Shown in pieces: positions 1 through 64,000 of a DNA stretch of 64,000 nucleotides (within the stretch, counting starts at the first letter, position 1; each line of letters opens with the position of its first letter). Below the pieces are notes generated by a model. It was not told where the DNA came from. It did not search any database and saw only the letters and a list, made by a program, of their open reading frames with translations. This stretch comes from Alphaproteobacteria bacterium. GTDB lineage: Bacteria > Pseudomonadota > Alphaproteobacteria > UBA9219 > RGZA01. The stretch lies in NCBI GenBank assembly GCA_041917755.1, contig JAYRWY010000016.1, forward strand, positions 37,932 through 101,931, given 5' to 3'. The position numbers and the translations under genes are program-made.

Positions 1-309
1 AATAGCCTCAAATGAATTTTCACTGTTTAGGCGGGAAATACGGCGCTTTTCTTGTTTATCTAGGGATGGGTCTTTGTGCTCACGCAGTAGCTTGCGGGCT
101 GAATCACGGGCTTCCCGTGCCTCTCCTAAGCTGATCTCAGGATATACGCCTATCGCAAGCCGCTTTTCTTTGCCTGAATACTGGTATCTAAAACGCCAGT
201 ACTTACTCCCCTTGGGCATGATTTCTAAATACAGCCCGTTCGCATCATAAAGTTTATAGGTCTTGTCTTTTGGCTTGGCGTTTTTGCACTTCACATCAGT
301 AAGGGACAT
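1..309 (-). CDS. Tyrosine recombinase / phage P4-type integrase, N-terminal (arm-binding) part only; gene continues beyond the window start
   Basis: Minus-strand translation from ATG at 309-307 gives MSLTDVKCKNAKPKDKTYKLYDANGLYLEIMPKGSKYWRFRYQYSGKEKRLAIGVYPEISLGEAREARDSARKLL..., the characteristic N-terminus of P4/CP4-57-type integrases (DUF4102 arm-binding domain). It is not in the ORF track because it has no stop codon in the window. It lies next to the 3' end of a tRNA gene. Confidence 0.8.
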   Translation of the reverse strand, partial: MSLTDVKCKNAKPKDKTYKLYDANGLYLEIMPKGSKYWRFRYQYSGKEKRLAIGVYPEISLGEAREARDSARKLLREHKDPSLDKQEKRRISRLNSENSFEAI

Positions 310-477
310 GGGTGGGGCATCTTTCTTTTGAGGTGGGGAAAGATGCCCCAATTTATGCCCCAAAATTTTCTGGATGTTGAAAAACTTCTCCAGACTACCT
401 TACATCAACTTGTGCTTATTTTATATGGGCTTTTGTTTCTTCTTTGGACTTCCTTGAACGTCCTTGAAAACAAAAAC

Positions 478-569
478 TGGCGGAGGGGATGAGATTCGAA
501 CTCACGATACAGTTTTATCCGTATACACACTTTCCAGGCGTGCGCCTTCAACCACTCGGCCACCCCTCC
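478..569 (-). tRNA. tRNA-Ser (anticodon GGA), type II tRNA with long variable arm, CCA encoded
   Basis: The reverse complement folds as a cloverleaf. Acceptor stem GGAGGGG/CCCCTCC is 7 bp. The D-arm GCC-GAGTGGTTGAA-GGC is typical of Ser. The anticodon stem CACGC/GTGTG carries loop CUGGAAA, so the anticodon is GGA. There is a 6-bp extra arm, T-arm GTGAG-TTCGAAT-CTCAT, discriminator G and CCA. Confidence 0.9.
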
Positions 570-827
570 TTATTGGAAGGCATCTTGTTAGCAGAGAATA
601 TTATAAGAGTGAATATGATTTGCACACCGTTCCAAAATCGGTAAAAAACCCCACATTTTATTGATTATTTTCACAAGCTCATCGCCACTTTTTCCTTGCA
701 ATCAATCTATGGGATTTATGCAACACCGTGGCAAAGCATGCCCTTTTGTACATTTTGTCACATCGACCCGAACCTAGCTTTTGGCCAATGGTGTCGCCAT
801 TGATCACTAACAAACAGGAATCATACC

Positions 828-1592
828 ATGTCTTCAATTAAACCTTCACTTCTCGCCTCAGCAGCATTCGCGCTTGCGCTGGCTGTTGTTGCGTTGCCGG
901 CAACTGCTGCAACCAATAAAAACAAGTCAACTGTTGAAAAGTCTGCGGTAACTTCACCGGTTGATGCTGTTGCACAAAACCCGGTCGTCGCACCCAATGA
1001 TGGCTTACCATCTTTCCGCGCAAAACAGGCTGGTGATTTTGGTATTCGTCTTCGTGGCTTGGGCGTACTCACCGATGAAAGCGGCGAAGTAACCAGCGCG
1101 GCAGGCGTGCCATTTGGATTGAACGCTGAGGTAACTTCAGAATTCGTGCCTGAAATCGATCTGAGCTATTTCTTTACCCCATACCTTGCAGCCGAATTGG
1201 TACTTGCTACTACCCGCCACGATGTAGATGCAGTTCCCGGCGTGCCAGTTGGCAAGGTATCACTGTTGCCACCAACCTTGACCTTGCAATACCACCCCAT
1301 GCCATCCAACCGCTTCAGCCCATATTTTGGCGCTGGTATCAACTACACCATTTTCTATGGCGCAGAAGCAGCTGGCGGTACCATCACCGATGTGAAATAT
1401 GAAAACAGCTTCGGTTATGCATTCCAAGCCGGTATGGACGTCGCCTTGATGGGCAACTGGTCGCTCAACCTTGATGTTAAGAAGGTATTCCTTGATACCA
1501 ACGTAAAAGGAAACGGTACCGTTGGCCCATGGAAGAGCAACGTAGACCTCAACCCCGTATTGGTTGGCTTTGGTATCGGTTATCGCTTCTAA
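828..1592 (+). CDS. ompW: OmpW-family outer membrane beta-barrel protein
   Basis: There is an N-terminal signal peptide (AFALALAVVALPATAA). Conserved OmpW blocks are LPPTLTLQYH...FSPYFGAGINYTIFY and the C-terminal ...GFGIGYRF. An AGGA Shine-Dalgarno precedes the ATG. Confidence 0.7.
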   Translation: MSSIKPSLLASAAFALALAVVALPATAATNKNKSTVEKSAVTSPVDAVAQNPVVAPNDGLPSFRAKQAGDFGIRLRGLGVLTDESGEVTSAAGVPFGLNAEVTSEFVPEIDLSYFFTPYLAAELVLATTRHDVDAVPGVPVGKVSLLPPTLTLQYHPMPSNRFSPYFGAGINYTIFYGAEAAGGTITDVKYENSFGYAFQAGMDVALMGNWSLNLDVKKVFLDTNVKGNGTVGPWKSNVDLNPVLVGFGIGYRF

Positions 1593-1617
1593 ACCATCCA
1601 AGAACACAATTGGATTT

Positions 1618-1655
1618 AGGCCGTATTTTCGTAGGAAATACGGCCTTTTTCTTTG
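1618..1655 (+). terminator. Rho-independent terminator after ompW
   Basis: GGCCGTATTT-cgtagg-AAATACGGCC hairpin followed by a TTTTTCTTT run. Confidence 0.7.
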
Positions 1656-1703
1656 CCATAAACACTATCTTGTCAAAGATGTTTCGCATGCTAAAAAGAG
1701 TGC

Positions 1704-3707
1704 ATGCAAAACAACACCGCCCCCAAATCTACCTTGTCATCCCCTTCCCTTAACACCCTTGCCAACGCCATTCGCGTCTTGGCTATGGACGCAGTGGAGG
1801 CCGCAAAATCCGGCCATCCCGGCATGCCCATGGGCATGGCCGATGTCGCCGCTGTATTGTGGGGTAAGTTTTTAAAGTTTAATCCAAAAGATCCAACTTG
1901 GCCGGACCGCGACCGTTTCATCTTATCTGGTGGCCATGGCTCCATGCTGCTCTATGCCGTGAACTACCTCACCGGCTATGAAAAGATGACGTTGGAACAA
2001 TTGAAAAACTTCCGTCAACTTCATGCTATTACTGCAGGTCACCCTGAAGTGATGCCCAGCGCAGGTATTGAAATGACTACCGGCCCCTTGGGTCAGGGCA
2101 TTGCAACTTCCGTTGGTTATGCGCTTGCCGAGCGCCTCATGAATGCGCGGTTTGGCGATGAGCTGGTAAACCATACCACTTATGTCATGGCGGGCGATGG
2201 CGATTTGATGGAAGGCATCAGCCATGAAGCCGCATCATTGGCCGGCCATTTAAAACTTGGCAAACTCATCGTGCTATATGATGACAACAAGATTTCAATT
2301 GATGGCGCAACATCGATTGCCTTTACCGAAGATACCGCTAAACGCTTTGATGCCTATGGCTGGCAAACCCTGAAATGCGATGGCCACAACACAGCAGAAA
2401 TCGAAGCCGCAATCAAAGCTGCGCAGGCCGATCCTCGCCCAACTCTCATTTCATGCCGCACCATCATTGGTTATGGTGCACCAAAGAAAGCCGGCACACA
2501 TGGCGTTCACGGCTCACCGCTTGGCGCAGAAGAAATTGCTGGTACACGTGAAAAGCTTGGTTGGGCATATCCGCCATTTGTCGTTCCCGATGATGTGCTC
2601 AATGAATGGCGCAGCTTTGGAAAGCGCAGCGAAGCCGACTATCAGGCATGGGTCAAACGTCACCAAACCTCACCCAACCGTGATGCGTTTGATAAAGCAC
2701 TGCGCGGCGATATTTCTCCTGCTGCACGCGATGCGCTCAAAGCATTCAAAGCAAAAGCAAAACAAGAAAAACCAAAACTTGCCACCCGCGTATGTTCGGG
2801 CAACGTATTGGAAGCAATTGCTGGGCTCATCCCCGAACTTGAAGGCGGCTCTGCCGACTTAACTGGCTCGGTTAACACCCTAGTGAAAGGCTTTGGCAGC
2901 GTCACCGCAGATAACTTCAAGGGTCGTTATATCCATTACGGTGTACGTGAACACGGCATGGCCGCCGCTATGAATGGCATCGCCTTGCATGGTGGTCTCA
3001 TCCCCTATTCCGGTACATTCTTGCAATTTGCTGATTATTCACGCCCTGCAATTCGTCTAGGCGCGCTGATGAAACAGCAAGTCGTGCACATCATGACACA
3101 TGACAGCATCGGCCTTGGCGAAGATGGCCCCACCCATCAACCGGTTGAACATCTATCATCCCTGCGTGCCATTCCGAATATGCTGAACATGCGCCCATGC
3201 GACAGCATCGAAGCCGCCGAATGTTGGGAACTGGCACTGGATTATAAGACAGGCCCATCTTTGCTGGCCCTGTGCCGTCAAAACTTGCCAACATTGCGCA
3301 GCGAAGCTGGCGATGAAAACCTATCTGCCAAAGGCGCGTATGTGCTGTGCGGCGATAGCGCTAAACGCCAGGTCACCATTATCGCAACCGGTTCTGAAGT
3401 ATCCATCGCAGTAGATGCTTATGAAAAACTAAAAGCCGCTGGCATCCATGCGGTTGTGGTATCTATGCCCTGTATGGAAATATTCAACCAGCAACCGGAA
3501 GCTTACCGCAATTCAATTCTTGGAAATGCACCACGCATCGCTGTTGAAGCCGGTATCCGCATGAGCTGGGATAGATATCTTCGCAGCCAAGATGCCTTTA
3601 TCGGCATGAGCACCTTTGGGGAGTCCGCTCCGGCGCCCCAATTGTATAAGCATTTTGGCATTACTGACGATGCTATTGTCACCAAGGCTCAATCTTTGCT
3701 TAAATAG
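1704..3707 (+). CDS. tkt: Transketolase
   Basis: 667 aa. TPP-binding signature SGHPGMPMGMADVAAVLW and GDGDLMEGISHEA. Typical length, with the ATG verified at 1704. Confidence 0.95.
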   Translation: MQNNTAPKSTLSSPSLNTLANAIRVLAMDAVEAAKSGHPGMPMGMADVAAVLWGKFLKFNPKDPTWPDRDRFILSGGHGSMLLYAVNYLTGYEKMTLEQLKNFRQLHAITAGHPEVMPSAGIEMTTGPLGQGIATSVGYALAERLMNARFGDELVNHTTYVMAGDGDLMEGISHEAASLAGHLKLGKLIVLYDDNKISIDGATSIAFTEDTAKRFDAYGWQTLKCDGHNTAEIEAAIKAAQADPRPTLISCRTIIGYGAPKKAGTHGVHGSPLGAEEIAGTREKLGWAYPPFVVPDDVLNEWRSFGKRSEADYQAWVKRHQTSPNRDAFDKALRGDISPAARDALKAFKAKAKQEKPKLATRVCSGNVLEAIAGLIPELEGGSADLTGSVNTLVKGFGSVTADNFKGRYIHYGVREHGMAAAMNGIALHGGLIPYSGTFLQFADYSRPAIRLGALMKQQVVHIMTHDSIGLGEDGPTHQPVEHLSSLRAIPNMLNMRPCDSIEAAECWELALDYKTGPSLLALCRQNLPTLRSEAGDENLSAKGAYVLCGDSAKRQVTIIATGSEVSIAVDAYEKLKAAGIHAVVVSMPCMEIFNQQPEAYRNSILGNAPRIAVEAGIRMSWDRYLRSQDAFIGMSTFGESAPAPQLYKHFGITDDAIVTKAQSLLK

Positions 3708-3750
3708 CCGTTCATTTTTTCAATTCTAGCACCATGAAGGAACTACTGGT

Positions 3751-4761
3751 ATGACCGTTCGCGTTGCAATTAATGGGTTTGGCCGCATTGGCCGTTTGGT
3801 ATTTCGTGCAATTTTTGAGTCTGGCCGCAAGGATATCGAAGTCGTTGCTATTAACGATCTGGCCGATGCAGATACCAATGCCCATCTTCTAAAGTATGAC
3901 TCAGTTCATGGCCGCTTCCCTGGTGAAGTAAGTGTTGCTGGCGACGTAATGACCGTAAATGGCAAAGGCGTGAAGGTACTGAATGTAAAAGACCCCGCCC
4001 AGCTGCCATGGAAAGATTTGAAAATCGATATCGCCATGGAATGCTCCGGCATTTTCACAAAGCGCGCAGATGCCGCAAAGCACATCACCGCTGGCGCAAA
4101 GAAAGTGCTTATTTCAGCTCCAGCCGAAGAAGAAGATATTACGGTTGTCTACGGCGTAAACCACCACTTGCTAAAGCCAGAACACACCGTTGTATCCAAC
4201 GCGTCCTGCACCACCAACTGCCTTGCGCCGGTGGTTCACGTATTGCATCAGGCCATTGGCATTGAAAAAGGCTTTATGACCACCATCCACTCCTATACTG
4301 GTGATCAACGCACAGTGGATACCATGCACAAGGATTATGCCCGCGCACGCGCAGCAGCCTTGAACATGATCCCAACCTCCACCGGGGCCGCCAAGGCCGT
4401 TGGCAAGGTATTGCCAGAACTGAAGGGCAAGCTGGATGGCACCTCCATCCGCGTACCAACCCCCAACGTGTCTGTGGTCGATTTCAAGTTCATCACCAAA
4501 AAAGCCACCAGCGTTGAAGAAGTAAACGCCGCCATCAAGGCCGCAGCTGCTTCTGGCAGCCTAAAGGGAATCTTGGGCACTTATGATGTGCCGTTGGTGT
4601 CAACCGACTTCAACCATGATCCACACTCCTCCATCTTTGCCTTGCATGAAACCAAGGTGATTGAAGGCAATCTGGTTCGCATCCTTACCTGGTACGACAA
4701 TGAATGGGGCTTCTCCAACCGTATGTCCGATACTGCGGTTGCTATGCATAAAGCTGGATAA
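3751..4761 (+). CDS. gap: Glyceraldehyde-3-phosphate dehydrogenase
   Basis: 336 aa. VAINGFGRIGR NAD-binding motif and the catalytic SNASCTTNCLAP block. An AAGGA RBS precedes the ATG. Confidence 0.95.
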   Translation: MTVRVAINGFGRIGRLVFRAIFESGRKDIEVVAINDLADADTNAHLLKYDSVHGRFPGEVSVAGDVMTVNGKGVKVLNVKDPAQLPWKDLKIDIAMECSGIFTKRADAAKHITAGAKKVLISAPAEEEDITVVYGVNHHLLKPEHTVVSNASCTTNCLAPVVHVLHQAIGIEKGFMTTIHSYTGDQRTVDTMHKDYARARAAALNMIPTSTGAAKAVGKVLPELKGKLDGTSIRVPTPNVSVVDFKFITKKATSVEEVNAAIKAAAASGSLKGILGTYDVPLVSTDFNHDPHSSIFALHETKVIEGNLVRILTWYDNEWGFSNRMSDTAVAMHKAG

Positions 4762-4779
4762 GCGATTAACGCATCAAAC

Positions 4780-4810
4780 AAAAAAGCCATCCGTAAGGAT
4801 GGCTTTTTTT
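4780..4810. terminator. Bidirectional intrinsic terminator between gap (+) and the convergent secreted-protein gene (-)
   Basis: AAAAAAGCCATCC-gtaa-GGATGGCTTTTTTT is a perfect hairpin flanked by A- and T-runs on both sides. Confidence 0.8.
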
Positions 4811-4830
4811 ATGCCTTATAAATACCTTTG

Positions 4831-5226
4831 CTATTCACAAACCATTTTGGTTCCATCAAAGGCATAGTGTTTTCCCTGACGTTCGCAGTTGGGGACATCA
4901 ATGCAAACATTTTTGCCATTAATATAGGCAGCCTGCTGTGTCTTGGGATCGCACTCTACGAGCTTCTTGCACGCAAACTTTTGCGTTGCGGTGTCATAAG
5001 AAATAATTTCGCCTTTCACGCAAGCCGGCACTTTCTTGCACACCGTCATACCATTTTCAGTGGCCGGAAATTCGTTGAGGTTACATTTTGGTGCAGTTGC
5101 AGGTGCCGCAGGAGGTGGGTTTGCCGGTGGCGGTGTTGTTTCTGCCATAACCGGACTGCCATGAACCATGGCAATAACCATCAGGATTGCAGCCCATAAC
5201 CCCATACTGCGACGCATATCAAACAC
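4831..5226 (-). CDS. Hypothetical secreted cysteine-rich protein. It has a signal peptide, a Pro-rich linker and 8 Cys.
   Basis: N-terminal MRRSMGLWAAILMVIAMVHGSPVMA signal, then PPPANPPPAAPATAP, then a Cys-patterned domain. I recognise no family. Confidence 0.45.
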   Translation of the reverse strand: MFDMRRSMGLWAAILMVIAMVHGSPVMAETTPPPANPPPAAPATAPKCNLNEFPATENGMTVCKKVPACVKGEIISYDTATQKFACKKLVECDPKTQQAAYINGKNVCIDVPNCERQGKHYAFDGTKMVCE

Positions 5227-5336
5227 CCATCCAAAAGAGAAACTCGATGAAACACATTATATTTTCAAAGCGTTAACAAATTTGAAATAATTAATTTTGA
5301 CACAATTGGAATGGCTTATGCGGTTAATCGCTTTTA

Positions 5337-5753
5337 TCAAGCACTTTCAATGCTTTTTGCGATTTCGGCCAAATGGCGCGCCGCTTCATTTAGCTGCCGC
5401 TGGCGCAAGTCAACATCCACAGTCAGGTTTTTAAGCTTACGCGCGTTATCTTCGGCCTGCTTTTTCCAATGCTGGGTTTCGGCCATCTGTTCACGCAAAT
5501 CACGCTGGGTCTTGGCGAGCTGCATCTGCAGCTGGATTACTTCTTTTTGTAACGACGTAACCACGCCGCCCCGCACCTGCACCACTTCGTGGCGACGCTC
5601 AGCGATGGCTGATTGTAAAACGTTTGAAAGGCTCACACCGTCACTATTTAACATGGTGCGCGCGGCACGCAAAGCTGCCATGGCTTCACCATCATGGCCA
5701 CTATCGGCAAGCGCCAAAACTTTGCTCAGTTTTTCAAGTGCGTTTGAAGCCAT
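5337..5753 (-). CDS. Hypothetical coiled-coil protein with a DUF2786-like N-terminus (LALA motif)
   Basis: The N-terminus LEKLSKVLALADSGHDGEAMAALRAARTML resembles the DUF2786 consensus. The rest is predicted coiled coil. It lies downstream of serA on the same strand. Confidence 0.45.
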   Translation of the reverse strand: MASNALEKLSKVLALADSGHDGEAMAALRAARTMLNSDGVSLSNVLQSAIAERRHEVVQVRGGVVTSLQKEVIQLQMQLAKTQRDLREQMAETQHWKKQAEDNARKLKNLTVDVDLRQRQLNEAARHLAEIAKSIESA

Positions 5754-5824
5754 ACCCGTACACCGTGAATCAGGAAGTCCTGACTACGGTGCGGGATTCG
5801 TGGCAACTTGTCCAGATTGACTAC

Positions 5825-7426
5825 TTAGGTATTCGGGATTGTGAACTTCAATTCACGAGCCTTCAGCACGCCTTGTAACTTGCTGATTTTAGCAATCAGC
5901 TCTGGGCCAACAGGTTGATCCAGCGAGATAAGCGCCAATGCCTGGTTACCGGTACGGCCAAGGTTGAAGTTTGCAATGTTAACATTGTTCTCACCCAGCA
6001 ATGTTCCAAGACGACCAATCAGACCTGGCTTATCCTCGTTGCGGACATACAGCATCACAGGTGATGGTTCAACTTCCACACAGAAATCACCAAGCGCCAC
6101 AATACGCGGGCGCTCCGCACCAATTAGCGAACCGGCAATCTTATAGGTACCCTGTTCGGTTTTCAGAGTAATGCGCAACAAAGTCGGGTAATCACGGTTT
6201 ACTTCACGCTTGGTTTCCGACACTTGAATATTACGTTCACGTGCAATAACCGGAGCGTTGATCATGTTCACGCTATCCAATTGTGGGCGTAAAATTGACA
6301 TCAGGATAAGCGCAGTCATCGGCTTGGTGTTCAAGCTGGCAGCATGACCTTCATAATCCACCGCAATTTCCTGAATGCCATTTTCAATAACCTGGCCGCA
6401 ATAGCTGCCAAGGAATTCGGCAAGGCGCATATATGGGCGCAGCTTGATGGCATCTTCGGCTGACAGGGATGGCATATTAAGGGCATTTACTACCGCGCCG
6501 CTCACCAAATAATCCGACATTTGTTCGGCAATCTGCAATGCCACATTTTCTTGTGCTTCGGTGGTTGATGCACCCAAATGCGGGGTGCAAATAACCTTTT
6601 CATTACCGAACAAGATGTTTTCTTTGGCTGGCTCGGTTGGGAACACATCCAATGCCGCGCCTGCTACATGGCCGCTATCAATCGCTGCCTTCAAATCCAC
6701 TTCGTTAACAAGACCGCCACGTGCACAATTGATAATACGTACGCCCTTCTTGCACTTGGCCAACGACTTGGCATCAATAATGTTCTTGGTGGATTCAGTC
6801 AGCGGGGTATGCAGCGTGATGAAATCTGCACGCGCAAACAATGCATCTAGTTCTACTTTTTCAACGCCCAAGTCGCGTGCGCGTTCTTCGGAAAGATACG
6901 GGTCAAACGCCACCACTTTCATCTTCAAGCCAACGCCGCGGTCTGCCACGATGGAACCAATGTTACCGCAACCAATCACGCCAAGGGTTTTGCCGAACAG
7001 CTCAACACCCATAAAACGGTTCTTTTCCCACTTACCTGCATGAGTGGATGCATTGGCAGCTGGCAATTCGCGCGCCAACGCAAACATCATGGCAATCGCA
7101 TGCTCAGCCGTGGTGATGGAATTACCAAATGGGGTGTTCATAACCACCACGCCGCGGCCTGTGGCTTCTGGAATGTCTACGTTGTCCACGCCAATACCTG
7201 CGCGGCCAACAACCTTTAAACGCTTGCCGGTTGCCAAAATGCCTTTGGTTACTTTGGTCGCAGAGCGAATGGCAATACCATCGTAATTATCAATGATGGC
7301 GTTCAACTCATCGGGTTTCAAACCGGTTTTGACATCCACATCAACGCCGCGTTCTTTAAAGATTTCAACCGCGCGTGGGGAAAGTTCATCGGAGATAAGT
7401 ACTTTTGGTTTTGCTTGAGCAGTCAT
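5825..7426 (-). CDS. serA: D-3-phosphoglycerate dehydrogenase (long form with C-terminal ACT domain)
   Basis: 533 aa. NAD-binding GVIGCGNIGS, the catalytic region of 2-hydroxyacid dehydrogenases, and a C-terminal ACT domain. It is paired with serC. Confidence 0.9.
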   Translation of the reverse strand: MTAQAKPKVLISDELSPRAVEIFKERGVDVDVKTGLKPDELNAIIDNYDGIAIRSATKVTKGILATGKRLKVVGRAGIGVDNVDIPEATGRGVVVMNTPFGNSITTAEHAIAMMFALARELPAANASTHAGKWEKNRFMGVELFGKTLGVIGCGNIGSIVADRGVGLKMKVVAFDPYLSEERARDLGVEKVELDALFARADFITLHTPLTESTKNIIDAKSLAKCKKGVRIINCARGGLVNEVDLKAAIDSGHVAGAALDVFPTEPAKENILFGNEKVICTPHLGASTTEAQENVALQIAEQMSDYLVSGAVVNALNMPSLSAEDAIKLRPYMRLAEFLGSYCGQVIENGIQEIAVDYEGHAASLNTKPMTALILMSILRPQLDSVNMINAPVIARERNIQVSETKREVNRDYPTLLRITLKTEQGTYKIAGSLIGAERPRIVALGDFCVEVEPSPVMLYVRNEDKPGLIGRLGTLLGENNVNIANFNLGRTGNQALALISLDQPVGPELIAKISKLQGVLKARELKFTIPNT

Positions 7427-7526
7427 GGGAACACCTTTTTTGAATGCGCACAGGTTTAACCGTGCAAGTTATTACAGTAATGTGGAAATGGAGATGGTTC
7501 GCAGCCGATAATTATCTAGCTGGAAC

Positions 7527-8735
7527 TTAAGCAGCAGCGCGCAGCTCTGACTTGGCGGTGGCAAATGCCCACTCGATCCAAGGCAACAGAGCCTGAACAT
7601 CTGATGTTTCAACCGTGCTACCGACCCAAACGCGCAATCCCGGTGGGGCATCGCGGTATGCGTTTGCATCAAGTGCCGCGCCTTCTTTTTCTAAAAGGCC
7701 GTTAACACGCTTGGCAAAGGCCGCACGGCCTTCGTCATTAAGCTTCAGATATTCTGGGTCATTAAAGACAAAGCACACAGATGTGGTCGAACGTGTTGCT
7801 GGGTCACTTGCCAAGAAATCAACCCATGGCGTGCGTTCAATCCAGTCAGCCAATACTTTGTAATTGGCCTGATTACGCTCGACCATGCCCTTACAGCCGC
7901 CGATGGATTTAACCCAGTTTAATGCATCCAGTACGTCTTCAACGCACAACATGGATGGGGTGTTAATCACTTCACCGGTGAAGAAGGCTTCATTGACTTT
8001 GCCCTTCTTGGTAATGCGGAAGATTTTTGGAATTGGCCAGCTTGGCGTATTGGATTCAAGACGCTTGATAGCGCGTGGGCTCATGATAATCATGCCGTGC
8101 GCAGCTTCACTGCCCAACACTTTCTGCCATGAGTATGTTACAACATCGAGCTTATCCCATGGTAATGGCATGGCGTATACAGCCGATGTCGCATCGCAGA
8201 TGGTCAACCCTTCGCGGTTATCGCTAATCCAGTCACCATTTGGAACCTTTACGCCAGATGCCGTACCGTTCCAGGTAAACACAATATCATGCGCAGGGTT
8301 TGCCTGCTTCATATCGGGCAATTGACCGTAGGCAGGAACAAATTTGCGGGCATTGGGAACTTTTAGCTCATCGATGATATCGACAACCCAGTCTTTACCA
8401 AACGCTTCCCATGCAAATACATCAACGGGGCGTGAACCAAGCAAGTTCCACAAGGCCATTTCAACCGCGCCGGTATCTGAACCTGCGGTGATGCCAATCT
8501 TGTAATCCGCAGGTATCCCGAGCGTTTCACGCGTCAGGTCAATAATCTGCTGGAGTTTAACTTTCGCTTCTTTAGCGCGGTGGGAACGACCAAGCAAAGC
8601 ACCCTTGAGTGCCTCAAATGTCCAACCCGGGCGCTTGGCGGTAGGTCCACAGGAAAATCCCGGGTTTTTAGGCTTTTGCGTCGGTTTGGATGCGTTTGTC
8701 GTCATTGTGTTTGTGTTCACTGCCGTGTTTGTCAT
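7527..8735 (-). CDS. serC: Phosphoserine aminotransferase
   Basis: Alphaproteobacterial-type SerC with N-terminus ...KPKNPGFSCGPTAKRPGW and a PLP-fold body. It sits immediately upstream of serA. The start could be the internal Met at 8705. Confidence 0.85.
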   Translation of the reverse strand: MTNTAVNTNTMTTNASKPTQKPKNPGFSCGPTAKRPGWTFEALKGALLGRSHRAKEAKVKLQQIIDLTRETLGIPADYKIGITAGSDTGAVEMALWNLLGSRPVDVFAWEAFGKDWVVDIIDELKVPNARKFVPAYGQLPDMKQANPAHDIVFTWNGTASGVKVPNGDWISDNREGLTICDATSAVYAMPLPWDKLDVVTYSWQKVLGSEAAHGMIIMSPRAIKRLESNTPSWPIPKIFRITKKGKVNEAFFTGEVINTPSMLCVEDVLDALNWVKSIGGCKGMVERNQANYKVLADWIERTPWVDFLASDPATRSTTSVCFVFNDPEYLKLNDEGRAAFAKRVNGLLEKEGAALDANAYRDAPPGLRVWVGSTVETSDVQALLPWIEWAFATAKSELRAAA

Positions 8736-8834
8736 GTTAAGCTATTCCTTCCAGAATAGAAGCATTCCGTTGGGGGAATGTGACCCAATTCCAAGACTAA
8801 CAAGGGTTTTGGACATGAGTCAAACAAGAACAAC

Positions 8835-8882
8835 AAAAAAAATAAAAAAAAAGAGGCCGCCTGATTTGCTCAAGCAGCCTCC
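8835..8882 (-). terminator. Intrinsic terminator for the MlaC-like gene
   Basis: On the minus strand, GGAGGCTGC-ttgagcaaatca-GCGGCCTC hairpin is followed by a U-run of 17 or more. Confidence 0.6.
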
Positions 8883-8904
8883 CGATAACGCTTATAAATA
8901 AGGC

Positions 8905-9561
8905 CTAATCCTTGGCTTGCGGCGCTGATGCCATCACACGATCAGACAAGGTTTTAAGGAATGCATCCAAATCCCCGCCATTTTTCTGAATAACCGCAGT
9001 GAATTCGGAACGCTGGGTTACGGTCATGCTGACGCCTTCAACAATCACGTCAATAACGCGCATACGACCACCTTTATTGCGCACACGCCAATCCACCTTC
9101 ACAGGGGGAGCGCTGCCATTTGGCTTCATGATAAGAGCAGTAACATAGCTATCATTACCGTCTTCTACCTTGCTTTCGGTAACCTTCCAGGTTTCGCCAT
9201 TATAAAGGCTAAAGCGGTCGGAATAGATTTGCACCACCAGCTTTTCAAATAGCTTGAGGTATTGCTCGCGCTGTGCAGGAGTTGCTGCCTTCCAGTTGCT
9301 TGGACCAATTGCAAACTTACCTAGCAAGTCCAAGTCAAAGTCATTCACCAACATATCATGGAATGTTTTGGCCGCGGCTTCTGGCGTTACATTCTTATCT
9401 GCCAAGGTCGCGATGGCTTTGTCACCCAACGCCTGAATGAACTTGCGGGCACCATCTGCTTGATCTGCACGGGCATCATGCGTTGATGTAAAAAGAGCAA
9501 TCAATCCGACTGCCAAAGCAGCAAAAAAACTTCTACGTGAAAATACTGTCTTGAATACCAT
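8905..9561 (-). CDS. MlaC/Ttg2D-family periplasmic phospholipid-binding protein
   Basis: I moved the start to ATG at 9561 (MVFKTVFSRRSFFAALAVGLIALF signal peptide) because a strong AGGAG RBS lies upstream. The conserved MlaC-like core is ...LGKFAIGPSNWKAATPAQREQYLKLFEKLVVQIYSDRF...VDWRVR... Confidence 0.6.
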   Translation of the reverse strand: MVFKTVFSRRSFFAALAVGLIALFTSTHDARADQADGARKFIQALGDKAIATLADKNVTPEAAAKTFHDMLVNDFDLDLLGKFAIGPSNWKAATPAQREQYLKLFEKLVVQIYSDRFSLYNGETWKVTESKVEDGNDSYVTALIMKPNGSAPPVKVDWRVRNKGGRMRVIDVIVEGVSMTVTQRSEFTAVIQKNGGDLDAFLKTLSDRVMASAPQAKD

Positions 9562-9734
9562 GGCCTTAAAACTCCTGCGGGAGGATGTGAGAGTAGGAAT
9601 AAGAGGACTTTTGAATAGCATGACTAACCCAGTTTGACTAGAGCACGGCCAAATATTTATGCTTTGATTGTCGCAAACCATTGCGGCCAAGCTATGGCGG
9701 CAAGAATCTATACTTATTATAGGGTTATGGATGG

Positions 9735-10841
9735 CTACACATTAAAACGGAAATGGCAGATATCCCCGTCATTCATCACGTATTCTTTGCCTTCCATACG
9801 CAGCTTACCGGCATCGCGGCATGCCGCCTCCCCGCCTAGCTTGATAAAGCTATCGATATCGATAACTTCGGCTTTGATGAATCCTTTTTCGAAATCGGTA
9901 TGAATAACCCCTGCCGCCTGCGGCGCTTTGGAATTACGCTTCAATGTCCATGCATGGGTTTCTTTTGGCCCCACCGTAAAGAAGGTAATGAGGTTGAGGA
10001 GCGCGTAACCTGCGCGAATAATCCGGTTTAACCCCGGTTCATTCAATCCCATGCTGGAAAGATATTCCTTTTGCTCTTCTGGCGTGGCCAATTGCGACAC
10101 TTCAGCTTCAATCGCAGCAGAAATTACTACGGCTTGGGTGTTCTCTGCTTTGGCGCGCTCGAATACTTTGGCTGAATGCTGATTGCCATTGGCCGCTGCA
10201 CTTTCTTCGACATTACATACATAAAGCACTGGCTTTGCGGTAATCAGTTGCAGATTTCTGAAATGCGGCTCTTGCGCTGCCGTCAATGTGCCAATTAATT
10301 GGCGTGCGGGCTTCCCGTCTTGAAGCAGCTTCAATGCCGCTTCAATCACTTCCATCTGCGTTTTGGCTTCCATATCACCCGATTTGGCCTTTTTGGTAAT
10401 GGCGTTCAAACGCTTTTCCAGATTATCCATATCGGAAATCATCAATTCGGTATCCACCGTCTCTGCATCACGAATGGGGTCAACCGAACCTTCAACGTGG
10501 GTGATATCCCCATCTTCAAAACAACGTAAGACATGGATGATGGCATCAACTTCACGGATAGTTCCAAGGAACTGGTTACCAAGGCCTTCCCCCTTGCTCG
10601 CACCGCGCACAAGTCCTGCTATATCCACAAACTCTAATTGGGTTGGAACAACCTTCACGGAATTGGCAATCTTGGCCAATTGTTCGATACGTTCATCCGG
10701 AACAGCCACACGGCCTGTATTCGGTTCAATCGTGCAGAATGGATAGTTTGCTGCCTGTGCAGCCTGCGTGCTGGTCAGCGCGTTAAATAAGGTCGACTTA
10801 CCAACGTTTGGCAAACCCACAATTCCACAATTAAAACCCAT
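9735..10841 (-). CDS. ychF: Ribosome-binding ATPase YchF (Obg-family GTPase)
   Basis: MGFNCGIVGLPNVGKSTLFNALT P-loop, a TGS C-terminal domain and typical length. Confidence 0.93.
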   Translation of the reverse strand: MGFNCGIVGLPNVGKSTLFNALTSTQAAQAANYPFCTIEPNTGRVAVPDERIEQLAKIANSVKVVPTQLEFVDIAGLVRGASKGEGLGNQFLGTIREVDAIIHVLRCFEDGDITHVEGSVDPIRDAETVDTELMISDMDNLEKRLNAITKKAKSGDMEAKTQMEVIEAALKLLQDGKPARQLIGTLTAAQEPHFRNLQLITAKPVLYVCNVEESAAANGNQHSAKVFERAKAENTQAVVISAAIEAEVSQLATPEEQKEYLSSMGLNEPGLNRIIRAGYALLNLITFFTVGPKETHAWTLKRNSKAPQAAGVIHTDFEKGFIKAEVIDIDSFIKLGGEAACRDAGKLRMEGKEYVMNDGDICHFRFNV

Positions 10842-10918
10842 AAGACGTTCTCTTTATATATGTAAGATGAAAAGTGCCGCTAAGTTAGTAAGGTCCCGTT
10901 TCAAGCACAAGGCCTACC

Positions 10919-11500
10919 TTAAGCGCTCACCAACTTATTGATATAATCGCTGTGCTTGGCATTTAACAACAAAGGCAGGTGCTCGGCTGATTTTTGCAGC
11001 AAGGCTTCCAGCCAGCCACGCTCGGCCTTGGCAAAGTCCGACAACACATAATTAGAAACTATTTCTGACTTATCAGGCGCACGCGGGTCAGGATGGCCAA
11101 TGCCAAGGCGCACGCGCCAATAATTCTGCCCCATATGCTCATCAATTGATTTAATACCGTTATGCCCGCCTGCCCCGCCGCCCTGCTTGATTTTTACTTT
11201 GGCAGGAGCCACATCCAGCTCGTCATGAAATACAAAAACATTACCAAGCGGGATTTTATAAAACTGCGCAGCAGCCTGTACGCTACTGCCGGATAAATTC
11301 ATATAGGTCTGCGGCTTAAGCAGAATGATTTTATCATCCACACCCGCGACACTACCCTCAGATATCTCGGCCTGAAACTTTTTTTTCCATGGTGAAAAAG
11401 AAAAATGGCGGTGGATCTCATCCACCGCCATAAATCCAATGTTGTGACGATGTTGCTGGTATTTCGAACCGGGGTTCCCAAGACCAACAAGTAGCCACAT
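10919..11500 (-). CDS. pth: Peptidyl-tRNA hydrolase
   Basis: MWLLVGLGNPGSKYQQHRHNIGF signature. 193 aa. Confidence 0.93.
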   Translation of the reverse strand: MWLLVGLGNPGSKYQQHRHNIGFMAVDEIHRHFSFSPWKKKFQAEISEGSVAGVDDKIILLKPQTYMNLSGSSVQAAAQFYKIPLGNVFVFHDELDVAPAKVKIKQGGGAGGHNGIKSIDEHMGQNYWRVRLGIGHPDPRAPDKSEIVSNYVLSDFAKAERGWLEALLQKSAEHLPLLLNAKHSDYINKLVSA

Positions 11501-11506
11501 AAGCTA

Positions 11507-12253
11507 TTACTTCTTCGCTGGAGCTTTCGCAGCCGCTGCAGGTGCAGCGCCTGGTTTAGCAGCCGCCGCAGGGGCAGCACCAGCTTTCGCAGCCGCCGCA
11601 GGTGCAGCAGCGCCCGCCGCCGGAGCAGCAGCCGCATCAGCAGCAACAGCCGTGGTAGCGGTTTCTTCTTTAACAACCGTCGGCGCAGCAACGCTGGCGA
11701 TGGTGGTGTCTTTGTTACCAAGAATTGGGGTTACATCCGCAGGAAGCTTAATGTCTTCCAAATGGATGGTATCGCCGATGTTCTTGCCTTCCAAATCAAT
11801 CGTGATTTTTTCAGGAATATGTTCAGGTGAGCAGCTGAGCTGAATTTGATGCTGCACAATATTCAGTGCACCACCGCGCTTCAAGCCAGGCGACTTATCC
11901 TGATTGATAAAGAATACTGGTACGAATACGCGTACTTTGGTACCCGAGGTCACGCGCAACAAGTCAACGTGCAGAACACGATCGGTGATCGGGTCAAATT
12001 GCACATCGCGTGGAATAACGCGCATGGTCTTACCGTTTGCTTCGATATCCATCAAATGGGTAAAGAAACCAGCCTTCTGGCTGATGGGAACAAAGGTTCT
12101 TTCTTCAAGGGATACCATCACAGGTGCTTCCTTGCCGCCATACACGACACCAGGAATACGACCTTCTGAACGTACAGCACGAGCATTCCCCTTACCGGCC
12201 CGCGCGCGGAGTTCAGCTTTTACTTTTTGAACTTGCGTCATTTTATTCTCCAT
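11507..12253 (-). CDS. rplY: 50S ribosomal protein L25 (general stress protein Ctc form) with Ala/Pro/Lys-rich C-terminal extension
   Basis: N-terminal L25 fold (RARAGKGNARAVRSEGRIPGVVYGG), then a long AAPAAGAAAPAAAAK tail as seen in alphaproteobacterial L25. Part of the pth-rplY-prs cluster. Confidence 0.9.
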   Translation of the reverse strand: MENKMTQVQKVKAELRARAGKGNARAVRSEGRIPGVVYGGKEAPVMVSLEERTFVPISQKAGFFTHLMDIEANGKTMRVIPRDVQFDPITDRVLHVDLLRVTSGTKVRVFVPVFFINQDKSPGLKRGGALNIVQHQIQLSCSPEHIPEKITIDLEGKNIGDTIHLEDIKLPADVTPILGNKDTTIASVAAPTVVKEETATTAVAADAAAAPAAGAAAPAAAAKAGAAPAAAAKPGAAPAAAAKAPAKK

Positions 12254-12332
12254 ACAAAACGCATTTCTTTGCGACCGTACCTCCAGGGGTGCACGTATCG
12301 CACCAACATCACAACATGCGGTGTTGATTTAG

Positions 12333-13271
12333 TTATTCGAACAAACTGGATACAGAACGCTCCTCGCTAATCCGTAAAACGGCTTCAGCGAGTAACGGAG
12401 CGACGCTCAGTTGTTCGATTTTGCCAGCGGCTTTAACCTCCGGCGTGGCGAGGATACTATCAGTAATTACCAGCTTTTCCAGAGGAGATTTATTAACTCT
12501 TGCAACAGCCTCGCCCGACAGAACCCCATGAGTTATATAGGATTTTACCGATTTAGCCCCGGCTTCCATCAAGGCAACCGCAGCGTTGCACAAGGTTCCG
12601 GCACTGTCCACGATGTCATCCACCAGAATACAGTCCTTGCCCTTTACCGAGCCGATAATGTTCATGACTTCAGAAACACCGGCTTGTTCACGGCGTTTAT
12701 CAATAATCGCCAGATCCGCATCAATACGTTTTGCAAGGGATCGTGCACGCACCACGCCGCCCACATCGGGGGAAACCACAACGATATTCGCATCTTTCAT
12801 GGTCGACTTAATGTGTTTGATGAACACAGGTGCCGCATGAAGATTATCAAGCGGAATATCAAAAAATCCCTGAATTTGTCCGGCATGTAGATCCATGGTC
12901 AACATGCGGTCGGCCCCTGCAACAGTCAAAAGATTGGCGACCAACTTGGCGGAAATAGGCGAACGTGGGCCGGTCTTTCTGTCTTGGCGCGCATAACCGT
13001 AATAAGGTACCACGGCAGTGATGCGGCGGGCAGAGCCGCGCTTCAACGCATCCATGGTTATGAGCAATTCCATAAGGTTATCATTGGTCGGAAAGGATGT
13101 CGGCTGGATGACAAATACGTCTTCACCACGTACGTTTTCCAGAATTTCAACAAACACTTCCATATCGGCAAAACGGCGAACCACCGCCTTGGTCAGGGCC
13201 ATACCCAAATGACTGGCAATGGCTTCGGCTAAAACACGGTTACTATTACCTGCAATGAGCTTCATGGACAC
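12333..13271 (-). CDS. prs: Ribose-phosphate pyrophosphokinase (PRPP synthetase)
   Basis: [22 protein letters not shown]-terminus and the PRPP-binding loop DDIVDSAGT. Confidence 0.95.
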
Positions 13272-13456
13272 ATCTTATATAGGTGGTGGGGCGACCCCCA
13301 TCTTCTAGCATTACAGATGCCTATCGCCAAGCCCAACTTCGCGTTAATAGTTGCATATGATATAGCTGTTGACGGCTCTATTCGCCCCCTTTATACAAAA
13401 CGGTCTTGAACTGCTGAAAAAGCAAAGAAGAAGAGCACCAAAGAAAGAAGTAACGA

Positions 13457-13726
13457 ATGGCCACCCATAAATCTGCTGAGAAACGCGCCCGCCAATCCAT
13501 TGTTCGCACCGCTCGCAACAAGGCACGCAAATCCCGTGTTCACACTGCAACCCGTAAAGTGGAAGAAGCAGTAACCAAAAAAGATTACAAAGCCGCACAA
13601 GAAGCATTGCGCGCCGCTCAACCAGAATTGGCACGCGCCGCAAGCAAAGGCACCATTCCTAAAAAGCGCGCTGCACGCAAGATGTCACGTCTTTCAGCCC
13701 GCGTAAAAAAATTGAAGTCAGCTTAA
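13457..13726 (+). CDS. rpsT: 30S ribosomal protein S20
   Basis: 89 aa, basic. [26 protein letters not shown]. It sits upstream of dnaA, as in many alphaproteobacteria. Confidence 0.9.
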
Positions 13727-13760
13727 TCGGCTGTACATTCAAATAGCGATAAGCGTTTTT

Positions 13761-13796
13761 AAAAAACACTGCTGCACATCGGCAGTGTTTTTTTAT
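13761..13796 (+). terminator. Intrinsic terminator after rpsT
   Basis: ACACTGCTG-cacatc-GGCAGTGT hairpin followed by TTTTTTTAT. Confidence 0.7.
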
Positions 13797-14603
13797 GCCT
13801 GAATTTTTTTATATGACTGTATTTTATGCAAGTGTTGCAGAAAAAATCTCGCAACTGCAAAAAAGTTCATCACAAAAACTAATCAAAAAGTCTAAGAAAA
13901 AAATTCTGCGTTTCATCCATCATCCACAACACCCCGTTTCATCGGGCAAGAAAGATTTTTGGAATTCTGTCAACGTGAAATTTTATCAAACGCAGCGGTT
14001 TAGATAAAAATTTTTGTTCTCGCTTTTGTCCCCTTGCAGGATGCAGAGCGAATGGTCTAAGGTCATTTCTGTAAGCACGGTGAGTTACAAAAATAACGCC
14101 GCAAAATGATAACCATCATGATGCAAATTATTTTTTAGCTGATAAAAAACGAAACGCTTCTGCTAAAAACGTTTCAAATTTTTTATGGCTCTCATCGCTC
14201 TTTCAAAAAAATGTTTGCCTGATTAGGTTCTAAGAACTACCGTACCAAAAACCAACCATTTGGAACGTTCTACAATTTGTGCTTTTAGGGCCTTCACTTG
14301 AAGGGACCCACATGACAACGTGAAGACCTATCGATCGATAGTCGTCATCGCCTCTTGGAAAAAAAGCCAGTCGTATGATGTTTCGATCTATGATGAGGTC
14401 CACACTATGCACGCAGTTCGGCTTATCCAATCGTCCGCTTCCATCTCGAAGAGACCTGCCGAACAAAATTGCGAGCAACCGTTGTCATCTCATTCTCCCT
14501 GCCATTAAAAATTAGACGTTAGTCAATAACGCTACTCATACCCGAAACCGGGTTCAGTCTTTTGTTTGCTTTTGCCTGAATACATAAGTTGGAAGAAATA
14601 AAT
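13797..14603 (+). promoter_or_regulatory. Long AT-rich rpsT-dnaA intergenic region. It holds the dnaA promoter and leader, weak DnaA-box-like sequences, and is a possible (unproven) origin-proximal region.
   Basis: About 800 bp without a credible CDS. Near matches to TTATCCACA are TCATCCACA at about 13923 and TTATCCAAT at about 14425. There are A/T tracts. No clustered perfect DnaA boxes. Confidence 0.3.
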
Positions 14604-16043
14604 ATGTCCTCAACGTCTGGCTCACACAGCTCCGCTTCTGCCTCGCCATCATGGGAATTGGTAAAGGGCAAAGTACGTGAGCAATTTGGCGAAACCATCT
14701 TTAAACGCTGGTTAGAACCGCTTGTTTGCAAGCATTGGGGCGCCGAGGTCCAACTGGCCCTCCCCACCCGTTTCATGAAGGACTGGGTCGATACCCACTA
14801 CACCGATAAACTAAGAACCCTATTCCAGGAAATCGACGCTAACGTCAAAGAAATCCAACTCACGGTTGAAAGCGCGCTTACTTCTGCTGCTGCATCCACC
14901 GCCCCTTCCAATGTTCATCCTCTGCGTACACCCGTAGATGATCAAAAAATGTCCCGCCCTGCCATTTCACATATTGGTCTTACCAATACCTCAGGCGGCT
15001 ATACAGGTGACCGCGAAGATATCTCTTCTCCACTCGATCCACGCTTCACCTTTGAAAGCTTTGTCGTTGGCAAACCAAACGAACTTGCATACGCAGCAGC
15101 ACGCCGCGTTGCCGAAGCCAGCCAGGTTAGCTTCAATCCGCTTTTCCTATATGGTGGTGTTGGTCTGGGTAAAACCCATTTGATGCATGCCATCGCGTGG
15201 CACATCCGCAAGACCAATCCCGCACGCCGCGTGATGTATCTATCGGCTGAAAAGTTCATGTATCAATTCGTGCGCGCTCTGCGCTTTAAAGATACCATGG
15301 CGTTTAAGGAACAGTTCCGCTCCATCGATGTACTGATGATTGATGATATCCAATTCATCAGCGGCAAGGATTCAACCCAGGAAGAATTCTTCCACACCTT
15401 TAACACGCTAGTTGACCAAAACCGCCAAGTCATCGTTTCGGCTGATAAATCCCCGCATGATCTGGAAAAGATTGAAGAACGCCTGCGTTCACGCCTCGGT
15501 TGGGGTCTTTGCGCTGACCTTCACCCCACCAGCTATGAATTACGCCTTGGCATTCTCCATACCAAAGCCGAAGCAATGAAATGTGCCGTTCCAGAAAAGG
15601 TTCTGGAATTCTTGGGCCACCGTATTACCTCCAACGTTCGCGAACTCGAAGGCGCGCTGAACCGCATCATCGCCCATTCGCAACTCATTGGTCGCCCCAT
15701 CACCTTGGAAACCACCCAAGAACTCCTGCAAGATTTGCTGCGCGCAACCTCACGCCGCGTAACCATCGAAGAAATCCAAAAGAAGGTCGCTGAACATTAC
15801 AATGTGAAGCTGGCCGATATGCACTCCCCGCGCCGTGCACGTGCCGTTGCACGCCCACGCCAAGTGGCCATGTATCTGGCCAAGCAACTCACCACCCGTT
15901 CCTTGCCGGAAATTGGCCGTAAATTCGGCGGACGTGACCATACCACGGTTATCCATGCCGTTCGTAAAATCGAAGAATTGCGTGGCGGCGATGCTACCTT
16001 GTCGGAAGACGTAGAATTGCTGAAGCGCTTATTGCAGCAATAA
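14604..16043 (+). CDS. dnaA: Chromosomal replication initiator DnaA
   Basis: AAA+ Walker [14 protein letters not shown], box VII, and a C-terminal HTH DNA-binding domain. The ORF-track start at 14589 is TTG. I prefer ATG at 14604 with a GGAAG RBS. Confidence 0.95.
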
Positions 16044-16089
16044 GCTGTAATCGCTACCATGTTCCCAACATTCAACGTTGGGGGCATCC

Positions 16090-16497
16090 ATGGTTCAAAT
16101 CAATCTTACCTATAAGGGCAATCTGCGCTGCGAAGCTGTGCACGAGCCATCAGGCACCACCCTTATTACCGATGCACCCAAAGACAATCACGGCATGGGC
16201 GCCAGCTTCTCCCCGACTGATTTGGTGGCAACCGCACTTGGCGGCTGCATCCTGACCACCATGGAAATTGTGGCGCGGCGTATGGATATCGCGCTGGATG
16301 GTGCAACCGCCACGGTTGAGAAAGAAATGGCCACGCTGCCAAGCCGCAAAATCGGCAAACTCACCGTCCACATCACCGTTCCCGTAAAAGTCAGCGATGA
16401 GGCACGCCAGAAGCTGGAACATGCCGCCCATGCCTGCCCCGTTCACAAAAGCCTGCATCCCGATGTCCAAATGCCCATCACCTTCAACTGGGCATAA
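16090..16497 (+). CDS. OsmC/Ohr-family peroxiredoxin-like protein
   Basis: About 135 aa. OsmC-like pattern with two conserved Cys (ALGGCILTT ... [10 protein letters not shown]). I moved the start to ATG at 16090 because the track start is TTG. Confidence 0.7.
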
Positions 16498-16571
16498 GCT
16501 CTTGCCAATCGGCTAAACTCTTGTTACGAAAGAGAAGTAATTCTCGCCTCTCCTCTTCTATTGGATTCCTC

Positions 16572-17693
16572 ATGAAGGTTGTTCTGGAACGTAATGTTCT
16601 CCTTAAAACACTCGGCCACGTGCAAAGTGTAGTCGAGCGGCGCAATACCATCCCCATTCTTGCCAATGTTCTCATCCGTGCGGATAAAGATGGCGTATCT
16701 TTTGTCGCCACTGACATGGATTTGGAAATGACCGAAAAGGTCGCTGCGCAAGTTTCAAAGCCCGGCTCCAAAACGGCTCCCGCCCACACCCTTTATGATA
16801 TCGTGCGCAAACTTCCCGAAGGCGCGCAGGTTGAACTCTCTGCCACCGAAACCGGCAATCAGATGCAGCTCAGCTCCGGTCGCTCTAACTTCAAACTCGG
16901 CTGCTTGCCGGTTGATGACTTCCCGACCATGTCGGAAGGCGATTTGCAACATCGCTTCACCCTCTCCTCGGCTGATTTCAAAACCTTGATTGATCGCACC
17001 CGCTTTGCGATGTCGGTGGAAGAAACCCGCTACTACCTCAATGGTATTTATATTCACACCACTAAGACCAAGGGTGACCTTGCTGTTCTTCGTGCCGTTG
17101 CAACTGACGGCCATCGTTTGGCACGTCTTGAAATGCCTGCCCCACGCGAAGCTGGCACAATGTCCGGTGTTATTCTGCCACGCAAAGCCGTTGCCGAAAT
17201 CCGCAAATTGCTTGATGAAACCACATCCGACATCACCATCGCCCTTTCCGCCAGCAAGGCACGCGTCAGCTTTGATAACGTCGTGATGACCTCCAAGCTG
17301 ATTGATGGCACCTTCCCTGATTACGAACGTGTTATCCCAACCGGTAACGACAAAACTTTGGAAGTTCCAGCCAAGGTTCTTGCCAATGCCGTTGACCGCG
17401 TAGCGACCATTTCATCTGAAAAATCGCGTGCAATTAAAATTGCCTTGTCAAAAAACCTGCTGACCCTTTCGGCCAGCAGCCCCGAAGCAGGCAGCGCCGT
17501 TGAAGAACTCGAAGTATCGTATAAAGGCGAAGCCATCGAAATCGGTTTCAATGCCCGCTACCTGCTCGATATTCTTTCACAAATCGAAGGTGAAGGCGCA
17601 CGTTTCAGCATGGCCGATGCAGCATCACCCACCATCGTTCAAGATGTGTCGGATGCAAGCGCGCTCTACGTGCTCATGCCGATGCGTGTATAG
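16572..17693 (+). CDS. dnaN: DNA polymerase III beta sliding clamp
   Basis: MKVVLERNVLLKTLGHVQSVVERRNTIPILANVLI is the canonical DnaN N-terminus. 373 aa from ATG at 16572 (the track start is upstream). Confidence 0.95.
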   Translation: MKVVLERNVLLKTLGHVQSVVERRNTIPILANVLIRADKDGVSFVATDMDLEMTEKVAAQVSKPGSKTAPAHTLYDIVRKLPEGAQVELSATETGNQMQLSSGRSNFKLGCLPVDDFPTMSEGDLQHRFTLSSADFKTLIDRTRFAMSVEETRYYLNGIYIHTTKTKGDLAVLRAVATDGHRLARLEMPAPREAGTMSGVILPRKAVAEIRKLLDETTSDITIALSASKARVSFDNVVMTSKLIDGTFPDYERVIPTGNDKTLEVPAKVLANAVDRVATISSEKSRAIKIALSKNLLTLSASSPEAGSAVEELEVSYKGEAIEIGFNARYLLDILSQIEGEGARFSMADAASPTIVQDVSDASALYVLMPMRV

Positions 17694-17699
17694 TCATCA

Positions 17700-18845
17700 A
17701 TGACCGCGCAGGCGATCACCCGCCTCCATCTCGAAGCCTTTCGTAATTACGATACCCTCAATCTTGAATTGAGCCCTTCGCCTGTCATTCTGGTAGGCGA
17801 AAATGGCGCGGGCAAAACCAATATCCTGGAAGCGATTAGTTTACTCAGCCCCGGGCGCGGCCTGCGCCGCGCGGCGATTGCCGAATTACACAACACCCAC
17901 ACCCCCGCCGAACAACCATGGGCGGCCTTTTTTGAAATTAATGGCAAACGCGGCGAAGTACGCATCGGCATGGGGCGCGATCCCGAAAGTACACCTGAAA
18001 AAGAACGCCGCCTATTACGCATCGATGGAAAAACCGTAAAAGGCCAAACCGCTCTTGCCGACCATGTCAACGTCATTTGGCTAACACCTGAGATGGACAG
18101 GCTTCTGGCCGAAAGTGCCAGCGAACGCCGCAAATTTGCCGACCGCCTTGCTTTCGCCCTCGACCCCAGCCATTCCACCCGCATCAACCGCTATGATGAA
18201 GCCATGCGGTCGCGTGCGCGCTTATTGCGTGATGGCATGATGGATGATTCATGGCTCAGTGCGCTGGAAGCCAGCATGGCGCAAGATGGCATAGCAATTG
18301 CCGCCGCACGCAATGAATGGATAACGCATATCCGCCATCATTTAAATGATGATCCTCATCCCTTCCCGCGCGTATCTGTTTCCATTGATGGCTTCTTGGA
18401 AAAATATCTTGAAAGCCATTCGGCTTTAGATACCGAAGCCCTATTCAAAACCATGCTGAAGCAAAACCGCGCGCATGATGCCGCCAGCGGCATTACCACA
18501 ACGGGAACGCACCGCAGTGATGTCGAAGTACACCACGTCACTAAAAACATGCCCGCGCATTTATGCTCAACGGGGGAACAAAAAGCATTATTGATTAGCC
18601 TGATCTTGGCGCAGGCGCGATTACTTCGTGCGATCCACCAATCCACCCCCCTTATTCTGCTGGATGATATCACCGCGCATCTGGATGAATTACGCCGCGA
18701 TGCGCTCGCCCGGCAATTATTGGCCCTGGGTAGCCAAGCATGGCTCAGCGGTACCGATAACAGTTTTTTTAGCGGCTTCCAGCAAAACGCGCAGTTCTTA
18801 AGCATCGAAAACGGGCATATTACCAAGCAAATCAAAGCCGCTTGA
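17700..18845 (+). CDS. recF: DNA replication and repair protein RecF
   Basis: Walker A LVGENGAGKTNILEAISLLSPGRGLR and an SMC-like signature near the C-terminus. The dnaA-dnaN-recF order is conserved. Confidence 0.93.
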   Translation: MTAQAITRLHLEAFRNYDTLNLELSPSPVILVGENGAGKTNILEAISLLSPGRGLRRAAIAELHNTHTPAEQPWAAFFEINGKRGEVRIGMGRDPESTPEKERRLLRIDGKTVKGQTALADHVNVIWLTPEMDRLLAESASERRKFADRLAFALDPSHSTRINRYDEAMRSRARLLRDGMMDDSWLSALEASMAQDGIAIAAARNEWITHIRHHLNDDPHPFPRVSVSIDGFLEKYLESHSALDTEALFKTMLKQNRAHDAASGITTTGTHRSDVEVHHVTKNMPAHLCSTGEQKALLISLILAQARLLRAIHQSTPLILLDDITAHLDELRRDALARQLLALGSQAWLSGTDNSFFSGFQQNAQFLSIENGHITKQIKAA

Positions 18846-18902
18846 CGATTGGGCCTTTGCGCACCACCTTACTCCCATCATTCATAACAACCGGAGCATG
18901 CG

Positions 18903-19454
18903 ATGTTCATCCAGACCGAACAGACCCCCAACCCCGCAACATTGAAATTTCTTCCGGGGCAAACCGTGCTTCCCTCAGGCGTTGCCGATTTTCCAAGTGC
19001 GGATAAGGCAGGCTCTTCACCTCTCGCCAAAGCGCTCTTCGCGGTAGATGGCGTTGCAGGCGTTTTTTTGGGTTCCGATTTTATCACCATCACCAAATCC
19101 GCAAATAAGGAATGGTCAACCCTGAAGCCGCATGTACTTGCAGCCATCATGGATCATTTGCTATCCGGTCTTCCAGCCATCAGCGAACAATCCGCAACGG
19201 CTACACCAGCAAATGCAGATGATAGCGACGTCGTTAAACAAATCTGCGAATTAATCGAACAACGCGTTCGCCCCGCCGTTGCCCAGGATGGCGGCGACAT
19301 CACCTTCAACCGCTTTGAAGAAGGCGTGGTTTACTTGAATTTAAAAGGTTCCTGCGCGGGCTGCCCATCTTCCACTGCCACACTAAAATCCGGCATTGAA
19401 AATATGCTAAAACACTACATCCCCGAAGTGATTGAGGTCAGACAAGTATCATGA
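18903..19454 (+). CDS. NifU/Nfu-family Fe-S cluster scaffold protein (Nfu N-terminal domain plus CxxC NifU C-domain)
   Basis: N-terminal Nfu_N-like region and a C-terminal ...GSCAGCPSS... CxxC motif. Confidence 0.7.
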   Translation: MFIQTEQTPNPATLKFLPGQTVLPSGVADFPSADKAGSSPLAKALFAVDGVAGVFLGSDFITITKSANKEWSTLKPHVLAAIMDHLLSGLPAISEQSATATPANADDSDVVKQICELIEQRVRPAVAQDGGDITFNRFEEGVVYLNLKGSCAGCPSSTATLKSGIENMLKHYIPEVIEVRQVS

Positions 19455-20059
19455 GCCATATCGTCCTTATTAGCGGCTCACACCGCCAAAATTCACAGTC
19501 ACGCAAAGTTGCCAACTACGCGGCTGCAAATATCACACGTCTCAATCCTGCAGTTACAACCGACATCATTGATTTAGCCGGCAATCCGCTTCCCTTATGG
19601 GATGGCGAAGGCAGTAAACCCGACAGCGCAACGGGTAAAGTCTGGCAACCTATGGCCGCACGCCTGCAAAAAGCTGATGGCCTCGTGGTGATTTCGCCTG
19701 AATGGCACGGCATGGTTCCTGCAGGGCTAAAAAACTTTTTTCTGCACGCCACAGGCAAAGAAGTAGGCCACAAACCCGCAATGATTATCAGCGTTTCTGC
19801 TGGCCATGGCGGCACTTATCCAGTCGCCGAACTACGCATGAGCAGCTATAAAAATAGCCGCATCGTCTACACACCCGACCACGTTATTTTGCAAAACGTC
19901 ACCAACATTCTGAACGGCGATACCGAAGCAGATAAAACCGATGGTTATCTTCGCCGCCGTATCGAATTCGGTCTGCGTACCCTGCTTGCCTATACCGAAG
20001 CGTTTAAATCCATTCGTGCCGCTGGTTTGGATAATCCGGAATTTGCAAACGGCCAATAA
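19451..20059 (+). CDS. NAD(P)H-dependent FMN reductase family flavoprotein
   Basis: IVLISGSHRQNSQSRKVANYAA flavodoxin-like N-terminus, typical of the NADPH-dependent FMN reductase family. Confidence 0.6.
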   Translation: MSHIVLISGSHRQNSQSRKVANYAAANITRLNPAVTTDIIDLAGNPLPLWDGEGSKPDSATGKVWQPMAARLQKADGLVVISPEWHGMVPAGLKNFFLHATGKEVGHKPAMIISVSAGHGGTYPVAELRMSSYKNSRIVYTPDHVILQNVTNILNGDTEADKTDGYLRRRIEFGLRTLLAYTEAFKSIRAAGLDNPEFANGQ

Positions 20060-20072
20060 TGTTGAAGCCTCA

Positions 20073-20735
20073 ATGAACATTCTGGCAATTGATACTGGTG
20101 GGGATTGCTGTGCGCTTGCCTTGCGCATCAATGGCAAGTCTGTGTCAGAAAAAATTGTTGTCACGGGACGTGATCAGGCAAAAATTCTGGCACCGCTTAC
20201 GCAGGAATTGCTATCGGATCATCGTCTAAAGGTCACCGATATCGACCGTTTTGGTATCGCCACTGGCCCCGGCAGCTTTACCGGTCTGCGCGTTGGCTTG
20301 TCATTTGTGCGCGGCCTTGCCCTTGCATCGGGCAAAAAAGCCATTGGAATTGACCATTTTATGGTGACCTCACGCGCAATTAAGCACCCCAATCCCGTCC
20401 TTATCATCCGCGAGTCAAAACGCGCTGATTTATTCTGCGCATGGCTCAATCCGGATGGAACGCTGGGCGATTATTTCCTAAAGCCCGCTCAATCATTGAT
20501 GGGTGAGCTACCAAACGACAAACCATTTGCGATTACTGGCAATGGCGCTGCACAACTCGTCGCGCTTGATAACGTACTGCAAACCAAGCTGATTGATGTC
20601 AGCGATGCTGACTTTATCAAAACACTCGCTGCTTGCGTCGAAGCAGCAAGTGAAACGAACTCTGCCCCGCCCCAACCGCTCTATTTACGTGAAGCCGATG
20701 TCAGCTCTCCAAAATCCATCGCCCAATTTTCGTAA
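20073..20735 (+). CDS. tsaB: tRNA threonylcarbamoyladenosine biosynthesis protein TsaB (YeaZ)
   Basis: MNILAIDTGGDCCALAL ... GIATGPGSFTGLRVGLSFVRGLALA. 220 aa from ATG at 20073. Confidence 0.85.
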   Translation: MNILAIDTGGDCCALALRINGKSVSEKIVVTGRDQAKILAPLTQELLSDHRLKVTDIDRFGIATGPGSFTGLRVGLSFVRGLALASGKKAIGIDHFMVTSRAIKHPNPVLIIRESKRADLFCAWLNPDGTLGDYFLKPAQSLMGELPNDKPFAITGNGAAQLVALDNVLQTKLIDVSDADFIKTLAACVEAASETNSAPPQPLYLREADVSSPKSIAQFS

Positions 20736-21210
20736 TTTAAATCTGGCGGATGCCGAATGGATGGCAGCCCTGCATGCCACCTGTTTTGCTCAAGACCAAC
20801 GCTGGAATGCCCAATCCATCAGCGGTTTATTGCTGCAACCTACCACCAGGGCTATCGGCCTCTTTGTTGCAGACAACCCCGGTGGCTTCATCATTAACAG
20901 CCTGGTTGCAGGCGAAAGTGAAATTTTGACCCTGGCGGTTCATCCTGATGCACGGCGCCAAGGTTTTGCCAAACAACTGATTCAATCATTCATTGCTGCA
21001 TACAGTGCGGAGCATCTTGAAAAAATATTTCTGGAGGTTATGGAAAATAATATTCCTGCCATCCACCTCTACCAATCACTTGGCTTCACCATCATTTCAA
21101 AGCGCGTGAATTATTATACCACCACTATTGATGGCCACAAAAAAACCATCGATGGAATTGTGATGGCGAAACAATTAATCTCCACGCAAGACATTCATAA
21201 ATCGACTTAA
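20698..21210 (+). CDS. rimI: Ribosomal-protein-alanine N-acetyltransferase (GNAT)
   Basis: GNAT motifs (LAVHPDARRQGFAKQLIQ). It overlaps the end of tsaB as in the conserved tsaB-rimI pair. The start is uncertain (20593-20698). Confidence 0.75.
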   Translation: MSALQNPSPNFRNLNLADAEWMAALHATCFAQDQRWNAQSISGLLLQPTTRAIGLFVADNPGGFIINSLVAGESEILTLAVHPDARRQGFAKQLIQSFIAAYSAEHLEKIFLEVMENNIPAIHLYQSLGFTIISKRVNYYTTTIDGHKKTIDGIVMAKQLISTQDIHKST

Positions 21211-21217
21211 TTTTTTT

Positions 21218-21237
21218 AAGATTGCATTTGCAATCTT
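21218..21237. promoter_or_regulatory. Perfect 9+2+9 inverted repeat AAGATTGCA-TT-TGCAATCTT in the mucR upstream region. Candidate operator.
   Basis: Read directly from the sequence. It follows a T7 run and lies 65 bp upstream of the mucR ATG. Confidence 0.4.
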
Positions 21238-21301
21238 CCGCGCCTATTACTTTGCCATCAGCGCAGCATGTTGCATCGCACGATGACTAGAAAATTCTTA
21301 T

Positions 21302-21718
21302 ATGATTAATCAAAAACCTGATTTAGCCCGCCTTGTTGCGGATGTTGTGGCTTCTTATGTTTCCAACAACAAAGTGGAGATGAGCGAATTGCCCAATCTC
21401 GTACAGCAGGTCTATCATAGCTTCCTGCGTCTTGATGGTGTAACCAGTGGCACTATTAATTCAGTGGATCGCCCTGAACCTGCCGTGCCCATCAAAAAAT
21501 CAGTTACACCGGAATACATTATTTGCTTGGAAGATGGCAAAAAGCTGAAAATGCTCAAACGTCACTTACAAACATCTTATAATATGACCCCGGACCAATA
21601 TCGGGAACGCTGGAATCTGCCATCCGATTATCCGATGGTTGCGCCAAGCTATGCCAAAGAACGCAGCAAACTTGCCAAAGATATCGGCCTTGGCACAAAA
21701 GGTAAGTCCAACGCATAG
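21302..21718 (+). CDS. mucR: MucR/Ros-family transcriptional regulator, predicted zinc-independent variant
   Basis: Strong similarity to Ros (LVADVVASYVSNN..., ...MTPDQYRERWNLPSDYPMVAPSYAKERSKLAKDIGLG). In the CLEDG...KRHLQTSY segment the second Cys is Asp and the second His is Tyr. Confidence 0.85.
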   Translation: MINQKPDLARLVADVVASYVSNNKVEMSELPNLVQQVYHSFLRLDGVTSGTINSVDRPEPAVPIKKSVTPEYIICLEDGKKLKMLKRHLQTSYNMTPDQYRERWNLPSDYPMVAPSYAKERSKLAKDIGLGTKGKSNA

Positions 21719-21812
21719 TAATTATGTTGGAAATGTGCCGTTTTCATCATGCGGATACAGCTTTTTTATTTAAAAAACTTCACCTATGATGCTCGCAGAA
21801 TAGGAAACCCGA

Positions 21813-22649
21813 ATGAACTCTGATGAACAATCCGTATTAGGCCCGCATGGGCTTCGCCTTGGCCGTCTTGAAGTGCGCATCGCCCAAGACAGCAAAGAAG
21901 TACATGCTGCGCAGCAACTGCGCTACAAAGTGTTCTATGACGAAATGGGTGCCAAGGCGACGCCTGAAATGGCAGCTGGCAAAACCGATTTCGATAGTCT
22001 TGATAAATTCTGCGACCATCTGATTGTGATTGACCACAATACAGGTGAATTACCACCTACCGTGATTGGTACCTACCGCCTCGTTCGCCGCGATGCTGCC
22101 AAACGTCATGGCGGCTTCTATTCCAGCAGCGAATATGACATCTCGCGCCTTGTCGCCTATCCCGGCGAAATTCTTGAGGTTGGCCGCTCCTGCGTTGCTC
22201 TTGATTTCCGCAATCGTCCAACCATGCAACTTCTTTGGCGCGGCATTGCCGATTATATTGCCGCCTATGGTATAGATATTTTATTCGGCTGCGCCAGCTT
22301 GCCGGGAACAGACCCGAAGGCATTAGCCGTGCCTCTAACTTATCTTTATTACTATCATCTTGCGGCGCCTTATTTGCGCACAACTGCGCTTCCTCATCGC
22401 TATGTCGATATGCGCCTGATGGACCCCAGCGACGTCGACCCCGAAAAGGGCCTTTCGCAAATGCCACCGCTTAATCTTTTACCCCCGCTACTCAAGGGTT
22501 ATTTGCGTCTGGGCGGCTTTGTGGGCGATGGCGCGGTGGTGGATGAACAATTTAACACCACCGATGTGTGCGTTATTGTTAAAACCGATTTGATTGCGCA
22601 AAAATACTCGCGCCATTACGAACTCAAAAATCGCGACCCGATTATTTAA
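21813..22649 (+). CDS. olsB: Ornithine lipid N-acyltransferase OlsB
   Basis: OlsB blocks FDSLDKFCDHLIVID, GTYRLVRRD, EVGRSCVALDFRN, MPPLNLLPPLLKGYLRLGGFVGDGAV. Translationally coupled (TAATG) to olsA. Confidence 0.88.
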   Translation: MNSDEQSVLGPHGLRLGRLEVRIAQDSKEVHAAQQLRYKVFYDEMGAKATPEMAAGKTDFDSLDKFCDHLIVIDHNTGELPPTVIGTYRLVRRDAAKRHGGFYSSSEYDISRLVAYPGEILEVGRSCVALDFRNRPTMQLLWRGIADYIAAYGIDILFGCASLPGTDPKALAVPLTYLYYYHLAAPYLRTTALPHRYVDMRLMDPSDVDPEKGLSQMPPLNLLPPLLKGYLRLGGFVGDGAVVDEQFNTTDVCVIVKTDLIAQKYSRHYELKNRDPII

Positions 22650-23455
22650 TGTTTATCTTATTACCACTTCTGGCTGCTTTTCGTGTTGTTGCGTTCTTAA
22701 CATGGGTCGCTTTATGCGTTCCCATTCAAGTCACCGTAAAGTTTTTCAAACTACGCATCCAGAATATCTTGCCGGTTTATTTCCACAAATTCCTTACTCA
22801 CTACATTTTAGGAATGCGCATAGAAACCCGCGGCAACATTTCAAACACGATCCCGACTTTGTTTTTATGCAACCATATGTCCTATCTCGATACCATCAGT
22901 ATCGCGAGCGTCATCCCCACCAACTTTGTCGCAAAAGCCGAAGTTGCCGATTGGCCATTATTTGGTTATCTCACCCGTTTGCAAGGCACCTTGTTTATCG
23001 ATCGCCGCAATAAAAAAGGCGCCGCCGAGCAAGGCGCCGCGATGATTAGCGTAATGCGCGAGCAAAAGAATATTGTACTCTTCCCGGAAGGCACCTCCAC
23101 CAATGGCTCGGAAGTAAAGTTTTTCAAAAGCGGTTTGTTACAATCTGTTTTGAATATGAATGATGTGGATGTGGTGATCCAACCGGTATCCATTGCCTGC
23201 TATGGTAAAAACGGCATTCAAAATCGCTATGCCTGGTATGGCGACATGACCTTGATGCCGCATTTATGGAAGGTTTTTGAAACCAGCGGCCTGCGCGTAG
23301 TGTTTACATTCCATGAACCGTTTAAAGCCAGCCGCTTTGCAGACCGTAAAGAATTGGGCGAATATGCCCGCAGGCAAGTGGAAAATGGCCCTTATGGCAT
23401 ATTTGATGATAAGGGCATGAAAACGACCCTTCCACTAAATGGTTCGCTCGGCTAA
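22649..23455 (+). CDS. olsA: Lyso-ornithine lipid O-acyltransferase OlsA (PlsC family)
   Basis: N-terminal membrane anchor, the acyltransferase H(x)4D motif CNHMSYLD, and the FPEGTSTNG block. Confidence 0.85.
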   Translation: MFILLPLLAAFRVVAFLTWVALCVPIQVTVKFFKLRIQNILPVYFHKFLTHYILGMRIETRGNISNTIPTLFLCNHMSYLDTISIASVIPTNFVAKAEVADWPLFGYLTRLQGTLFIDRRNKKGAAEQGAAMISVMREQKNIVLFPEGTSTNGSEVKFFKSGLLQSVLNMNDVDVVIQPVSIACYGKNGIQNRYAWYGDMTLMPHLWKVFETSGLRVVFTFHEPFKASRFADRKELGEYARRQVENGPYGIFDDKGMKTTLPLNGSLG

Positions 23456-23464
23456 ACCATTTCC

Positions 23465-24823
23465 ATGACTGCAACGCCATCGCCTCAAATTAAAAAAGAC
23501 AAAAAGCTCCACATCATGACGTGGGGCTGCCAAATGAATGTCTATGACAGCGCCAAAATGGCCGACCTATTGGCGCCGCTTGGCTTTGGCCTGAGCGATG
23601 ATGCCGAAGGTGCAGATCTGGTGATTTTGAATACCTGCCATATCCGTGAAAAGGCTTCAGAAAAGATTTTCTCCGAACTTGGCCGCCTGCATAAACAACA
23701 ACGCCTTGAAAGCGAAGCCAACCGCCCGAAGATGATTGGCGTTGCAGGTTGCGTCGCGCAGGCCGAAGGCGAACAAATCCTCGCCCGCGCGCCATACGTC
23801 GATATGGTGTTTGGCCCGCAAACCTATCACCGTTTGCCGGAAATGGTGGCCAAGGCCCTGCGCGGTAAAGGCGGCGTAATTGATACCGACTTTCCTGCTG
23901 AATCAAAATTTGATCATCTTCCAGACGAAACCACCGGCCAAGGGCCATCTGCATTCTTATCTGTTCAGGAAGGCTGCGATAAATTCTGCACCTTCTGCGT
24001 TGTCCCTTATACACGCGGTGCGGAATACTCACGCCCCGTCTCTGCCATTTTAACCGAAGCCCAACGCCTGATCGACAGCGGCGCAAAAGAAATCTCCCTG
24101 CTTGGTCAAAACGTCAACGCCTATCACGGCATCGGCGAAAATGGAGAACCATGGGGTCTTGGCCAATTAATCGAAGCCGTTGCCAAGCTAAATGTCGATC
24201 GCATTCGCTATACCACCTCGCACCCAAAAGATATGGATGATGGCCTTATCGCTGCACACCGTGATGTTAAAAAACTGATGCCTTTTATGCATCTTCCGGT
24301 GCAAAGCGGTAGCAACATCATGCTGGAAGCAATGAACCGCAAACACACGCGTGATGATTATTTGCGTATTATAGAAAAGACACGCGCTGCCAATCCCCAC
24401 ATCGCCTTTTCATCAGACTTCATCGTCGGCTTCCCCAATGAAAGCGATAAGGATTTTGAAGATACTCTCAACCTCATTCGCGAAGTAAATTTTGCGCAGG
24501 CCTATTCATTCAAGTATAGCGAACGCCCCGGTACACCCGCCGCGACCATGGCTGGCAAAATCCCTGAAGACGTAAAAACTGCGCGCCTTGCCGCATTACA
24601 GGAAGTGTTGTTTGCCCAGCAACGTGCTTTTAATGAAGGCTTTATCGGTAAAACCATCCCTGTCCTGTTCGACCGTCATGGGAAGCTTGATGGCCAATTA
24701 CTGGGCCGCACGCCGCATATGCAATCCCTTTATGTCCAAGATGGTAAAGGCATGTTTGGCCAAATAGCCAATGTCCGCATCGATAAAGTCACCACCAACA
24801 GCCTCGAAGGGGTTATTGTGTAA
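23465..24823 (+). CDS. miaB: tRNA-i6A37 methylthiotransferase MiaB
   Basis: MTWGCQMNVYDS N-terminus, radical-SAM CxxxCxxC (CDKFCTFC) and a TRAM domain. Confidence 0.93.
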   Translation: MTATPSPQIKKDKKLHIMTWGCQMNVYDSAKMADLLAPLGFGLSDDAEGADLVILNTCHIREKASEKIFSELGRLHKQQRLESEANRPKMIGVAGCVAQAEGEQILARAPYVDMVFGPQTYHRLPEMVAKALRGKGGVIDTDFPAESKFDHLPDETTGQGPSAFLSVQEGCDKFCTFCVVPYTRGAEYSRPVSAILTEAQRLIDSGAKEISLLGQNVNAYHGIGENGEPWGLGQLIEAVAKLNVDRIRYTTSHPKDMDDGLIAAHRDVKKLMPFMHLPVQSGSNIMLEAMNRKHTRDDYLRIIEKTRAANPHIAFSSDFIVGFPNESDKDFEDTLNLIREVNFAQAYSFKYSERPGTPAATMAGKIPEDVKTARLAALQEVLFAQQRAFNEGFIGKTIPVLFDRHGKLDGQLLGRTPHMQSLYVQDGKGMFGQIANVRIDKVTTNSLEGVIV

Positions 24824-25308
24824 TGCTACGCCTCACATTAAATGCCAAGGCCACAGATAAAAAATTACTCTCTCCAGCTATTTTAAAAAAAATCTGCACA
24901 CACATTGCAAAGCATGCAGGGCTGGAAAAGCAATCCTTCGAAGCATCACTGGCCTTCGTCACGCCAAAAGCCATCCAGACCTTGAACCATGATTTTCGTG
25001 GAAAAAACAAACCCACCAATGTGCTGTCATTTCCACAATTCACTCCTGCTGAATTAAAAAAACTAAAGCCTGCAAAAACCGAAACGATTTATCTGGGCGA
25101 TATCATCTTGTGCAAAAAGGTTATCGTTTCTGAAACGTTAAAGCTAAAAAAGCCGCTAAATCATCATCTTATTCATCTAGTTGTGCACGGCACCCTGCAT
25201 CTGTTAGGATACGACCACATGAGAAATGCAGACGCCAAACGCATGGAAACGCTCGAAAAGCGCATTCTGGCTGGGCTCGGCATTAATGACCCTTATGTTA
25301 TAGAATAG
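24823..25308 (+). CDS. ybeY: rRNA maturation endoribonuclease YbeY
   Basis: HLVVHGTLHLLGYDH zinc-binding motif. Its start overlaps the miaB stop (TAATG). Confidence 0.9.
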   Translation: MLRLTLNAKATDKKLLSPAILKKICTHIAKHAGLEKQSFEASLAFVTPKAIQTLNHDFRGKNKPTNVLSFPQFTPAELKKLKPAKTETIYLGDIILCKKVIVSETLKLKKPLNHHLIHLVVHGTLHLLGYDHMRNADAKRMETLEKRILAGLGINDPYVIE

Positions 25309-25326
25309 GCCGAAGAAGAACATATT

Positions 25327-26289
25327 ATGATTGATGGTAACCCTGCTAATTCGTCGCCCTCTTCCACTACCCCTGCTGCAAACACCCCCACAGAAGCCGC
25401 ACCTGCGTCATGGTTAGGCACGGCGTTTGAAAGCATCCGCTCCTTCATATCCAAAAAACGTGAAGAAGTGGCAATCATCGAAGCTGTTGAAGAAATCATG
25501 GAAGAGCCCGATGGCCTTCCCGGCTCCAACACCGGTGAAAAAGAACTACTTACCAATTTGCTCAATGCGCGCGATCGCCGCATTTCCGATATTATGATTC
25601 CACGCGCCGATATTTTCGCCGCCGATGAAACCACCCCGCTAAAAAAACTAGCCGCCCTCATGGGTAAAAGCGGCCACAGCCGCGTTCCCATTTTCCGTAA
25701 AACGCTGGATGACGTCATCGGCTTTGTCCATATCAAAGATGTTACCGCAGGCCTGGTTGATGATAAGCCGGTTCTCATCCCTGATATTTTACGCAAACTG
25801 CTATTCGTGCCGCCGTCCATGCCCGTCACACGCCTCTTGTTGCAAATGCGTCAAAAACGCCAACACATGGCACTGGTCGTTGATGAATTCGGCGGAATTG
25901 ATGGTCTGGTGACCATTGAAGATGTGGTGGAAGAAATCGTTGGCGATATCGATGATGAACATGATGATCCAGCCAATGTTATCCAGCTACAACGCCGCCC
26001 TGATGGCAGCATCGTGGTCGATGCCCGCATGCCAATTGATGCCTTTGAAGAACAAGTTGGCAATATCCTCAGGGAAGATGAACGTCAGGCGATTGATACG
26101 CTAGGCGGCCTTGCCTTCACACTTGCTGGCCGCGTGCCACTAAAGGGCGAAATGCTTCGCCATGCCTCGGGCATTGCATTTGAGGTTCTGGAAGCCGATA
26201 CCCGCCGCATCAAACGTCTTCGTGTGCACAATCTTCCAAAAACCGACGCCCCCAATACGGATACCGCACCACTAAAGGCTAGCGTGTAG
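25327..26289 (+). CDS. corC: CorC/YbeX-family protein (tandem CBS domains plus CorC_HlyC domain)
   Basis: CBS pair ([10 protein letters not shown]... / ...[27 protein letters not shown]) and a C-terminal transporter-associated domain. The ybeY-ybeX-lnt order is as in E. coli. Confidence 0.85.
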
Positions 26290-26290
26290 C

Positions 26291-27772
26291 GTGCTGGGTC
26301 GGCTCACCCATTTATTCAAACTGCTGTTACAGCAATCGCAATCTCGCAAAGCCTTATTCAGTTTTGCGTGCGGCCTGCTCAGTGCCTTTGCACTTCCGCC
26401 ACTTTCCTGGCCGATATTATTTATTGTTGGATTTGGTGCCTTTGTTGGCGTGCTACGCTCTGCTGGCACAGCTAAACAATCATTCATCCTGTCATGGTGC
26501 TATGCGGTTGGCTTTCATCTGGCGGGGCTTTACTGGATATCCGCATCCTTGTTTGTTGATATTGCCCGTTACATCTGGGTGCTGCCGTTTTCACTACTTG
26601 CACTGCCTTCCTACCTTGCATTGATATTTGGCGCAGTATCGGCTGCGTTGCATGGCTTGCGCGGCAAACCTATTCTTCATGCCATCCTGCTCTCAGTCGG
26701 TTTATCACTTTGTGAAATCAATCGCGGCTGGCTAATGGGCGGCTTCCCATGGAATACCTACGGCTACATCTGGTCAGATACCTTGCCAGTCATTCAAATC
26801 GTAAGCGTGATTGGCATTTATGGCCTCACCCTACTTACCTTGCTTGCAGCAACGGCAACTAGCCTGCTCTTCATCGAACTGAAAAAATCCCACCTGATTT
26901 TTTTTGCATTCATCAGCATCCTGTTGTCGTGCATGGCCCTATGGGGTGAACACCGCCTTAGCACCACTGCCATTACCTATCACGACCAAGCACTGGTGCG
27001 TCTCGTACAACCTGCCATTGAACAATCAGAACGCCGCACCGCGCAACAACGCGTAGCCGCCTTGTCTAAAATTGTTAGCCTATCAACGGAGCGATCAGAA
27101 AAACCCATTACCCATCTCATCTGGCCAGAAACCGCATCGCCCTTTTTTCTAAATGAAAATGCAGAAGCCCGCGATGCACTTAAACGGATCATTCCAAAAG
27201 GAGGCGCATTGCTCACTGGCGCCCCCTCGCGCACATTTGAAAACGATGAACGGAAATTTTACAATTCACTCATCGTGATGAATGATAAAGGCAGCGTGAT
27301 AGGCAGTTATGACAAATCACATCTGGTTCCTTTTGGTGAATTTGTTCCCCTGCGCTCTATCCTGCAAACCGTGCCCGTCGCCGTTGATGTGATTGGCACA
27401 GCCGATTTCACACCTGGCAGCGGGGCAAAAACATTACGCGCTCCCGGCATGCCATCGTTCAGTACCATGATTTGTTATGAAGCCATTTTTACAGGCCAGA
27501 TTGTGGATGAAACCGATAGACCCGAATTATTATTGCAAATTACCAATGATGCTTGGTTTGGAAACACCTCGGGCCCCTATCAACATCTGGCCATGGCACG
27601 TGTACGCGCCATTGAAGAAGGCATCCCGCTCATTCGCGTTGCCAATTCTGGCGTTAGTGCAGTTGTCGATCCACTTGGCCGTATCCTGCAATCCCTTGAT
27701 CTCAATCAACGCGGCATCATCGATACCGCAATACCAAACGCATTACCTGCCCCGTTCTTTACTCGCTGGTAG
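26291..27772 (+). CDS. lnt: Apolipoprotein N-acyltransferase
   Basis: Multi-TM N-terminal half and a C-terminal CN-hydrolase domain (Glu...Lys...Cys triad context, MICYEAIF). GTG start abutting the corC stop. Confidence 0.85.
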   Translation: MLGRLTHLFKLLLQQSQSRKALFSFACGLLSAFALPPLSWPILFIVGFGAFVGVLRSAGTAKQSFILSWCYAVGFHLAGLYWISASLFVDIARYIWVLPFSLLALPSYLALIFGAVSAALHGLRGKPILHAILLSVGLSLCEINRGWLMGGFPWNTYGYIWSDTLPVIQIVSVIGIYGLTLLTLLAATATSLLFIELKKSHLIFFAFISILLSCMALWGEHRLSTTAITYHDQALVRLVQPAIEQSERRTAQQRVAALSKIVSLSTERSEKPITHLIWPETASPFFLNENAEARDALKRIIPKGGALLTGAPSRTFENDERKFYNSLIVMNDKGSVIGSYDKSHLVPFGEFVPLRSILQTVPVAVDVIGTADFTPGSGAKTLRAPGMPSFSTMICYEAIFTGQIVDETDRPELLLQITNDAWFGNTSGPYQHLAMARVRAIEEGIPLIRVANSGVSAVVDPLGRILQSLDLNQRGIIDTAIPNALPAPFFTRW

Positions 27773-27775
27773 CCT

Positions 27776-27827
27776 TTGCATGGAATGTAATTTATAGCTT
27801 GCATAATCGTTGCATTTGCGGTTGCAT
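27776..27827. promoter_or_regulatory. Four direct TTGCAT repeats phased at 23, 11 and 12 bp upstream of the HTH gene. Candidate operator or promoter elements.
   Basis: TTGCAT at 27776, 27799, 27810 and 27822, plus a TTTGCG variant at 27815. Confidence 0.4.
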
Positions 27828-27898
27828 ACCTTTATATGATTAGATGTCCAGTCAATTTGGATTCAAAAAATTATATACTTTTGAAATAACAGGTTTTT

Positions 27899-28339
27899 AT
27901 GTCCGTTAGCCTAAAACAAGACGCACAATCGGATATTCACCCGCTCGATATTCACGTGGGCAATCGCTTGCGAATGCGCCGCCTGCGCCTAAACCTCACA
28001 CAGGAAAAGCTGGCCAATCTGGTCGGCCTTACATTCCAACAGGTTCAAAAGTACGAACACGGCTCCAACCGCATCAGCGCCAGTCGCCTTTATGAAATTG
28101 CTACCGCATTAAAAGTACCCGTCTCCTATTTCTACGAGGACCTTCCAGCAGACACGCCAACCTTCGAAGGCATGGCAGAATCAGGCCAAGATCCTATCCA
28201 TATGGATAATGAATTAAGCGGCATCGACATGGGCAACCGCGAAACCACTGATTTGCTGCGCGCCTATTACCGCGTGGAAGACCCCAAAAAGCGTAAGAAA
28301 ATCCTCGATCTTATCCGCGTGATGACCGACGAAGCCTAA
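27899..28339 (+). CDS. XRE-family helix-turn-helix transcriptional regulator
   Basis: HTH_3 domain (LRMRRLRLNLTQEKLANLVGLTFQQVQKYEHGSNRISASRLYEIATALKVPVSYFYE). It lies between lnt and metK. Confidence 0.8.
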   Translation: MSVSLKQDAQSDIHPLDIHVGNRLRMRRLRLNLTQEKLANLVGLTFQQVQKYEHGSNRISASRLYEIATALKVPVSYFYEDLPADTPTFEGMAESGQDPIHMDNELSGIDMGNRETTDLLRAYYRVEDPKKRKKILDLIRVMTDEA

Positions 28340-28434
28340 TAAGCAGGCGCATAATCTCTACTTGCGCTTTTAGCTGGGTTTTCTAATATCCACGCTTCAT
28401 TTCGTTTCCCCTCCTCAGACACTGAGTTTTTTTC

Positions 28435-29601
28435 ATGAAAAATTACCTCTTCACCAGTGAATCCGTTTCCGAAGGTCACCCCGATAAAGTTTGCGACCGT
28501 ATCTCCGATACCATCGTGGATTTGTTGCTCAAAGAAGACCCCTATGCTCGCATCGCGGTAGAAACCCTTGCCACCACCAACCACGTCACCCTTGCTGGTG
28601 AAGTTCGCGGCCCCGACAGCGTAACCCCGCTTGAAATGCAAACCGCAGCACGCGAAGCCATTCGTGATATCGGCTACGCCCAAAAAGGGTTCCACTGGCA
28701 ATGGGTGAATATCGATGTGCTCGTTCACGCACAATCCGAAGACATCGCCGTTGGCGTTGATGCAAAAGATAACAAAGATGAAGGCGCAGGCGACCAAGGC
28801 ATCATGTTCGGTTATGCTTGCAACGAAACCCCTGAATTAATGCCTGCACCGATTATGTACGCACACAATATTCTGCGTACCTTATCCGATGCGCGTCATT
28901 CCGGAAAATTGCCAGCACTTGGCCCGGATGCGAAAAGCCAGGTCACATTGGAATATGTTGATGGCAAGCCTGTTCGCGCCCACTCCATCGTTGTGTCACA
29001 CCAACACAATGAAAAGGTAGATACCGACGCCGTTCGCGCCATGATCCGCCCCTATGTAGAAAAAGTATTGCCAGAGGGCTGGATGTGCGAAGACAAGAAC
29101 TTCTACGTCAACCCAACCGGTCGCTTTGTCATTGGCGGGCCAGATGGTGATACCGGTTTAACTGGCCGTAAGATTATCGTCGACACCTATGGTGGCGCGG
29201 CACCTCACGGCGGCGGTGCGTTCTCGGGTAAAGATCCAACCAAGGTGGATCGCTCAGCTGCTTATGCTGCACGTTATCTTGCCAAGAACGTGGTCGCTTC
29301 TGGCCTTGCTGACAAGTGCACCATCCAAATCGCATACGCAATTGGCGTGTCACATCCAATTGCTGTGTACATCAATACCCATGGCACCGGTAAGGCTGAT
29401 GAAGAAAAGATTTCCAAAGCATTGCAGGAAATCGTTCCACTCACCCCTCGCCGTATCCGCGAATACCTCAACCTCAACCGTCCGATTTATGCAAAGACGG
29501 CGGCTTATGGTCACTTTGGCCGTACACCAGGTGAAGATGGTTCATTCAGCTGGGAAAAAACCGACATTGCTGGCGAACTGAAGCGCGCCTTCAAGCTCTA
29601 A
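28435..29601 (+). CDS. metK: S-adenosylmethionine synthetase
   Basis: [49 protein letters not shown]. 388 aa. Confidence 0.96.
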
Positions 29602-40840: not shown

Positions 40841-40872
40841 AAAGCCCCGCAAGCAATTGCGGGGCTTTTTTT
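40841..40872 (+). terminator. Intrinsic terminator after pnp
   Basis: AAAGCCCCGC-aagcaatt-GCGGGGCTTTTTTT. Confidence 0.85.
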
Positions 40873-40928
40873 GTCGTATTAAAGTTTTTTATTCGGATTA
40901 GCGCCTACTTGCGCTATTTTATATTGCG

Positions 40929-41741
40929 ATGAACAAGTCAGAAGAACATTGGCGTTGGAATGCAGACCCCGTTTGGCATTACTTTTGCTCCATGCAATAT
41001 GAAGCGGCTCGCAGTGAAGCGAGCACTAATGACTTTATGCGATACCACCATATTCGCTCATGCATATATTTTGCTGTAGGAACAGTTGAATCTTTTTTAA
41101 ATTTCCAGTTCCGCCAACACAAACAAAAACTTAACACGCCAGAGAACCAAATACTAAAAACGTTAAAAGACACAAAACTTCCTGATAAAATAAGCAAGTG
41201 GCCCTCAGAAATGTGCGGACATGATATCGTTTTTGAAAAAAACTTTGATGAAGTCTTCCTTCTATACAAAAATATAAGAAACGAAATCACACATCCAAAA
41301 CGTAAAGACCATTCTATTTATTTGGAACTAGATAAAGCAGAACTAAATATTCTAATTGATGCTGTAGCAAAAGGCCTTGTCTCAATTTATGAAGGAATAT
41401 CACAGCCATTTCCATATTGGGTGCTAGGCTGGAATTATGTAGGATTGAATGGAAATCCTGCTTATCCATTTTTATCAAATAACATAAACGGGTTTGTACC
41501 ATCTCTAAGAAATATGGGATTTTCTGGCAAAAACTTAGATATACCAGATTTATCTTGGGATAAAAAATATATGAAAAACATTGACGATTATAATGCGCTT
41601 AAATCAGCATTAGATTCTTGCCCACTTGATATTGAACCATATTGGAAAGATTTTCCTCAAAAACCTCGTTTAACTAGAAAGTGGTGGGATCATAAAATTA
41701 TATATGAAGATATCGAAAAGCATCATATTAAAATGCAATGA
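40929..41741 (+). CDS. Hypothetical protein with a HEPN-like R-x4-H motif (LYKNIRNEITHPKRKD). Encoded in an AT-rich islet, possibly Abi-like.
   Basis: GC is about 36%, against about 50% for the flanks. 270 aa. The central motif R-N-E-I-T-H matches the HEPN R[NDH]xxxH consensus. Its stop overlaps the next gene's start (ATGA). Confidence 0.45.
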   Translation: MNKSEEHWRWNADPVWHYFCSMQYEAARSEASTNDFMRYHHIRSCIYFAVGTVESFLNFQFRQHKQKLNTPENQILKTLKDTKLPDKISKWPSEMCGHDIVFEKNFDEVFLLYKNIRNEITHPKRKDHSIYLELDKAELNILIDAVAKGLVSIYEGISQPFPYWVLGWNYVGLNGNPAYPFLSNNINGFVPSLRNMGFSGKNLDIPDLSWDKKYMKNIDDYNALKSALDSCPLDIEPYWKDFPQKPRLTRKWWDHKIIYEDIEKHHIKMQ

Positions 41742-42484
41742 CTACACTCCTCGTCTGCATCATTGTTGGCCTTACCTACGCTGTGCAATCCACCTTTGGC
41801 TTTGGCGCTGGGCTTATCTCGCTGCCATTTCTAACGCTGCTTATTGGTGCCAAGGCTGGCATCTGCATGAACCTTATTTTCCAAACTCTAACCGCAACCT
41901 TGCTGTTCACGGTTTGGAAAGACATCACGTTTAAAAAACTACCGCTGTTTTTGGCCTTTACAACCATCGGCATTGTACTGGGCACGCTCTTCCTCAATAA
42001 CGTTGATGATCATGTCCTCGAAGTTATATTGGGATTTTATCTGGTGTTCTATTCCAGCAAACAATTACTCAAAGAACATTTACCAAAGGCCGAGCTTGCC
42101 TCGCGCTTTAAATCCAGCCCGCTTTATGCCGTCGCATGTGGCCTTCCCGGCGGAATGATTAGCGGCGCATTTGGCACCGGCGGCCCGATGTTGGTATCCT
42201 ATATCAAAAGCCTGCATCTGCCCAAAGATAGTCTGCGCGCGACCATCTTATTCACGATGTTCTTTTGCAATATTGGCCGCATTTTCATGACATGGCAAAC
42301 GGGCCAGTTCGATGAGCAATCGCTTACCTACGCGCTCTATGCCCTGCCCTTTTTTATTGCCGGCATCGTGGGCGGTCACCACATTTCCAAACGCCTCAGC
42401 GATAAGCAGTTCTTGCTCTATATCAACATCATCATCCTTGCTTCCGGATGCATGATTTTAATCAAACATTTTGCTGGAATCTGA
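41738..42484 (+). CDS. TauE/SafE (TSUP, DUF81) family membrane permease
   Basis: 8 predicted TM segments, Gly-rich motifs (GFGAGLISLP, GAFGTGGPML). GC is closer to the background. Confidence 0.75.
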   Translation: MTTLLVCIIVGLTYAVQSTFGFGAGLISLPFLTLLIGAKAGICMNLIFQTLTATLLFTVWKDITFKKLPLFLAFTTIGIVLGTLFLNNVDDHVLEVILGFYLVFYSSKQLLKEHLPKAELASRFKSSPLYAVACGLPGGMISGAFGTGGPMLVSYIKSLHLPKDSLRATILFTMFFCNIGRIFMTWQTGQFDEQSLTYALYALPFFIAGIVGGHHISKRLSDKQFLLYINIIILASGCMILIKHFAGI

Positions 42485-44002
42485 TTACTGGAATGCACTT
42501 TCGCAGAAGCTGCGCAGCTTGCGGCTGTGCAAGTTTTCAAGCCCCTGTTCACGCAGCAATTCCATAGCGAGCATGCCAATCTTTAAATGCTGGTCGACCT
42601 GATCTTTATAGAATTTGTTGGCCATCCCCGGCAGCTTGATTTCACCATGCAACGGTTTATCCGATACGCATAACAGCGTGCCGTATGGCACGCGGAAACG
42701 GAACCCATTGGCGGCAATCGTCGCGCTTTCCATATCCAGTGCAATCGCGCGGGATTTGCTAAAGCGTTCCATCAACTTGCCATATCCGGTGATTTCCCAA
42801 TTGCGGTTATCTACGGTTACTACCGTTCCGGTACGCATCACTGATTTTACATCATATCCGCCGGTTTTACCGGTCACTTGGGCCACCGCCACTTCCATAG
42901 CTTTCTGCACTTCGGCCAAAGCAGGTACCGGTACCCATTGCGGTAAATCGCGGTTGAGCACGTTATCATCGCGCACATATGCATGGGCGAGCACATAATC
43001 ACCCAAACGCTGCGTTTCATGAAGCCCCGCACAATGACCCAGCATCATCCACGCATGCGGGCGAAGCACCGCAATGTGGTCACTGATATTCTTGGCGTTA
43101 CTTGGCCCGATGCCGATATTCACCACCGTAATCCCGTTATGGTCGGCGCGCATCAAATGGTAGGCCGGCATTTGCGGCATACGTGCCAAACGCTCGCCTA
43201 CTTCTGCCTGATTTTCCAAATTGGCATTAACAGTAATGCGGCCACCCGGCTCTACCAACCCGATATATTGTTTACGGTACGCCGCAACGTCAGGATCATT
43301 GGTCTTGCTAAGGATTTCTTGCGCCAAGCGAACAAATTCATCGACATAAAACTGATAGTTGGTGAAGATTACGAAATTCTGGAAATGCGCCGGATTGGTT
43401 GCCGTATAGTGCCGCAAACGATGCAATGAATAATCAACCCGCGGCGCAGTAAATAACGCTAATGGCCGCGTTCCGTCACTAAATGTGCCGCCAAACGTGC
43501 CATTCACAATGCTATCATCCATATCTGCCAAATTAGGCATATCAAAATGATTGCGGATTTGCGTGACGATATCCGGTGTTAAGCCCTCTTCCAGATGCAT
43601 ACCTTCACTAAACGCAAAGTGCACGGGCATGCGTTCTTGCGATACGCCTACCTCCAATGGAACCTTATGATTGCTAAGCAGCAAACTGAATTGGCGTTTG
43701 AAATACTGCTCGAAAATATCTGGCCGCGTCAGCGAGATACGAAATGTCCCCGCGCCTTGCACAAATCCAAATGATAAACGGCTATCAACTTTTTCTGCAC
43801 GCGCGGTGGTAATGGCTACGTATGGGTAATGCGCGGTAATGCGTCCTTCGGGCACTTTGCCTTTGGTAAACCCGTTAAACGCTTCACGCAAATATGCGGC
43901 ATTGGTGTCATATATTTCTTTGACATATTGAAATGCCTTGTCGGCATTATCAAACAGGCGGCGATGTTCGGGCGATGGACGAAACGGTTTGATGGCTGTC
44001 AT
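42485..44002 (-). CDS. amn: AMP nucleosidase
   Basis: Colinear with E. coli Amn: LHRLRHYTATNPAHFQNFVIFTNYQFYVDEFV, NIGIGPSNAKNISDHIAVLRPHAWMMLGHCAGL, SRKLRSF... at the C-terminus. Confidence 0.88.
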   Translation of the reverse strand: MTAIKPFRPSPEHRRLFDNADKAFQYVKEIYDTNAAYLREAFNGFTKGKVPEGRITAHYPYVAITTARAEKVDSRLSFGFVQGAGTFRISLTRPDIFEQYFKRQFSLLLSNHKVPLEVGVSQERMPVHFAFSEGMHLEEGLTPDIVTQIRNHFDMPNLADMDDSIVNGTFGGTFSDGTRPLALFTAPRVDYSLHRLRHYTATNPAHFQNFVIFTNYQFYVDEFVRLAQEILSKTNDPDVAAYRKQYIGLVEPGGRITVNANLENQAEVGERLARMPQMPAYHLMRADHNGITVVNIGIGPSNAKNISDHIAVLRPHAWMMLGHCAGLHETQRLGDYVLAHAYVRDDNVLNRDLPQWVPVPALAEVQKAMEVAVAQVTGKTGGYDVKSVMRTGTVVTVDNRNWEITGYGKLMERFSKSRAIALDMESATIAANGFRFRVPYGTLLCVSDKPLHGEIKLPGMANKFYKDQVDQHLKIGMLAMELLREQGLENLHSRKLRSFCESAFQ

Positions 44003-44008
44003 TGAAAT

Positions 44009-45079
44009 TTATTCTACTCCGCATAAAGCTTTAGCAAAGGCATCCGCCGTGAATGGGCGAAGATCATCAATACCCTCCCCCACGCCAATGGCATAGACAG
44101 GAAGCTTAAACACATCAGCCAGCGCAACCAATACCCCACCTCTAGCCGAGCCATCCAGCTTGGTCAAAACGAGACCGGAAACAGCGGTCATACTCTTGAA
44201 AACCTCAACCTGCGCATGCGCATTTTGGCCTGTGGTGGCATCCAGCACCAGTAGCGTGGCATGGGGGGCTGATTCGTCGACCTTCTGAATCACGCGGATG
44301 ATTTTCTGCAATTCCGCCATCAACCCGGCTTTGTTTTGCAAACGCCCTGCCGTATCAATCATCACCACATCGGTGCCGTTCTGCTTTGCTTGCTCAAGTG
44401 CCTTATAGGCAAGGCTCGCAGGGTCTGCATTTTCTGCGCCCACCAGCAATTCACATCCAGCACGCTGCGCCCATACCTCAAGCTGTGAAACAGCCGCCGC
44501 TCTGAACGTATCGCCCGCCACCATCAATACTTTTTTATTCTGCTGTGTAAGTTGTTTGGCAAGCTTGCCCATGGTGGTGGTTTTACCCACGCCATTTACG
44601 CCCACCATCACGCATACAAATGGTTTATGTGTTGTAAAATCCAATGTCGCCGCAACAGGCTCAAGCAGCGTGGTAATTTCATCCGCCAGTGCGCCGCGAA
44701 TTTCTTCATCACTGCTGTCCTTGCCAAAACGTGTTTTACGGATGTGCGATATAATTTTTCCTGCCGTCGCAACGCCCATATCCGCCTTAATCAGCAGCTC
44801 TTCGAGCGCTTCCAACGTCTCGTTATCGAGCTTCTTTTTGGTAAAAATGCCCGCGATACCTTCACTCAACTGGCTAGTGGATTTTTGCAGCCCGCCTTTT
44901 AATTTCTCCCACAAGCTCAATTTTACTTCTTCGCTTGGCTCCGGGTTTGCTGGCGTTACAATCGGCTCTGCAATTGGCGCTACAACGGGTGCTGCTTCTG
45001 CCGCCTGTTCGACAATAGGTTTTGCTTCCTCAACGGGCTTTACATCAGCTTTATCTTTTTTCTTAAAAAATCCGAACAT
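44009..45079 (-). CDS. ftsY: Signal recognition particle receptor FtsY
   Basis: Acidic N-terminal region and the NG domain with GVNGVGKTTTMGKLA, DTAGR. Confidence 0.93.
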   Translation of the reverse strand: MFGFFKKKDKADVKPVEEAKPIVEQAAEAAPVVAPIAEPIVTPANPEPSEEVKLSLWEKLKGGLQKSTSQLSEGIAGIFTKKKLDNETLEALEELLIKADMGVATAGKIISHIRKTRFGKDSSDEEIRGALADEITTLLEPVAATLDFTTHKPFVCVMVGVNGVGKTTTMGKLAKQLTQQNKKVLMVAGDTFRAAAVSQLEVWAQRAGCELLVGAENADPASLAYKALEQAKQNGTDVVMIDTAGRLQNKAGLMAELQKIIRVIQKVDESAPHATLLVLDATTGQNAHAQVEVFKSMTAVSGLVLTKLDGSARGGVLVALADVFKLPVYAIGVGEGIDDLRPFTADAFAKALCGVE

Positions 45080-45092
45080 GCACTTTCCAAAC

Positions 45093-45923
45093 TTATTTCT
45101 GATTTAGAAATGCGTCGGGCAACACACCAGTAAAACTGGTGGCCACAGGGCCGGTCATCAATACATGGCCGTTATCAAGCCATTCCATATGCAATCGCCC
45201 ACCATCCAGATCAATATCGGCTTTGCGTTCGGTCAATCCACGTCGCACAGCAGCAACTATCACCGCGCATGCTCCTGACCCGCAGGCAAGCGTGATGCCA
45301 GCGCCGCGTTCCCACACACGCATGCGCATATGCGTGCGGCTTTTCACTTCAATAAATTCAACATTGGTGCGCGCAGGAAATAATGCGTGGTGCTCCACCT
45401 GCTTGCCTAATGTCGCGATATCAGTCTTTTCGACATTCTTTACAAAGAAAACCGCATGCGGGTTGCCCATATTCACGGCAACGGCTGGTGGCAACCCTGC
45501 AATCCCCATATCAATATTTAATGTATCCATATGCTTGGATAGAGGTATGGCATTCCATTCGGTCAATGCCGTCCCCATATCAACGGTAATCAAACCGTTA
45601 CTACGCGTCGCATGTAACACATCATATGGGCTTTCAATCCGAAGCTCGTTCACACCGCGTGCGTTCATTTCCAAATCCGCAACACACCGCGTGGCATTAC
45701 CGCATGCCGCCGCCTCCGACCCATCGGCATTGTAAATGCCCATATACAGATCGGCTGCTTTTGCGGAATCTTTCAGGACAATAAGCTGGTCGCAACCAAC
45801 CCCGCGGTTGCGGTCGGCAATCCGTTTAATTTGATCTGGCGTTGGTTGAAATCCGGTTTTACGGGCATCCAGAATGACAAAATCATTCCCCAAGCCATGC
45901 ATTTTGATGAATGGTACAGGCAT
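45093..45923 (-). CDS. dapF: Diaminopimelate epimerase
   Basis: MPVPFIKMHGLGNDFVILD and the two catalytic Cys regions (AACGNATRC..., CGSGACA). Confidence 0.93.
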   Translation of the reverse strand: MPVPFIKMHGLGNDFVILDARKTGFQPTPDQIKRIADRNRGVGCDQLIVLKDSAKAADLYMGIYNADGSEAAACGNATRCVADLEMNARGVNELRIESPYDVLHATRSNGLITVDMGTALTEWNAIPLSKHMDTLNIDMGIAGLPPAVAVNMGNPHAVFFVKNVEKTDIATLGKQVEHHALFPARTNVEFIEVKSRTHMRMRVWERGAGITLACGSGACAVIVAAVRRGLTERKADIDLDGGRLHMEWLDNGHVLMTGPVATSFTGVLPDAFLNQK

Positions 45924-45971
45924 CCCTTTAATATAGGGGATTTCGTGGGAATGTCACGTCGCAGTTAGAAC

Positions 45972-46790
45972 TTAGCGTCTACCTGCCACAGCTGCCTGCG
46001 TATCAGGGCTATCATTCACATCTTCGTCGACGCCATCATAGAGCGGGTCTTGTGAATTGCCAGATGGCTGCTGGGTCTGGTTGTGTGGCTGATATTCCAC
46101 CGGACGCTGGCCTTGTTGTTGGTCATAACCAACTTCGTTGCCGCGGTTATCGGGGTTACCATAACGCTGCTGGTTACGGTTGCCGAAATCACGGTTATCA
46201 CGTTGACCGTCCTGGCGTCCACCTTCGCGACTTCCATCGCGTTGGTTATTACGATGATCACGCCCGCCATTATGGCGGCGATATTGCTGATCATTGCCCT
46301 GCTGGCCTTGCGACTGACCATCTTGGCCATTTGCGTAGGCGCCATCTTGGCTTGGCTGGCCGTCTTGGCCTTGTTCGCCGCCCAATGACTGACCTTGTGG
46401 CTGGCCATCATTATATGCTGATGGCTGGGGTTGGCTTTCCCATGAGGCTTGGCGCGCGCGTTGTTCGGCTGCGGTTGCTTCGTTAATTGCTTCAATAATA
46501 CGGTAATAATGTTCGGCGTGCTGCAGATAGTTTTCTGCCAATACGCGGTCACCCGATGACAAGGCATCCTTGGCTAACGCTTGGTATTTTTCATGAACCT
46601 GAAATGCATTGCCACGCACACGCATATCTGGGCCGTTGCTGTCAAATATCTGGTTGCGCAGCGATGTTGCTGAACGCTGACCCTGTTGGCCACCTTGTCC
46701 TTGGTGATTACGGTGCTGACCACCATTTCCTCCACCATGACGATTATCATTGCGACGTCCACCGCGGCGTTGGCCTTGACCTGGTCTCAT
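45972..46790 (-). CDS. Gln/Gly/Arg-rich low-complexity protein with a conserved DUF4167-like domain
   Basis: Ordered block RNQIFDSNGPDMRVRGNAFQVHEKYQALAKDA...AENYLQHAEHYYRI, flanked by long Q/G/R/N/D repeats. Confidence 0.55.
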   Translation of the reverse strand: MRPGQGQRRGGRRNDNRHGGGNGGQHRNHQGQGGQQGQRSATSLRNQIFDSNGPDMRVRGNAFQVHEKYQALAKDALSSGDRVLAENYLQHAEHYYRIIEAINEATAAEQRARQASWESQPQPSAYNDGQPQGQSLGGEQGQDGQPSQDGAYANGQDGQSQGQQGNDQQYRRHNGGRDHRNNQRDGSREGGRQDGQRDNRDFGNRNQQRYGNPDNRGNEVGYDQQQGQRPVEYQPHNQTQQPSGNSQDPLYDGVDEDVNDSPDTQAAVAGRR

Positions 46791-47026
46791 GCTTTTAAAT
46801 CCTTTTAATCGTTTAACTGTTATTCCAGTTCTTTTGGAAAATCGCCATCCAAGGCGTTTTTCCGATGCCCGAACCTATCAATATTAATATCAGGCACGTC
46901 GCGCTTTTATCAAAACGAATTCCAAAGCGCATCGTTGTTGGAAGCTAATCTGGCAGAATGGACGCAGAGCGACAAGCGATTTTTATTTGCGCAAAAACTA
47001 CCGAAAATCTGGGCTAAATCGGCGTT

Positions 47027-48589
47027 TTAACCAAATGGATGGGCAAGAATTAATTGCCAAATTGGCGGCGCTTTAAGAATAAACAGCATGGCCACATAAA
47101 TAATCATCACCACAATACCGGCAATGATTCCCACCCCGCCCGCACTTTGCGAGACAACTTTTTCGCTGCTTCCCAATTGCCGCTGCAATGATTTGGCCGC
47201 CACTATACGTAGTAAATAATTTTGTAAAAAATATCCGCCGATGCATAGCCCTATATCAAACACCAGCACTGCAATCGGTTTTATTTTTTCCATCAACATC
47301 ATACGAATACCGGATGAAATAATACCGTAATCAAGCGCAACAAATAATATGACGGATACTGCCGCCGCGATGATACGTACCAAAATGGTCTGGCTATGCA
47401 CTAGTTTACGCATCACATCCAGTATACGCTGCGCCATATCCAGCGATAGTCCGGTGGCATATAATTGCCGCAACATTTTCGCATCCGCATTCTTGATTTG
47501 TAATAACCCGAACGCTTCGCGGCAAACACGTAACTCTAATGCTTTGCCCAGCGTATCCGGTTGCTTCATATTCGCTTCAAACTGGCTGATTTTTTCTTGC
47601 ACTGCGGCATCAATAAAATTGGGCAAATCAATGATCACGCATTTATGCCCTAACAAGGAACATTTCATTGGCTTACCGTTTATGCGCACACGCATTTCGG
47701 CGTAAGGCATAACAGCGGTATAGGGGATATAAGGCTCGCCATTTTCCTTAAATGCCAATTCCTGCGATGAAATCGTCGCATGCCCCTTGGCTAATGTTTT
47801 CATACCCGCCCGTGCAATCGCTTTGCGGAAACCTCCGGGCAATCCATCACTTTGCGATATAAAAAATTCAGCCTTGGCGGTTGGCATCACATTCACTTCT
47901 GTTGTGAATAATCCATTTCCGCCACACGTTGTGCATTTGGTTCGCCCTTGTCCGCGGCATTGGTTACACACGGTTTGTCGTTGTCCGCGGCATTCGCGGC
48001 AATGTATCTGCCGGTTACCATTGCAGTAATTACAGTATTGCTCGGGATTGGTATTGTTTAATCCTGTACCACCACACCCGGTGCACATCTCGAAACCGGT
48101 TTCACGGCATAAATAACACGCAACATATCCTGTTGAATGACATCCGGTACATGCAATGTAACTACTACCATTGCATCCTGTGCATGGCACATCGGAATAA
48201 TAGGTGTGCGTCAAACTATCCAGAACAACATCCGCTTTTTCAAGACCCCAACCCTGCCCCGGCTCTGCCTTTAACTGGCGCGCGGCATCCTTGCTCCAGT
48301 AATTTCCGGTTTCCGCTTTGGTTTTCAGTTCCTTGATTTTCTCCTGCATCTCGCGGTCATTGGCTACTTTTTCATAGCGGCCTTTGGGCAACCCTTTGAT
48401 GTTTTTAAATGCTCCGGGATAGGATGCAGTCTCGCGCCCCATATCAAATTTCATATTCATTTGCGCATTGACGGTCAGCGTCGTTTCATCGCTGCCCAGC
48501 AATTCGATTTTATTGACATCTATACCATTACCATCCGCGCAGGATTTGATTTTGGCAAACGCCTCATGCGTGAGCTTATGATCAGTCAT
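47027..48589 (-). CDS. Hypothetical membrane-anchored protein with two complete DnaJ-type cysteine-rich zinc-finger modules (8 CxxC repeats). C-terminal 3-TM region.
   Basis: First module CTGCNGSS...CTGCHSTG...CYLCRETG...CTGCGGTG. Second module CNYCNGNR...CRECRGQR...CNQCRGQG...CTTCGGNG. Three hydrophobic helices at the C-terminus. The ATG lies 8 nt inside the upstream gene's end. Confidence 0.6.
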   Translation of the reverse strand: MTDHKLTHEAFAKIKSCADGNGIDVNKIELLGSDETTLTVNAQMNMKFDMGRETASYPGAFKNIKGLPKGRYEKVANDREMQEKIKELKTKAETGNYWSKDAARQLKAEPGQGWGLEKADVVLDSLTHTYYSDVPCTGCNGSSYIACTGCHSTGYVACYLCRETGFEMCTGCGGTGLNNTNPEQYCNYCNGNRQIHCRECRGQRQTVCNQCRGQGRTKCTTCGGNGLFTTEVNVMPTAKAEFFISQSDGLPGGFRKAIARAGMKTLAKGHATISSQELAFKENGEPYIPYTAVMPYAEMRVRINGKPMKCSLLGHKCVIIDLPNFIDAAVQEKISQFEANMKQPDTLGKALELRVCREAFGLLQIKNADAKMLRQLYATGLSLDMAQRILDVMRKLVHSQTILVRIIAAAVSVILFVALDYGIISSGIRMMLMEKIKPIAVLVFDIGLCIGGYFLQNYLLRIVAAKSLQRQLGSSEKVVSQSAGGVGIIAGIVVMIIYVAMLFILKAPPIWQLILAHPFG

Positions 48590-49433
48590 CGCATTCCCCG
48601 ACCATCACACGTGTGGGGTTTGGTTCCCCAAATCCCGGAATAGGAATTAAATCCGATTTCACAAAACTCGGTTTTTTCAGGACAATTTTTTCACGCACCG
48701 CCTGCTTGGGCACTGGGCGCGCATAAACCTGCTTGCTCACCTCAATTAACAAGACACCGGCAAGCCCGGAAAAAAACACATCACCCTGCTGTTCAATCCA
48801 ACTCTCATAGGGCTTAAGCCAACGCGTGGCAAACGGTGGCATATATAATGCGCGGTTATGCCGCTCTACCTGAAACCCATGATGGGTCAAAATACGCCGG
48901 ATATGCGGCAATGAAAACGAAAAGCCAAATCCAAATGGCGTGCGCGCATCGCGTGCCCACCATCCACTACGGTGTGGCACCATAATAATCATCCGGCCAT
49001 TACTGGTCAGCACGCGGCCCATTTCCTGTAACACATCACCGATGTGTTCAGTATTTTCCACCATATGCATCATCAAGATACGATCCACCGAATGGTCAGG
49101 AAGCGGCAGATAGGTTTCTTCGGTTAAACTCGTCAGGTTCGGGCCACCGCGTGGCCACCACGTAATACCTTGCTGCGCAGGCATGAACGCCATCACGCGC
49201 GCCGCTTCATTTAAAAACGGACGAAGATAGGGCGTGGCATATCCCATACCCAATAATGTTTCACTGGAAATATTCGGCCACAGTTTGCGCACACTACCGC
49301 GCACCAATCGTTGCGCCAGCTGGCCCAGATCGCTTTCATAAAATTCGCGGAGATCAACTACATCAGGATACATGCGGGTGAATTCTAAAACAGATAAGTT
49401 AATGAGGTATGAGAAAAATCCACCTCCCAACAC
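48582..49433 (-). CDS. Putative class I SAM-dependent methyltransferase-like protein
   Basis: Rossmann-like LLGMGYATPYL ... VDRILMMHMVE ... NGRMIIMVP pattern. GTG at 49433 or ATG at 49373. Its 3' end overlaps the next gene's start by 8 nt. Confidence 0.5.
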   Translation of the reverse strand: MLGGGFFSYLINLSVLEFTRMYPDVVDLREFYESDLGQLAQRLVRGSVRKLWPNISSETLLGMGYATPYLRPFLNEAARVMAFMPAQQGITWWPRGGPNLTSLTEETYLPLPDHSVDRILMMHMVENTEHIGDVLQEMGRVLTSNGRMIIMVPHRSGWWARDARTPFGFGFSFSLPHIRRILTHHGFQVERHNRALYMPPFATRWLKPYESWIEQQGDVFFSGLAGVLLIEVSKQVYARPVPKQAVREKIVLKKPSFVKSDLIPIPGFGEPNPTRVMVGECDD

Positions 49434-49451
49434 CCTGATTTACCTGTATTT

Positions 49452-49925
49452 TTATAACGCCTGCCGTTGCACATAGGCCAATTCTACAACCCGCAGCATT
49501 TCGCTCCATACATTCAAGGAACGCAGCTCCGGCATGGTAATCCACCGCGCATCAGTCACATCACTGGCGGGCGCAGCCTCGCCGCTTTCCCACTGCGCAT
49601 TCACTTCCACAATGCTGTAATGGTACATGACCTTTTGTTGCTCATCGCGCGTGATGCCATCAATCGCGGTGATAATCGCAAATGGTTTGATGACTATTCC
49701 GGCTTCTTCGCGCGCTTCGCGTATGGCGCATTCAAAGAATGTCTCGCCCACTTCTTGCGCACCGCCAATTAATCCCCACTGCCCCATGCCCGGCGGTTTA
49801 CCGCGCCGGATAATCAATGTTTCATCAACACCATTATTTTTACGCCACACCACAACGCCAATGGCTGGCCAAGGCTGTGTGGGATAGCGACGCAGCTCCA
49901 TCTTACGCCATATACTGGCCGCCAT
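49452..49925 (-). CDS. NUDIX hydrolase
   Basis: Nudix box GGAQEVGETFFECAIREAREEAGI. Confidence 0.85.
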   Translation of the reverse strand: MAASIWRKMELRRYPTQPWPAIGVVVWRKNNGVDETLIIRRGKPPGMGQWGLIGGAQEVGETFFECAIREAREEAGIVIKPFAIITAIDGITRDEQQKVMYHYSIVEVNAQWESGEAAPASDVTDARWITMPELRSLNVWSEMLRVVELAYVQRQAL

Positions 49926-50625
49926 TGATGGTCAAAGTAGAACCGGTGATGAAGGCAGCATCATCGCTCACTAGGAACTTCACGGCTCTGGCGATTTCCT
50001 GCGTACGACCAAGACGACCCACCGGAATACGCGCAATAATTTTTGACAGAATGGATTGCTCAACGGACTGAACCATCTCAGTGTCAATATAACCTGGCGC
50101 AATCGCATTTACCGTAATGCCTTTGCTGGCTGTTTCCAGCGCCAATGACTTAGTAAAACCAACCATACCCGCCTTTGCAGCAGCATAATTGACCTGACCA
50201 AATTGCCCTGCCTGTCCATTGATGGAACCGATATTTACAATTCGGCCAAAGCCACGCTCACGCATGCCGTTGATGACGGCGCGCGACATGCTGAACACCG
50301 ATGTCAGGTTGACGCGAATGACTTCGTCCCACATTTCATGGGTCATTTTATGAAGCGGTGTATCACGCGTGATACCCGCATTGTTCACCAAAATATCAAT
50401 TGGCCCGAATTCTTTGGTGATTTCATCAACATGGGTCTGGCAAGCAGTAAAATCACCCACATCCCATTTACGAACTGCGATACCTGTCTTGGTGCTAAAT
50501 GCCTTGGCGCGCTCATCATGCGCTGCGTAATTGGCTACCACCGTATATCCCGCTTCTTTAAGTGCGACTGAAATCGCTTCACCGATACCACGAATACCAC
50601 CTGTAACAACTGCAACTCTTGCCAT
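49903..50625 (-). CDS. phaB: Acetoacetyl-CoA reductase (SDR)
   Basis: VAVVTGGIRGIGEAI, catalytic YAAAKAG. Adjacent to phaA and phaC. A GGAATAGGAA RBS precedes the ATG. Confidence 0.88.
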   Translation of the reverse strand: MARVAVVTGGIRGIGEAISVALKEAGYTVVANYAAHDERAKAFSTKTGIAVRKWDVGDFTACQTHVDEITKEFGPIDILVNNAGITRDTPLHKMTHEMWDEVIRVNLTSVFSMSRAVINGMRERGFGRIVNIGSINGQAGQFGQVNYAAAKAGMVGFTKSLALETASKGITVNAIAPGYIDTEMVQSVEQSILSKIIARIPVGRLGRTQEIARAVKFLVSDDAAFITGSTLTINGGQYMA

Positions 50626-50660
50626 TTCCTATTCCTACTTTTCTTGATGATGTTAAAAAT

Positions 50661-51836
50661 TTATTTTTCAATGCACAACGCAACGCCCATGCCGCCGCCA
50701 ATGCACAATGTGCTCAGGCCCTTCTTGGCATTTCTGCGTTCCATTTCATGCAGCAACGTAATCAATACACGTGCGCCCGATGCACCAATGGGGTGTCCCA
50801 ATGCAATGGCGCCGCCATTTACATTCACACGTGATGTATCCCAGCCCATTTCTTTATTTACCGCAGCTGCTTGCGCGGCAAAGGCTTCATTGGCTTCAAT
50901 CAAATCCAGATCCTGCACATTCCAACCTGCACGCTTTAATGCAAGGCGGCTTGCAGGAATAGGCCCCGTACCCATCAACGCAGGATCAACACCGGCGGTT
51001 GCCCATGATGCAATGCGGCCCATGATTTTCAATTTACGCTTACTGGCTTCTTCTTCGCTCATCAACACCAATGCAGCCGCGCCATCATTAATGCTCGATG
51101 CGTTACCTGCGGTCACCGTGCCATCTTTTACAAAGGCAGGCTTGAGTTTGGTGAGCGCTTCCAGCGTGGTGCCATGACGTGGATTTTCATCCGTATCAAC
51201 AACGCGGTCGCCCTTCTTTTCTTTAATAGTCACTGGCACGATTTCGGCTTTGAATTTGCCTTCCTTCATCGCGGCTTCAGCCTTGTTTTGTGATGCCAGC
51301 GCAAATGCATCCTGGGCATCACGGGTGATTTGATATTGCTGGGCCACGTTTTCCGCGGTTTGGCCCATATGGTAGTTGTTATAGATATCCCACAATCCGT
51401 CCTTAATCATGGTATCGACCATTTCGCCGCTACCCATGCGCACACCGTAACGCAACATCATCGCGTGCGGTGAAAGGCTCATGCTTTCTTGGCCGCCTGC
51501 CACCACAATATCGGCATCGCCTGATAAGATGCTTTGCATGCCCATCGCAACAGCGCGCAAACCCGAGCCGCACACTTGGTTGATGGTGAGTGCAGTTTTG
51601 TCATAAGGAATACCTGCAGCAACGGCTGCTTGGCGCGCGGTGTTTTGTCCCTGCGCAGCCGTGAGCACATGCCCCATTACTACATCGTTGACTTCTTCTG
51701 CTTTTACTCCGGCACGAACTAATGCTTCCTTGATTGCAATACCGCCCAACTGAACCGCAGGCACAGATGACAAGGCGCCAGCAAATGAACCAATGGCTGT
51801 ACGAACACCCGAAACAATAACAACAGATTTTGACAT
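50661..51836 (-). CDS. phaA: Acetyl-CoA C-acetyltransferase (beta-ketothiolase)
   Basis: Thiolase signatures: Cys in [12 protein letters not shown], and [19 protein letters not shown] at the C-terminus. Confidence 0.93.
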
Positions 51837-51892
51837 AAATATTCCTTGAGCAGGCAGGACGGGAAAAAGATGTGCGTAAGGTAGTGTCTGAT

Positions 51893-53248
51893 TTACTTAG
51901 AAGCAAGCCAGCTAAAAAGCGCAGGCCATAATTTATCTCGCGCTGCCGCATTGACCATCATGCTGATATGGCCGAATTCCGGCTCTAAAACCGCTGGCTC
52001 TAAAACCTTAGATAAAGCAGATGCTTGGCGCATCCCCGCCGCCAAGGCCTTGGCACTGGCGGGCGGAACGATTTTGTCATTCTGTGGAATAACATGCAGG
52101 CTGGGCAGTTTAATGTCCTGCGGGCGTATGGCTTTGCCCAAAACCCGCCATGCGCCCTTGGCTGGGGTATTATCGATATACCAGCCCTGTAAACAGGTAG
52201 CAGCCACCTTTCCGGTCAATGGTACGCCCTCATTCACCCAATCTTCGATAAGGACGAAAGCCCGTTCCTCTGTACTGCGCGGTTTCATGCCCGCAAAGCG
52301 GATAAATTTATCAAGCAAGGCAAATGGCTGCAGGCTAATGAAAAAACACTGCAACACATCCACCGGTAATTCGCCCTGTTGTTCCAACATCGGCTCTATT
52401 TGCGGCAACATTTGCTTTACGCGCGCGGCTTGCTCGCGCCCCATCACATCGCCATGAAAATCCCAAGGGGTTGCTAAAAACATAATACTGCGGATGGCGT
52501 CACTGGCATGCGCTGCCAATGCCGCCGCCAGTAATCCGCCCATGCAATAACCAATCACATGCACTTTCCCGCCCGCCATGTTCTTGGCAAGGTTGAGCAC
52601 CGGAAATAACCGCTTGGCCAAATAATCATCAAAGGTAAAGCCGGCCTCGTCTTTGCCCGGCACATCCCAATCAATCAATAATGGACGAAAACCGGTCTTG
52701 GCTAATTCACGCACGAAGCTTTGTTGCTGATCAATATCCAGTACATGATAGCGGTTGATGAGCGATGGTATAACCAGCACAACCGGTTTTTTGCTGTCTT
52801 TTTTGTGTGAAAAATCAAGCACCCGTGTGGTACCCGCACGCCAAATCACGGGCGGCTCCTTGATGTCACGCGAAATGGCACTGCTGCGATAACGCGTCAA
52901 CGCATCAAGAAAGATTTTGTATTGCGCCGAAGATAGACGATGCAACGCATCATCAAAGCATTCACCGGCTGATTTATTTTTGGGTTGCCTGTTTGACGCG
53001 CTTAACTGCAGCCACTGCTGGTGAAGCTGCTTTCTTTTTTCGCGCAGATTTTTTGGCAGCTGGCTTTCCAGCTCCTTCAAATTCGGTAAATCGTTTCTCA
53101 AGATCTGCGAGACGGCTGGCAAGTTGAGCCACAGCATATGCGCTAGCGCCAGATAAAGCGGAAGCGGCCGCGGACCTATTCTCAGTTCGGCCTTGGCCAA
53201 AGCTGGGGCTAAAACTGGTTCCCGTTGTGCTTGCGGTTTTTTTCTCAT
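51893..53248 (-). CDS. phaC: Poly(3-hydroxyalkanoate) synthase PhaC. The start is uncertain because of the 275-nt overlap with the upstream ORF.
   Basis: Alpha/beta-hydrolase with the PHA-synthase lipase box variant GYCMGG (Cys nucleophile) and a LIDWDVPG region. phaCAB order. Confidence 0.8.
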
Positions 53249-53654
53249 CCTGTCTATCGGAAGCTCCCTTGGTATTCATATTGGCAGCTTTGCCCAATTG
53301 TTCCAACATCATCAGCCAGATGTCCATTCCGCCTGAAAATAATGGCGTAAACATCTGTGAAATCTGCGGTGACATCAACTTGGCGGCAGGCTCCATAACC
53401 TTGCTCATGTCCTTCATCGCATCGGGATTGTTCAGAAAATGGGATAGCTGCTCGCGCCACAAATCCAGGGTCTGACGTGCAAGGCTATCGTAACCGAATG
53501 CATCCGCGCTGAATGCTTCTGCTTTGCGTTTTGCGCCCGCACTCTTTTCGCTCCCGTTTTTATCATGGACAGTTTTTTCGTGTGCGCTTTTTTCCGGCGC
53601 AGCCTTTTGTTCAGGAGACATTTTTTTGCGTGATGCCGTTTTGGTGCGGGACAT
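52974..53654 (-). CDS. Phasin-like / PHA-granule-associated protein with a Lys/Ala-rich histone-like tail
   Basis: ATG at 53654 has a strong AAGGAGG RBS. A coiled-coil region precedes the C-terminal [28 protein letters not shown] tail. The 3' end overlaps phaC. Confidence 0.5.
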   Translation of the reverse strand: MSRTKTASRKKMSPEQKAAPEKSAHEKTVHDKNGSEKSAGAKRKAEAFSADAFGYDSLARQTLDLWREQLSHFLNNPDAMKDMSKVMEPAAKLMSPQISQMFTPLFSGGMDIWLMMLEQLGKAANMNTKGASDRQDEKKTASTTGTSFSPSFGQGRTENRSAAASALSGASAYAVAQLASRLADLEKRFTEFEGAGKPAAKKSARKKKAASPAVAAVKRVKQATQK

Positions 53655-53810
53655 TTGGCCTCCTTTTTGCTTCTCAGCTTTTATGCGTGGTGCATCTCTA
53701 TGATACAGCAGGACAATTTTCTGCTGTTGCGAAAACACTGCATAAGGATTAAACTACCTCCATCGTGTGTTCAATACCCTTTCGTTCATACAGTTATAAT
53801 GAAGGTCGAT

Positions 53811-54557
53811 ATGATGGTGCAGCCAACAATGACGAATACGCCCCCAAATAATTCTTCCCAAACGCAAAAAGTAAATCCGATTGTCATCAAAAAATATGCC
53901 AATCGCCGTTTGTACAACACAGATACCAGCTCCTATGTGACGCTGGATGATTTGTGCAAAATGATCAAAGACGGTGAAGAAATCATCGTATTTGATGCCA
54001 AAAATGGCGATGATATTACCCGTTCAGTGCTAACGCAGATAATTGTGGAACAAGAAGCAAAAGGCGGCCAAAGCTTGCTGCCAACAGGCTTCCTTCGCCA
54101 GATTATTTCCTATTACGGCGGTAACATGCAGGGTCTTGTTCCCGGCTATCTTGATTTTGCGATGCAGGCGTTGACCAAAAACCAGGGTCAAATGCAGGAA
54201 GTGTTCCGCAACAGCTTCGGCAGCCTGTTTCCATTCAACACCATGCAACAGATGACCAAGCAGAACGTCGCATTGTTCGAACAGACCATGCGCATGTTCT
54301 CCCCGTTTGCTCAAGGCAACCAGAGCCAACATCCGGTTGGCACACCCGAAGCACAACAGGCCGAACAAGCCGCACAAGCTCAACCCGCTTCCGCGCCATC
54401 GCATCTTCGTACCGTGCACAACAATGTTCAATCAGCAGTGCAAAATTCGCCTGCTGAAGAAAACGAAGAAGACGAAGCATCGATTAAACTGATGCAACAA
54501 CGCCTTGATGATTTGCAAAAGCAAATCGGCGCATTACAAAAGAAAGATGACGAATAA
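53811..54557 (+). CDS. phaR: PHA synthesis repressor PhaR
   Basis: KKYANRRLYNTDTSSYVTLDDLCKMIKDGEEIIVFDAKNGDDITRSVLTQIIVEQE is the PhaR DNA-binding N-terminus. Divergent from phaC. Confidence 0.88.
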   Translation: MMVQPTMTNTPPNNSSQTQKVNPIVIKKYANRRLYNTDTSSYVTLDDLCKMIKDGEEIIVFDAKNGDDITRSVLTQIIVEQEAKGGQSLLPTGFLRQIISYYGGNMQGLVPGYLDFAMQALTKNQGQMQEVFRNSFGSLFPFNTMQQMTKQNVALFEQTMRMFSPFAQGNQSQHPVGTPEAQQAEQAAQAQPASAPSHLRTVHNNVQSAVQNSPAEENEEDEASIKLMQQRLDDLQKQIGALQKKDDE

Positions 54558-54576
54558 TCACTGCCGTATATTAAAT

Positions 54577-54607
54577 AAAAAACGCGCCTAAATGGCGCGT
54601 TTTTTTA
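54577..54607. terminator. Bidirectional terminator between phaR (+) and the GGDEF/EAL gene (-)
   Basis: AAAAAACGCGCC-taaat-GGCGCGTTTTTTT. Confidence 0.85.
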
Positions 54608-54626
54608 TGCTTGAACGGATTTGATA

Positions 54627-56327
54627 TTACGCGCTGGCGGCGGCTGGTTTCTTACCCGTGCCATGCTTTTCGTCATAGCGTTTCTTGATATTGGCAGGCA
54701 CATCCACCTCAGGGCGACCAAAATAATATCCCTGCATATGATCAACATTGGCCTTACGCAGGAACGCCGCAACATCTTCGGTTTCAACGCCTTCGGCCAC
54801 GGTTTCCAAACCTAATCCTTTGGCCAGCGCCACAAGAGTATTCACCATCACCTGCTGGTCAGCATCATTCACCACATTGCTCAGCAACTCGCGGTCAATC
54901 TTGAGCGTGTTCACAGCCAAGGTGCGCAAATAGCGAATAGAGGTAAAGCCAGACCCAAAGTCATCGAGCGCAACTTCCCCGCCCAATTCATGCACGGTGT
55001 CGACAAAACGTTTGGTTTCTTCAATATCAAGAATAGCAGCTGTTTCGGTAATTTCGATAATCAGGCGCTTGGCCAATACTTCTCTGCCTGCAAACTTCTC
55101 GCGCAGAATATCCGGCCATCCTTTTTGTGATGCCGTAAGGCCAGAAACGTTCACCGCCAACACCAATTCCGGGTCAGCAGCCAATGCATCAATCGCCATA
55201 TCCAATACTTTTCTATCGACAATATTGGCAAGCCCAAGCTGTTCAATCACGGGAATGAACAGCCCTGCTGGAATAAAATCACCCTTTTCATTCACCATAC
55301 GAATAAGTGCTTCAAAGGATAGAATCTTTCCTGTCTTGGCACAAATAATCGGCTGATACGCCAACCGCACCCCATCGCCTTTTAATGCGGCAAGGGTCTG
55401 CTGGCCAATTTCCAATGAACGGCGATGCGACTGCGTGCGCTCAGCCGATGGAACATATTCAATAAACGCATTGCGGCCTTGGCGTTGCGCATCACGCAAA
55501 GCCTGTTCGGCGCGGATCATTGCTTCCCATGCCGTGGTGACTGAACTTGGCACAATTACGCCGCCCATCGACACCGAGACCTGCACAGGACATACAGGAC
55601 TATCAACTGGTTGCTCGCGGAACGACGTCAGCAAGCGTTCACTTAGCTCAGCCAAGCGCTTGCTATCATAATCACGCAAAATAATACCAAACTGGTCACC
55701 GCCTACGCGGCCAATTTCAATCACATCGGGAATCAAATCCTGCACGCGTTTAAGCGCGCCAAGAATAACGCGGTCAGCCGCATCGGGCCCGATCGCTTCA
55801 TTCACATAGGTCATGTTATCAATCGCCATCACCACATAGCCGAGCGATTTCTCACTACCCTTGCTGACATTGATGATGCCTTCCAGCATTTCCAATAAAT
55901 GCGTGCGGTTGGGAAGGCCCGTTAAATTATCACGGCGAATGCGCGTGGTTAAATCCATCTCCAGCATTTTGCGTGCGGTAATCACACGCAATACGCCACG
56001 CACCTGTGTGGGCGTGCCATCATCTGCAAAAATCACATGACCACGTTCATGCACCCATGCGGTAGTGCCATCATGCAATTTGATCCGGTAATCACGATCA
56101 AGACGTTGCGCTTGTGATTGCAACATGAAGGCATTGAAAATTTGTGCATCCGCTTCATGTACGCGACGGCGGAAATCTGCGCCTTTGATATGTACCGCGC
56201 TATCGCTCGTACCAAAAATGGAAATCAAAGAGCCAGTCCAACGCATCTGGTCATCGCCAATGTCCCAGACATAACCGGCATCCCCGGCTGCCATTAAAAT
56301 ACTCAGTGAATTATTCTGCTCAGGCAT
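54627..56327 (-). CDS. PAS/GGDEF/EAL signalling protein. The GGDEF site is degenerate (GGDQF) and the EAL motif is intact.
   Basis: RVGGDQFGI in the cyclase domain. EALIR...DDFGSGFTSIRYL...KIDRELL EAL signatures. Confidence 0.85.
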   Translation of the reverse strand: MPEQNNSLSILMAAGDAGYVWDIGDDQMRWTGSLISIFGTSDSAVHIKGADFRRRVHEADAQIFNAFMLQSQAQRLDRDYRIKLHDGTTAWVHERGHVIFADDGTPTQVRGVLRVITARKMLEMDLTTRIRRDNLTGLPNRTHLLEMLEGIINVSKGSEKSLGYVVMAIDNMTYVNEAIGPDAADRVILGALKRVQDLIPDVIEIGRVGGDQFGIILRDYDSKRLAELSERLLTSFREQPVDSPVCPVQVSVSMGGVIVPSSVTTAWEAMIRAEQALRDAQRQGRNAFIEYVPSAERTQSHRRSLEIGQQTLAALKGDGVRLAYQPIICAKTGKILSFEALIRMVNEKGDFIPAGLFIPVIEQLGLANIVDRKVLDMAIDALAADPELVLAVNVSGLTASQKGWPDILREKFAGREVLAKRLIIEITETAAILDIEETKRFVDTVHELGGEVALDDFGSGFTSIRYLRTLAVNTLKIDRELLSNVVNDADQQVMVNTLVALAKGLGLETVAEGVETEDVAAFLRKANVDHMQGYYFGRPEVDVPANIKKRYDEKHGTGKKPAAASA

Positions 56328-56474
56328 ATGACCAAGGCTCTAAAACGACACGCTAACAACAGTGAAAGCTATGCATCATCTTAGAGTTGCAGACTTAACA
56401 AAAGTTAAATATGTGCAAAATCTGTCCGGCTCAGCAACAAACCATAAGAATGACGGGGATAAATCCCCCAGCCA

Positions 56475-57635
56475 TTATTGCTTGGCTGCGGGGGCTGGTT
56501 CGCTTGGTGCAGGTGCCTTGGCTGATTCAGCAGCAGGCGCAGGCGGAGCAGATGCTGCCGGCACTGCTGGCTGTTCTTTGGCAAGCTGACGGATAAGCGC
56601 CGCAATACTATCGCGTGCCTTATTCGCGGCATCCTTATCATTGTTATCGCTTTCATGCATGAACATGGTGAAGAGATGATTATCGGTGAGATAAATGAGC
56701 AAGGAGACATACACCTTACGTTCTTTCATCTCGCAACCTACACCCATCGTGCGCACATCAATACCGGAGTATTTTTCAATTTCACCCTTATTGGATGTGA
56801 AGGTACCGGTACATTGTTTCTTGTAACCGGCTTCCATAATCTCGGTCATTTTTTCTATTGTCGCTTCGGCTGGCACTTGGCGCTCACGCATACCACCAAA
56901 CAGGCCATTGGTCTTCCAACCAAAATCTACAGGTGCCTTGCTCGGATCAGGAATGTTGACCAACTCCAAATCCTTTAATCCGGCCTTGATTAGAAGATTC
57001 TTCAAGCTAGGAGGAAATTCACCAGCCTTACCTTTTTTGCCTGCCACAGGCTTTTCACCTGATTTAGCAGCAGCTTCCGGCGGCATTTTTACCTTACCCG
57101 TTCCAACATCCACACAGGTCTGTAACCCTTGCAACGCCTTGCTCACATTCTTAAGCGCAAATTTGGTCGCATCTTCTTTTCCGGAAAGCGTAATCGCCTT
57201 GCCCTTATTCAATGCATTCAACAAATCTTTATCCTGATGCATCGGCAATAACAGCAATTCCGGATTAGCAGCAATCGCCAGCGCATCCTTGCTGTAAAGT
57301 TTGTCGATGGAAACATTCATCTGATGCTTCTCGTCTTTTGCAAATCCGGCTTTGGGTACGCCAATACCGATATTGATTTCCTGTTTGGGTGACATTGCAA
57401 ATGCCAATGACAAGTCATTATTGAATTCGCCGCGCATCAGACAGTAATTGAAATTACCCTTTTCATCGCGGATCATGCCCACTTGCCAGCCATTCTTTGA
57501 CTGCGCGGCATCACTGGCACTGCTTTCCGATTTTTTGGGGGCAGTTTTGGCTTTCGCTGAGGCGTCGCCAGCACTCACGCCAACAACCAACGCAACCATC
57601 AACAGACACTTGATAACCGAGCTTAAGAAACGCAT
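56475..57635 (-). CDS. Hypothetical secreted protein with an Ala/Pro-rich C-terminal tail
   Basis: Signal peptide MRFLSSVIKCLLMVALVVGVSAGDASA. The C-terminus is PAVPAASAPPAPAAESAKAPAPSEPAPAAKQ. Confidence 0.5.
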   Translation of the reverse strand: MRFLSSVIKCLLMVALVVGVSAGDASAKAKTAPKKSESSASDAAQSKNGWQVGMIRDEKGNFNYCLMRGEFNNDLSLAFAMSPKQEINIGIGVPKAGFAKDEKHQMNVSIDKLYSKDALAIAANPELLLLPMHQDKDLLNALNKGKAITLSGKEDATKFALKNVSKALQGLQTCVDVGTGKVKMPPEAAAKSGEKPVAGKKGKAGEFPPSLKNLLIKAGLKDLELVNIPDPSKAPVDFGWKTNGLFGGMRERQVPAEATIEKMTEIMEAGYKKQCTGTFTSNKGEIEKYSGIDVRTMGVGCEMKERKVYVSLLIYLTDNHLFTMFMHESDNNDKDAANKARDSIAALIRQLAKEQPAVPAASAPPAPAAESAKAPAPSEPAPAAKQ

Positions 57636-57784
57636 GTGATAACCTTACAAAAAATCAAAGAAAATCAGGCACTCAGCCAAAACCACAAGGCCCCGCCTTT
57701 ACGATTGCCTATTAAGAAAAGCCAGACTAATGTCTCCCATCCCGTGTGACAAGTACTACCTAACTAGTTAAGGAATATCCGGTC

Positions 57785-58930
57785 GTGCCGACGCTAATCT
57801 CAAAACCCATTTCCTTGAATTTCATCGCTCAAACCCTTGGTGCGACGGTCATTGGCGATGGCGAATTGCTGGTTAACCGCCTCGTTCATCCCAAAGATGC
57901 TCAAAGCGATAGCGATATGCTGTTGGCATTTGATAAATCCTTACATAGTTTTCTTGAAACCACCCCTGCCCGCACCCTTATTCTGGCAAAAGGCCAAGAA
58001 CAACTCGCCGAGCAGTTCACCGCAAAATCTGGACAGAAAAAAGGCGGAGCTGTACTGGTCGAACGTCCACGTTTTGCCATGGCAAAACTGACCTCACTCT
58101 TCGCACGCCCTGACTACACCGCCAGAAGCATTCATCCCTCCGCATCCGTCGATGCCACTGCAAAAATTGGTAAAAACGTCGCCATCGGCCCCTTATGCTT
58201 TGTTGGGCCACATGCTGAAATCGGCGACGGCACGACGCTTGTCTCACAAGTCACCATCGGCGCTCACGCCAAGCTTGGCAAAGATTGCCTTGTGCATGCT
58301 GGTGCACGTATCGGTGATTATGTACAGGTCGGCGACCGCGCCATATTCCATTTTAATTCAGTGATTGGTTCCGACGGATTCAGTTTTGTGACACCCGAAC
58401 GCGGCAGCGTCGAAGCCGCAAAGGCCAGCACCTCCAGCAAGGTTGAAGCCTTTAATAATGAAATTATCCGTATCCACTCGTTGGGCGCGGTTATCATCGG
58501 CAACGATGTTGAAATCGGCTCCTGCACCACCATCGATCGCGGCACGATTACCGATACCCGCATTGGTAACGGCACCAAAATCGATAATCAGGTGCAGATC
58601 GGCCATAACGTCGAAATTGGCGAAAATTGCCTAATTTGTGGTACGGCGGGTATCGCCGGTTCAACCGTAATTGGTAACCGGGTGGTGCTGGCGGCACGTT
58701 GCGGCGTAGCTGACCACCTTAAAATTGGTGACGATGCCGTGCTCATGGCCTCCTCCCAATTGGGCACAAACCTGCCAGAAAAGGCCATTTATATGGGCTT
58801 TCCTGCTATGCCCCGCGAACGGTTTATGGAACAAATGATACACTTGGCACGCCTTAAAAATATGAGTAAACGTATCGGCGGCCTTGAGGAAAAAGTTAAC
58901 GTCCTTGAGTCCTCAAATAAGAAAAGCTAA
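57785..58930 (+). CDS. lpxD: UDP-3-O-acylglucosamine N-acyltransferase LpxD
   Basis: GTG start with an AAGGAA RBS. N-terminal LpxD domain, hexapeptide left-handed beta-helix repeats, and a C-terminal helical extension ...MSKRIGGLEEKVNVLESS colinear with E. coli LpxD. Confidence 0.85.
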   Translation: MPTLISKPISLNFIAQTLGATVIGDGELLVNRLVHPKDAQSDSDMLLAFDKSLHSFLETTPARTLILAKGQEQLAEQFTAKSGQKKGGAVLVERPRFAMAKLTSLFARPDYTARSIHPSASVDATAKIGKNVAIGPLCFVGPHAEIGDGTTLVSQVTIGAHAKLGKDCLVHAGARIGDYVQVGDRAIFHFNSVIGSDGFSFVTPERGSVEAAKASTSSKVEAFNNEIIRIHSLGAVIIGNDVEIGSCTTIDRGTITDTRIGNGTKIDNQVQIGHNVEIGENCLICGTAGIAGSTVIGNRVVLAARCGVADHLKIGDDAVLMASSQLGTNLPEKAIYMGFPAMPRERFMEQMIHLARLKNMSKRIGGLEEKVNVLESSNKKS

Positions 58931-58989
58931 TAAGAAAAGCCCAATTACCTTTCATTCCTTCTATTCTTTAAGTTGAGAGCGACCCGATT

Positions 58990-59298
58990 ATGAGCCAACT
59001 CGTTGATGAAGTTCTGGATATTGTAGCCCAAAAGGCGATGATTGACCGCGCCAAGCTATCCCCGGAAGCAAAACTGTCCGACCTGCAAATCAGCTCCCTC
59101 GATGTGGTTGAAATTGTATTCGCTCTGGAAGACAAATTCCAAATTCAAATCCCGTTCAATGCAAACTCGACCAACATGGAATTTGAAACCGTGGGTCAGG
59201 TTGTGACCATCGTTGAAAAACTGATTATCGCGAAGAAGGAAGGCCGCATCGTTACCGAAGCTGAGCTGTTTCCTGCTAAAGATAAGCCAGCCGCCTAA
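58990..59298 (+). CDS. Specialised acyl carrier protein, AcpXL-like
   Basis: Phosphopantetheine-attachment context LSDLQISSLDVVEIVFALEDKFQIQIP, resembling rhizobial AcpXL rather than housekeeping AcpP. 102 aa. Confidence 0.7.
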   Translation: MSQLVDEVLDIVAQKAMIDRAKLSPEAKLSDLQISSLDVVEIVFALEDKFQIQIPFNANSTNMEFETVGQVVTIVEKLIIAKKEGRIVTEAELFPAKDKPAA

Positions 59299-59323
59299 TC
59301 TCTCTTTTTAGAAAATAATTTCC

Positions 59324-60556
59324 ATGAAGCGCGTTGCTATTACTGGCCTCGGTGTTGTGTCTGCAATCGGTGCCAACGTGGCAGACTTTTGGCATGCGCT
59401 CAAACATGGTGAAACCGGCATCAAAGTCATCAGCAATATTCTAACCGAAGGCCTCGGCAATAAAATGGCCGCTGAGGTAAAGGGTTTTGACCCCGCCGCA
59501 CATTTCGATCCTAAAAAACTTCCTATGTATGACCGTTTCTCGCAATTTGCGATGGTCGCTGGCCGTCAGGCGGTTGCCGATAGCGGCCTGAAGTTTGAAG
59601 GCGAGTTTGCAGAAGCCACCGCATGCATTATGGGCACGGGCGTTGGCGGTCAAAACACGCTCGAAGAATCCTATACCAAACTCATCAACTTAGGCGGCGC
59701 ATTGGGCGCGCAATCTGGCGCGAATGTGCGGGTGCATCCCTTCACCGTTCCGCGTCTTATGGCGAATGCGGGCGGCTGTCAGGTCAGCATGGAACATAAT
59801 ATTCTTGGCCCCGGCTACACCATCGCCAGCGCATGCGCCTCGGCAACCCACGCCATCGGTACCGCATTTCATATGGTACGCAGCGGCATGATGACTGCGG
59901 CTGTTACCGGCGGCTCCGAAGCATGCCTTACCTTCGGTACGCTCAAAGGTTGGGAAGCTCTGCGTGTCGTTGCTCCCGATACTTGCCGTCCCTTCTCCCT
60001 TGGCCGTCAAGGCATGGTACTTGGTGAAGGCGCAGGTTGTTTGGTTCTGGAAGAATGGGAACACGCAAAGGCACGCGGCGCGACTATTTACGCTGAGCTT
60101 GCAGGCTTTGGTATGAGCAGCGATGCAAAGGATATCACCACGCCAGATGCAGGTGGCATGGCGCGCGCTATGAAGGGCGCACTGCGTGATGCATCGCTTA
60201 ACACCACTGACATTCACTACATTAACGCCCACGGCACAGGCACGCGCAGCAATGACGCAACTGAAACCAAGGCCATAAAAATGGCCTTTGGCGAAGGCAA
60301 CGTACCGCCACTCTCATCCAGCAAGTCCATGTTTGGTCACGCGCTTGGCGCGGCTGGCGCACTCGAAATGGTGGCAACCATCTTGGCGGTTAAAAACCAG
60401 ATCGCTCCGCCTACCATCAACTTTGTTGAAAAAGATCCTGAATGCGATGTGGATGTTATTCCTAACACCGCCCGCGAAATGCCCATCAACGCCGCCATCA
60501 GCAACTCCTTTGCATTCGGCGGTTTGAATGCGGTATTGGCTGTTAAACGCGCGTAA
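59324..60556 (+). CDS. Beta-ketoacyl-ACP synthase II-like (FabF family)
   Basis: Active-site Cys in TIASACASATHAIG. HGTGT and GHALGAAG His motifs. 410 aa. Confidence 0.85.
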   Translation: MKRVAITGLGVVSAIGANVADFWHALKHGETGIKVISNILTEGLGNKMAAEVKGFDPAAHFDPKKLPMYDRFSQFAMVAGRQAVADSGLKFEGEFAEATACIMGTGVGGQNTLEESYTKLINLGGALGAQSGANVRVHPFTVPRLMANAGGCQVSMEHNILGPGYTIASACASATHAIGTAFHMVRSGMMTAAVTGGSEACLTFGTLKGWEALRVVAPDTCRPFSLGRQGMVLGEGAGCLVLEEWEHAKARGATIYAELAGFGMSSDAKDITTPDAGGMARAMKGALRDASLNTTDIHYINAHGTGTRSNDATETKAIKMAFGEGNVPPLSSSKSMFGHALGAAGALEMVATILAVKNQIAPPTINFVEKDPECDVDVIPNTAREMPINAAISNSFAFGGLNAVLAVKRA

Positions 60557-60563
60557 TATTCAA

Positions 60564-60740
60564 TTGTTCAATTTGAACAACGCATAAAATTGCTGATTAT
60601 AAAATTTCAATTTGCAAAAAACGAAAACGCATTTTTGCAGATAAAAAATCGTCAAACAAATTTTTGCTAAACCACTCTTTTCAACTAATCGAAGTGTTTC
60701 ACGTGAAACACTTGGACTAAGCCTTTGTTTCACGGCAGTT
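60564..60740. repeat. AT-rich convergent intergenic region carrying three palindromes. One is a 22-bp perfect palindrome centred on CACGTG. A TGTTTCACG direct repeat is also present.
   Basis: TTGTTCAA-T-TTGAACAA at 60564-60580. TGCAAAAA-n11-TTTTTGCA at 60613-60639. AAGTGTTTCACGTGAAACACTT at 60692-60713. TGTTTCACGG again at 60726. Confidence 0.6.
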
Positions 60741-60748
60741 TTATAAAA

Positions 60749-61636
60749 CTAACCGTTTTGTCCAGCATTCGCGCGGCGCGGTTGCTGTAAAATCAGACCA
60801 ATATTCGCGGCAATCACAATCGCACCGCCCACATAAATCCACACACTCGGCACATCACCAAACACGATATATCCTGCAACCGCGCCATACACCAGTTGCA
60901 AAAATTGCGGCGGGCTGGAATATGCGGTTGGCGCAAGTTTATACGCAGTCGACAATAATATCTGCGCAAAACAACAAAATACCCCGCCCAGTAACATCCA
61001 CATCAAACCCGTTAGTTCAATCGCCTGCGGTGCCATCCATGCGGGGATAACCGCGCCAATCGCCAAGGCCGCGGTCGTCGTAATGCTGGTCATTTCGGTG
61101 GATTCCGTTTGCATCATCTTGCGCAGCAATACCAGCGAACATGACAACACAAAGGTTCCGGCAAACAGCACCAGCATCCAGATGTTAAATCCTTGATCCG
61201 GACGCAGCGCAATTAATACGCCAATAAAATTCACCAACAGAATTAGCCATACATAGGGCTTGATGGTTTCTTTCAACGTCAGCGCGGAAATCAAAATCAC
61301 AATCACTGGCATCGTAAAAATCAACACGTAAAATTCAGCCAGTGATACATGCGGCAATGCCAGATACGCGCAGCTCTGCCCGATAATTTGCGTTATCCCG
61401 CGCGCGATATGCAACTTGGGTTTGTGGATTTGAAAAACCGCTTTGCTATCTGCCTTATATCGCACCAACACATAGCCAACCATGATGATACAGCCAGCCG
61501 CATAGCTCACCGCCATGATTTGAAATACCGAACTCGACTGCGTCAGATATTTGGCCAGCGTATCGAATAATGTAAAAAACAAAAACGCAACCGCCGATGT
61601 GAGCGCGCCAAGTATCGCCGATGAATGCTGCTTCAT
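60749..61636 (-). CDS. DMT-superfamily (EamA-like) transporter
   Basis: 10 predicted TM helices, duplicated EamA domain. Confidence 0.75.
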   Translation of the reverse strand: MKQHSSAILGALTSAVAFLFFTLFDTLAKYLTQSSSVFQIMAVSYAAGCIIMVGYVLVRYKADSKAVFQIHKPKLHIARGITQIIGQSCAYLALPHVSLAEFYVLIFTMPVIVILISALTLKETIKPYVWLILLVNFIGVLIALRPDQGFNIWMLVLFAGTFVLSCSLVLLRKMMQTESTEMTSITTTAALAIGAVIPAWMAPQAIELTGLMWMLLGGVFCCFAQILLSTAYKLAPTAYSSPPQFLQLVYGAVAGYIVFGDVPSVWIYVGGAIVIAANIGLILQQPRRANAGQNG

Positions 61637-62559
61637 GGAGTTGGAACCTTTGTCTGCTGGCGAGACTGCAGATAAATGATCAAGGCATTACTCATAATAA
61701 TGCAAGCGGCGCCCATAATCACTGCGGGTTCCGGGAGCTTATGGTTCAGCACCGCATGGGCAATGCTCCCCCAGAAAAATTGCAGGAACTGACACGGCGC
61801 AATCAGATAAATCGGCGCCATTTTATAACCATGCGCGTTGCAGAAAAACGCTGCCGTTGTGAACACACCGGTTGCCAAAACCTGCAACAAATGCTCTTGG
61901 GCAATGGGCTTAAATTGCAATGCCACAGGAAATGAAAAGAACACCACCAGCAATACAATGGGATAAAAGATTAGCGATAACGCTGTATCTTTACGGCCTA
62001 AAAACCGCCCCATCAATGCTGTGCATCCGAAAAGACATGCTGCAATCAGTACGTAAATACTATGTGTATTAAATCCCTCTGTTCCGGGGCGCAGCGCAAT
62101 GATCAGCCCAACAAACCCGGTAAGCAACGCAGCCATTTTGGCAAAGCCAATCGGTTCTTTTAAAAACAGGCCCGACAAACTTACCGCCAATAATGGCCCG
62201 ATAAAAATGATGGTGTAAAAATTGGGCAGTGGCACATCTTTAATCGCCACAAATACCAATACCGTACCAATCGCCAATAATGATCCGCGCACGATATGGG
62301 TCTTTAAATGTCCAGTGTACAATACAACTTTTAAACCGTTCCATCCTTTGCGAAAAAACAGGACCGCCACCAAGACCACCAGTACCATCACGCAATTCAT
62401 CCATGTGAGCTGCAAGGACGGGTAAAGATGGGTGTTAACCGACATCAATACGTCTTGGCAGCTGAAAAAGAAGAAGCCAAAAAACGCGCATAACATCCCC
62501 CGTAGCGCAAGCTTGTGGCTGGTTGCCGCATGGCTGTGGTTGGGGGTGGGTACGGTCAT
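61633..62559 (-). CDS. DMT-superfamily (EamA-like) transporter, tandem paralog
   Basis: 10 TM helices. Its stop overlaps the downstream paralog's start by 4 nt. Confidence 0.75.
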   Translation of the reverse strand: MTVPTPNHSHAATSHKLALRGMLCAFFGFFFFSCQDVLMSVNTHLYPSLQLTWMNCVMVLVVLVAVLFFRKGWNGLKVVLYTGHLKTHIVRGSLLAIGTVLVFVAIKDVPLPNFYTIIFIGPLLAVSLSGLFLKEPIGFAKMAALLTGFVGLIIALRPGTEGFNTHSIYVLIAACLFGCTALMGRFLGRKDTALSLIFYPIVLLVVFFSFPVALQFKPIAQEHLLQVLATGVFTTAAFFCNAHGYKMAPIYLIAPCQFLQFFWGSIAHAVLNHKLPEPAVIMGAACIIMSNALIIYLQSRQQTKVPTP

Positions 62560-62672
62560 AACTGCGCGTCCAAAGGGTTAAATGAGGGTTTTCTTTTTGT
62601 TTTGATTTTCGCTAGTATCGGGGTCGAAGAATAACCCCACAACACATTTTATTGTTACCCGTTTTTAGAATC

Positions 62673-63575
62673 ATGAATCGCCGCGCGGCACTTACACTTG
62701 GCATCTCGGTTGCCCTTTTAGTCATCTACATCTTCTACTGGTTTGACGTGAAGGGGGATGTAGTTGCGCGTTATGAAGCCTGGCAAAAAGAACAAATTGC
62801 CCAAGGCGCATCCATCAACTGCGATATGAACACCGGCGGTTTCCCGTTTGCCGTGACCATGCGTTGCAATGATTTCAAATATGAGCGCCCGGATGTGTTC
62901 CGTATTTCTGTGCCCGATTTGAAACTGGCAGTTAACCCCCTCACCCCGTTTCGCATCACGGCTACATCCGATAACACAAGCAAATTCTTTTTTTATAAGG
63001 CGAATTATACCTTTACTACCAAAGGTCTGATGCTGAGCGTTGCGCGCCCATTATTCAAACCCCACTCAAAGAATGATAATGGTCTGTTTGTGCAGGCGCA
63101 TTTAACGTCACTGGGTCTTGATGAAAACCACAAGGTTGCCCTTGGCAATCTGGTGCAAGAATTGAGCTTTAAAGCGAAATTAAAGGGCATTGCCCCGCAA
63201 TTGGATAACAAAAAATCCATTGAAGAATGGCGCGACAGCGAAGGCAGCATTGAATTTGACCGCGTGCTGTTGAACTGGGGTTCACTCACCATCAATGCCA
63301 AGGGAAATTTGACGCTGGATAAGAATGACCAGCCTAACGCCACCTTGAACAGCAGCATCAGCGGTTATGAACAAGCGATTGATGTACTGCGCGAACAAAA
63401 CCAGGTTCAGCCAATTGTTGCGAGCGTGATTAAAGCTGCACTTAAATTATTGGAAGACCCCAAAACACCTGCGGGTGAAGCAAAAACCATCCGCGTGCCC
63501 ATTACGATTAAAGACAGCAAGTTGTCGATTGCGGGCGTGGATATTACCAGCTGGGATCCATACCCCGTACCGTAA
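62673..63575 (+). CDS. Hypothetical membrane-anchored protein, DUF2125-like
   Basis: I chose ATG at 62673 because the track start is TTG. Single N-terminal TM (ALTLGISVALLVIYIFYWF). The rest is probably periplasmic. Confidence 0.45.
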   Translation: MNRRAALTLGISVALLVIYIFYWFDVKGDVVARYEAWQKEQIAQGASINCDMNTGGFPFAVTMRCNDFKYERPDVFRISVPDLKLAVNPLTPFRITATSDNTSKFFFYKANYTFTTKGLMLSVARPLFKPHSKNDNGLFVQAHLTSLGLDENHKVALGNLVQELSFKAKLKGIAPQLDNKKSIEEWRDSEGSIEFDRVLLNWGSLTINAKGNLTLDKNDQPNATLNSSISGYEQAIDVLREQNQVQPIVASVIKAALKLLEDPKTPAGEAKTIRVPITIKDSKLSIAGVDITSWDPYPVP

Positions 63576-64000
63576 TTATTCTACCAATTTTCCATCAACC
63601 AGTTTGATATTGCGCGATGCCAGCGATGCAAAATGCGGGTCATGGGTAACAACAATCACCGTGTGTCCGGCCTTACTTAAATTTTGCAAAATATCAAAGA
63701 CCGCTTGGCCGTTTTTACTATCCAATGAACCGGTGGGTTCATCCGCCATCAGGATGCGCGGATTATTGGCAAGCGCACGGGCAATGGCCACGCGTTGACG
63801 CTGCCCGCCAGAGAGTTGTGAGGGGTATTTATATTCCTGCCCTTTCATATCGAGCATGGCCAGCGTTTCTTTGGCACTGGCAATCAATTGCTCGTCACTG
63901 GCCTTTTGTAATTTGCGCATCGGCACCAATACATTTTCAAGAATGGTAAGTTCAGGCAGCAAAAAATGAAATTGGAACACAAACCCAAAATGGGATAACC
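63576..64000 (-). CDS. ABC transporter ATP-binding protein (LolD/MacB-like). C-terminal part only; the 5' end lies beyond the window.
   Basis: ABC signature LSGGQRQRVAIARAL, Walker B ILMADEPTGSLD, H-loop VTHD. Confidence 0.85.
   Translation of the reverse strand, partial: LSHFGFVFQFHFLLPELTILENVLVPMRKLQKASDEQLIASAKETLAMLDMKGQEYKYPSQLSGGQRQRVAIARALANNPRILMADEPTGSLDSKNGQAVFDILQNLSKAGHTVIVVTHDPHFASLASRNIKLVDGKLVE

Follow-up and report, generated by a model that had tools for sequence, protein, structure and literature searches.

Just past the strong terminator of pnp in an alphaproteobacterial genome, the DNA turns AT-rich for the length of a single gene, which ends on the first codon of a TauE/SafE-family permease gene. 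How this gene came to lie there, and what its 270-aa product might do, are the questions addressed here. The original prediction, made from the sequence of the locus, had proposed a gene inserted into the TauE leader and encoding a HEPN-type RNase. The stretch of DNA analyzed, referred to below as the window, is 64,000 nucleotides long, and the features on which the argument rests are as follows.

38699..40819, + strand: pnp (polynucleotide phosphorylase), a 706-aa ORF; left host anchor of the insertion site
40841..40875, + strand: intrinsic terminator of pnp; stem at 40841-40868 (12 bp, GC-rich, 4-nt loop), then a T-run; host sequence
40876..41737, + strand: inserted foreign segment of about 0.83 to 0.86 kb; GC content 0.33 to 0.36 throughout; without counterpart in relatives
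40899..40916, + strand: small hairpin TAGCGC-ctactt-GCGCTA, followed by TTTTAT; within the insert, 12 nt 5' of the ORF start codon
40929..41741, + strand: HEPN-like gene; 270 aa, ATG start; member of a rare unannotated family
40929..41399, + strand: predicted HEPN domain, N-terminal and all-helical (aa 1-157)
41277..41294, + strand: putative catalytic R-x4-H motif, R117-N118-E119-I120-T121-H122, at the end of the third core helix
41400..41738, + strand: C-terminal Trp/Tyr-rich domain (aa 158-270)
41738..41741, + strand: ATGA overlap of the TauE start codon and the ORF stop codon
41738..42484, + strand: TauE/SafE-family permease gene (Pfam TauE, E = 1.3e-30); right host anchor

The one-gene islet is evident from composition. 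The 270-aa ORF has a GC content of 0.344, whereas pnp has 0.509, TauE 0.478, and the whole window 0.492; the ORF value is the minimum among 1264 ORF-sized windows (z = -4.75), and its GC3 is 0.277, compared with 0.51 to 0.58 in the neighboring genes. The pnp terminator that precedes the islet has stem arms that are 100% complementary in the repeat and terminator scans. Position 40876, earlier given as the start of the element, approximates the beginning of the post-terminator leader, whereas the start codon is at 40929, 60 nt past the pnp terminator. In a scan of the window, neither a promoter nor a ribosome-binding site could be assigned convincingly to the HEPN-like gene. The small hairpin upstream of it may be an operator, an attenuator, or a second terminator; homologs show no conserved hairpin of this kind in their upstream regions, and the corresponding spacers of the two relatives (loci L024 and L026) described below contain no counterpart.

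Insertion between pnp and TauE

Near-identical AMP nucleosidase proteins bear names that point to an uncultured alphaproteobacterium as the host. Occupied and empty sites were compared flank by flank. The gene order truB, rpsO, pnp, TauE, amn, ftsY is common to the window and to L024 and L026, and in both relatives the site is empty: pnp and its terminator are followed by about 40 bp and then by TauE, with no ORF between. The pnp product of L024, an orthologue with the RNase_PH/PNPase/KH/S1 Pfam domains, is 92% identical to that of the window; the TauE orthologues of both relatives share 66% protein identity with the window copy, and a hairpin and T-run equivalent to the pnp terminator are kept in both. 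Relative to these sites, the pnp-TauE junction of the window holds about 830 extra bases. As had been predicted, the extra DNA is thus a genuine insertion (about 0.83 kb), bounded by the pnp terminator and the start codon of TauE, whose native leader it has replaced. The right junction coincides with the TauE ATG or immediately precedes it, and the left one is approximate (about 40869 to 40900). At the insertion site we found no target-site duplication, terminal inverted or direct repeats, attC site, integrase, or tRNA.

The overlap of the ORF stop codon (TGA, 41739-41741) with the TauE start codon (ATG, 41738-41740) had been taken for translational coupling. The overlap is confirmed; however, TauE of L024 and L026 likewise begins with ATGAC, so that the stop codon of the inserted ORF is supplied by the host gene. 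Because ATGAC is the native start context of TauE, the overlap is structural, and coupling of the two genes is only what we infer from it. TauE is now presumably expressed through the insert or from inside it.

An empty spacer in two relatives might also mean that the gene is ancestral to the lineage and was lost from them. The junction is spanned by just these two relatives, both fairly distant (TauE, 66% aa identity), and in the closest relative (amn, 98.8% identical) the contig ends inside TauE, short of the junction. Nevertheless, we regard such a loss as highly improbable, given that the gene deviates so strongly in composition (z = -4.75, GC3 of 0.277), that the nearest homologs are just 56% identical and come from unrelated phyla, that the terminator-leader-TauE arrangement is intact in both relatives, and that the homologs form AT-rich islets in all other hosts. 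The window and its relatives provide a clean occupied/empty pair for the acquisition of a single gene beside an essential operon, in the course of which the downstream host gene, TauE, lost its own leader.

Size and distribution of the family

The 270-aa protein has no match in Pfam, PADLOC, NCBIfam, or PHROGs, permissive thresholds included (E ≤ 1 for Pfam-A and E ≤ 10 for PADLOC), and a phmmer search of the protein against PDB sequences returned noise only. The Abi_2/AbiD-F, AbiU2, and Apea families, named earlier as possible homes for it, gave no Pfam (E ≤ 1) or PADLOC (E ≤ 10) match, and this part of the original prediction is not upheld. In a collection of 5.8 billion proteins, 48 homolog clusters were found, none of them with a Pfam domain; an exhaustive search of 1.84 billion representatives yielded 115 representative clusters at E ≤ 1e-3. 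The family is rare (11 of about 185,000 species genomes) and its hosts are scattered over Alpha-, Beta-, Gamma-, and Deltaproteobacteria, Balneolota, Omnitrophota, and Acidobacteriota. Members are 255 to 280 aa long. The gene is AT-richer than its flanks in 17/17 and 18/18 loci, by up to 30 GC points. It was not found in 2.9 million viral contigs (IMG/VR), 50,697 phage records (INPHARED), and 72,556 plasmids (PLSDB).

The N-terminal half resembles HEPN domains

The R-N-x3-H motif on which the HEPN proposal was based is present in the ORF as LYKNIRNEITHPKRKD, with the R117 codon at 41277-41279 and the H122 codon at 41292-41294. R117 and H122 are invariant in an alignment of 48 sequences, and they remain so in a broadened set, whose 29 sequences are more divergent; position 118 is N, D, G, or H in both. 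The motif consensus in the 48 sequences is R-[NDGH]-E-x-T-H-P, and three further residues (E54, N58, and R62) are near-invariant in the long second helix. An AlphaFold2 model built on the family alignment is confident (pLDDT of 93.9, pTM of 0.91). In it, residues 14-156 form a helical bundle with the all-alpha, four-helix up-down core of the HEPN superfamily; the motif ends helix 104-121, and helix 139-156 comes next. HEPN domains are described as bearing the R-x4-6-H motif in their third core helix, ahead of the fourth, and the residue next to the Arg is usually polar; the position seen here agrees with this description.

Structural searches point in the same direction. The top Foldseek matches are HepT/SO_3166 toxins, with a probability of 0.8 to 0.9 and a target TM score of 0.52 to 0.59 at E-values of just about 0.4. 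The best domain-length matches of the N-terminal half are HEPN toxins and HEPN domains, and only HEPN domains are covered from end to end as targets. When the family profile was compared with PDB sequences, Csx1-Crn2 came first at a below-significance E-value of 0.07; R117/N118/H122 fall on its R401/N402/H406, and the last helix is aligned as well. These three Csx1-Crn2 residues constitute the catalytic R-X4-6-H motif (PMC11317161). The HEPN-like family differs from Csx1-Crn2 in lacking a CARF domain and any CRISPR context.

Proteins of a ~195-aa sister family have a core in common with the HEPN-like family (hhalign, 99.4%, E = 1e-21) and carry identical motifs (VExFLNxxxR, KLxxWP, and LRNxxxH). 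Individual members of the sister family align with Pfam HEPN_RiboL-PSP at a sub-threshold E-value of about 0.014. A profile search with the sister family recovered 38 relatives, all of them unannotated, and reached no annotated HEPN protein.

Taken together, the fold and the active-site signature of a HEPN domain are very probably present in aa 1-157. The HEPN identity proposed earlier thus stands as far as the motif, the confident fold, and the structural matches go; it does not extend to a significant sequence or profile match with any recognized HEPN family in Pfam, NCBIfam, PADLOC, or PHROGs. Resting on fold, motif, and sub-threshold alignments, the assignment is supported but not proven, and by sequence membership the protein is outside every named HEPN family tested.

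The C-terminal half is a separate, structurally unmatched domain

Most of the invariant positions of the family (Y163, W164, W168, F189, M215, P246, W252, and W253) are found in aa 158-270, within which the motifs PFPYWxLGWNYVG and PRLTRRWWD stand out. In the AlphaFold2 model, this region (aa 157-270) has few and short helices and strands. The earlier remark that the C-terminal ~120 aa resemble nothing recognizable is corroborated: the 113-aa domain has no structural match among solved structures in the PDB. C-terminal-only matches in the search of 1.84 billion representatives are all ≤161 aa, and the domain is therefore not seen in another architecture. The ~195-aa sister family is devoid of it. 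A two-domain organization, with a HEPN-type bundle at aa 1-157 and an autonomous aromatic-rich domain at aa 158-270, is well supported.

Genomic context of the homologs

We surveyed the surroundings of about 33 non-redundant loci. No neighbor family recurs among the 246 neighboring ORFs, as judged from the 25 most frequent neighbor families in each scan; the commonest Pfam families occur 2 to 5 times and are generic. The annotated neighborhoods of the homologs contain no MNT nucleotidyltransferase gene. Rfam searches for an RNA partner beside the homologs gave only terminator-hairpin noise, no tandem repeats were found, and there is no conserved flanking sequence around them. The family is a standalone gene, with no conserved partner or antitoxin; what the original prediction had noted at one locus thus holds for the whole set.

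The expectation that homologs would be found in defense islands is borne out in part. Many of them adjoin defense or mobile genes. One has a type III CBASS operon and a PIN gene beside it (L017), others are placed directly 3' of a Type ISP/IIG restriction-modification enzyme on the same strand (L006/L043 and L049), and another, in L005, is flanked by the hsdS and hsdM genes of a type I system, where remnants of IS200 are also present. Further neighbors are Abi_alpha, two genes off (L003); Drt4 (L029); PDC-S60 (L036); a 1507-aa helicase matching the PDC-S37, Hhe, and Mokosh models (L033); an AAA_15/AAA_21 ATPase with IS200 (L015); and ImmA and Xre-MbcA genes (L012). One homolog is directly past the integrase of a P4-like element (L014), and another is within an integrase-bearing element (L022). 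In the window, on the other hand, the gene sits among housekeeping genes, outside any defense island, and the same kind of single-gene islet among housekeeping genes is seen in L001, L019, and L020. The recurrence beside defense and mobile genes is a qualitative association, made without a matched background.

The homologs of Vibrio coralliilyticus and Aliifodinibius salipaludis are single-gene cassettes lying between attC repeats in a chromosomal integron array, as judged from repeat families. The L008 cassette belongs to an array with more than 20 VCR-type repeats and is flanked by copies at 9836-9972 and 10789-10927; the L007 cassette is flanked by repeats at 1733-1858 and 2686-2813. The L006 homolog is probably a further integron cassette. 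On the flanks of the window ORF, whose stop abuts TauE, no attC-like element or repeat was found. The unit by which the gene spreads is very small and, in some hosts, is an integron cassette of one gene.

Proposed function and alternatives

Weighing these observations, we incline, with some reservation, to the view that the gene encodes a horizontally acquired, self-contained single-protein HEPN defense nuclease, a reading whose mechanistic steps are drawn by analogy from characterized HEPN enzymes. Two copies of the protein would pair through their HEPN domains, and the two R-x4-H motifs would then form one composite RNase site able to cut RNA without metal ions. In uninfected cells the enzyme would be latent. 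With neither an antitoxin nor a partner gene accompanying the family, the enzyme would have to be silenced by its own structure, and the C-terminal aromatic-rich domain, which is outside the catalytic center, is the likely regulator or sensor. A cue derived from infection might switch the nuclease on; candidates are a nucleic acid, a nucleotide product, a phage protein, or the loss of a neighboring restriction system. Cleavage of tRNA or another RNA would then stop translation and abort the infection. In characterized HEPN enzymes, the cut is most often made in tRNA anticodon loops. There are precedents for defense by one HEPN protein (ApeA, DARNA, and HepS), and Esos is a HEPN-like integron cassette. 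More tentatively, the C-terminal domain could be a previously unseen fold acting as an in-built sensor that binds a phage-derived cue and allosterically opens the site of the HEPN dimer; we would not put this at even odds. On this reading, the HEPN-like family and its ~195-aa HEPN-only sister family would make up a new defense family.

Other functions can be envisaged for the same protein. It might be a non-nuclease helical bundle whose R/H pair serves ligand or nucleotide binding or regulation, and thus be unrelated accessory cargo. We consider this unlikely: Arg, the polar residue next to it, and His are conserved as in catalytic HEPN motifs and in the expected helix, the motif is aligned on the catalytic residues of Csx1, only HEPN domains are covered end to end as structural targets, and the context is repeatedly defense related. 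Were the domain a nuclease of the HepT/MNT-like or RnlA-like kind that is orphaned or degenerate and has lost its antitoxin, it would be a selfish addiction or stabilization module. Such a module could, for example, stabilize integron arrays and have no immune role. HepT toxins are indeed the best structural matches, toxin-antitoxin modules are the commonest recognizable systems in chromosomal integron cassettes, and genes of toxin-antitoxin type are found near some loci (Xre-MbcA and ImmA in L012, DUF4160/DUF2442 in L006, and TumE in L023). Yet neither MNT/nucleotidyltransferase nor any other listed family recurs in the ~33 non-redundant loci, there is no RNA-antitoxin-like repeat, and the protein is twice as large as HepT, with its extra 113-aa domain conserved throughout. 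Moreover, only self-inhibition would allow an intact toxin whose active site is invariant to persist unopposed. That the gene stands alone in ~33 loci, always with the conserved C-terminal domain, weakens the orphan-toxin explanation, which we think quite unlikely.

The protein might instead guard a restriction-modification enzyme in the manner of PrrC/RloC, remaining latent on that enzyme and being freed when a phage anti-restriction factor disables it. The prrC gene is located inside a type Ic restriction-modification locus, and the homolog between hsdS and hsdM (L005) and those that directly follow a Type ISP/IIG gene in the same orientation (L006/L043 and L049) recall this arrangement. PrrC has also been cited as a HEPN toxin that is inhibited by protein-protein interaction (bioRxiv 10.64898/2026.02.22.705581). 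However, most loci, the window included, have no restriction-modification genes nearby, and such adjacency is also expected from plain defense-island clustering. PrrC and RloC combine an N-terminal ABC-type ATPase with a C-terminal HEPN domain, whereas the 270-aa protein, which has no Pfam match, has its HEPN domain at the N terminus and lacks the ATPase domain. A guard role is, in our judgment, very unlikely.

Relation to known HEPN systems

A major class of bacterial immunity is taking shape around single-protein HEPN nucleases (ApeA, DARNA, and HepS), and in these three the interesting biology resides in the noncatalytic, infection-recognizing domain. The HEPN-like family is a compact case, in which a minimal HEPN domain is joined to a 113-residue domain without structural relative. 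Should the protein prove active, the known repertoire of sensor folds would gain a new member, and the restraint of HEPN enzymes in the absence of an antitoxin could be studied with a protein that is small and easy to express. If the sensor reading is also true, a protein of ~270 aa, short enough for an integron cassette, would be among the smallest complete sensor-effector immune proteins. Many HEPN defense candidates already exist; what is plausibly new here is an unannotated single-protein candidate with a structurally unmatched accessory domain.

HepT/SO_3166 toxins (PDB 5YEP, 7AE2, 7BXO, and 8XDJ) are the closest in structure, at a sequence identity of 7 to 12%. HepT, however, is about 130 aa long and always paired with an AMPylating MNT antitoxin, whereas members of the HEPN-like family have 255 to 280 aa and no MNT neighbor.

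In its logic, DARNA (formerly PD-T7-3) of E. coli comes closest. The absence of any PADLOC match, in a library that we take to include PD-T7-3 models, indicates no detectable sequence relationship between the two proteins. DARNA is likewise one protein without a partner gene (bioRxiv 10.64898/2026.02.22.705581), with its HEPN domain at the N terminus (aa 1-159, compared with aa 1-157 here) and R117-x4-H122 at the same positions, possibly by coincidence. Its noncatalytic C-terminal domain senses the trigger through the aromatic residues F368 and W406 and controls tRNA anticodon cleavage; that domain is a 297-aa Pds5-like helical repeat, while the one described here is a 113-aa mixed domain of no known fold. 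DARNA assembles into a dodecamer and is triggered by ssDNA to which phage SSB is bound, but neither feature need apply to the HEPN-like family.

ApeA and HepS are also standalone HEPN proteins that sense infection and cleave the tRNA anticodon (bioRxiv 10.64898/2026.01.26.701840; PMC13043305). ApeA is activated by deoxydinucleotides and HepS by a phage tail-tip protein, in both cases allosterically and at a distance from the catalytic center, and both are found in defense hotspots and prophages. In ApeA, the HEPN domain is C-terminal (HEPN_ApeA, residues 335-583) and preceded by large N-terminal and middle domains, in contrast to the N-terminal HEPN domain of the HEPN-like family; neither ApeA nor HEPN_Apea was matched in Pfam or PADLOC, provided that those libraries include such models. 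HepS is prophage borne, whereas the HEPN-like family was not found in the phage collections searched.

The closest parallel in genomic lifestyle is Esos of V. cholerae, a validated single-gene integron cassette that has a HEPN-like domain only, was missed by DefenseFinder, and has a growth-arrest phenotype. The broadened family profile found members in Photobacterium and Plesiomonas and no V. cholerae protein. The likeness to Esos is thus one of description: two homologs of the HEPN-like family are also single-gene cassettes in chromosomal integrons.

Integron cassettes and other possibly mobile contexts of the homologs

Homologs of the AT-rich, HEPN-like ORF inserted between pnp and TauE occupy integron cassettes at two loci from other organisms, and probably at a third.

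Homologs in integron-type contexts
L008:9836-10927, Vibrio coralliilyticus ATCC BAA-450: single-gene homolog cassette between attC repeats, chromosomal integron array
L007:1733-2813, Aliifodinibius salipaludis: single-gene homolog cassette between attC repeats, chromosomal integron array
L006:9930-11010: homolog, probable cassette, with short palindromic elements

L008 carries more than 20 VCR-type repeats over 17 kb, and L007 eight repeats of about 125 nt over 9.8 kb. At L006, five short palindromic AAC...GTT elements flank same-strand ORFs, which include a Type ISP restriction-modification gene, and this locus is probably an integron array too.

Two further homologs lie among duplicated sequences of other kinds. 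On a human gut metagenome contig (L057:1770-4286), two 189-bp direct repeats, 94% identical and 2328 bp apart, enclose a homolog together with an oppositely oriented ORF of 222 aa. The GC content of this homolog is 0.287, versus 0.589 in its flanks, and the repeat-bounded segment resembles a small integrated element whose ends are duplicated. In an Omnitrophota metagenome-assembled genome (L005:8600-11500), the first 40 nt of an hsdM gene (MSENEIVQKVWNYC...) are found in three copies (at 8628, 9895, and 11425) around a homolog and an IS200 fragment, an arrangement suggestive of repeated rearrangement within this type I restriction-modification locus.

Sister family and a family subgroup

A sister family of approximately 195-aa proteins (P0129, P0141, P0146, P0152, and 38 relatives; alignments A3 and A4) has the HEPN-like core in common with the homologs, as well as the motifs VExFLN..R, KLxxWP, and LRNxxxHF. 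Its members, which carry no annotation whatever, lack the C-terminal domain and end in LHxWxGxxP. Within the homolog family itself, a subgroup (P0040, P0041, P0043, P0044, P0046, and P0047) has an additional C-terminal extension of about 70 aa (columns 310-386 of A1, the alignment of 48 homologs) with conserved cysteines in the pattern GCKLxWAVV...C..F...KA.YI.R.

Surroundings of the inserted ORF

Features in the window and in a related genome
36302-37249 (+): 315-aa ORF immediately 5' of truB, GC somewhat low (0.40-0.47)
41670-41698 (+): sigma-70-like site (TTAACT, 17 nt, TAAAAT) in the 3'-terminal part of the inserted ORF
13727-14588: AT-rich intergenic patch from rpsT to dnaA, minimum GC 0.358
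L026:6167-6628 (-): additional 153-aa gene between amn and TauE, no Pfam domain

TauE, whose own leader is gone, could be driven from the sigma-70-like site about 40 nt 5' of its start, such sites being in no excess over the shuffled expectation in this region.

The 315-aa ORF has no Pfam match (best E value, 0.26). In L024, a related genome with an empty pnp-TauE site, the equivalent place holds a different, oppositely oriented ORF of 122 aa, so there may be a second site of variation here. The 153-aa gene of L026, another genome with an empty site, is absent from both the window and L024; the TauE neighborhood is therefore variable on both sides in this clade.

Besides the inserted gene, the rpsT-dnaA patch is the sole strongly AT-rich patch in the window; its possible identities include the dnaA promoter and a replication-origin region.

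Follow-up and report, generated by a model that had tools for sequence, protein, structure and literature searches.

DnaJ-type cysteine-rich proteins that lack the J domain have been studied mainly in plastids, where they take part in the assembly of Rubisco, the photosystems, and the enzymes of carotenoid metabolism. To our knowledge, every characterized domain of this type, including those of DnaJ, BSD2, OR, LQY1, PSA2, ZnJ6, and Anti-TRAP, is a zinc-stabilized surface for protein-protein interactions. The Rubisco assembly chaperone BSD2 (Pfam ID PF25436, BSD2_CRD; PDB 6ekb), a small soluble protein of plastids, has four motifs and two zinc ions. In the two-rung cysteine-rich domain of DnaJ, a type I Hsp40 protein (PF00684; PDB 1exk), motif 1 pairs with motif 4 and motif 2 pairs with motif 3. 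The plastid proteins LQY1, OR, PSA2, ZnJ6, and CYO1 combine transmembrane (TM) helices with a single four-motif, two-zinc domain, lack the J domain, and function at a membrane as chaperones, assembly factors, or oxidoreductases (PMC7865324 and PMC4806229).

The alphaproteobacterial DNA analyzed here (the window, a stretch of 64,000 nucleotides) encodes a 520-residue protein, referred to below as ZnF, that resembles these plastid proteins in joining TM helices to a DnaJ-type cysteine-rich region without a J domain. Its gene (positions 47027 to 48589, minus strand) was delineated from the open reading frame, a family alignment, and an AlphaFold2 (AF2) model. In contrast to BSD2, ZnF is bacterial and has eight motifs (four predicted zinc ions), large flanking domains, and three TM helices. 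It is predicted to follow the same antiparallel pairing logic as the homologous domain of DnaJ but with four predicted rungs instead of two; it is also membrane anchored and, in Pfam searches, showed no J domain, G/F region, or DnaJ C-terminal domain. The plastid membrane proteins are much smaller than ZnF and plastid targeted, and no sequence relationship between them and ZnF was found outside the cysteine-rich region, leaving orthology unsupported. Another parallel is provided by the Trm112-methyltransferase pairs, in which a class I methyltransferase (MTase) likewise has a zinc-binding protein encoded or acting alongside it. However, the zinc-knuckle protein Trm112 is small and soluble, has one zinc ion, and shows no homology to ZnF, and the adjacency of the ZnF and MTase genes is clade specific, which is a further difference. 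No description of a bacterial membrane-anchored DnaJ-type cysteine-rich protein was found in the literature, in agreement with the original prediction, according to which such a bacterial protein coupled to a methyltransferase and a NUDIX enzyme is not a described system.

The ZnF protein and its family

The cysteine-rich region of ZnF (residues 136 to 226; positions 47912 to 48184, minus strand) contains eight CxxC motifs, at C136, C147, C158, C169, C186, C197, C208, and C219. Three of these (motifs 4, 7, and 8) have the full CxxCxGxG pattern whose repetition marks the DnaJ/BSD2-type domain, and the remaining five keep one of the glycines. In the family alignment, all 16 Cys residues are invariant in homologues with identity down to 23%, and of the 147 full-length representatives of the family, 134 carry eight CxxC motifs, neither more nor fewer, at the same position, followed by two or three C-terminal TM helices. 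Such conservation excludes a chance origin of the repeats. Neither of the two relevant Pfam models, DnaJ_CXXCXGXG (PF00684) and PF25436, matched the window protein at E values up to 0.1; its sole Pfam match was to GRXCR1-2_C, with 17.3 bits against a cutoff of 26. Among 48 family members, the same two models matched 31 and 35 sequences, respectively, at E values of ≤0.05, whereas a J domain with the HPD motif (PF00226) was detected neither in these members nor in the window protein. Searched against the PDB, the family profile matches chains of both DnaJ and BSD2 (1.8e-9 against 1exk), and the predicted fold superposes on a solved cysteine-rich domain. These results establish homology between the region with the eight CxxC motifs and the cysteine-rich domain of DnaJ and BSD2.

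The motifs are spaced by 11, 11, 11, X, 11, 11, and 11 residues, with length variation confined to the central gap. Variants with six motifs lack a motif in each arm, and the variant with 12 motifs is roughly symmetric. Among the top 20 pairs in the inter-arm covariation analysis, 12 fall within an antidiagonal band (p about 7e-5, for a band that was refined after the data had been seen and whose center had been predicted beforehand at 46, with the best fit at 50); no enrichment was seen for any parallel register. Spacing, variants, and covariation all agree with an antiparallel hairpin extended to four pairs. In this arrangement, motif i would pair with motif 9-i, so that the region would form one antiparallel four-rung hairpin with four stacked Cys4 sites, each a probable zinc site, for a predicted total of four zinc ions. 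The original prediction of two complete DnaJ-type modules, each consisting of four CxxCxGxG motifs, holds for the number of CxxC motifs but not for their completeness, and the tandem two-module model was rejected on the basis of the spacing symmetry, the six-motif variants, and the covariation. The two-zinc hairpin thus appears to be extendable rung by rung into a rod with three, four, or six predicted zinc sites.

The cysteine-rich region is preceded by an N-terminal α/β region (residues 1 to 135; positions 48185 to 48589, minus strand), predicted to be cytoplasmic, with the conserved motifs G20-N21-G22 and G113-x-G115. The intervening W114 is invariant only among the closer relatives. It is followed by a β-rich middle region with additional helices (residues 227 to 395; positions 47405 to 47911, minus strand), which contains no Pfam domain and shows conserved F242, P251, K-G-H-A-x-I (268 to 273), P295, G314, and Y377. 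The C-terminal part (residues 396 to 520; positions 47027 to 47404, minus strand) consists of three predicted TM helices at approximately residues 400 to 427, 439 to 466, and 485 to 505, which carry the conserved R405 and D445. These helices, recognized by hydropathy across the family and as long helices in the AF2 model (pLDDT, 85.4), agree with the three-helix anchor proposed originally. The N terminus is hydrophilic, and the positive-inside (K+R) counts are 3.75, 1.10, 4.15, and 1.10. Because of this charge bias, the ladder is placed in the cytoplasm: the data point to an N-in/C-out topology, with the first ∼395 residues on the cytoplasmic side, followed by the three TM helices. A Foldseek search of the PDB with the whole ZnF model returned only noise, with nothing at E values of ≤1e-3, and the N-terminal and middle regions had no recognizable fold match beyond weak similarity to cystatin/NTF2-like folds.

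An exhaustive HMMER search recovered 319 representatives of 50%-identity clusters at E values of ≤1e-30. A word-indexed homologue search, even with a diverse profile, found only 18 relatives, giving the false impression of a small family that was corrected by HMMER, and a metagenome scan with a narrower alignment yielded 19 loci. The clusters looked up come from metagenome-assembled genomes and are annotated solely as "hypothetical protein," the contig of the window carries no annotation, and no whole-protein Pfam or NCBIfam model had a significant match to ZnF. Accordingly, ZnF belongs to a large and so far undescribed protein family that is common in uncultured Alphaproteobacteria, with hundreds of 50%-identity clusters, and yet has no name and no Pfam model.

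Gene neighborhoods of ZnF

In the window, the genes, all in one orientation, follow the order phaC, phaA, phaB, NUDIX, MTase-like, ZnF, DUF4167, dapF, ftsY, and amn, with phaB, NUDIX, MTase-like, and ZnF all transcribed from the minus strand. The acetoacetyl-CoA reductase gene phaB (positions 49903 to 50625, minus strand; TIGR01829, 350.9 bits against a cutoff of 302) serves here as upstream context only. The longest open reading frame of the NUDIX gene spans positions 49452 to 49925; however, the NUDIX proteins of its relatives align from M9, so the start codon was assigned to the ATG at position 49901, which gives a 149-residue protein (49452 to 49901, minus strand) and a spacer of 1 nt after the phaB stop codon. 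Similarly, the longest frame of the MTase-like gene (48582 to 49433) opens with a GTG at position 49433, and the start was moved to the ATG at position 49373 because the MTases of its relatives begin with MYPDVVDL; the resulting 263-residue protein (48582 to 49373, minus strand) is separated from the NUDIX gene by 78 nt. The previously reported 23-nt overlap between phaB and NUDIX and the 18-nt gap between NUDIX and MTase were therefore artifacts of longest-frame starts. By contrast, the 8-nt overlap between the MTase stop codon and the ZnF start codon, ATGACTGA (48582 to 48589, minus strand), can be read directly in the DNA and suggests translational coupling; in the relatives, this junction is an overlap of 4 to 11 nt or a gap of 2 nt. 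The GC content of the genes (0.46 to 0.51) matches that of the flanks, as expected of native DNA, and promoter and terminator scans of the region gave results at the chance level.

The NUDIX assignment is secure (PF00293, 60.2 bits against a cutoff of 21.1), and the intact Nudix box, GAQEVGETFFECAIREAREEAGI, fits the consensus GX5EX7REUXEEXGU. The closest solved structure is the ADP-ribose pyrophosphatase MutT (PDB 4kyx; 2.9e-8), with every NCBIfam equivalog scoring below its cutoff. The MTase-like protein matches Methyltransf_11 (30.9 bits; cutoff, 21.2), although only over profile positions 19 to 95. Its AF2 model (pLDDT, 81; pTM, 0.75) displays a seven-strand Rossmann-like fold and retrieved 1,146 class I MTases from the PDB with Foldseek at E values of ≤1e-3, with 2gs9_A as the top match (E value, 1.4e-11; TMt, 0.70). 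The methyltransferase fold that had been suspected from the sequence is thus supported, and the modeled protein has a class I SAM-dependent MTase fold with an atypical motif I. That motif reads L-G-x-G-Y-A-T-P in the family, where neither the canonical GxGxG nor the acidic post-β2 residue that binds the SAM ribose is found, the site expected for the latter being occupied by an invariant M64-P65-x-x-Q68-G69. Because of these departures, it is uncertain whether the protein binds SAM.

The adjacency of the NUDIX, MTase, and ZnF genes is restricted to 8 of about 35 distinct ZnF loci, all from a single clade, and in these the trio always lies inside a conserved phaCAB-NUDIX-MTase-ZnF-DUF4167-dapF array, in which DUF4167, dapF, and ftsY are equally conserved neighbors. 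Since every locus that keeps the trio also keeps the rest of the array, the trio cannot be separated from general synteny. Its synteny is kept within this clade and absent from most ZnF loci, about 27 of which lack NUDIX, MTase, and pha genes in their vicinity. The ZnF gene is found near uvrA at 12 other loci and in flagellar or heme gene contexts elsewhere, and in one lineage, within a flagellar cluster, its translation is coupled to that of csrA. The possibility that UvrA is a functional partner was rejected, as uvrA is a housekeeping neighbor in one clade, often separated from the ZnF gene by variable open reading frames. The MTase family, in turn, extends far beyond the trio and is paired with gloB, with no adjacent ZnF gene, in three other lineages. 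Hence the trio represents the inherited gene order of one alphaproteobacterial clade and not the dedicated three-gene system envisaged at first, which would have required co-occurrence across the range of the family. Across the compared loci, ZnF is the fastest-evolving member of the array, with 37% identity versus 54 to 82% for its neighbors. A role in anti-phage defense was also considered and rejected: in searches with the PADLOC profiles, ZnF had no match and the NUDIX and MTase proteins had only weak generic ones.

Possible roles of ZnF

As the neighbors of the ZnF gene differ between clades, gene context provides no functional handle. A role in membrane-associated holding or assembly of proteins is proposed by analogy, because the characterized DnaJ-CR-type domains bind proteins. 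By this analogy, ZnF would most likely be a holdase or assembly factor that needs no ATP and uses the rigid four-zinc rod as an arm to bind a client protein, which it would hold or present at the inner surface of the cytoplasmic membrane. In the clade of the window, its translation would be coupled to that of the upstream MTase-fold gene, so that the two proteins would be made together. The plastid DnaJ-like zinc finger proteins, some of them membrane anchored, are chaperones or assembly factors (PMC7865324 and PMC4806229). The complete picture, a clade-inherited locus in which ZnF is a cytoplasmic four-zinc ladder on a TM anchor and works as a membrane-tethered holdase or assembly factor, is given about an even chance of being correct. 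If ZnF does work in this way, bacterial proteostasis would gain a component that is tethered to the membrane and independent of ATP, and the ladder would be available as a modular zinc scaffold of simple design.

The original prediction saw the NUDIX, MTase-like, and ZnF proteins as a functional module cotranscribed with phaCAB and linked to polyhydroxybutyrate (PHB) metabolism. The genes do share a strand and are tightly spaced (1 nt, 78 nt, and the 8-nt overlap), the order phaA-phaB-NUDIX-MTase-ZnF persists where ZnF is only 35 to 37% identical, and the MTase and ZnF genes continue to overlap or to lie no more than 2 nt apart. Nevertheless, such a module is improbable, given the equal conservation of DUF4167, dapF, and ftsY at the same loci, the many ZnF loci devoid of all these genes, and the occurrence of the MTase family beside gloB without ZnF. 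Furthermore, Pfam and NCBIfam searches found no PHB-specific motif or family match in any of the three proteins. The string and its proximity to phaCAB reflect inherited order and provide no evidence for a PHB-linked pathway. The same lack of adjacency outside the clade bears on the idea that, within it, ZnF is a membrane scaffold or activator of the MTase-fold protein, comparable to the zinc-binding Trm112, whose binding activates class I MTases. An MTase with an atypical motif I and without the acidic ribose-binding residue might need a partner, and the start/stop overlap is conserved over a range of 35 to 100% ZnF identity; the Trm112-MTase complex 6f5z is also among the structural neighbors of the MTase model, but that match reflects the MTase fold only. 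With most ZnF genes located away from this MTase gene, and the MTase retained next to gloB in genomes with no adjacent ZnF, this relationship is unlikely.

Two further alternatives concern the cysteine ladder itself. The 16 Cys residues might make ZnF a thiol-disulfide oxidoreductase or might serve as a redox or zinc switch, as reported for the plastid membrane proteins LQY1, CYO1, and ZnJ6, in which case oxidation would release zinc and alter activity or signaling at the membrane. The domain class does include members with oxidase or protein disulfide isomerase-like activity (PMC7865324), and ZnF has sixteen invariant, predicted cytoplasmic thiols close to the respiratory membrane. However, it has no thioredoxin-like domain, output domain, or conserved regulatory neighbor, and the strict symmetry and covariation of the ladder indicate a structural rod, making a switch rather improbable as well. 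It is very unlikely that ZnF, tethered to the membrane, acts like Anti-TRAP or an anti-sigma factor by sequestering a soluble regulator: the matches of 7 of the 48 members to the Anti-TRAP Pfam family can be expected of any DnaJ-CR-like sequence, the coupling to csrA within a flagellar cluster is limited to a single lineage, and no regulator gene is a conserved neighbor.

A bolder version of the holdase or assembly reading would make the ZnF family a new class of bacterial inner-membrane chaperones or assembly factors, built on a rigid, modular zinc ladder of three, four, or six rungs in different members; in the clade of the window, ZnF would have the atypical MTase-fold protein as an obligate partner and recruit it to the membrane; we regard this version as a long shot. 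Two observations sit uneasily with any holdase reading. The conserved intramembrane R405 and D445 hint at a membrane role that goes beyond anchoring, and the fast evolution of ZnF relative to its neighbors (37% versus 54 to 82%) is unusual for a core chaperone.

Cysteine-rich core of the ZnF family

The 520-aa protein encoded at positions 47027-48589 of the minus strand (here termed ZnF) carries eight CxxC motifs, beginning at C136, C147, C158, C169, C186, C197, C208, and C219. A word-indexed search retrieved only 18 relatives; an exhaustive HMMER search over 1.84 billion cluster representatives yielded 5641 matches at E ≤ 1e-3, of which 1279 passed 1e-10 and 319 passed 1e-30, the best of them mostly full length (500-580 aa). 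As anticipated in the original prediction, the repeats are conserved: all 16 Cys residues are invariant in 17 relatives, at identities down to 23%, as well as in a 30-sequence alignment of the Cys-rich region. Exactly eight CxxC motifs are found at the same position in 134 of 147 full-length representatives, with two or three hydrophobic helices C-terminal to them. Every member looked up is a hypothetical protein without a name, from a metagenome or MAG labeled as Alphaproteobacteria, Rhodospirillales, or Pseudomonadota. Neither Pfam nor NCBIfam contains a whole-protein model for ZnF, and the searchable literature, Pfam, and NCBIfam yielded no membrane-anchored DnaJ-CR-like family from bacteria with this architecture. 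These proteins constitute a sizeable uncharacterized family that so far lacks a cultured host, with a neat structural twist. The domain class itself is already known; what is new is the ladder of four rungs (stacked predicted Cys4 zinc sites, each made by one pair of CxxC motifs), together with the domains that flank it and the membrane anchor.

The Pfam profile PF00684 gave no match to the window protein at E ≤ 0.1, and the sole Pfam match of that protein, GRXCR1-2_C, was below threshold. Among 48 diverse family members, BSD2_CRD was matched by 35 (best E, 1e-7), DnaJ_CXXCXGXG by 31 (best, 2e-6), GRXCR1-2_C by 20, and Anti-TRAP by 7. A profile of the Cys-rich region alone retrieved the CR domain of Escherichia coli DnaJ (1exk, 1.8e-9) and also DNAJA3 (2ctt), DnaJ (6jzb), and BSD2 (6ekb, 7.9e-5). 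Together, these Pfam and region-profile matches support the homology of the ZnF Cys-rich region to the DnaJ/BSD2 cysteine-rich domain, so that the DnaJ-type nature ascribed to these cysteines holds at the family level, though the window protein misses PF00684. According to Pfam, the J domain is absent from the window protein and from the 48 members.

DnaJ and BSD2 are two-rung forms of the same hairpin, whereas the ZnF family has four predicted rungs, with variants of three or six. The family motif spacing is (11,11,11,X,11,11,11), with variation confined to the central gap, from 14 to 23. Six representatives (P0095, P0107, P0127, P0137, P0164, and P0165) carry six CxxC motifs with the spacing (11,11,X,11,11), one motif missing on each side of the center, and the single twelve-CxxC representative, P0036, is roughly symmetric too. 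The number of rungs thus appears to vary (3, 4, or 6 predicted Zn) roughly symmetrically about the central loop, which suggests that the hairpin may grow and shrink through paired gain and loss of motifs. If the region were two independent four-motif modules, neither could afford to lose a motif; a single antiparallel hairpin, with predicted rungs 1+8, 2+7, 3+6, and 4+5, would explain all the variants. Independently of the spacing argument, covariation was analyzed in 153 non-redundant sequences using mutual information with APC correction. The antidiagonal band 46-55 holds 12 of the 20 top inter-arm pairs against a background of 19% (binomial p ~7e-5, with the band width fixed post hoc). The best band is centered at 50, compared to 46 predicted from the Cys positions, and no enrichment in the parallel register was seen among the inter-arm covarying pairs of these 153 sequences. 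The top covarying pair, E-R, corresponds to E167-R198 in the window protein. Spacing symmetry, the six-motif variants, and antidiagonal covariation all favor a single hairpin over the two complete DnaJ-type modules proposed originally, and the four CxxCxGxG motifs attributed to each module reduce to complete motifs at positions 4, 7, and 8 of the eight.

Neighboring enzymes and gene order

The protein encoded directly upstream of ZnF (MTase; window positions 48582-49373, minus strand) scores 30.9 bits against Methyltransf_11 (cut-off, 21.2; profile positions 19-95). Its structure model (pLDDT 81, pTM 0.75) gave 1146 matches at E ≤ 1e-3 and matches class I SAM-dependent methyltransferases (best, 2gs9_A, 1.4e-11, TMt 0.70), so the predicted methyltransferase-like Rossmann fold stands. 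The family keeps an atypical motif I, L-G-x-G-Y-A-T-P, and, at the site expected to hold the acidic residue that binds ribose, an invariant M-P-x-x-Q-G; because of both features, SAM binding is uncertain. This family, widespread in Alphaproteobacteria (among them Thalassospira, Dongia, and Stellaceae, with 42-49% identity), may comprise atypical or pseudo-methyltransferases with a glyoxalase-related role. The next protein is a NUDIX hydrolase, as predicted (PF00293, 60 bits), with an intact Nudix box and a resemblance to MutT/ADP-ribose-pyrophosphatase-type enzymes (4kyx, 2.9e-8); none of the NCBIfam equivalogs reaches its cut-off.

The array phaR, phaC, phaA, phaB, NUDIX, MTase, ZnF, DUF4167, dapF, ftsY, amn is intact in relatives whose ZnF is 65-77% identical. 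It is largely kept in the deeper lineages L019/L020 and L023/L024 (ZnF, 35-37% identity; MTase, 59-60%), where MTase and ZnF either overlap by 4 nt or lie 2 nt apart. Within the array, ZnF evolves fastest: identities between the window and L019 are 37% for ZnF, 54% for NUDIX, 58% for dapF, 60% for MTase, 65% for phaB, and 82% for phaA.

In a survey of 43 ZnF loci (~35 distinct), the NUDIX-MTase-ZnF string was found in 8 of the distinct loci. Another 12 have uvrA upstream of ZnF, one to three ORFs away, sometimes with ychF and yebC downstream; all three are housekeeping genes. One lineage has a translationally coupled csrA-ZnF-flhB-C-like arrangement within a flagellar cluster (fliE, flgC, flgB, fliQ, fliR, and flhB): at L016:5693-7817 (also L017:3834-5958), the distant ZnF homologue P0018 (25% identity) overlaps both of its neighbors by 4 nt: csrA on the upstream side and, downstream, an 87-aa FlhB-C-terminal-like gene (Bac_export_2). 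Another lineage has a dienelactone hydrolase gene upstream and convergent hemJ-hemH-hemE, and the remaining loci share no neighbors. A different, canonical class I methyltransferase (VIDIGGGSG motif) is encoded divergently upstream of ZnF at L007:5125-5826 (minus strand), a distant locus; by clustering it falls outside the window MTase family, and its adjacency to ZnF is probably a coincidence. In Thalassospira and two other lineages (L021, L046, and L047), the gene paired with MTase is a divergent gloB (hydroxyacylglutathione hydrolase), and no ZnF gene follows MTase; phaCAB lies just upstream in one of the three. PADLOC detected no defense-system signature.

Given the presence of the string in only 8 of ~35 loci, the co-conservation of the whole array, and the MTase-gloB pairing, the trio represents a clade-specific inherited gene order. 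The predicted synteny is therefore retained in one clade (8 loci), with an overlapping or near-abutting MTase/ZnF junction, and is absent from the other loci. On the whole the original observation and its domain assignments stand, but the suggested coupled system linked to PHB finds no support, since the trio is inseparable from the larger inherited array and MTase occurs elsewhere with gloB and without ZnF.

Membrane topology and possible function

In 48 ZnF members, the stretch before TM1 carries on average 3.75 Lys and Arg residues and loop 2-3 carries 4.15, against 1.10 in both loop 1-2 and the C-terminal tail. These counts and the hydrophilic N terminus locate residues 1-395, and with them the ladder, in the cytoplasm and not the periplasm, the two sides considered originally; this location is consistent with zinc-thiolate sites. 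As judged from sequence, ZnF is shown to be a cytoplasm-facing protein, anchored by three TM helices, with a DnaJ/BSD2-type predicted-zinc hairpin of four rungs as its conserved core. Arg405 in TM1 is kept in 96% and Asp445 in TM2 in 85% of the 48 members; these residues (47027-47404, minus strand) suggest that the TM region may do more than anchor the protein passively.

Characterized members of the DnaJ-CR-type domain class, to which Anti-TRAP also belongs, bind proteins via the zinc-stabilized hairpin. DnaJ binds substrates, and BSD2 holds an assembly intermediate of the Rubisco large subunit. OR, LQY1, PSA2, and ZnJ6 work at membranes, with roles in chaperoning, assembly, or thiol oxidoreduction (PMC7865324; PMC4806229). 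The hairpin of ZnF would likewise serve as a protein-binding surface, and the likeliest role of ZnF would be that of a holdase or assembly factor, tethered to the membrane and independent of ATP, although for the function alone this assignment is held with rather low confidence. ZnF might instead sequester a regulator. It might also be a redox or zinc switch, or an oxidoreductase. A Trm112-like partnership with MTase would apply in the window's clade only, within which the MTase/ZnF translational coupling is real. None of these readings, the holdase included, is favored by the genomic context, which varies.

Gene layout and start sites

All genes of the run are on the minus strand, and their GC content of 0.46-0.51 throughout agrees with the native origin proposed. 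ORF calls and domain searches place a phaC-like gene at 51893-53248, phaA (ORF call) at 50661-51836, phaB (TIGR01829, 351 bits) at 49903-50625, and DUF4167 (Pfam match) at 45972-46790; farther downstream come dapF, ftsY, and an AMP-nucleosidase-like gene. The longest NUDIX and Methyltransf_11 ORFs span 49452-49925 and 48582-49433, respectively, from which a 23-nt phaB/NUDIX overlap and an 18-nt NUDIX/MTase gap had been read; both follow from longest-ORF starts that lack support among homologues. NUDIX homologues start at Met9 of the window ORF, which moves the start to ATG 49901, one base past the phaB stop, and MTase homologues start at MYPDVVDL, corresponding to ATG 49373, a 263-aa protein, and a 78-nt gap. 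The 8-nt overlap of the MTase stop and the ZnF start is read directly in the window as ATGACTGA. Promoter and terminator scans gave signals no better than chance.

The phaC-like ORF (451 aa) has alpha/beta-hydrolase matches and a weak, subthreshold PhaC_N match. At its longest, it overlaps the upstream ORF 52974-53738 (minus strand), which encodes a 254-aa A/K-rich protein without a Pfam match; this ORF, flanked by the phaR-like gene and phaC, is placed like a phasin gene. The DUF4167 protein, with its very long Q/G/N/R-rich low-complexity tails, is the conserved downstream neighbor of ZnF in the syntenic clade (gap, 236 nt). The only Rfam matches at gathering level within the 64-kb window are a serC leader (RF00517, 47 bits) at 8737-8790 (minus strand), which precedes a 402-aa ORF, and a single tRNA at 481-569 (minus strand).
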